Shown: piece by piece, positions 1-32,468 of the stretch
How the letters are laid out: the number at the start of each line of letters is the position of its first letter
How positions within the stretch are numbered: the first letter of the stretch is position 1
DNA from: a virus
IMG/VR virus record: IMGVR_UViG_3300045988_089817
Span: 1 to 32,468 of that record
Reading direction: 5' to 3' (one strand)
Length of the DNA: 32,468 nt
Notes under the pieces: model-generated
Told to the model about the DNA's origin: nothing
Databases searched by the model: none
The model's input: the letters and a program-made list of their open reading frames with translations, nothing else
Position numbers and translations under genes: made by a program

Positions 1-55
1 TTATTTTGCCAATCATTGCCTACAAATAATTTCTTTTGATTGCATACAGCACAAT
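1..55. repeat. 55-bp terminal direct repeat, copy 1 (identical to 32414..32468); probable circular-assembly overlap
   Basis: Bases 1-55 (ttattttgccaatcattgcctacaaataatttcttttgattgcatacagcacaat) recur exactly at 32414-32468. The repeat lies inside an open reading frame that continues across the junction. Confidence 0.9.
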
Positions 56-188
56 AAATCATGTTGTCTTTTATATATTCGTTCTTTTCTAAAGTAAAAT
101 TTGATAAAATGACATTGCCATTTTCATCTATGTTACTACCTATCGTACTTGGATAAGTCTGTTTTAACATTTCCTTGATAGCCTGCAT
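1..188 (-). CDS. DnaC/DnaI-like helicase loader, N-terminal segment (gene wraps across the window ends; continues at 32468..31699)
   Basis: ATG at 188..186 is preceded by GGAGGA (203..198). The frame stays open to base 1 and joins in frame with 32468..31699 once the 55-bp duplicate is removed (133+770 nt = 301 codons). The N-terminus is Cys-rich (CAVCNQK...CVCKC), like a DnaI-type zinc domain. Confidence 0.75.
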   Translation of the reverse strand, partial: MQAIKEMLKQTYPSTIGSNIDENGNVILSNFTLEKNEYIKDNMIYCAVCNQKKLFVGNDWQN

Positions 189-855
189 AATTGTTTTCCT
201 CCTTATATGGATAAATATCAGTCCAATTTTTTAAGATAGATTGCTCTAATATTTTAATTTGAATTTGTTTACTATTTGACAATTTAAATAATTTATTAAT
301 TAGCATAGTTACTGCTCTATCAGTCATAGGTTTTTTTATTAACTTTCTCATTTTTATATAATCACAAATAGTATTTTTGACATCATCATCTTCAACCATA
401 GAATTTAGAATTTCATCGTAAGATGTTTTCTTTCTTTCTTTCTTATTATTATTATCTGTGTTTATATCTGTGTTTATATCTGGTATTGGTTGAACAATTT
501 CGTCGTTTCCATTTAACAATTTTGTCGTTTCCATTTCACAATTTTGTAAAATGGAATACCCCACTTTTGTAATGGCATACCACAAGGTTCTATCGTATGA
601 TGATTTATTATAATTCCCTGTTATCACCAATCCACAATCTATTAGTTTTTTTAAAGCATAGTCGATTTGTCTTTCTGAAGCATAAGGAAACAATTCACTA
701 AATGCTTTTTTACTATTGTAAGTCCAGTAATTACCATCAAAATAGTTAGTATTGTTTGCTTTGTTCTTTTTTATCCAAAACCATAAATGGTTAAGTAAAA
801 CGGCTTCTAATATTCCATATTTTTTCGCTATTTCTACATTAAATGAATGTTGCAT
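136..855 (-). CDS. phage replisome organizer / DnaD-like replication initiator
   Basis: The N-terminus (AKKYGILEAVLLNHLWFWIKKN...NYWTYNSKKAFSELFPYASERQIDYALKKL) is typical of phage replisome-organizer winged-helix domains. The C-terminal part is DnaD-like. It sits directly upstream of the helicase-loader gene. RBS is AAGGAGGAAAAATAAAAATG. Confidence 0.7.
   Translation of the reverse strand: MQHSFNVEIAKKYGILEAVLLNHLWFWIKKNKANNTNYFDGNYWTYNSKKAFSELFPYASERQIDYALKKLIDCGLVITGNYNKSSYDRTLWYAITKVGYSILQNCEMETTKLLNGNDEIVQPIPDINTDINTDNNNKKERKKTSYDEILNSMVEDDDVKNTICDYIKMRKLIKKPMTDRAVTMLINKLFKLSNSKQIQIKILEQSILKNWTDIYPYKEENNYAGYQGNVKTDLSKYDR
455..482. repeat. 12-bp tandem repeat (tctgtgtttata x2.3) inside the replisome organizer gene
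   Basis: Units lie at 455-466 and 467-478, with a partial unit at 479-482. They encode DINTDINTD in the linker of the protein. Confidence 0.85.
493..546. repeat. 22-bp tandem iterons (2 full + 1 partial); candidate replication origin
   Basis: aacaatttcgtcgtttccattt (493-514) and aacaattttgtcgtttccattt (515-536) differ at 1 base. They are followed by a partial unit cacaattttg (537-546). Location is the inter-domain linker of the initiator gene. Confidence 0.6.
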
Positions 856-857
856 TT

Positions 858-1016
858 TTATTTTTCCTCCTTTTTAACTGGTACTAATTTAATAGTTTCA
901 TCATCATAGAACTCTAAATAGAATTCACTACCATATTTATTAATTAGAAATTGTGGTATGGTTATTCTGTTTCTATCCTTATCTGCTTTCTTCATAAATC
1001 TAAATAATAGTTTCAT
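858..1016 (-). CDS. AbrB/SpoVT-like (looped-hinge helix) DNA-binding protein, 52 aa
   Basis: Not in the ORF track (too short). My translation is MKLLFRFMKKADKDRNRITIPQFLINKYGSEFYLEFYDDETIKLVPVKKEEK. The RITIP...G..F.LE.DD..I.L.P pattern matches the AbrB/SpoVT fold. RBS is AAAGGTAGGTGA, and a consensus promoter lies about 30 nt upstream. Confidence 0.55.
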   Translation of the reverse strand: MKLLFRFMKKADKDRNRITIPQFLINKYGSEFYLEFYDDETIKLVPVKKEEK

Positions 1017-1045
1017 TTTATCACCTACCTTTCATATCTAAAACG

Positions 1046-1074
1046 ATTATACACCATTTAAGTGGGTATGTCAA
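1046..1074 (-). promoter_or_regulatory. consensus sigma-A type promoter (TTGACA-17-TATAAT)
   Basis: On the minus strand, TTGACA is at 1074..1069, the spacer is 17 nt, and TATAAT is at 1051..1046. It is about 30 nt upstream of the ATG at 1016. Confidence 0.7.
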
Positions 1075-1077
1075 TAT

Positions 1078-1111
1078 ATAAAAAGAAGAAATATTATCTT
1101 TTTAATATCTC
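1078..1111 (-). terminator. candidate intrinsic terminator after the 156-aa ORF
   Basis: In the minus RNA, GAGAUAUUA (1111..1103) pairs with UAAUAUUUC (1096..1088). This is 9 bp including one G.U, with loop AAAAGA, followed by UUCUUUUUAUAUAU. Confidence 0.45.
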
Positions 1112-1120
1112 CCCCCTTAA

Positions 1121-1591
1121 TTATTCAAAACTGTTTTCAAATTTTATACTTTCTAATTTCTTTTTTAGAGCATTAATTTTATTTTCTGTACTTGTATAAG
1201 CATTTTTAAACCTTTTTAATGAGCATTCTTTATCTGCTAGTCTATTTATACTATCTTTGCAGAAACGAGTTCCTAGAGCCTCAAAATAAGCCATAGCAGG
1301 TGCTTTCCCATCTCTTTCAGTATTCCAATTCTTTCGCTCTTCAGTTGTTTTTATTGCTCTATCTATTTCTATTTGTGTTTTTAATTCTATTATGTCTTTA
1401 GTAAGCCTTGCTATTACTTCTCCTATTATGTAATTAAGATTAGAATAAACTTCTACATTTTGTGCATATTGATACATTGAATTAGGTTCATCTATAATTT
1501 TTTTAAATACTTCTTGATACATACTAGCAAGTTCTTTTTCATTTATACTTTTTATGTTAAAAGGATTAAATAAGAATAATTTTTCTTCCAT
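1121..1591 (-). CDS. hypothetical early protein (156 aa)
   Basis: Long ORF. Its ATG overlaps the upstream stop (TAATG). I recognise no motif. Confidence 0.6.
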   Translation of the reverse strand: MEEKLFLFNPFNIKSINEKELASMYQEVFKKIIDEPNSMYQYAQNVEVYSNLNYIIGEVIARLTKDIIELKTQIEIDRAIKTTEERKNWNTERDGKAPAMAYFEALGTRFCKDSINRLADKECSLKRFKNAYTSTENKINALKKKLESIKFENSFE

Positions 1592-1746
1592 TATTTCCCT
1601 CCTATTCTTTGTATTTTTTCAAGCATCGCCATTACTAAGAACGATGTCTTACTTTGGCCTGTCATTTTTGTTGCTTTTTCTAATTCATTAAACTCCCATT
1701 CGGAAAGCCTAATATTTAATACTTTTGTTTTTGTTTTCTTTCTCAT
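1591..1746 (-). CDS. ribbon-helix-helix (CopG/Arc-like) DNA-binding protein, 51 aa
   Basis: Not in the ORF track. My translation is MRKKTKTKVLNIRLSEWEFNELEKATKMTGQSKTSFLVMAMLEKIQRIGGK. It has a beta-strand (VLNIRLS) followed by two helices. Its stop overlaps the next ATG (TAATG). Confidence 0.55.
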   Translation of the reverse strand: MRKKTKTKVLNIRLSEWEFNELEKATKMTGQSKTSFLVMAMLEKIQRIGGK

Positions 1747-1754
1747 ATTATCTC

Positions 1755-1961
1755 CTATCTACAATATTGGTCATATAATTCACAATATTGATTTTTATAT
1801 TCTTTTAAATCTTCAATTTCTTCTTGTTGTTTTTCTATTTCTGCATAATAATCTTCTAATTTATCAATTAATTCTTCAACAGATACTAAGTCTTGATTTT
1901 TAAATATATCATTTAATGCACCACTATTAATATCTTTTAAATTAATATAAACATTATCCAT
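1755..1961 (-). CDS. hypothetical acidic coiled-coil protein (68 aa)
   Basis: ORF in the operon, with start/stop coupling to its neighbours. Confidence 0.5.
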   Translation of the reverse strand: MDNVYINLKDINSGALNDIFKNQDLVSVEELIDKLEDYYAEIEKQQEEIEDLKEYKNQYCELYDQYCR

Positions 1962-2218
1962 TATTTACACCTCCTTTTATTTCTTTTTTCTTCTGCGTCT
2001 AAATAAATATTGATATTTCTTTTTGTTTTGCTGTTTTCCCACTCATATAATGTAGCTCCATACTTATTTATTTGATAATCTTCTATCTTTCTAATTAATT
2101 CTTCTAGATACTTGAACTCACCATGTCTTTTAATAAATTCAACTCTAAACAAATTTCTAGTTACCATTGCCTTATCTTTATATAAATTAAAGTAAAAATT
2201 CAATTTAAATTCTTCCAT
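1961..2218 (-). CDS. hypothetical protein (85 aa)
   Basis: ORF preceded by the GGGAGGAAAAGAAAATG RBS. Confidence 0.55.
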   Translation of the reverse strand: MEEFKLNFYFNLYKDKAMVTRNLFRVEFIKRHGEFKYLEELIRKIEDYQINKYGATLYEWENSKTKRNINIYLDAEEKRNKRRCK

Positions 2219-2347
2219 TTTCTTTTCCTCCCTTTATTCGCCATTTATTTTAGTTTTAACGAAGTTTTAATAATTTTAATATAATTGGTCTATTTTATTA
2301 TTTTCATTAATTCTAGACTAATTTAATTAAGTCTAGCGGTGTATTTA

Positions 2348-2449
2348 TTAATTTAAAGATGAAATTCTTTGTAAAATTAACAAAGTACCAACAATAATTA
2401 TTGAATAAAATATAATTATACCTTTATTTTCTTTTAAAAACTTTTTCAT
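2348..2449 (-). CDS. possible small membrane peptide (33 aa)
   Basis: My translation is MKKFLKENKGIIIFYSIIIVGTLLILQRISSLN, with RBS GAAAGGAGAAAGAATATAATG. It has one hydrophobic helix. Confidence 0.3.
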   Translation of the reverse strand: MKKFLKENKGIIIFYSIIIVGTLLILQRISSLN

Positions 2450-2535
2450 TATATTCTTTCTCCTTTCTTAACTCCATAATATTCATATAAGTCCATATCT
2501 AAGTTGTCTTTTAACCATTTAATTATCTTTTTCAT
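2449..2535 (-). CDS. possible mini-ORF (28 aa)
   Basis: My translation is MKKIIKWLKDNLDMDLYEYYGVKKGERI. Its stop overlaps the next ATG (TAATG). Confidence 0.2.
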   Translation of the reverse strand: MKKIIKWLKDNLDMDLYEYYGVKKGERI

Positions 2536-2580
2536 TATAATCACCTTTTCTTTTTTATATCTTTAAACTGAGGAGAACTT

Positions 2581-2712
2581 TTAGTTCTCACTCAATTTTC
2601 TAATTATGTTATCTGTCATTATGAATTCTTCATATTTGCCAGTTCCTTTTGTAAGAAATCTTGTTAATAATGTTATTATCAAATTAATTTCTTCTTTAGT
2701 TAATTTTTCCAT
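2581..2712 (-). CDS. small hypothetical protein (43 aa), first gene after the early promoter
   Basis: My translation is MEKLTKEEINLIITLLTRFLTKGTGKYEEFIMTDNIIRKLSEN. It has a strong RBS (AAGGAAAGGAGAATAAATAATG) and lies about 30 nt downstream of a consensus -10. Confidence 0.4.
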   Translation of the reverse strand: MEKLTKEEINLIITLLTRFLTKGTGKYEEFIMTDNIIRKLSEN

Positions 2713-2743
2713 TATTTATTCTCCTTTCCTTAATTACAATATT

Positions 2744-2773
2744 ATTATAACATAATGTATTTACATTTGTCAA
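2744..2773 (-). promoter_or_regulatory. consensus early promoter (TTGACA-18-TGtTATAAT)
   Basis: On the minus strand, TTGACA is at 2773..2768, the spacer is 18 nt, and TATAAT is at 2749..2744 with TG at 2752..2751. It lies immediately downstream of the terminator that ends the late operon. Confidence 0.7.
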
Positions 2774-2824
2774 CACATTTTAATAATTTTTTTAATTTTT
2801 TTACATTTTCTTTATAAACCCTTA

Positions 2825-2861
2825 TAAAATAAAGAAAAAAGAGTTAATTTTTTTTAACTCT
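2825..2861 (-). terminator. intrinsic terminator closing the late/lysis operon
   Basis: In the minus RNA, AGAGUUAA pairs with UUAACUCU (stem arms at 2840-2847 and 2854-2861, loop A6), followed by UUUUUCUUUAUUUUA. The stop codon of the HNH ORF lies in the stem. Confidence 0.65.
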
Positions 2862-3164
2862 CTTTAATATTTTACCTATATTTTGGTAATATTCTTCGTT
2901 TGGAGGTTGCATACTTTCATTTAATTCTCTGAATAAATTATTTAATTCATTATATGCTTGTAAATCTATTTTTTCAATTCTATGCAAGTCCTCATGAGAT
3001 TTCTCTATTAATAAAGCATAATTAGATATATCGTTTGCACCTCCATATACTTTTTTAAATATATGGTGTCTTGTTAATGGAGTGTTTCTATATATCTTGT
3101 ATCCCATCCAATCTCTTTCTTTTGTTTTATAGATTTTAAGCATTATCTTAACATCTTTATTCAA
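2844..3164 (-). CDS. small HNH-family endonuclease (106 aa)
   Basis: LTRHHIFKKVYGGANDISNYALLIEKSHEDLH fits the H-N-H spacing. Confidence 0.5.
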   Translation of the reverse strand: MNKDVKIMLKIYKTKERDWMGYKIYRNTPLTRHHIFKKVYGGANDISNYALLIEKSHEDLHRIEKIDLQAYNELNNLFRELNESMQPPNEEYYQNIGKILKRVKKN

Positions 3165-3660
3165 CTTTTTCTATCTCTGCATATTTCCAAATAAAGCCAC
3201 CTGCTTGTTTTATTTTACCTTTACAACAATTACATATACCACTTCTAGAAACTCCTGTTTTTTCACTTGCTTCTTTCCCTGTGATATAAGTATCAATCAA
3301 AACTCCATTCAGAGAAAATTGACTAACTGGTTTTAATTTTCTTTCACCATGATAATAAGCATAAATTAAATTATAACTATAGTTGCATTCTTCTAAATTA
3401 TTTAATTCGTTGTCCCTTTTATCGCTATTAATGTGATTTATAATGCTATTTTTATTTTTAAATCCTTTGAATGTTTCATAAACAAGTCTGTGAATATATT
3501 TTTTGTTTTTTCTTCCTAAATTAACAAACAAATAATTATTTACATTATTGCAATTCTTATATAAATGTTTTTTTGTTTTTTTATTTCTAACATTTCCTAA
3601 ATTACTAACTTGATATAATCCCTCATAACCAACTATATCTTTCCATACTTCATTTTCCAT
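3157..3660 (-). CDS. free-standing homing endonuclease, NUMOD4 + HNH_3 type
   Basis: WKDIVGYEGLYQVSNLGNVRN is a NUMOD4 motif. HRLVYETF...INHINSDKRDNELNNLE is the HNH_3 core. The C-terminus has a helix-turn-helix-like segment (GKEASEKTGVSRSGI). I moved the start to ATG 3660 because GGGAGG lies within the track's first codons. Confidence 0.8.
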   Translation of the reverse strand: MENEVWKDIVGYEGLYQVSNLGNVRNKKTKKHLYKNCNNVNNYLFVNLGRKNKKYIHRLVYETFKGFKNKNSIINHINSDKRDNELNNLEECNYSYNLIYAYYHGERKLKPVSQFSLNGVLIDTYITGKEASEKTGVSRSGICNCCKGKIKQAGGFIWKYAEIEKVE

Positions 3661-3735
3661 TTTAATACCTCCCACAACAAAGTATTAGAGGAGCAGTTGT
3701 GGTACTCCTCATAAATAATTATAACAAATAATTTA

Positions 3736-4656
3736 TTAATTGTCTATATATGCTTGAAACTTTGTTGCAACAACACTTCTTTCTCCCGCATATCCATCAA
3801 ACCCTGAACCTTTAATTGTATCTTTTTGATATGGATAATCATTTACTTTATAGTAAATATATTTATATCCACTTTCTTTAATTATATCCTTTGGTGTATA
3901 ATAGTATGCTTCTACAGTTGCAATTGGTTCACCATTTCCAGCACATCCAGTATTATGATTGTTAATATCACATTCAGTTACCCAAGGAAGTGTTAATCCG
4001 CTTGTTGTTGTAACTCTATATTTAAGACCACCTTTATCCGTTTTCATTGCAAGATATCTAATTGGATGGTCACTCCAACCAGCATAATCTTCAAGATTTT
4101 TAACCATTGGTAGTACACCATCTTCTTTAGTTTCTACTTGATAATAAACATTAACTTTATTTGAAACAGGTTTATCTTCTAATTTAGCCTTTATCATATT
4201 TAAAAACCTATCCCAACCCATATCTAATGTTCTATGAGGGCAATATTTATGATTTCCATAGTCTTGATGTTTTGTTACTCTATCAATTCCCCATCCATAT
4301 CTTTTTAATATATCTACGATTAAGTCAACTGCATTTTGTTCGGCTTTGATAAATCTTTCTCCGCCAGATTTTGAATAACATATTTCTATTGCTATACCCT
4401 CTCTATTTCCTTTGCCATTGCCATCCGAAGCATGCCAGCCATTTCTATTTTCTTCTATTCCTTGCACTATTTCTTTATCATCAACAGCATAATGGAACGA
4501 TGTCTCATTGTTATTATTTGTCATATATGCTATTTCATTTCTAGCAGTAGCATCGTTAGCAGTATTATGTACTACTATTCTTGTAGGTGTCATACTATAA
4601 GGACATTTTATTCCCCATTTGCTTTCTGGTACTAATTTTTTTATTATATTTACCAT
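3736..4656 (-). CDS. endolysin, N-acetylmuramoyl-L-alanine amidase (Amidase_2/PGRP type) with C-terminal wall-binding domain
   Basis: The N-terminus (IVVHNTAN...SFHYAVDD...GWHA...NREGIAIEIC...VTKHQDY..KYCP) matches the zinc-amidase pattern. The gene follows the holins. Confidence 0.85.
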   Translation of the reverse strand: MVNIIKKLVPESKWGIKCPYSMTPTRIVVHNTANDATARNEIAYMTNNNNETSFHYAVDDKEIVQGIEENRNGWHASDGNGKGNREGIAIEICYSKSGGERFIKAEQNAVDLIVDILKRYGWGIDRVTKHQDYGNHKYCPHRTLDMGWDRFLNMIKAKLEDKPVSNKVNVYYQVETKEDGVLPMVKNLEDYAGWSDHPIRYLAMKTDKGGLKYRVTTTSGLTLPWVTECDINNHNTGCAGNGEPIATVEAYYYTPKDIIKESGYKYIYYKVNDYPYQKDTIKGSGFDGYAGERSVVATKFQAYIDN

Positions 4657-4661
4657 ATTAT

Positions 4662-4913
4662 CTACTCTCCTTTTATTAATTTCTCTAAATTATGGAATAT
4701 GTCGTATGTTCCACCAGCAATTATTCCACTTAAAGCAATAGCAACTTTAAAATCTTTAGTTACTATCCACTCTATTAAAGCAACTATCAATCCAACTAAG
4801 ATATTCTGTATTGGTATTAATTTATTATTTAATTTAGTATGCTTCTTTGATATCATGCCTAATACCCAAGTTACTAGGATAGTTATTAAACTTATTAATG
4901 TGCTTAATTCCAT
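4662..4913 (-). CDS. holin (83 aa, multi-TM)
   Basis: It has two or three hydrophobic helices and a charged C-terminus. It lies immediately upstream of the endolysin, with an ATG/stop overlap to the upstream ORF. Confidence 0.6.
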   Translation of the reverse strand: MELSTLISLITILVTWVLGMISKKHTKLNNKLIPIQNILVGLIVALIEWIVTKDFKVAIALSGIIAGGTYDIFHNLEKLIKGE

Positions 4914-5122
4914 TATTCACACCTCACTTTCAATTCTTTTATTTCTTCCTTTATATACTTAATATCATCTTCTAAATGATATGTTCTTTCTACTACTGAA
5001 TTATGTTTCTCAACCTTTTTTTCTAATTGAGTAATTCTATATTTGATTAAGTTCATACCAACAAAAGAGCCTATACCAGTACCTAGAAATGATATTAGTG
5101 CTACTATTATAGTGTCGCTCAT
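4913..5122 (-). CDS. BhlA/UviB-like holin-like protein (69 aa)
   Basis: It has an N-terminal TM helix (IIVALISFLGTGIGSFVGMNLI) followed by a charged coiled coil. It is the first gene of the lysis cassette. RBS is AAAAAGGAGGAAATATG. Confidence 0.5.
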   Translation of the reverse strand: MSDTIIVALISFLGTGIGSFVGMNLIKYRITQLEKKVEKHNSVVERTYHLEDDIKYIKEEIKELKVRCE

Positions 5123-5162
5123 ATTTCCTCCTTTTTATTTTACAATCTTATGTCAACCACCC

Positions 5163-5247
5163 CCCTACCCCACTATATAAAGCCTTATTTTATAAGGTAT
5201 AGTGGGCTTTTTACTATTTGAAATATAGTCTTTATAGTAGGGTAGGG
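5163..5247 (-). promoter_or_regulatory. structured RNA leader with mutually exclusive pairings upstream of the lysis cassette
   Basis: In the minus RNA, UAUAGUGGGGUAGGG (5177..5163) can pair over 15 bp with CCCUACCCUACUAUA (5247..5233), or locally over 9 bp with CCCACUAUA (5206..5198). The single non-Watson-Crick position is G.U on the minus strand but C.A on the plus strand. Confidence 0.4.
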
Positions 5248-5280
5248 TATTTACATTGTTTACATTATTTGATTTATCAC

Positions 5281-5760
5281 TTATGATACTCTTTGCCAAA
5301 GGGCTACCACTTGATATGGTGGCATATTATTGTGGGCTTGTCCACCACCTGTATAGGTTATTAAATCATCTCTAGGTGAAGCCGTTTTAATAGTTGTTGT
5401 TCCAGCATAAACATTTCCACTTGGCCCATAATAAGTATTATGGCTATGACTAGGTATTTCGTCAATTGTTAATGTATGTGTCTTTTCTCCACCTGTTTTA
5501 CCAATAGTATTAAAATCTGTATCAGCACTATCTATACCTACCAACATTTTACCACTTGCTATTCTTTTCCAAGTAAAACCTAAATAATTACTGTGGTCAT
5601 CATTATCGTTAAATATTACTACCTTTTTTATTGGAAAGAATAAATTAGCAAGAGAATTTACAACTTGTTTTATTTCATTCATATCACCAGCAGTTACTTT
5701 ATTTACATTAGCAATATCTGCATTTTCATATAACGCCACCTTATCCTCATAAGTTATCAT
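5281..5760 (-). CDS. tail fibre-associated protein with phage tail collar domain
   Basis: GGEKTHTLTIDEIPSHSH...GGGQAHNNMPPYQVVALWQR matches the tail-collar (microcystin-dependent protein-like) pattern. Confidence 0.7.
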   Translation of the reverse strand: MITYEDKVALYENADIANVNKVTAGDMNEIKQVVNSLANLFFPIKKVVIFNDNDDHSNYLGFTWKRIASGKMLVGIDSADTDFNTIGKTGGEKTHTLTIDEIPSHSHNTYYGPSGNVYAGTTTIKTASPRDDLITYTGGGQAHNNMPPYQVVALWQRVS

Positions 5761-5834
5761 AAGTTACCTCCTTGAGAAGCATTAATTAAATAATAAACCC
5801 ACCTTTTTGTCAACTTATTGTTTATTTGTTTCAT
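5757..5834 (-). CDS. possible 25-aa mini-ORF between the tail genes
   Basis: My translation is MKQINNKLTKRWVYYLINASQGGNL, with a strong RBS (AAAGGAGGAAGATAAAATG). Its stop overlaps the next ATG (ATGA). Confidence 0.25.
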   Translation of the reverse strand: MKQINNKLTKRWVYYLINASQGGNL

Positions 5835-5848
5835 TTTATCTTCCTCCT

Positions 5849-7792
5849 TTATACTATTTCCACCATTTGAGTGATATTATAAAATCCATCTGCTATAAAT
5901 ATTGAAGTTATAGTCTGATAAACTGTTATTTCATCATTACTTATTATTTGAATATTTGTTATATCCTTTGATGCATATATATCAAAATCATATATATAAC
6001 TTGTATCACTAATCTTATAAATTTGATTAGCATTTAATTGAATTATATAATTAGTATTATCAGTAAAATTAATTTTTACTTTTAATGCTTTCATATTATT
6101 ATAATCGGTCGTTTCTGATATACTATTATTTAGCCTGCTCGCCCCTATTGGGTTAAGTATAGGGTTAACTTCATCATTATCATTTCTTATTTGCAAAGTA
6201 TTTATGAAATTTATATTTAATGTTTCATATATATTTTTAACAATAGTTTCTGAATTACTTATTAATATAGAATTAGTTTTACCTAACAAGTTTTCTTTTG
6301 CTATAATATCATCATTTAAATAAGTATTTGGTACTTCAATTGTACTTTGTGTAGTTCTTCCACTTATTGTTTTATTATATAAATTTCTTGCGAATATTGG
6401 TATATTTAAACTATTATATAATATTCCAGAATTAGGAACCATACTATCTAAATCTTGATATGGAAGTCCATTATAATTATTTTCATTATATATCTCTAGT
6501 GTTGAATACAATAAATTTATTAATTGAAATTGATAATTATATAAATTAAATTGCTTTGTAACATTATAGAATATTATAGGATTAGAAACAGATTGACTAA
6601 TATTTTCTTTTTCAACTAAATAAACTTGATTATTTGCAATTCTTCCTATATATAATGTATAAACAGAAATATTTGTATAGCATAACATAAATATATTTAC
6701 ATCATTGCCTTTTATACTCATTCCTAACCCACCATAATCTTGCTCTTCTAAATAATTGTCTAATACAAATTGATTTTTATATATATTGGCAACAACACCA
6801 TCTTTTATATTAAAAATTTCATATAGAGCATATTTATTTGTACTTCCTTTTTCAAAAGTATATTGATATATTATAGAATAGAAATTATTTTTTTGTTTTA
6901 TTTTAGATATATTTCTAATAACATTAGATACTGTTAATTTTTCACTGTAATTTAAAACATTTATTGAAGTAAGTGAAATATTATCTCCATTTTTATTATA
7001 TACACTTAGCATATTATCACTTGAAATACCTATCATTTGAAAATCTAGATTATTTTCATTATCCCAAGTCTGCCACATATCATTTATTGCATAAGATACA
7101 CTAGTACCAAAACTACTATCGCTTTCAAATAATTTCCATTCATTTTCTGCTCCAACATTAATAGTAAGTTCTACAGCGATAGGAAATTTTCCTGTTGCTG
7201 TTGTATTAGTTCCACCAAATAAATAATTGCCTCCTCCAATTCTTCTTCGTATAAAATCATAAGCATAACTTCTTAAATTGCTAGGAAATTCATAAGATTT
7301 TTTAATTATTAATTTATATTCTGTATCACTAGGTAATTTAACAGTAGGGTTATTTAATAAAAGAAATCTTAAAGTTCCTAATCCCTCTCCATATCTTTCT
7401 ATTGCCATTAAATTACCAGTTTCATCTGCTTCTAATTTTAGCATTCTATCAATTTTTACACCACTTGAATATTTTGTAATTACTTGTATTATATTAAATC
7501 CAACATCTACAATAACAATATATCCATTTAATTCTCTATTTATATCATCGACAACACCATATATTAATGTTTTATCAAGCCCATCATCACTTGCATTTTT
7601 ACTTTGAAATGAGCCATATATATATAATCTATATACTTCGTGTCCTTGCTTTTTTAATTCTGCTTTTAAATTATCAGTGAAATTATTAGTTGTTTCTTTT
7701 ATTTGCTCTATAGTAGGTTTATCTTCTTTATTCTGTATTTCATATTTGCCACATAAATATGTTATAATTTTACTTTTAAAATCATCTGTCAT
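5849..7792 (-). CDS. tail fibre / receptor-binding protein candidate (647 aa)
   Basis: Large Asn/Ile-rich ORF located after the tail hub gene and before the collar-domain protein. The assignment is positional. Confidence 0.5.
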   Translation of the reverse strand: MTDDFKSKIITYLCGKYEIQNKEDKPTIEQIKETTNNFTDNLKAELKKQGHEVYRLYIYGSFQSKNASDDGLDKTLIYGVVDDINRELNGYIVIVDVGFNIIQVITKYSSGVKIDRMLKLEADETGNLMAIERYGEGLGTLRFLLLNNPTVKLPSDTEYKLIIKKSYEFPSNLRSYAYDFIRRRIGGGNYLFGGTNTTATGKFPIAVELTINVGAENEWKLFESDSSFGTSVSYAINDMWQTWDNENNLDFQMIGISSDNMLSVYNKNGDNISLTSINVLNYSEKLTVSNVIRNISKIKQKNNFYSIIYQYTFEKGSTNKYALYEIFNIKDGVVANIYKNQFVLDNYLEEQDYGGLGMSIKGNDVNIFMLCYTNISVYTLYIGRIANNQVYLVEKENISQSVSNPIIFYNVTKQFNLYNYQFQLINLLYSTLEIYNENNYNGLPYQDLDSMVPNSGILYNSLNIPIFARNLYNKTISGRTTQSTIEVPNTYLNDDIIAKENLLGKTNSILISNSETIVKNIYETLNINFINTLQIRNDNDEVNPILNPIGASRLNNSISETTDYNNMKALKVKINFTDNTNYIIQLNANQIYKISDTSYIYDFDIYASKDITNIQIISNDEITVYQTITSIFIADGFYNITQMVEIV

Positions 7793-7801
7793 AATTACCT
7801 C

Positions 7802-9292
7802 CTAATTTATAAATGGAGCATTTAATGCACAATTTAAGATATTATCTCCAATAACTGTAATTTCACTAATAGTTAAATTATTATATATGATATTTGCTGA
7901 ATTTTCTATATCAACATTTCTTGTTATGCTCTCTCCCTCTTGAATATTTCCACTTGCTTTATTTCTTTGATTATCAAACCAATTTATTGCTCTTTCACTA
8001 TTAAACGAACTTGATAATTCATAAGTGTAGAATATCTTTTCTTGGTCTGTTGTATTTATTACTTTTATTTCTTTTCTTTTTACCATATAATCTTGTGTTA
8101 AATCATCAATAGGTGCATCAAAGTGTACTATTTGCCCAATATTATAAATATCTTTATCATCAGTTACTACTTTTAAATTGACTTCTGCACTACCTTTATA
8201 TTTGATATAAGATTGTCCCACTTTATCAAGTTCATCGCTCGAAAGAACATCATTTCTATTCTCATATCTTGCTATAACTCCTTTTCTTCCTGTTTGATTT
8301 GCTACTCTTTCTACTTCATCACTATTATACACTATTTGTCTACCTTTTACAAGAGGTTGATACTTTATTTGTATCTGAGTTCCAGCAGGATAATTTTCTT
8401 CGCTTTCTATTTGATTTTTGCCTGGTGTATAATAGAAATCTGCTTCTATTCCTATTTCTTTATTTGATTTAGCGGTAAAAGTTTTAGATACACCATTAAC
8501 ATTTATGCTTCTTACATTACCTATATTAGAAGATGTTAAGAAATTAACATCATATCCATTTGCTATTAATGTTTCGGTGTAATCTATTCTTGCATAAACT
8601 TCATCAGATTGCATTATTTGTTTATTTCTATAATCTCTACTTCCATAATTAAAAGAAATATCATTTATATTATTCTCTTCAAACCAAGTAACATTATATT
8701 CAATATTTTTTCCTCTTGTCATTAATATAGGGTCATAAAAGTCAATAGCAACTTTATCTTCATCAACAAGTCTTGTAAACCATTTAGAGCCTGTTATATC
8801 TGCTAGATATTGAAATACATCATAGGCAGTCTTGTTTTGTGTTGAATAAGCACCAATTATATCATCAGCACCGAATATATTAATATTACCTAATATAAAA
8901 CCATAATCTTTAATAGCATCTATTGTCATTTCTATTGCTTCGGTTATTGTCTTATTATTTATAACAAAGTCTAAAGTCTCGCCCTCACTAAGTAAAGTCT
9001 TAAAATCTAATATTTGCAAACTACAAAAGTGAGGATATCTAGGGTTAAGACTTATGTTACCCGAATTTTTTACTACTCCGCAAAAGGCAAGTACATCATC
9101 TTTATATATTTTACATTTAGAATAATCTTTAGGATAATAAAATCTAGAAATATAATTTTTATCATTTTCCCAACTTTTTGGATAGCAATTATTAAGAATG
9201 GTTGAGGAAGTAGTAAGTATTTCTTCTGTTATAGTAAATTCTTTATTACATACTACTTCTTCATTGTTTATTAACATTTTTAATCTACTCAT
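7802..9292 (-). CDS. tail tip / baseplate hub protein (Dit/Tal-like, 496 aa)
   Basis: It lies immediately downstream of the tape-measure gene. The segment TAYDVFQYLADITGSKWF resembles tail hub proteins. The assignment is mainly positional. Confidence 0.5.
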   Translation of the reverse strand: MSRLKMLINNEEVVCNKEFTITEEILTTSSTILNNCYPKSWENDKNYISRFYYPKDYSKCKIYKDDVLAFCGVVKNSGNISLNPRYPHFCSLQILDFKTLLSEGETLDFVINNKTITEAIEMTIDAIKDYGFILGNINIFGADDIIGAYSTQNKTAYDVFQYLADITGSKWFTRLVDEDKVAIDFYDPILMTRGKNIEYNVTWFEENNINDISFNYGSRDYRNKQIMQSDEVYARIDYTETLIANGYDVNFLTSSNIGNVRSINVNGVSKTFTAKSNKEIGIEADFYYTPGKNQIESEENYPAGTQIQIKYQPLVKGRQIVYNSDEVERVANQTGRKGVIARYENRNDVLSSDELDKVGQSYIKYKGSAEVNLKVVTDDKDIYNIGQIVHFDAPIDDLTQDYMVKRKEIKVINTTDQEKIFYTYELSSSFNSERAINWFDNQRNKASGNIQEGESITRNVDIENSANIIYNNLTISEITVIGDNILNCALNAPFIN

Positions 9293-9294
9293 AT

Positions 9295-10485
9295 TTATGC
9301 TCCTCCCATTCCATAATTATAATCATTTTTAGACCCACCACTAAATGTCTTAATATTATTAACCATTTGTCCTAATGGGTCTTGCTCCATATTGTTATTT
9401 ACTACTACATTAATCTGTGGACTTAAATTAGTACTTGAACTTCCATATAAGCTAGGCGATAAACTAAACATATCATCAAACATTCCATCTACTGTTGAAT
9501 TAACTTGTCCTTTCATATCTTCCATACCTTCTTCTAAACCTACCATATTCATTTTACCTATCCATGCAAATTCTGTTGATGGACTATGTATTCCAAATAT
9601 ACTTTTAATTCCATTTAATATAGATTTTCCAAAGCCTTTAATCTTGTCTAATATCCATTTGCTAACATTTTTTATACCATTCCATATTCCCATAATCATA
9701 TTTTTACCTATATTAACTAATTTTTTAGGCAATTCCATAAAATAACCTACTAAAGAAGTTATTATTTTAGGAATATAACTTAAAAGTTTAGGGACTGCTT
9801 GTATTAATCCTTGCAATAAACCTATAAGTAATTGAAATCCTGCCTCTATAAATAAAGGCAAATTATCTATTAATATAGGTATAGTGCTAAGAATAGCATC
9901 TATGATAACTGGTATCAATGTTGGTAATTGTTGTGCTAATGCTTGAATTATCATAATTAAACCTTGAATTAAAGCCTCTAGTATAATAGGCAACATATTT
10001 GCCAATTCTTGAATTATGGTAGGCAACATACCCATTAATATTTGAATAATACCAGGCAATGCTTGAACTAACCCCATTATTAATGTTGAAGTACCTTGTA
10101 TCAATGCCGGCAAAATTGCTTGAAGTAAAGGCGCTATCATAGGTACTAAATTATTCAATAAAGTAGTTAACCCTGTTATTATTTGAGGTGCCATTTTGAT
10201 TATAGCATTTGATATATTTGTTCCAGCAGTAGTAAAGGTACTTATTACTTCTTCTATACCACCTGCACCACTTAAGAAATTACTAAATGCTGACTTAGCA
10301 CTATTTATTGAGCCACTTATAGTGGTAGAGGCTTCTTTTGCTGTTGTTCCTGTTACATCTAATTCTTCTTGAATTACATGAATAGCATTAAATACATCAT
10401 TTAAATTAGAAATATCGTATTTAACTCCTGATATCTTTTCGGCATCAGCAAGTAATCTTTCCATTTCTGTTTTTGTGCCACCATA
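9295..10485 (-). CDS. tail tape measure protein, exon 3
   Basis: It begins TATGGTGGC (YGGTKTEMERLLADAEKISG...). It has a long hydrophobic helical repeat region typical of tape-measure proteins. The GTG 'start' of the track ORF at 10488 is taken as the last three intron bases. Confidence 0.8.
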   Translation of the reverse strand, partial: YGGTKTEMERLLADAEKISGVKYDISNLNDVFNAIHVIQEELDVTGTTAKEASTTISGSINSAKSAFSNFLSGAGGIEEVISTFTTAGTNISNAIIKMAPQIITGLTTLLNNLVPMIAPLLQAILPALIQGTSTLIMGLVQALPGIIQILMGMLPTIIQELANMLPIILEALIQGLIMIIQALAQQLPTLIPVIIDAILSTIPILIDNLPLFIEAGFQLLIGLLQGLIQAVPKLLSYIPKIITSLVGYFMELPKKLVNIGKNMIMGIWNGIKNVSKWILDKIKGFGKSILNGIKSIFGIHSPSTEFAWIGKMNMVGLEEGMEDMKGQVNSTVDGMFDDMFSLSPSLYGSSSTNLSPQINVVVNNNMEQDPLGQMVNNIKTFSGGSKNDYNYGMGGA

Positions 10486-10717
10486 CACTTGTTAACATAA
10501 AAGTTTTTTATCTTTTATTTCTATATATTTATCATCTATATAGTTCAGCATATCTTTTAACTTATATAAAGTTCCGAAGCCTCGTGGAGGTATTATATCT
10601 TTTCAACCTCTATGCGTTGCCCCTGACTATACTTTGTATAGCCTTCGGTTCTGATTACCCTTTTTTTGATGGGCTTCCAGTTTAATTCTTCGGTTTATAC
10701 TCGGCTATGGTCTTTCA
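10486..10717 (-). ncRNA. group I-like intron 2 in the tape-measure gene (232 nt, no ORF)
   Basis: The 5' exon ends ACUCGGU (10724..10718). This pairs perfectly with the intron segment GCCGAGU (10705..10699), including the terminal U.G, which is a canonical P1. The intron ends in G (..CAAGUG). It also has AAAAGAUA followed by UGCUGA (J8/7-P7-like) and several hairpins (P8- and P9-like). Confidence 0.65.
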
Positions 10718-10739
10718 ACCGAGTTTTAAATTATCTAAC
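10718..10739 (-). CDS. tail tape measure protein, 22-nt micro-exon
   Basis: The minus sequence GTTAGATAATTTAAAACTCGGT supplies (M)LDNLKLG when joined to ..ACGAT and TATGGT.., restoring the motif QNYTMLDNLKLGYGGT in a single frame. Confidence 0.75.
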
Positions 10740-11053
10740 CATTTATACCCCTAGTTTCCTAGTACTTTAACACTTATTTAAAAGTGGGACTAGACTATAT
10801 CTTTATCTCATTTGAGATAGTATGCACTTCCAATATCGTATCAATAGATATTGTACTGAGTAACGAACTCATAGTCGTTTGACCTTCCTATTTCTAGGCT
10901 TGGCACTGGATAACCATATCTTTTAGACTTAGGTTTCCCCAGTTAGCAAGATTATCTCAATAAGTCATTTCCTACTTATATTTTAATCTCACACCCTTGA
11001 TAAGGTTCACATACACTTACTTAATTATCACTAATTAAGCAGACATTAATTTT
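10740..11053 (-). ncRNA. group I intron 1 in the tape-measure gene (314 nt, no ORF)
   Basis: GGUCAAACGACUAUGAG (10884..10868) and AAAGAUAUAGUCUAGUCC (10803..10786) resemble the R and S core elements, with GACUAU/AUAGUC as P7. AACUGGGGAAACC (10944..10932) and UUAUCCAGUGCC (10913..10902) resemble P/Q (P4). The upstream exon ends in U and the intron ends in G. P1 pairing is weak (only GAU/GUC), so boundaries may be off by a few nt. Confidence 0.7.
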
Positions 11054-11535
11054 ATCGTATAATTCTGCTTAGCGAAGCCTTGATAGGCATTTTGAATGCT
11101 TTCTATTGCAGTACCGAATTTGTTCGAGTTGTCTGCCATGTCTTGAATAGCCATATCGCCAACTTTGGCTGCCTCTTCTGTATCTCCACCTAGACTTTGT
11201 AATAAACTAGCACTAAATGATGTTATTTGTTCCATATATTTATTAGCATCTATTCCTGCTGTTGTATAGGCTTTTTTAGAGTTCTCTATAACTGTATCAG
11301 CACTATCTTTGAAAAGTGTCTCTACACCTCCGATATTCTGTTCTAAATCAGCCACCCCTTGTAAGGCATCTTTACCAAGCCCTAATAAAGAACTACCTAC
11401 TTTTTCAATAGCACTAGACATTAAATTACCAATAGCAATTGTACTGGCTTTCAATTTACCAGCGACACCATTAGTCTTTTTTTCTAGGTCTTTATCATCT
11501 CCTTTAAACTTGAAGATGACTTCTCCTCCATTCAT
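11054..11535 (-). CDS. tail tape measure protein, exon 1
   Basis: The ATG at 11535 has RBS AAGGAGGTGGAATAAATG. The N-terminal tape-measure core ends ..AIESIQNAYQGFAKQNYT, with the last two exon bases AT. The unspliced frame runs into a stop six codons later. Confidence 0.8.
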
Positions 11536-11552
11536 TTATTCCACCTCCTTAT

Positions 11553-11588
11553 TATAAAATAAAGGGCTGGGCTTTTAACCCAACCCTT
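11553..11588 (-). terminator. intrinsic terminator/attenuator between the major tail and tape-measure genes
   Basis: In the minus RNA, AAGGGUUGGG pairs with CCCAGCCCUU. This is 10 bp (stem arms at 11562-11571 and 11579-11588) with one G.U that would be C.A on the plus strand. It is followed by UAUUUUAUAAU. Confidence 0.55.
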
Positions 11589-11594
11589 ATAGGT

Positions 11595-12068
11595 TTATCC
11601 TGTTACAACTTCTCCTTTGCCAGTTACAACAATAGTCAATGCAAACTCGCCACTATCTTCAGCAGCACCACCTAAATCACTAAAGTTCAAAGTACAAGGT
11701 ACTTTATACTTAGTATAAGTCAATGCTCCTTCTTGAACTCCTGTTAATAATTCAAATTGTACTAATTGATTGTTGAATTGAGCAACAGTACCATCTTTGA
11801 TTAATGTATGAATATCTCCTAATATTTTAACTATAGAAGCATTATTCATATCAATTTTAACAGTGGTATCAATAGAGATGGCAGCACCAGTAATTATACT
11901 TCTTTGAATAGCATCGCACCAAACATACCAGTCTTGTTGCTCGAAATCAGTTGTCAAACCGACTTCAGTAGTTGTACACATGGCAGTAAATGCAGGTGCT
12001 GTACTAGTGCCGGTATTTAAACCTAAGTTTTTGATGACTTCTCTATTATTTACATAAAATTCATTCAT
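11595..12068 (-). CDS. major tail protein (157 aa)
   Basis: Assigned by its position directly upstream of the tape-measure gene, its size, and a Thr/Gly-rich beta-type composition. A terminator follows it. Confidence 0.6.
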   Translation of the reverse strand: MNEFYVNNREVIKNLGLNTGTSTAPAFTAMCTTTEVGLTTDFEQQDWYVWCDAIQRSIITGAAISIDTTVKIDMNNASIVKILGDIHTLIKDGTVAQFNNQLVQFELLTGVQEGALTYTKYKVPCTLNFSDLGGAAEDSGEFALTIVVTGKGEVVTG

Positions 12069-12083
12069 ATTTACACTTCCTTT

Positions 12084-12533
12084 CTATAAATCTTTTTCAT
12101 AAATCTTACTTATAATACATTGTAGGGTAGAATTATACCCAACTCTTCTAATATCCATATACTCTATTGCTTGTGGATTAACATATTGAGTAAATATAAT
12201 TTGCCACCTTTCCAATTTATTAGTTTCTTTATTTTCAACTTCTATTCTTTCCGATTTTCCTATTAGATTACCTATTAATAAAGATAATTCTTTACACTCT
12301 TTAATTGTAAGTCCATATATATCAACCATATAATAATTATACATAGGAAATATATCGCCATAGAATACTTGTTTTTGTCCGCTTTGTTCTTGCACGACTA
12401 TTACCCTACTATCATTATCATTTGTTGAATATTCGGCTTTTATTTTCCATTTATCAGTGGTATAACCGCTAACTATGTTTTGAAGATATTTAATTAAGAT
12501 TAATTGTTTCTTTTCTAATAACTCTCTTGTCAT
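12084..12533 (-). CDS. tail completion / tail terminator-like protein (149 aa)
   Basis: Positional: it is the last of four small connector ORFs before the major tail gene. Confidence 0.45.
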   Translation of the reverse strand: MTRELLEKKQLILIKYLQNIVSGYTTDKWKIKAEYSTNDNDSRVIVVQEQSGQKQVFYGDIFPMYNYYMVDIYGLTIKECKELSLLIGNLIGKSERIEVENKETNKLERWQIIFTQYVNPQAIEYMDIRRVGYNSTLQCIISKIYEKDL

Positions 12534-12889
12534 TTCAATTCATTCTCCTTTATAGCAATTCCAACAATACTCTTTTTTTGCTTAGTATATATTTCTTGAT
12601 ACCATTTGCCAAAAGTACCAGGCTCAGTCCAATTAGTATTATTAGGCATAACCCATACATATTTAGCATAGTTAGTATAAGAGCCTATATAATAATTTCC
12701 ATCGCTTCCCCTAACTCCTGCTGCCATTGAAGTCTGTCTCATATGGACTACTCCTTTTCTTCTTGACATAGGAATATGAGAAAATGTCCTATCAAGTGTC
12801 TGTCTTGCTATTGTATACATTATCTTATCAGAAGCCTCTAATACTTCCTTTTTCTTTCCTGGATACCAATTTACTTTAATATCAGCCAT
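12530..12889 (-). CDS. head-tail connector / neck protein (119 aa)
   Basis: Positional. It has an overlapping ATGA junction with its neighbours. Confidence 0.45.
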   Translation of the reverse strand: MADIKVNWYPGKKKEVLEASDKIMYTIARQTLDRTFSHIPMSRRKGVVHMRQTSMAAGVRGSDGNYYIGSYTNYAKYVWVMPNNTNWTEPGTFGKWYQEIYTKQKKSIVGIAIKENELK

Positions 12890-13209
12890 TATTTAACCAC
12901 TATAATCTTATTTTCTACTCTATTAAATATCCAACTATCTTGAACTTTTAACACTGTATGGACTTTATTATCGGCATACTTGCCTAGATAGATAATTTGG
13001 TCTCCTACTTTTACATCAACAAGTCTTCCAACTTGATAATAGCCAGTAGCCTCAGGTACTGTATAAATACCGAACTTTATAGAACTTTCGCAATCATAAG
13101 GGCAACATTTAATTGTAATTTCTTTATAATTAGTATCATCAAATATTTCATCATTTTCATCACGATTAAATTGCCTTAATGTTGCTTTCATACCATTTAC
13201 TAGAAACAT
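12889..13209 (-). CDS. head closure / head-tail joining protein (106 aa)
   Basis: I moved the start to ATG 13209, which is preceded by GGAGGCGAATAAAATG. The track's upstream extension overlaps the previous gene. The assignment is positional. Confidence 0.45.
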   Translation of the reverse strand: MFLVNGMKATLRQFNRDENDEIFDDTNYKEITIKCCPYDCESSIKFGIYTVPEATGYYQVGRLVDVKVGDQIIYLGKYADNKVHTVLKVQDSWIFNRVENKIIVVK

Positions 13210-13210
13210 T

Positions 13211-13591
13211 TTATTCGCCTCCAAATGGTATAGTAAGAGCCATATTACTAGACATTGGTGTACCTCTATATAGATATCCATTATTAGCAAGTATTCTTAG
13301 TGCTAAAGTAGAATAATCAGTCTTTAAAGGCGAACTCATTGTTCCTGCCTTTATATCTTTATCAAAATCAACAAATGGAATGTCATGCTCTAATAAAAAT
13401 CTCATTTGTTCCATAGAAGCATTTTTAATAGGCAAAGGGATACTAATTGTATCCCAACTAGCATCCCTATATCTTAAGCCTATTTGTGAGAAAATCATCT
13501 CACTTACTGCTTCTATCTGCCAAGTTGAAATATCAGCATTTGAGTATTCGGGATATTTAATACCGAATTCCTCTTTTGTGAAAAACTGCAT
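13211..13591 (-). CDS. head-tail connector (adaptor) protein candidate (126 aa)
   Basis: It is the first ORF after the major capsid gene. The assignment is positional. Confidence 0.4.
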   Translation of the reverse strand: MQFFTKEEFGIKYPEYSNADISTWQIEAVSEMIFSQIGLRYRDASWDTISIPLPIKNASMEQMRFLLEHDIPFVDFDKDIKAGTMSSPLKTDYSTLALRILANNGYLYRGTPMSSNMALTIPFGGE

Positions 13592-13608
13592 TTTCTCACT
13601 TCCTTTCT

Positions 13609-14769
13609 TTAAGCGGCTGCTATTACAATATCTCCACTAAAAGCATTAGAATAGTTACCATACTTATCTACACCATAGATAGATACGTGGTAATTACCTG
13701 CTGTCGTAGGTGTACCTGTAATCTTGCCACTTGTAGGATTTAAAGTTAATCCGGCAGGTAGTCCGCCAGCCTCGAATTTTTCAATTTCTGTACCGCTGAA
13801 ATCAGTAGTATGGTTGTATTCAACTCCTACTTGTCCTGCATCAAATGAACCTGCTGTTACGGTAGGTAGGCTTTCTACTAGTTTGATTACTGCTTCTGGT
13901 CTTACTACTTTTGCTCCGAACATTACATTTCCCTCAACAACGAAGTATCCAGGATATCCTGGGAAGTTACCATTGTATTGAGCGAATGAACTCCAGAATG
14001 TATCACCAACTGTACCAACTTCATTAGCAAAATATCCAACTACATTTGTATCTTTACCTTCTTTATCTTTTTCAATTACATTACTATTGATTTGGAATAC
14101 ACTAACACCATAAGCATCAGCAACTTGTCCCATATCAACACCTTCAACACCTGCTCTTGTTTCATATTTAAGAATTGATGTTAAACTTGAGATAAAGTAA
14201 GCATAAGCAGTTGAACTTAGTCCTAATATGTATCCATCATAGATATTTCTATCAAATAATTTAGATTTTAAATCATTAATTAATTCAATAGTTTCAGTTC
14301 CACTTGCTGGAGCCCATTTAGTACATTGACCATCTGTATAAGCCATTGAGCCATCTTGAGGTCCTGTAATATCAGCATTTAATTTATTAAAGCCATAAAC
14401 GTCGATTTGTCTAGATATTTGAGCCTCTTTTAATTCGATTTGTCCCTCAATTGCTCTTTCGATACCACTACCCATTACTATTGGGCTTACTCTAAATGAA
14501 TAATCCATAGGTAATTCAGTTAAGTCAACTTTTACTGAATTGTAAGTAGCAAGTTCGTTTGTTATTCCTCCTTGTGCAATTTCTACGTTATTACGTATGT
14601 TTAACTTAGTGTCTAATTGCTTAATAACCTCAATAATTGGAGTGCCAGTTCTTCCAACTTCAAACCATCTTCTGTCTAGCATTTTATAGAATTGAGAATT
14701 GTAAAGTAAATTAGCATAAGTTCTTTTCATTAAACCTTGTAGGTCTAAATTTACTCCTGTAAAATTCAT
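13609..14769 (-). CDS. major capsid protein with C-terminal Ig-like (He_PIG-type) domain
   Basis: It follows the scaffold gene and has an appropriate size and composition. The C-terminal segment GGLPAGLTLNPTSGKITGTPTTAGNYHVSIYGVDKYGN matches the putative-Ig (He_PIG) repeat pattern. Confidence 0.75.
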   Translation of the reverse strand: MNFTGVNLDLQGLMKRTYANLLYNSQFYKMLDRRWFEVGRTGTPIIEVIKQLDTKLNIRNNVEIAQGGITNELATYNSVKVDLTELPMDYSFRVSPIVMGSGIERAIEGQIELKEAQISRQIDVYGFNKLNADITGPQDGSMAYTDGQCTKWAPASGTETIELINDLKSKLFDRNIYDGYILGLSSTAYAYFISSLTSILKYETRAGVEGVDMGQVADAYGVSVFQINSNVIEKDKEGKDTNVVGYFANEVGTVGDTFWSSFAQYNGNFPGYPGYFVVEGNVMFGAKVVRPEAVIKLVESLPTVTAGSFDAGQVGVEYNHTTDFSGTEIEKFEAGGLPAGLTLNPTSGKITGTPTTAGNYHVSIYGVDKYGNYSNAFSGDIVIAAA

Positions 14770-14809
14770 AATTTCTTCCTCCTTTTCTTTCCTCTATATT
14801 TAACTAAAA

Positions 14810-15367
14810 TTATTTAGTTACAGGTATCATTAAATCTTTAATACTAGTACCTCTTGTTATCTTTATATCTTTACCAGTATTAGCATTATTTCCATTTACT
14901 CCACCCTCATTAGGTGCTTGTGTAAATGGTATATTATTCTTCTTTTCTGTTTCTGGGAAATATGTATTTTTAAATCTAGTTACTATTCCCTCAATTGCTT
15001 TGTCATCATCTTTTTCATCAGCATAAAGACTATTTCTTAATTTAACTACTTCATCAAAATTTTCTTCTTTAAAACCTCTCTTAACGAGTTTATTCTCTAG
15101 ACTTAATCTACCCATCTTATCATTTGCTTCACTTAAAGTCTTGACAGTATTGTTGTAGTTAGTTTCTAGATTTGCATAATCTCCTTGAAGTTTAGTATAA
15201 TCTTCTTTCTTTACATATCCTGAATAATCAGCCTTAGGAATATCACTATTCTTTGTATAGCCTTTATAAAGGTCTTTTTCCATTGCAGAAACATCTAGGT
15301 CATCATTACTTATAGTAATATCTTTATTTTTTAGATATTTAGTAATATCAAAATTCATATTTATCAT
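14810..15367 (-). CDS. scaffolding protein
   Basis: A charged coiled-coil protein of 185 aa lying between the minor head protein and the capsid gene. It is DUF4355-like in character. Confidence 0.65.
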   Translation of the reverse strand: MINMNFDITKYLKNKDITISNDDLDVSAMEKDLYKGYTKNSDIPKADYSGYVKKEDYTKLQGDYANLETNYNNTVKTLSEANDKMGRLSLENKLVKRGFKEENFDEVVKLRNSLYADEKDDDKAIEGIVTRFKNTYFPETEKKNNIPFTQAPNEGGVNGNNANTGKDIKITRGTSIKDLMIPVTK

Positions 15368-15437
15368 TCTCCTTTTTTTAGAAGTGATAAAAGTGTGTCG
15401 CGACTGCTAACCTTTTATAGACTTAATAGCAATTGGT

Positions 15438-16412
15438 CTATTTATTTAATTCTTTTATAGTAGCATTTATCTTTTTTATTTTAGCATTTGTTTTATCTAC
15501 CTCACTTCCATTTCCTAAATCTTCATATATCTTTTTATCATTCTTTAATTTAGTTCTTTTTAGTTGTAGGGCTTGTATCTTTTGCTTTTTTTCATAATCT
15601 TCTTGCCACTTATCAGAATTATAATCATTTTCTTGTATTTGGTCTTTATCCCAATATATAGTCCATTGGTGTCTACAATTAGGATGACCTACACCACCAG
15701 CAATTGCTTCTTCTTGTGGATAATATTTAATTCCATCAGAAGTATATCCACTCTTTCCCTCTTTACTATATACCTTACCTTGATAAGGCATACATAAAGG
15801 GCAAGCGAATGTATGTGCTGGTAAGTATAAAAGTTCTTTCTCCAATAAATTAGCATCGTACATCGTCCTATTCCAACCTGCATGATTAAGATTAGTATTA
15901 TAAAGCATTGAATTATAATCTGCTATGTTATGCCAACTTCTTACACTTCCATCTTTATTATGGTATGGTATGGTGGCTTGCACTTCATCATACTTAGTTA
16001 CTAGTTTAGATAAATAACTTTCTCTATCTATATAACTTTTGTTTGCTGTTTTTCTTCTGCCTTTATAATACTCATCAATGTTATATTTATATTTTTTCTC
16101 TACATTTTGGAATACTTTTTCACTTGCTAATTCATATATTTGTTTATATTCAGCATCAGGATTTATTATTTTATTTCCCTCTAAATCTCTAGCCATTATC
16201 ATATCTTCAAGTTCTTTTATTCTTTCAGCCATATATTTATGGTCTACCTTTTCCCATATTTTTGCAGTTTCTTTTTTGAACTCTGCTAGAGTTTTATTCT
16301 TATATAAGTAATCGAAGAATACTCGTTTAGTTTCATACATTAGTTTATAATATTCATTCTTTGAATAGTAAGCACTATCTTCTATAAATAAACTAAATGG
16401 GTCTTTTTTCAT
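15438..16412 (-). CDS. minor head protein, SPP1 gp7 / Mu F-like head morphogenesis protein
   Basis: The C-terminal segment CPLCMPYQGKVY...GGVGHPNCRHQW fits the Phage_Mu_F motif. It lies directly downstream of the portal gene. Confidence 0.75.
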   Translation of the reverse strand: MKKDPFSLFIEDSAYYSKNEYYKLMYETKRVFFDYLYKNKTLAEFKKETAKIWEKVDHKYMAERIKELEDMIMARDLEGNKIINPDAEYKQIYELASEKVFQNVEKKYKYNIDEYYKGRRKTANKSYIDRESYLSKLVTKYDEVQATIPYHNKDGSVRSWHNIADYNSMLYNTNLNHAGWNRTMYDANLLEKELLYLPAHTFACPLCMPYQGKVYSKEGKSGYTSDGIKYYPQEEAIAGGVGHPNCRHQWTIYWDKDQIQENDYNSDKWQEDYEKKQKIQALQLKRTKLKNDKKIYEDLGNGSEVDKTNAKIKKINATIKELNK

Positions 16413-23270: not shown

Positions 23271-24527
23271 TTACACCAACCATTCCATCAAAGGCTTTAT
23301 TGCTTTTGAATAATATTCTTTTTCTTCTGGTGTTGTACCCTCTAATTGTTCCAGCATTTTTTTTAATTCGTGTTCCGTTTCTTTAGTTTCTTTTTCAATT
23401 CTAATCATATCTTGGACTACTTCTCTTAAATCTGGTAAAGGTTCATCCTCAAAGGTATCTACATATCTAGGAATATTAAGGTTATAGTCATTTTCAATTA
23501 CTTCTTTATAACTTGCTAAATGTGAATATTTTTCTATTTCATTTCTATTTTGATACGTTTCTATTATTTTATTTATTTGAACGTCGCTCATATCATTTTG
23601 TTTTGCTTGATTTATGCAATTTTTAGAACTATCTATAAATAAAATATTATTATCTTTTTTATTTTTATTTAATATTAATATGCAAGTGGGTATTTGTGTA
23701 TTTAAGAACATTTTATCAGGTAAACCTATAATACTATCAATTAAATTATTATCTATTAGTTGTTTTCTTATTTTGCCTTCTGCTTGCCCTCTAAATAAAA
23801 TTCCATGAGGTAATATCATGAATGCTTTACCATTTTCATCTAATCTATATAAAATATCTAATATAAATGCAAAATCTGCTTTTGACTTTGGTGCTAATTC
23901 ATACGTATTAAATCTTTCATCTGCTATTGGTTGCCATTCTAATGAATATGGAGGGTTAGATATTATAGTATTATATTTTCTTTTTTCAATATTTTCAACT
24001 TTTGATATAATACTATATCTTTCTCCTTTTTCCAATTTATAAATATCTAATATTTCATTCTTTAATACATCTTTTCTTAATACATATCCTTTGACATTTC
24101 TTATTGCTAAATTAAACAATAAAGTTGATATACTTCTTTGTGATAATTCTTCACATACTATCGATAAATCATTATTTTCATTATAAGAGAATATACTTAA
24201 TGCTCCTGTCCCACTACATACATCTAGCAATGTATCTTTTTCATTTTGTAATTTTGAGATGATTTTACATATTGCGTCTGGTGTATAATCTTGCTTTAAA
24301 CTTTTTCTATCTGCGTGCTGTTCTTGAAAATAATCTCTAAAAATGTCTTTTGTTAAATCAACATCATATCCCATAAATTTATCAAATAACTTAATCATTG
24401 AATTGTTATCTAATAATAAAGCCATAAGTTTATCAGGTAATTCATAACTTTCTTTTATTTCTAAAAGATTATTTATTATTTGATTTGTTATTTTCTTATC
24501 TCTGAATAATGACATTTGATTATCCAT
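23271..24527 (-). CDS. N6-adenine DNA methyltransferase, type I HsdM-like
   Basis: Motif I is LLDVCSGTGAL and motif IV is IISNPPYSLEW. I moved the start to ATG 24527 (SD AGGTGG), because the track start is a GTG inside the SD. Confidence 0.8.
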   Translation of the reverse strand: MDNQMSLFRDKKITNQIINNLLEIKESYELPDKLMALLLDNNSMIKLFDKFMGYDVDLTKDIFRDYFQEQHADRKSLKQDYTPDAICKIISKLQNEKDTLLDVCSGTGALSIFSYNENNDLSIVCEELSQRSISTLLFNLAIRNVKGYVLRKDVLKNEILDIYKLEKGERYSIISKVENIEKRKYNTIISNPPYSLEWQPIADERFNTYELAPKSKADFAFILDILYRLDENGKAFMILPHGILFRGQAEGKIRKQLIDNNLIDSIIGLPDKMFLNTQIPTCILILNKNKKDNNILFIDSSKNCINQAKQNDMSDVQINKIIETYQNRNEIEKYSHLASYKEVIENDYNLNIPRYVDTFEDEPLPDLREVVQDMIRIEKETKETEHELKKMLEQLEGTTPEEKEYYSKAIKPLMEWLV

Positions 24528-24553
24528 TATTACCACCTACTTAATAATATCTT

Positions 24554-24760
24554 TTAATCTTTCTTACTTAGTTCCTCTTTCCAAGGAGTATAACCTATAT
24601 TAATGCGATTATTTTCATAATTTACATCATCATATATAATAAATCCTTTTTTATCTACTAATGCAAGACTTCCACAACACCCACAACCTACAAGCCCCAT
24701 TTCATACTTTTTGCAAAGTTTTTCATATTCTTCCAAAAAGTTTTTAACTTCTTCTCTCAT
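24554..24760 (-). CDS. hypothetical Cys-rich protein (68 aa)
   Basis: ORF with a GCGCCGS cluster. It is ATGA-coupled to the upstream gene. Confidence 0.45.
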   Translation of the reverse strand: MREEVKNFLEEYEKLCKKYEMGLVGCGCCGSLALVDKKGFIIYDDVNYENNRINIGYTPWKEELSKKD

Positions 24761-25173
24761 TATTTCAACTCCGCCATTTCTAATGTTTCTTCATTTAATC
24801 CTTCAACATATTCAATTGCTTTTTCTTTGTTATTATATGCTTTTGTTAAACCTAAGCCATTTTTAACTACCCATACTTGTGATACTTCTACTTCGGCATC
24901 TATGATAGTACCTTTATCTTTTTCATTTTTAGTTTTAGTATATTTGTCCACAGGTTTAGTGATTGTAATTTTATTATATTCTGCATTTTTATCAATTATC
25001 ATTTCAAATAATGCTTTCTTATAACTTATTTCATCTAATTCCATATATTCTACATTGCATAATAGTTGACCTGTAGGTATTAACATATAATTTCCTTTTT
25101 CATCTTCATATTTTGCTATTTCTTTTGTTACCTTTGTTATATTTTTATTAAACTTAATTAAATCTCTTTCCAT
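24760..25173 (-). CDS. hypothetical protein (137 aa)
   Basis: ORF with RBS AGGAGGAAAATAAAAAATG. Confidence 0.5.
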   Translation of the reverse strand: MERDLIKFNKNITKVTKEIAKYEDEKGNYMLIPTGQLLCNVEYMELDEISYKKALFEMIIDKNAEYNKITITKPVDKYTKTKNEKDKGTIIDAEVEVSQVWVVKNGLGLTKAYNNKEKAIEYVEGLNEETLEMAELK

Positions 25174-25187
25174 TTTTTATTTTCCTC

Positions 25188-25484
25188 CTAGTTTTCATAA
25201 ATTACTTTTTTGCCATATTCAACAGCAATTTCGTGTTCTATTTTGCATCCTCTAGCATATTGCCAGCCTTTCATGAAGAATACCACATCTGCTTGTGCTA
25301 AATATTCAATGCTCTTTGATAAATACCATATTGCTTCATCAATGGCTTTTGGTGCTGTATCAAAGACAGTGTCTAACACTTCATAACCTTCATTTTCTAG
25401 TTCACTTACTAATACTTTTCTTTCTTCTTTTATTTGTTCATTTGTTTTTCCTCTCATGGGTTGGCTTATCATTATTTTTTTCAT
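25188..25484 (-). CDS. DUF4406 / nucleoside 2-deoxyribosyltransferase-like protein
   Basis: MISQPMRGKT...GYEVLDT...W...S...LAQADVVFFMKGWQYARGCKIEHEIAVEYGKKV follows the DUF4406 pattern. Confidence 0.6.
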   Translation of the reverse strand: MKKIMISQPMRGKTNEQIKEERKVLVSELENEGYEVLDTVFDTAPKAIDEAIWYLSKSIEYLAQADVVFFMKGWQYARGCKIEHEIAVEYGKKVIYEN

Positions 25485-25873
25485 TATTTTCCTCCTAATT
25501 GACTTGTTTCTTTTAATCTTCCTTTTAAATTATCAAATACTTCTTTTGTAGGTATAAATATTTGAGGTATCTGATTAATTCTTCTTAATTCTCTCCAATA
25601 CTTTCGTTCTTCTTTATCTTTTATACTTGCTATGTTTATTGTTCTTGATTTTATAATATCGTACAAAGGCTCAGTCTTAGGCACACTTCCTAATTTCTTT
25701 TTAAATTCAAATAAACCCAATCTCATAAACTCTTCGTATGAGATGTTTTCATATCTACTACAATAAAAGGCATAGGCTTGGTCTAAATCCTCTTTATAAG
25801 CAAAGCAAAATATTGTTTTATTGCTTATTTTTTTGCTATAATTATTCTTTATTTCCCTCACTGGGAGTATCAT
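25484..25873 (-). CDS. hypothetical protein (129 aa)
   Basis: ORF starting at an ATG and overlapping both neighbours. Confidence 0.45.
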   Translation of the reverse strand: MILPVREIKNNYSKKISNKTIFCFAYKEDLDQAYAFYCSRYENISYEEFMRLGLFEFKKKLGSVPKTEPLYDIIKSRTINIASIKDKEERKYWRELRRINQIPQIFIPTKEVFDNLKGRLKETSQLGGK

Positions 25874-26312
25874 CTAGTCCTTTGTTAATAATCTGTCCTA
25901 ACTTAGAACTAAATAATTGTAGTTGTATGGGTTGCTCTGCTTCTGGTATATTATCAATACCCATATCATCAAATAAATCTTTTATATTCTTACCGAATAA
26001 TTTTTCTATCATTTCATTTAATATGATAGCCTCTTCTAATTGAATATAAAATTTTTCATATTCTTGATAATTAGTTTCATCATAAGTTATATGACCTTTT
26101 CCATCATCTTTTTTGATTATAAGGTCATTTTTTGTTATTCCTTGTTTACTTAATTCTTTATACATATTAAGTCTTGCTGTTGCTACAATTCCTTGCAGTT
26201 TTTCAGCCATTTCAATTGTTCTTTTGAATTCAATAGATACTTCTTTTTTATCTTTGCTAGTATAAACTAATTTGTAAGTATCTAAGTCAATTTTAATAAA
26301 TTCATATTTCAT
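25842..26312 (-). CDS. hypothetical protein (156 aa), first gene of the middle operon
   Basis: I moved the start to ATG 26312. The track start is a TTG lying inside the SD (TTGGAGGATAAAATG). Confidence 0.5.
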   Translation of the reverse strand: MKYEFIKIDLDTYKLVYTSKDKKEVSIEFKRTIEMAEKLQGIVATARLNMYKELSKQGITKNDLIIKKDDGKGHITYDETNYQEYEKFYIQLEEAIILNEMIEKLFGKNIKDLFDDMGIDNIPEAEQPIQLQLFSSKLGQIINKGLDDTPSEGNKE

Positions 26313-26490
26313 TTTATCCTCCAATTCTAAAAAAGTTAGAAATTATCAAACTCACTAAAGGCAAACTCATAATTTCATAAAAGAATATTTATTGGAGAAC
26401 AAACATTTTATATCTTTAAAAGGTGTGAATAATATGTTTAAGAAAATAATATTTTTAGTTTTTGCTTGTTCTCCTACTTTTCCACTTCCT

Positions 26491-26519
26491 ATTATAGCAC
26501 AATTATTTCTTTATTGCAA
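26491..26519 (-). promoter_or_regulatory. near-consensus promoter (TTGCAA-17-TGcTATAAT) with a ~170-nt leader
   Basis: On the minus strand, TTGCAA is at 26519..26514, the spacer is 17 nt, TG is at 26499..26498, and TATAAT is at 26496..26491. Confidence 0.65.
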
Positions 26520-26694
26520 CTAAATTATTACATCTTATACAATATACTTCGTTTTTGCTATTAGTCATAAATAAACTTTTTTTATAACATTTAGGACATA
26601 TTTCTTTTGGCTTTCTGCTATATGTCTTGTGTATTTCTTTTAATTTATCTTTTTCTCTTTCTCTTAATATTTTTCTTTCACTATTTTGGCTCAT
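26503..26694 (-). CDS. zinc-ribbon protein (63 aa)
   Basis: It has CPKC...CIRC motifs. The start is set at ATG 26694, preceded by GGAGGTAATAAAAATG. Confidence 0.5.
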   Translation of the reverse strand: MSQNSERKILREREKDKLKEIHKTYSRKPKEICPKCYKKSLFMTNSKNEVYCIRCNNLVAIKK

Positions 26695-27253
26695 TTTTAT
26701 TACCTCCATTATATTTTTCTTTACATTCTTTTATAAACTTTTTTATTATTCTACTCGCTTGGGCTTGTGTAATATTTGTTTTTTTTGATATTTGGATTTG
26801 AGTTAATTCTTTATAGCCTAATAAGCCATAAGTAGAACATATTATTAATTTATCTCTTTCGCTTAATTTGAATATTTCTTTATAAATTAATTCTAATCTT
26901 TCTTTTTTTATAATGTTATCTTCTATATTTTCTTTTGAAGGAATTACATCTAATAAATATAATTCTTTACCATTATCATTTATTTGTGTATAAATTGATA
27001 TGTCTTGTATCCCATTTCCTCTTTTTTGCATAGATTGTTTTCTTTTATAAGCAAGTATTTCATTAGTTATGCATGATGTTAAATATGTTGATGCTTTATA
27101 GCCTTTATCTCCACTGTAAGTATTAGCACCTTTAACTAATCCTATCATTCCTATGTCATAATATTCATCAAGTTGATTATATAAATTATATCTTTTTAAC
27201 ACCATATATATTAAATTTATATTATCTAATATTAACTTTTCTTTCGTTAACAT
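26681..27253 (-). CDS. sigma-70 family RNA polymerase sigma factor (regions 2 and 4)
   Basis: Region 2-like: YDIGMIGLVKGANTYSGDKGYKASTYLTSCITNEILAYKRK. Region 4-like: LSERDKLIICSTYGLLGYKELTQIQISKKTNITQAQASRIIKKFIKE. Confidence 0.8.
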   Translation of the reverse strand: MLTKEKLILDNINLIYMVLKRYNLYNQLDEYYDIGMIGLVKGANTYSGDKGYKASTYLTSCITNEILAYKRKQSMQKRGNGIQDISIYTQINDNGKELYLLDVIPSKENIEDNIIKKERLELIYKEIFKLSERDKLIICSTYGLLGYKELTQIQISKKTNITQAQASRIIKKFIKECKEKYNGGNKNEPK

Positions 27254-27393
27254 TTTAATTCCTCATCTATTTCTCTTATCTGTTTAGCAAAATATTCAGT
27301 ATAAAATTTATCTTTAAATTGTTTGGCAAGTTTATATCTTTCTAAAAAAGATTGTCTTATTTTCAATAGTTCTCTTCTTCTATGTGGTTCCAT
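27247..27393 (-). CDS. mini-ORF (48 aa), basic helical
   Basis: My translation is MEPHRRRELLKIRQSFLERYKLAKQFKDKFYTEYFAKQIREIDEELKC. It overlaps the sigma gene start. Confidence 0.35.
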   Translation of the reverse strand: MEPHRRRELLKIRQSFLERYKLAKQFKDKFYTEYFAKQIREIDEELKC

Positions 27394-27456
27394 TATTTTC
27401 CTCTTTTTTCTTTTTTATTGCTATTGGTCTAACTCTTGATTCAATAATTTTATTCA

Positions 27457-27630
27457 TTATCTTCTTCTTCCTTTCATTTTTTCTTCTTGATATATCTCTA
27501 GTACCCACTTCAAGTTAAGTAATGCACTCTTTACTGCTTCACTTGCTGGTAAACTTAATAAATAATTTATTTTTAATGATATCTTTTGTTCAAAATTCAA
27601 GTCCTCATAATTTATATTTATATCTTTCAT
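27457..27630 (-). CDS. mini-ORF (57 aa)
   Basis: My translation is MKDININYEDLNFEQKISLKINYLLSLPASEAVKSALLNLKWVLEIYQEEKMKGRRR. It has a strong RBS (AGGAGGTAATTATG). Confidence 0.45.
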   Translation of the reverse strand: MKDININYEDLNFEQKISLKINYLLSLPASEAVKSALLNLKWVLEIYQEEKMKGRRR

Positions 27631-27639
27631 AATTACCTC

Positions 27640-27798
27640 CTATTCATCACTATTTTTATAACTAAAACCTATATAAATTCTAATGCCATTTTCTTTAAAC
27701 ATTTTATTTAATAATAATATGAAATCTCTTATACCTTTAGCATCGTTTTTAAAATCTATTTTTCTTTTATAATCATAATCATAAATTGTTATTTTCAT
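27640..27798 (-). CDS. mini-ORF (52 aa)
   Basis: My translation is MKITIYDYDYKRKIDFKNDAKGIRDFILLLNKMFKENGIRIYIGFSYKNSDE. It has an ATGA overlap with the upstream ORF. Confidence 0.4.
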   Translation of the reverse strand: MKITIYDYDYKRKIDFKNDAKGIRDFILLLNKMFKENGIRIYIGFSYKNSDE

Positions 27799-27992
27799 TT
27801 TTCATCAAATCTCCATTCTACATAACTTTTTAAATACCTTATTTGTATTGTTATTTTATGACCATTAATTTCTAATATAGTCCATTCTTTTTGCCCTACA
27901 TAATGAGTTGTTCCTTGAGTATTAGATATTATGTTATCTATTATAAAGCCAATAGTTGAATAATTTAAACTAGTATTATTTATTATTTTCAT
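27795..27992 (-). CDS. hypothetical protein (65 aa)
   Basis: Track ORF with RBS GAGGAGGATGTAACAAAGTATG. Confidence 0.5.
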   Translation of the reverse strand: MKIINNTSLNYSTIGFIIDNIISNTQGTTHYVGQKEWTILEINGHKITIQIRYLKSYVEWRFDEK

Positions 27993-28009
27993 ACTTTGTT
28001 ACATCCTCC

Positions 28010-28105
28010 TCAATAATATTCTTCTAAATATTCGCTAAGTTTTTTAAAAAAATTTTCGCAGGCTTTTTTAATCATCAATTCTAGTTCTTCTTTAGTTTTA
28101 GTCAT
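28010..28105 (-). CDS. mini-ORF (31 aa)
   Basis: My translation is MTKTKEELELMIKKACENFFKKLSEYLEEYY. Its ATG overlaps the upstream ORF's end. Confidence 0.25.
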   Translation of the reverse strand: MTKTKEELELMIKKACENFFKKLSEYLEEYY

Positions 28106-28196
28106 TCTTCCACTCCTTTATCATCAAAATTAATCCTATAATTGCTCCTATACCAATAACCCCCAATATAATTAATGGTATATATAATATAAGCAT
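28098..28196 (-). CDS. possible membrane peptide (32 aa)
   Basis: My translation is MLILYIPLIILGVIGIGAIIGLILMIKEWKND. It abuts the upstream stop codon. Confidence 0.3.
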   Translation of the reverse strand: MLILYIPLIILGVIGIGAIIGLILMIKEWKND

Positions 28197-28442
28197 TTAA
28201 TCATCTACTTTCTCTACTAAATCTGCTTTTATTAAATCATATACTTTATCTTGATTTTTATCATATAAATACCAGTAATTATTATCATACCAGCCACTTG
28301 TACTATATTGAATTATTATTTTTCTATTAGTATCTACTATTGCTACTATAGGCAAAGGATTTAATGGCTGAAATCTAAAGCCTTTTTCAAACCCATACTT
28401 TTCTAATTCTTTTAAATCTACATTATCTTTAATCTTTAACAT
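28197..28442 (-). CDS. hypothetical protein (81 aa)
   Basis: Track ORF with RBS AGGAGGAAGAATAATG. Confidence 0.5.
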   Translation of the reverse strand: MLKIKDNVDLKELEKYGFEKGFRFQPLNPLPIVAIVDTNRKIIIQYSTSGWYDNNYWYLYDKNQDKVYDLIKADLVEKVDD

Positions 28443-28454
28443 TATTCTTCCTCC

Positions 28455-28658
28455 TTACCACTTATAAGTCCACATCAAATATAATACATAACTTAATATT
28501 GCTGTTAATAATAATAAATTAATTATAATTAAATATGCTTTTATATCTTCTTGTTTATCTTTTTTTAATATTCTTAATTGTTCTCTTTCAGTCTTACTTG
28601 TAGGAAATTCTTTTTTTAATTTCCACATTTGAAATCTACTTATTTTTTCTGGTTTCAT
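28455..28658 (-). CDS. small membrane protein (67 aa, C-terminal TM)
   Basis: It has a hydrophobic helix (AYLIIINLLLLTAILSYVLYLMW). Confidence 0.45.
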   Translation of the reverse strand: MKPEKISRFQMWKLKKEFPTSKTEREQLRILKKDKQEDIKAYLIIINLLLLTAILSYVLYLMWTYKW

Positions 28659-29164
28659 TTTATCCTCCTAAAATCTTTGCAAGCCTCTGTATTTTTTGTT
28701 ATTCTTATTTTTCTATATCTACAATAATATGTAGGTATTGAATTACCTTTTATTTGCCTTTTTTCTAATAATCTGCAATTTTTACATCTATCTTTTATTT
28801 CTTTTTTCTCTTCTGATATTATAATTCTTTCTCTAAGGCTATTTTTTTTATCATATTTGAGTGTTTTCATCAAACTAGATAAATCCATTATGTTTTCTTT
28901 TTTAATTAAATATGACCTACAAAATTGTTTTATTTGGTCTCTTAATGATATATTTTTGCCATTATCTAACGATTGATGACATTTAATACATAACATAACA
29001 CCATTTTCTTTGCAACCTTTGCCACCATGAGCCCTTGATAAGAATATATGTGCTATTTGTAATGCTCCATTATTTCCACAAAAGACACACCTATTATTAT
29101 CTCTTTTCTTTATATATTTTCTTGTTTCTTTGTCAAACTCACACCATTGACTTCTTATACTCAT
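28655..29164 (-). CDS. HNH endonuclease (169 aa) with extra Cys clusters
   Basis: CVFCGNNGALQIAHIFLSRAHGGKGCKENGVMLCIKCH is a CxxC...H...N...CxxCH HNH core. Confidence 0.7.
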   Translation of the reverse strand: MSIRSQWCEFDKETRKYIKKRDNNRCVFCGNNGALQIAHIFLSRAHGGKGCKENGVMLCIKCHQSLDNGKNISLRDQIKQFCRSYLIKKENIMDLSSLMKTLKYDKKNSLRERIIISEEKKEIKDRCKNCRLLEKRQIKGNSIPTYYCRYRKIRITKNTEACKDFRRIK

Positions 29165-29364
29165 TATCTTGCCTCTTCAAAAAAATCTTTTATTTCAGCA
29201 TTATTATCTATGCTTTTTGTTATAGCATACGCTGTTGTTTTTTTGCATAGTGTTGCTTGATTATATATACTATTCATATATTGTCTAGTTATTCCAACTT
29301 CTTCTGCTATTTTTGCTTGATTTAATTTTATTTTATCAAACTTTTCTTTTTTAAATCTATACAT
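29164..29364 (-). CDS. XRE-like helix-turn-helix protein (66 aa; alternative start at 29385)
   Basis: LNQAKIAEEVGITRQYMNSIYNQ is an HTH. Confidence 0.55.
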   Translation of the reverse strand: MYRFKKEKFDKIKLNQAKIAEEVGITRQYMNSIYNQATLCKKTTAYAITKSIDNNAEIKDFFEEAR

Positions 29365-29968
29365 CTTCTTCTTCCTTTCTCTCATTTTCCATTTCTAAAT
29401 ATTCTTTTACTAATTTTATTGCCATTTCTTCATTTACTGGCAATTTATAGAATTTTCTTTTTTCTTCTCTTAAATGCATAAAAGATAATATTTCTATGCT
29501 TTTATGATATGTTTGCTCGTATCCTATTTTATATAAATTTACCTGTAATGCTATTTTTTCTTTATTAGGTGCTGATACTCTTTTAAAATCATTTATACAT
29601 AACCTTCCATCTACTTTGCATAACTGGTCTAGTGTACCTGCATATATTACTTTTCCATCTTTTTCATATATAATAGGTATTTCGTTTTCTAGGTTTTCTA
29701 TTTTGTAATGTTTTTTTAGGAATAAATAATTTTTAAATTCTTTTAAATCACTTGTTTTACCTTCTTTTTCAAACAATTCAATAGCAAGGTGTAAGTTACT
29801 TCCTAGTTCTGCAGCACGATTTAATACTTCTTTTGAAACACCTACATAATCATTAAATTTAGTTTTTAATATAGTTGATACACTAGGTACTATTAAACCA
29901 TCGCATACATAGGTATGTGTTTCTTCTATAAATTCTAAAAGATGATTACCTAACTGCCATGTTTTCAT
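29357..29968 (-). CDS. PD-(D/E)xK family nuclease (recombination exonuclease candidate)
   Basis: EETHTYVCDGLIVPSVSTIL is the N-terminal motif. It also has GTLDQL and INDFKR (D...D-x-K). I moved the start to ATG 29968; the track extension overlaps the HNH gene. Confidence 0.6.
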   Translation of the reverse strand: MKTWQLGNHLLEFIEETHTYVCDGLIVPSVSTILKTKFNDYVGVSKEVLNRAAELGSNLHLAIELFEKEGKTSDLKEFKNYLFLKKHYKIENLENEIPIIYEKDGKVIYAGTLDQLCKVDGRLCINDFKRVSAPNKEKIALQVNLYKIGYEQTYHKSIEILSFMHLREEKRKFYKLPVNEEMAIKLVKEYLEMENERKEEEDV

Positions 29969-30461
29969 TTTTCTTTTCCTTTTCAATTTGAATAATGTCA
30001 TATATTTTTGTTTTACCAACATTAAATTCTTTTGCCAATTTTTTATATGACTTTCCTTTTTTATTTTCGTTATAAATATACTCATATTTTTCTAATGGTA
30101 TTTTCCTTTTTTTAAGTCCTAAATTTAAAGCATGTATCAAGTTGTCTCTTGCAGAGCAATATTCCAAATTATTAATGTTGTTATTTAGTTTGTTGCCATC
30201 AATATGATTAACTTGTTTATTATCTGGTTCTCCTATAAATGTTTTAGCAACAATTCTGTGTACTAAATACATTCTTTTTTTATTATCTTTTGACAGCATG
30301 ATATGATAGTAACCATCTGTTCCGATGTTGTTAGTAAGTATTTTATTGCTTTCCCATGAAGTAAATTGATTTTTATATTTTCCAATTCTTTTAACTCTTC
30401 CTAAATTACTAATTTGATATAATCCCTCATATCCTTTTATATCTTTCCATATTTCTTTCAT
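29946..30461 (-). CDS. free-standing homing endonuclease, NUMOD4 + HNH_3 type, with C-terminal HTH
   Basis: WKDIKGYEGLYQISNLGRVKR is a NUMOD4 motif. HRIVAKTF...VNHIDGNKLNNNINNLEY is the HNH_3 core. The C-terminus has SYKKLAKEFNVGKTKIYDI. The start is set at ATG 30461. Confidence 0.8.
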   Translation of the reverse strand: MKEIWKDIKGYEGLYQISNLGRVKRIGKYKNQFTSWESNKILTNNIGTDGYYHIMLSKDNKKRMYLVHRIVAKTFIGEPDNKQVNHIDGNKLNNNINNLEYCSARDNLIHALNLGLKKRKIPLEKYEYIYNENKKGKSYKKLAKEFNVGKTKIYDIIQIEKEKKNENMAVR

Positions 30462-30483
30462 TATTCTTCCCCTTTTCATATTA

Positions 30484-30828
30484 TTATTTTATCTTGATTA
30501 ATAATGAACTTTTAACTGGTGTAAACTCTACATAAGTATCATATAAATCAGGTAAATCTTTTTTAAAATCTTTTGTTCTAAATGTTTCTTTCTCAGTTGG
30601 TGCTTTGTAAGTAATACTAATATTTTCATCTGATATTTTTATAATGCCTTTATCTTCCATTTCTTTTAATAAGGTTTCTCTTATTGCATCTTCTTTTCTT
30701 TTTAATTCTTTTTTTTCTTCATCTATCATTTTTAATTCTGATGTAATTATATCTGCTAATTGATAGTTATCTTCTTTTTTTACTATAAAATTATATAAAT
30801 CTACTTTTTTCACTTCGTTTTCTTGCAT
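30484..30828 (-). CDS. hypothetical recombination-module protein (114 aa)
   Basis: Coiled-coil ORF directly downstream of the ERF gene. Confidence 0.45.
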   Translation of the reverse strand: MQENEVKKVDLYNFIVKKEDNYQLADIITSELKMIDEEKKELKRKEDAIRETLLKEMEDKGIIKISDENISITYKAPTEKETFRTKDFKKDLPDLYDTYVEFTPVKSSLLIKIK

Positions 30829-30833
30829 AATAA

Positions 30834-31415
30834 TTATTCCTCATCTTTCTTTTTAAATAATTTACTTAATATTTCACTTGCTTTATTAATAGACATATCT
30901 TCTAACTTTTCAAGGTTATTTACTTCTAATAATTTTATTAAGTTTTCACCTTGATAATATTTTTGTATAAGTTCTATTTGTTTAGGGCTTGCCTTTTTGT
31001 CTTCTTTTTCTTCTTTACTTTGAATATTAGTAGTATCACTATCTTTATTATCATCTATTCCAAATAAACCATTCAAAGCATATTTTCTAGCATAACTACT
31101 ACTTGCTCCAGTTATTTGACTTCCATCCATTCCTTTTTTTGTTTCTTCTTCTCTTGCATAAGCACTATTACTTATAGTTGCCTCACTTTCAGTATCAATA
31201 AGTGTTGCTGTTGCTTTTATATAGTATCTATTTCCTATATATTGAAGTTCATCACTTATTGTTAATACCACCTTTTCTTTTTTTAATAAAGGTTTTACTG
31301 CTTCTAATATGTCCTCACAACTTCTGTAAGCATATTTACCAAAATCATTGTATTGTCCTTTTGGTGCTTTTAATTCTTGTTGAATATTCATTAATTTAAT
31401 ATTTATTTCTTTCAT
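30834..31415 (-). CDS. ERF-family single-strand annealing protein
   Basis: FGKYAYRSCEDILEAVKPLLKKEKVVL and GASSSYARKYALNGLFGIDD match the ERF superfamily pattern. Confidence 0.75.
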   Translation of the reverse strand: MKEINIKLMNIQQELKAPKGQYNDFGKYAYRSCEDILEAVKPLLKKEKVVLTISDELQYIGNRYYIKATATLIDTESEATISNSAYAREEETKKGMDGSQITGASSSYARKYALNGLFGIDDNKDSDTTNIQSKEEKEDKKASPKQIELIQKYYQGENLIKLLEVNNLEKLEDMSINKASEILSKLFKKKDEE

Positions 31416-31445
31416 TTTCTTTGTTCTCCTTTCATTTACATATTA

Positions 31446-31474
31446 ATTATACATCTTATTTTAATTTTTGTCAA
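31446..31474 (-). promoter_or_regulatory. perfect consensus promoter (TTGACA-17-TATAAT) upstream of the recombination module
   Basis: On the minus strand, TTGACA is at 31474..31469, the spacer is 17 nt, and TATAAT is at 31451..31446. It is about 30 nt upstream of the ATG at 31415 (RBS AAAGGAGAA). Confidence 0.7.
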
Positions 31475-31489
31475 CTATATTTTACATTT

Positions 31490-31699
31490 TTATTTAAAAT
31501 CTTTTAATATTTCACTTAATTCTAGTAAATCATCTATAATCTTAAATTCATCTCCGACCTCAAACATATTATTTATCTTGTCTAATGCTTTACTGATTAT
31601 CTTTTTATAATTATCATTTCGACTTTTCAATATATAATTTTCGGTTCTTAACATTTCAATAAATTTTAAATCATCTTCCCACATTTCTTTATCTGTCAT
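31490..31699 (-). CDS. hypothetical acidic protein (69 aa)
   Basis: Track ORF, ATGA-coupled to the loader gene. Confidence 0.45.
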   Translation of the reverse strand: MTDKEMWEDDLKFIEMLRTENYILKSRNDNYKKIISKALDKINNMFEVGDEFKIIDDLLELSEILKDFK

Positions 31700-32468
31700 T
31701 AGAATAATACCTCCTCATTTCTTACTTTTTTTACTCTATAACTTTCTCCTTTTATTTCTATAACTGCTGTCGCCATTTCATTAATCCTATCTACTGTCTT
31801 ATCCATAAAGTTTCTATTTCTTACTAAATCTTTAATAGAATAGTTGCTGCTAAATATAGTAGGCTTTTCTTTGTTATATCTCTTGTTAATGATTTCAAAT
31901 ATCTTATCTTGGCTAAAGTTATCGCCACTATTTTTAGTTAGGCTTTCTGTTCCTAAGTCATCTATGAATAAGAAGTCTACATCTGCAATACTATTGATAA
32001 CATTATCATCTGTTTCAGTTGAATTAGAATTGTATGTATTTCTTATTGATTTTAAAATTTCATAGAAGTTAGTAAATAATACTGAATATTCCTTTTCCAT
32101 TAATTCGTTAGCCATACAGGCGGTTAATACAGTTTTACCTACACCAGAATTTCCATATAAATAAATACCATAACCTTTGTTTAATACTTCGCACGAAACA
32201 TCACAATATTTTTTACATCTGTTAAATGCTTCTGCAAAACTTCTATTTGTTAAATCTAAATCAGAAAATTTCACATTTTTATATCGTTTGTCCATTAGCG
32301 ACCTATCTTTTAATCTTTCTATTCTTAGTAATCTTTTTCTTCTTTCTTCTTCTTCTTTAAGTCTTTGTTGTTCTTCTTCATAACATTTGCAAACACATCT
32401 TCTAGCAACCAATTTATTTTGCCAATCATTGCCTACAAATAATTTCTTTTGATTGCATACAGCACAAT
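31699..32468 (-). CDS. DnaC/DnaI-like helicase loader, C-terminal (AAA+) segment; 5' part continues at 188..56 across the circular junction
   Basis: Walker A is YGNSGVGKT and Walker B is FLFIDDLG. The track start at 32412 is a TTG, but the frame is open to the window edge. Confidence 0.8.
   Translation of the reverse strand, partial: CAVCNQKKLFVGNDWQNKLVARRCVCKCYEEEQQRLKEEEERRKRLLRIERLKDRSLMDKRYKNVKFSDLDLTNRSFAEAFNRCKKYCDVSCEVLNKGYGIYLYGNSGVGKTVLTACMANELMEKEYSVLFTNFYEILKSIRNTYNSNSTETDDNVINSIADVDFLFIDDLGTESLTKNSGDNFSQDKIFEIINKRYNKEKPTIFSSNYSIKDLVRNRNFMDKTVDRINEMATAVIEIKGESYRVKKVRNEEVLF
32414..32468. repeat. 55-bp terminal direct repeat, copy 2
   Basis: It is identical to bases 1-55. Confidence 0.9.

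What the first reader, a model, noticed from the sequence alone, without database searches (positions are those of the whole stretch)
10486..11053. Tape-measure gene interrupted by two ORF-less group I-like introns separated by a 22-nt micro-exon
The track ORFs 11035..11535 and 9295..10488 are two halves of one tape-measure protein. The first reads ...NAYQGFAKQNYT and then IKLMSA-stop. The second begins (GTG)YGGTKTEMERLL.

In the 546-nt gap, the minus strand carries GTTAGATAATTTAAAACTCGGT at 10739..10718. Joining ..ACGAT | GTTAGATAATTTAAAACTCGGT | TATGGTGGC.. gives QNYT-MLDNLKLG-YGGTK in one frame (482 + 22 + 1191 nt = 565 codons). From memory, NYTMLDNLKLGYGGT is a strongly conserved motif of Firmicute phage tape-measure proteins.

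Both inferred 5' splice sites follow a U, and both intervening sequences end in G.

Intron 2 (232 nt) has a textbook P1. Exon ACUCGGU (10724..10718) pairs with GCCGAGU (10705..10699), with the U.G at the splice site.

Intron 1 (314 nt) carries R-like GGUCAAACGACUAUGAG and S-like AAAGAUAUAGUCUAGUCC (P7 GACUAU/AUAGUC). It also has P/Q-like CUGGGGAAACC and UAUCCAGUGCC.

Neither intron contains an ORF, and the region is visibly GC-richer than its surroundings. Two ribozymes only 22 nt apart inside a structural tail gene is an unusual arrangement. The micro-exon must serve both as 3' exon for one intron and as P1 substrate for the other.
Basis: partly seen in the sequence, partly recalled or inferred. 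Interest (0 to 1): 0.85.

Follow-up and report, generated by a model that had tools for sequence, protein, structure and literature searches.

The report
Tape-measure gene with two adjacent introns
A gut phage's tail tape-measure gene is interrupted by two self-splicing group I introns only 22 bases apart; this is real, but it is a new example of an arrangement already seen in phages rather than a new kind of element.

Summary
On the minus strand, exon 1 (11535..11054), a 22-nt micro-exon (10739..10718) and exon 3 (10485..9295) join into one 564-aa tape-measure protein. Its junction, QNYT|MLDNLKLG|YGGTKTEMERLL, is residue-for-residue identical to uninterrupted homologues.

Intron 1 (314 nt) scores 44 bits on Rfam group I, below the 50-bit gathering score. 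It is homologous to HNH-carrying introns at the same site in Lactococcus phage 38502 and Streptococcus phage Str-PAP-1, and covariation supports its helices.

Rfam misses intron 2 (232 nt). A covariance model built only from other phage introns hits it at 188 bits (E 3e-43). Its family shows strong covariation for P3–P9.1, and its P1 and P10 are contiguous and perfect.

The twin arrangement recurs in at least 9 IMG/VR contigs and in prophage Javan271, with three different intron-2 lineages.

Published precedents exist. Twort orf142 has a 23-nt exon between two group I introns, and the ICP1 tape-measure gene has three introns. I therefore rate this a new member of a known kind and of moderate interest. 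Splicing itself is inferred, not shown.

The parts
11054..11535 (-). Exon 1 of the tape-measure gene (482 nt, ends ...ACGAU).
   Evidence: ORF list. PHROG tape-measure hits. Alignment to homologues up to ...QNYT.
10740..11053 (-). Intron 1, an ORF-less group I intron (314 nt) at site NYT|M.
   Evidence: RF00028 scores 44.1 bits, E 8.9e-10, at 11014..10772. It is homologous to HNH-containing introns at the same site in Lactococcus phage 38502 and Str-PAP-1. RNAalifold on 11 relatives finds 40 of 85 pairs with compensatory changes.
11040..11049 (-). Intron 1 internal guide: UUAAU (P10 with micro-exon GUUAG) followed by GUC(U)G (short P1 with exon CGAU, U·G at the splice site).
   Evidence: YUAAUGUCYG is conserved in all site-1 introns, although the distance to the splice site varies. 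The pairings were read directly from the sequence. P1 is only 3-5 bp and could not be tested by covariation, because the exon is invariant.
11020..11039 (-). Intron 1 P2 hairpin with a GUGA tetraloop.
   Evidence: The stem covaries among relatives: CUUAAUUA/UAAUUAAG, UUGCGUAA/UUACGCAA, CUAUGCCA/UGGCAUAG.
11008..11014 (-). Intron 1 P3 5' strand GUAUGUG, pairing with UGCAUAC at 10826..10820.
   Evidence: Six haplotypes keep the helix through double changes: GUACGUG/UGCGUAC, GUGCGUG/UGCGCAC, GUGGGUG/CGCCCAC, UCUUGUG/CGCAAGA and others.
10948..11007 (-). Two extra hairpins between the P3 5' strand and P4 of intron 1 (AACCUU..AAGGGU and GAGAUUA..UAAUCUU).
   Evidence: Both are predicted by RNAalifold, with compensatory changes (columns 72-86 and 87-133).
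10793..10876 (-). Intron 1 catalytic core: P7 5' GACUAU (10876..10871), P7.1 (10870..10858), P7.2 (10852..10832), P3 3' (10826..10820), P8 (10819..10804), J8/7 and P7 3' AUAGUC (10798..10793).
   Evidence: Rfam alignment. RNAalifold. Coordinates. In relatives the HNH ORF sits in the P8 loop.
10718..10739 (-). Micro-exon GUUAGAUAAUUUAAAACUCGGU (22 nt), which completes the Met codon and encodes LDNLKLG.
   Evidence: It is the only joining that restores frame and motif. The same 22-nt unit lies between two introns in at least 9 IMG/VR contigs and in Javan271.
10486..10717 (-). Intron 2, an ORF-less group I intron (232 nt) at site KLG|Y.
   Evidence: Covariance model R1, built without this sequence, scores 187.6 bits, E 2.6e-43, at 10696..10488, with no non-canonical pairs. 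Family covariation: 97.6% of cells paired against 76% in shuffles, and 34 pairs with double changes.
10699..10711 (-). Intron 2 internal guide: ACCAUA (P10 with exon 3 UAUGGU at 10485..10480) followed by GCCGAGU (P1 with micro-exon ACUCGGU at 10724..10718).
   Evidence: Direct complementarity. The same guide sequence occurs in Streptococcus phage MissG1's site-2 intron, which scores 69.4 bits on RF00028.
10546..10616 (-). Intron 2 core: P7 5' CGCAUA (10616..10611), P7.1 (10610..10587), P3 3' CUUCGG (10579..10574), P8 (10573..10559), J8/7 and P7 3' UAUGC(U)G (10552..10546).
   Evidence: P7 is invariant in alignment A1 but covaries in more distant relatives: Exiguobacterium phage GACUA/UAGUC and PMBT8 CGCUUA/UAAGCUG.
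9295..10485 (-). Exon 3 of the tape-measure gene (1191 nt including the stop). The annotated GTG 'start' at 10488..10486 is the last three bases of intron 2.

Best explanation
The region is a single tail tape-measure gene of an uncultured gut phage. It is interrupted at two neighbouring positions of its most conserved motif (…QGFAKQNYT|MLDNLKLG|YGGTK…) by two unrelated group I introns. Both have lost their homing-endonuclease genes.

**How it most likely works (inferred)**
1. Each intron folds on its own and splices by the standard two-step, guanosine-initiated mechanism.
2. Intron 1 selects its 5' site through a short P1 (exon ..CGAU with GUC(U)G). It selects its 3' site through the terminal G and a P10 between UUAAU and the first five bases of the micro-exon.
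3. Intron 2 selects its 5' site through a 7-bp P1 between the last seven bases of the micro-exon and GCCGAGU. It selects its 3' site through the terminal G and a 6-bp P10 (ACCAUA with UAUGGU).
4. The two guide sequences use non-overlapping ends of the 22-nt micro-exon and do not cross-match the other intron's exons. Exon inclusion is therefore expected, giving a 564-aa tape-measure protein.
5. Skipping the micro-exon would shift the frame and stop 28 codons later.

**Evolution**
The conserved motif is a double homing hotspot. Relatives carry HNH or other endonuclease genes in these introns. The window's copies are late, ORF-less stages that must still splice for the phage to build a tail.

**Shown versus inferred**
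Shown: the anatomy, the homology, the covariation and the recurrence. Inferred: actual splicing, its order, and past homing.
For: - **Junction restores a conserved protein.** The junction peptide is identical to intron-less homologues. The spliced protein matches tape-measure PHROGs in one stretch across the junction, whereas exon 1 alone is truncated in the profile. In the phage collection, 66 records cover at least 80% of the query in one place.
- **Intron 1.** RF00028 scores 44.1 bits, E 8.9e-10. It is 72-77% identical to the HNH-bearing introns at the same codon in Lactococcus phage 38502 and Str-PAP-1. RNAalifold recovers P2, P3, P4, P5, P6, P7.1, P7.2, P8 and P9, with 40 of 85 pairs compensated.
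- **Intron 2.** The leave-out covariance model scores 187.6 bits, E 2.6e-43. Its family has at least 119 IMG/VR hits. Members lie inside split terminase, gyrase A and capsid genes. The family shows P3/P4/P5/P6/P7.1/P8/P9/P9.1 with 97.6% pairing, against 32-41% when partners are slid. P7 covaries in distant relatives.
- **Site 2 elsewhere.** MissG1's site-2 intron has the same P1/P10 guide and passes Rfam at 69.4 bits.
- **Recurrence.** Among 20 IMG/VR contigs carrying the site-1 intron end, 8 have a second intron right after the 22-nt exon. These second introns belong to three different lineages. L069 and GenBank prophage Javan271 add two more cases.
- **ORF-loss series for intron 1.** Lengths of about 860 nt (full HNH), 539, 388, 314 and 283 nt are seen.
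- **Introns more conserved than exons.** Intron 1 is 96-98% identical where exon 1 is 64-75% identical. L015 has intron 1 but an empty site 2.
- **Precedent.** Tandem group I introns with short exons are documented (PMC10136302).
Against: - There is no expression data, so splicing is not shown.
- Intron 1 falls below Rfam's gathering score (44.1 against 50). It disappears from whole-window scans.
- Intron 1's P1 is only 3-5 bp with a bulge. It cannot be tested by covariation because the exon is invariant.
- Intron 1 has two hairpins between P3 and P4. I cannot match these to a described subgroup.
- Intron 2 gets only a 13-bit partial Rfam hit. Its assignment to group I rests on topology, P1/P10, a J8/7-like AAAGAUAUGCU, and membership of a family found in genes annotated as spliced (JCL1032 terminase join). 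It does not rest on a curated model.
Confidence: 0.88

Rival explanations
1. The two inserts are decayed intron remnants that no longer splice. The tape-measure gene would then be a pseudogene, or be expressed as two separate polypeptides (166 aa and 397 aa) that assemble non-covalently.
For: Both introns lack endonuclease ORFs. Intron 1 scores below the Rfam gathering score and has a weak P1. Gene callers annotate two ORFs.
Against: - All core helices of both introns are intact in the window copy, with no non-canonical pairs in the R1 alignment. The guide sequences still match their exons perfectly.
- The 22-nt micro-exon is kept in frame and identical across at least 5 contigs whose exon 1 differs by about 35%. 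That is pointless unless it is spliced in.
- The second 'ORF' starts at a GTG made of intron bases, and no ribosome-binding site was noted.
- Exon 3 (397 codons) is open and conserved.
Confidence: 0.05
2. The tandem introns act together as a switch. A substantial share of transcripts skip the micro-exon (5' site of intron 1 joined to 3' site of intron 2), as reported for Twort orf142. This would yield a truncated N-terminal product that tunes tape-measure dosage.
For: Exon skipping is documented for tandem group I introns flanking 23-34-nt exons, and in SIOphi (PMC10136302; PMC11878797). Here skipping would give a frameshifted product of 161 native residues plus 28 frameshifted ones, 189 aa in all.
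Against: - The two introns belong to different lineages with different P1/P10 guides.
- Intron 1's UUAAU does not pair with exon 3 UAUGG. Intron 2's GCCGAGU does not pair with exon 1 ..UACGAU (read directly from the sequence).
- The engineering study found that distinct guide elements suppress skipping.
- Relatives pair intron 1 with three unrelated intron-2 types, which argues against a co-adapted pair.
Confidence: 0.05
3. The arrangement is an assembly artefact: a metagenomic chimera that stitched intron-containing fragments into a tape-measure gene.
For: The window is a metagenome scaffold.
Against: The same exon 1 protein is found on 10 contigs of 20-50 kb. The same twin layout occurs in independent IMG/VR contigs from other samples. 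It also occurs in a prophage of a sequenced isolate, Streptococcus iniae SF1 phage Javan271.
Confidence: 0.01

Closest known systems
Staphylococcus phage Twort orf142 (tail tube gene), group I introns 2 and 3 flanking a 23-nt exon (Landthaler & Shub 1999, as summarised in PMC10136302 and PMC11878797).
   Same: It is a phage tail structural gene with two self-splicing group I introns separated by a micro-exon of almost the same length. The 3' domain of window intron 1 (10805..10740) is about 90-95% identical to introns of Twort-like phages.
   Different: Twort introns 2 and 3 are close paralogues of each other and show exon skipping. Here the two introns are unrelated lineages with distinct guide sequences. 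The host gene is the tape-measure gene, and the pairing is combinatorial across phages.
Vibrio phage ICP1 tape-measure gene, with four exons and three introns, verified by RT-PCR (Barth et al. 2023, PMC10448857).
   Same: A tape-measure gene split by several introns, with variable HNH endonuclease content of the introns at fixed splice junctions.
   Different: The ICP1 tape-measure protein was not detected as a homologue of this one (one search lists no Vibrio phages). The paper as read does not report exon sizes or the intron class of the neighbours, and no 22-nt exon is described.
Site-1 introns with HNH genes in Lactococcus phage 38502 (KX160204) and Streptococcus phage Str-PAP-1 (KP208803).
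   Same: They share the insertion point (…NYT|M…), the guide UAAUGUCCG, the core and the 3' end GGGGUAUAAAYG. They are homologous over the whole ribozyme.
   Different: They carry a 163-aa NUMOD4/HNH ORF in the P8 loop, and they have no intron at site 2.
Site-2 introns in Streptococcus phage MissG1 (OL774877, annotated ncRNA) and Lactococcus phage C41431 (KX160219); twin layout in prophage Javan271 (MK448723).
   Same: They share the insertion point (…KLG|Y…). MissG1 has the same P1/P10 guide ACCAUAGCCGAGU. Javan271 has both sites occupied around the same 22-nt exon.
   Different: Their ribozyme cores belong to other lineages. MissG1's core resembles window intron 1, not intron 2. C41431 carries an endonuclease ORF. 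In the records the micro-exon is not annotated.
Terminase, gyrase and capsid introns of the 'GGGGCAACGCAUAG' family, for example Lactobacillus phage JCL1032 terminase (annotated as a join) and Staphylococcus phage PMBT8 terminase.
   Same: They share the core as window intron 2 (P3-P9.1, J8/7 AAAGAUAUGCU, 3' …GAUAACA).
   Different: They sit in different host genes and have different guide sequences. Many carry ORFs or extra hairpins in P5, P7.1 or P8.
Deletion derivatives of the Streptococcus thermophilus phage lysin intron (Foley et al. 2000, cited in PMC3952083).
   Same: A series from an endonuclease-bearing intron to an ORF-less intron at one site.
   Different: A different gene and a single site.

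Membership tests
Group I intron: intron 1 (10740..11053) | Match to the curated covariance model RF00028 at its gathering score (50 bits). | tested here: not met
   44.1 bits, E 8.9e-10, full-length alignment, and only in a 951-nt search. Nothing appears at gathering threshold or in whole-window scans. The model mis-aligns P1-P3 because of the extra hairpins.
Group I intron: intron 1 | Core helices P3-P8 with the P3/P7 pseudoknot topology and a P4-P6 domain, supported by covariation. | tested here: met
   RNAalifold on 11 relatives finds P2, P3 (long-range), P4, P5, P6, P7.1, P7.2, P8 and P9, with 40 of 85 pairs compensated. P7 GACUAU/AUAGUC is invariant and flanked by consensus J6/7 and J8/7 (AAGAUAUAGUC).
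Group I intron: intron 1 | 5' splice site after a U that forms U·G in P1 with an internal guide sequence; the intron's last base is G; P10 with the 3' exon. | tested here: inconclusive
   U and the terminal G are present. P10 UUAAU/GUUAG (5 bp) is adjacent to GUC(U)G, which gives only a 3-5-bp P1. The guide is conserved in all relatives, but the exon is invariant, so no covariation test is possible.
Group I intron: intron 2 (10486..10717) | Match to RF00028 at its gathering score. | tested here: not met
   Only a 13-bit partial hit over P4-P5. RF00028 also misses ORF-less relatives such as the PMBT8 terminase intron, so the model does not cover this class.
Group I intron: intron 2 | Core helices P3-P9 with pseudoknot topology, supported by covariation. 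| tested here: met
   Alignment A1 (35 sequences): 34 of the 45 RNAalifold-predicted pairs have compensatory changes. With the 6 invariant P7 pairs added (51 pairs), 97.6% of cells pair against 76.2% in shuffles (0 of 500 reach it) and 32-41% when partners are slid. P7 is compensated in Exiguobacterium phage and PMBT8 relatives. Model R1, built without the window, hits at 187.6 bits.
Group I intron: intron 2 | U·G at the 5' splice site in P1, a contiguous P10, and a terminal G. | tested here: met
   ACUCGGU/GCCGAGU forms 7 bp with a terminal U·G. ACCAUA/UAUGGU forms 6 bp immediately 5' of the P1 guide. The intron ends ...AAGUG.
Group I intron: both introns | Guanosine-dependent self-splicing. 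| not testable with these tools
   This needs in vitro transcription and splicing, or RNA data.
Mobile (homing) intron | An intron-encoded homing endonuclease. | tested here: not met
   Neither window intron has an ORF of 60 aa or more. Relatives at the same sites carry HNH or other endonuclease ORFs.
Tail tape-measure protein | Full-length similarity of the spliced product to tape-measure families, and position in the tail module. | tested here: met
   PHROG hits: phrog_6900 at 3.6e-69, phrog_58 at 5.4e-64, phrog_3981 at 6.1e-56. tblastn hits to annotated tape-measure genes. Pfam gives no hit.
Twintron (intron within an intron) | One intron inserted inside another. | tested here: not met
   The two introns lie side by side, separated by a coding 22-nt exon that is needed to restore the motif.

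The most novel reading that the evidence does not exclude
The motif QNYT|MLDNLKLG|YGG of Firmicute-type tape-measure genes may be a combinatorial double homing hotspot. Two insertion sites 22 bp apart have been invaded independently by several intron lineages: at least four intron-1 haplotype groups and at least three unrelated intron-2 lineages. Double occupancy may then be favoured because each intron disrupts the DNA target of the other site's endonuclease, or because the locus marks a recombination boundary between tail-gene modules. In addition, intron 1 may represent an undescribed group I variant with a two-hairpin domain inserted between P3 and P4.
Probability: 0.3. Interest if true: 0.55.

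Novelty: new member of a known kind. Interest (0 to 1): 0.45.

Why it matters
- **Annotation.** Gene callers split this tape-measure gene into two 'genes' and miss the 22-nt exon. The same error sits in GenBank records (Javan271, Lactococcus phages 38502 and C41431, Str-PAP-1). Tail length is set by tape-measure length, so wrong gene models mislead tail-length and host-range inferences.
- **A gap in the standard RNA model.** It is invisible to RF00028.
- **A natural test set.** The locus offers the same 22-nt exon flanked by different intron pairs. This allows tests of how tandem ribozymes avoid exon skipping, and of how neighbouring homing sites interact.

None of this changes how group I introns are understood.

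Tried and rejected
- **Rfam on the window.** The gathering-threshold scan and the whole-window E-value scan both returned nothing. The intron 1 hit appears only when a short stretch is searched.
- **Rfam on relatives of intron 2.** Nothing was found. This showed a model gap rather than absence of structure.
- **Pfam on the spliced protein.** No hit. PHROGs was used instead.
- **A canonical 6-7-bp P1 for intron 1.** I tried candidate guides GUGUAU, GUGAU and GUAAGU, and pairing of the exon with the intron's 3' end GUAUAA. None is conserved in relatives, so I rejected them in favour of the conserved UAAUGUCYG.
- **UAAUCUUGC as the P3 5' strand of intron 1.** This follows Rfam's alignment. I rejected it because that strand covaries with a local partner (hairpin B), while GUAUGUG covaries with the P3 3' strand.
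- **A trans-acting endonuclease in the window for the ORF-less introns.** The free-standing NUMOD4/HNH ORF at 3157..3675 is only 35% identical to the site-1 intron endonuclease. The HNH ORF at 18581..19207 is unrelated. No case can be made.
- **Host identification.**
  - The portal-like protein has no match in cultured phages.
  - The genome-collection pattern scan gave only Ileibacterium valens and Companilactobacillus nodensis prophages, carrying other intron-1 variants.
  - The host remains unknown.
- **A second intron in the terminase/intein region.** Rfam on 18380..19330 gave nothing, and model R1 found only one convincing hit in the window: intron 2, plus a 10.7-bit, E 0.39 match at 10950..11174.
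Full report
**1. What is in the sequence**

On the minus strand the ORF 11535..11035 ends …NAYQGFAKQNYT-IKLMSA-stop. The ORF 10488..9295 begins GTG-YGGTKTEMERLL. The string GTTAGATAATTTAAAACTCGGT lies at 10739..10718.

Joining 11535..11054, 10739..10718 and 10485..9295 gives 482 + 22 + 1191 nt, which is 564 codons plus a stop. The product reads …QGFAKQNYTMLDNLKLGYGGTKTEMERLLADAEK…. No other pair of boundaries restores both the frame and the Met codon. Both 5' sites follow U and both inserts end in G. The inserts are 314 and 232 nt, and neither has an ORF of 60 aa or more.

**2. The protein argument**

A tblastn search of the spliced N-terminal part finds 386 phage records, and 66 of them cover at least 80% of the query in one place. 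Three uninterrupted tape-measure genes read QNAYQGFAKQNYTMLDNLKLGYGGTK(T/E)EM(E/Q)RLL straight through the two junctions:
- Acutalibacter phage Fontainebleau
- Latilactobacillus phage TMW 1.1381 P1
- Streptococcus phage Javan242

The spliced protein matches tape-measure PHROGs in one stretch across the junction. phrog_6900 covers residues 10-205 at 3.6e-69, and phrog_3981 covers 13-464. Exon 1 alone stops at profile position 198 of 235. Pfam has no model for it.

**3. Each site is an intron site elsewhere**

| Phage | Site occupied | Intron content |
|---|---|---|
| Lactococcus phage 38502 | NYT\|M (site 1) | 864-nt insert with a 163-aa HNH gene |
| Streptococcus phage Str-PAP-1 | site 1, plus a further site at KMG\|TS | site-1 intron; the KMG\|TS intron scores 82 bits on RF00028 |
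| Lactococcus phage C41431 | KLG\|Y (site 2) | carries an endonuclease ORF |
| Streptococcus phage MissG1 | site 2 | ORF-less, 275 nt, annotated ncRNA, 69.4 bits on RF00028 |

**4. Intron 1 (11053..10740)**

RF00028 gives 44.1 bits (gathering score 50) with E 8.9e-10 when 951 nt are searched. It gives nothing at gathering threshold or in a whole-window E-value scan, where the filters are stricter.

Intron 1 is homologous along its length to the site-1 introns of phage 38502 and Str-PAP-1. Its 3' domain (10805..10740) is about 90-95% identical to introns of Twort-like staphylococcal phages.

I built ORF-excised versions of 11 distinct site-1 introns. RNAalifold on these predicts the following helices:
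- P2, with a GUGA tetraloop
- a long-range P3 (GUAUGUG at 11014..11008 with UGCAUAC at 10826..10820)
- P4, P5 and P6
- P7.1 and P7.2
- P8 and P9

Forty of the 85 predicted pairs are kept through double changes. P3 alone shows six compensated haplotypes. P7 (GACUAU/AUAGUC) and J8/7 (AAGAUAUAGUC) are the group I consensus. In relatives the HNH gene sits in the P8 loop.

Lengths of about 860, 539, 388, 314 and 283 nt form an ORF-loss series.

The guide sequence is the conserved YUAAU-GUCYG (11049..11040). UUAAU pairs with the first five bases of the micro-exon to form P10. GUC(U)G gives a short P1 with exon CGAU, including the U·G pair. This P1 is weak and could not be tested by covariation.

Two covarying hairpins (11007..10948) lie between the P3 5' strand and P4. 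I cannot place these in a described subgroup.

**5. Intron 2 (10717..10486)**

Rfam gives only a 13-bit partial hit over P4-P5.

Sensitive blastn shows that pieces of the intron match the gaps inside split genes of diverse phages:
- terminase genes: JCL1032 (annotated as a join), PMBT8, Exiguobacterium phage, LIS04
- gyrase A genes: vB_BpuM-BpSp, phiR1-37
- a capsid gene

RF00028 misses these too. The 20-mer TAGTCAGGGGCAACGCATAG occurs in at least 119 IMG/VR stretches.

I aligned 35 non-redundant ORF-less members (alignment A1). RNAalifold independently returns P3, P4, P5, P6/P6a, P7.1, P8, P9 and P9.1, with 34 of 45 pairs compensated. I then added the P7 pseudoknot and counted pairs:

| Measure | Observed | Shuffled | Partners slid |
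|---|---|---|---|
| Cells forming a standard pair | 97.6% | 76.2% (0 of 500 shuffles reach the observed value) | 32-41% |
| Covariation score | 0.578 | 0.160 | 0.044-0.103 |

P7 (CGCAUA/UAUGC[U]G) is invariant in that set. It is compensated in more distant relatives: Exiguobacterium phage has GACUA/UAGUC and PMBT8 has CGCUUA/UAAGCUG.

A covariance model built from 33 members, excluding the window and its closest relative, hits 10696..10488 at 187.6 bits, E 2.6e-43. No non-canonical pair appears in the alignment, and there is only one such hit in the window.

P1 (ACUCGGU at 10724..10718 with GCCGAGU at 10705..10699) and P10 (ACCAUA at 10711..10706 with UAUGGU at 10485..10480) are perfect and contiguous. 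The same guide occurs in MissG1.

**6. The twin layout recurs**

A scan of IMG/VR for the intron-1 end plus the micro-exon returned 20 contigs. Eight of them have a second intron immediately after the 22-nt exon:
- four carry the window's intron 2 (L014, L016, L029, L030)
- three carry a MissG1-type intron (L017, L022, L027; one of these has a 187-aa ORF)
- one carries a C41431-type intron (L018)

L069 is a ninth case. GenBank prophage Javan271 of Streptococcus iniae SF1 has an HNH-bearing intron 1, the 22-nt exon and an ORF-less intron 2. It is annotated simply as two 'minor tail protein' genes plus an HNH gene.

L015 has the window's intron 1 at 96% identity but an empty site 2. Its exons are only 65-75% identical to the window's. 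In L016 and L030, exon 1 is 64% identical while both introns are 97-100% identical. So the introns, or the block starting at them, move between divergent tape-measure genes.

Only two species-representative bacterial genomes carry the pattern. The window's portal-like protein has no match among cultured phages. The window itself is an ENA gut metagenome scaffold.

**7. Mechanism**

I infer standard group I splicing for each intron. The micro-exon's 5' end (GUUAG) serves intron 1's P10, and its 3' end (ACUCGGU) serves intron 2's P1. These segments do not overlap.

The guides do not cross-match the other intron's exons. Together with the engineering result that distinct guides suppress skipping (PMC10136302), this predicts exon inclusion. 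Skipping would give a 1673-nt frameshifted message that stops 28 codons after QNYT.

**8. Comparison with what is known**

- Tandem group I introns around very short exons are documented. Twort orf142 has a 23-nt exon, with exon skipping. Coxiella 23S rRNA has a 34-nt exon. phiNIT1 has a small exon between two introns.
- Tape-measure genes are known intron and endonuclease targets. ICP1's has three introns, verified by RT-PCR.
- I found no paper describing this particular double site in tape-measure genes. The library is incomplete, however.

**9. Verdict**

The observation and interpretation are essentially correct. The element is a new member of a known kind.

Its interest lies in four things:
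- the combinatorial double hotspot
- the annotation errors it causes
- the Rfam gap for the intron-2 family
- the odd P3-P4 insert of intron 1

It does not represent a new mechanism.

Noticed in passing
window 18457..20852 (- strand): The large terminase ORF (20852..19251) runs into an intein N-terminal block (…FDHHIDA|CLIGDTIITTDKGNF…) and then stops. An HNH_3 endonuclease ORF follows at 19207..18581. A short ORF at 18690..18457 ends …NGIVVHN|CRYLLAEWKEQDKCPIV, which is an intein C-terminal block plus a C-extein. The intein coding sequence is therefore itself split by an endonuclease gene: a 'fractured gene' or split intein, or an undetected intron inside the intein. Neither Rfam nor model R1 finds an RNA there.
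   Followed up: partly
window 10948..11007 (- strand); alignment A3 columns 72-133: Intron 1 and all its relatives carry two covarying hairpins between the 5' strand of P3 and P4, where group I introns normally have only a short J3/4 joiner. This probably explains why RF00028 mis-aligns P1-P3 and scores below its gathering score.
   Followed up: partly
It lies in split terminase, gyrase A and capsid genes. RF00028 does not detect it, even in ORF-less members such as the PMBT8 terminase intron.
   Followed up: yes
L036 (Listeria phage LIS04) 1..1800: In LIS04 an endonuclease ORF, followed by an intron-2-family core, lies between CDSs annotated 'intein splicing region protein' and 'Hint domain protein', upstream of the terminase. 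This may be a group I intron inside an intein-coding sequence.
   Followed up: no
L002 (Str-PAP-1) 1312..1598; L010 (bajarodcaudo virus 1) 1001..1809: Str-PAP-1's tape-measure gene has a further intron site (…NSNKMG|TSMESIQ…), 20 codons upstream of site 1, with an 82-bit RF00028 intron plus an endonuclease. The motif region therefore has at least three insertion sites. The bajarodcaudo capsid gene also appears to hold at least two introns of different families.
   Followed up: partly
window 3157..3675 (- strand); also 28655..29164: There is a free-standing NUMOD4 + HNH_3 + I-HmuI-like endonuclease gene just downstream of the amidase endolysin (4656..3736). It is 35% identical to the site-1 intron endonuclease of Lactococcus phage 38502. 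A further HNH_2 ORF lies at 29164..28655. The phage is rich in homing-type nucleases, although its tape-measure introns are empty.
   Followed up: partly
window 10788..10795 with 10733..10740 (- strand): RNAalifold proposes an 8-bp pairing of GUCUAGUC (just 3' of P7) with the terminal G plus GUUAGAU of the micro-exon. It is invariant or wobble-compatible in all relatives. It would compete with P10 at the 3' splice site. Whether it is meaningful is untested (columns 352-359 with 420-427).
   Followed up: no
L014, L016, L030, L015 compared with the window: Sequence identity jumps at the intron. Exon 1 is 63-75% identical while the introns (and, in three contigs, exon 3) are 95-100% identical. 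The intron locus behaves as a boundary of genetic exchange between tail modules, as described for nuclease genes in PMC10448857.
   Followed up: partly
whole window: The scaffold is an uncultured, roughly 30% GC gut phage. Its portal-like protein (17776..16412) has no tblastn match in 50,697 phage records. Other genes include an N6 DNA methylase (24536..23271), a sigma-70-like factor (27253..26681), an ERF recombinase (31415..30834) and a DnaC/IstB-like ATPase.
   Followed up: no
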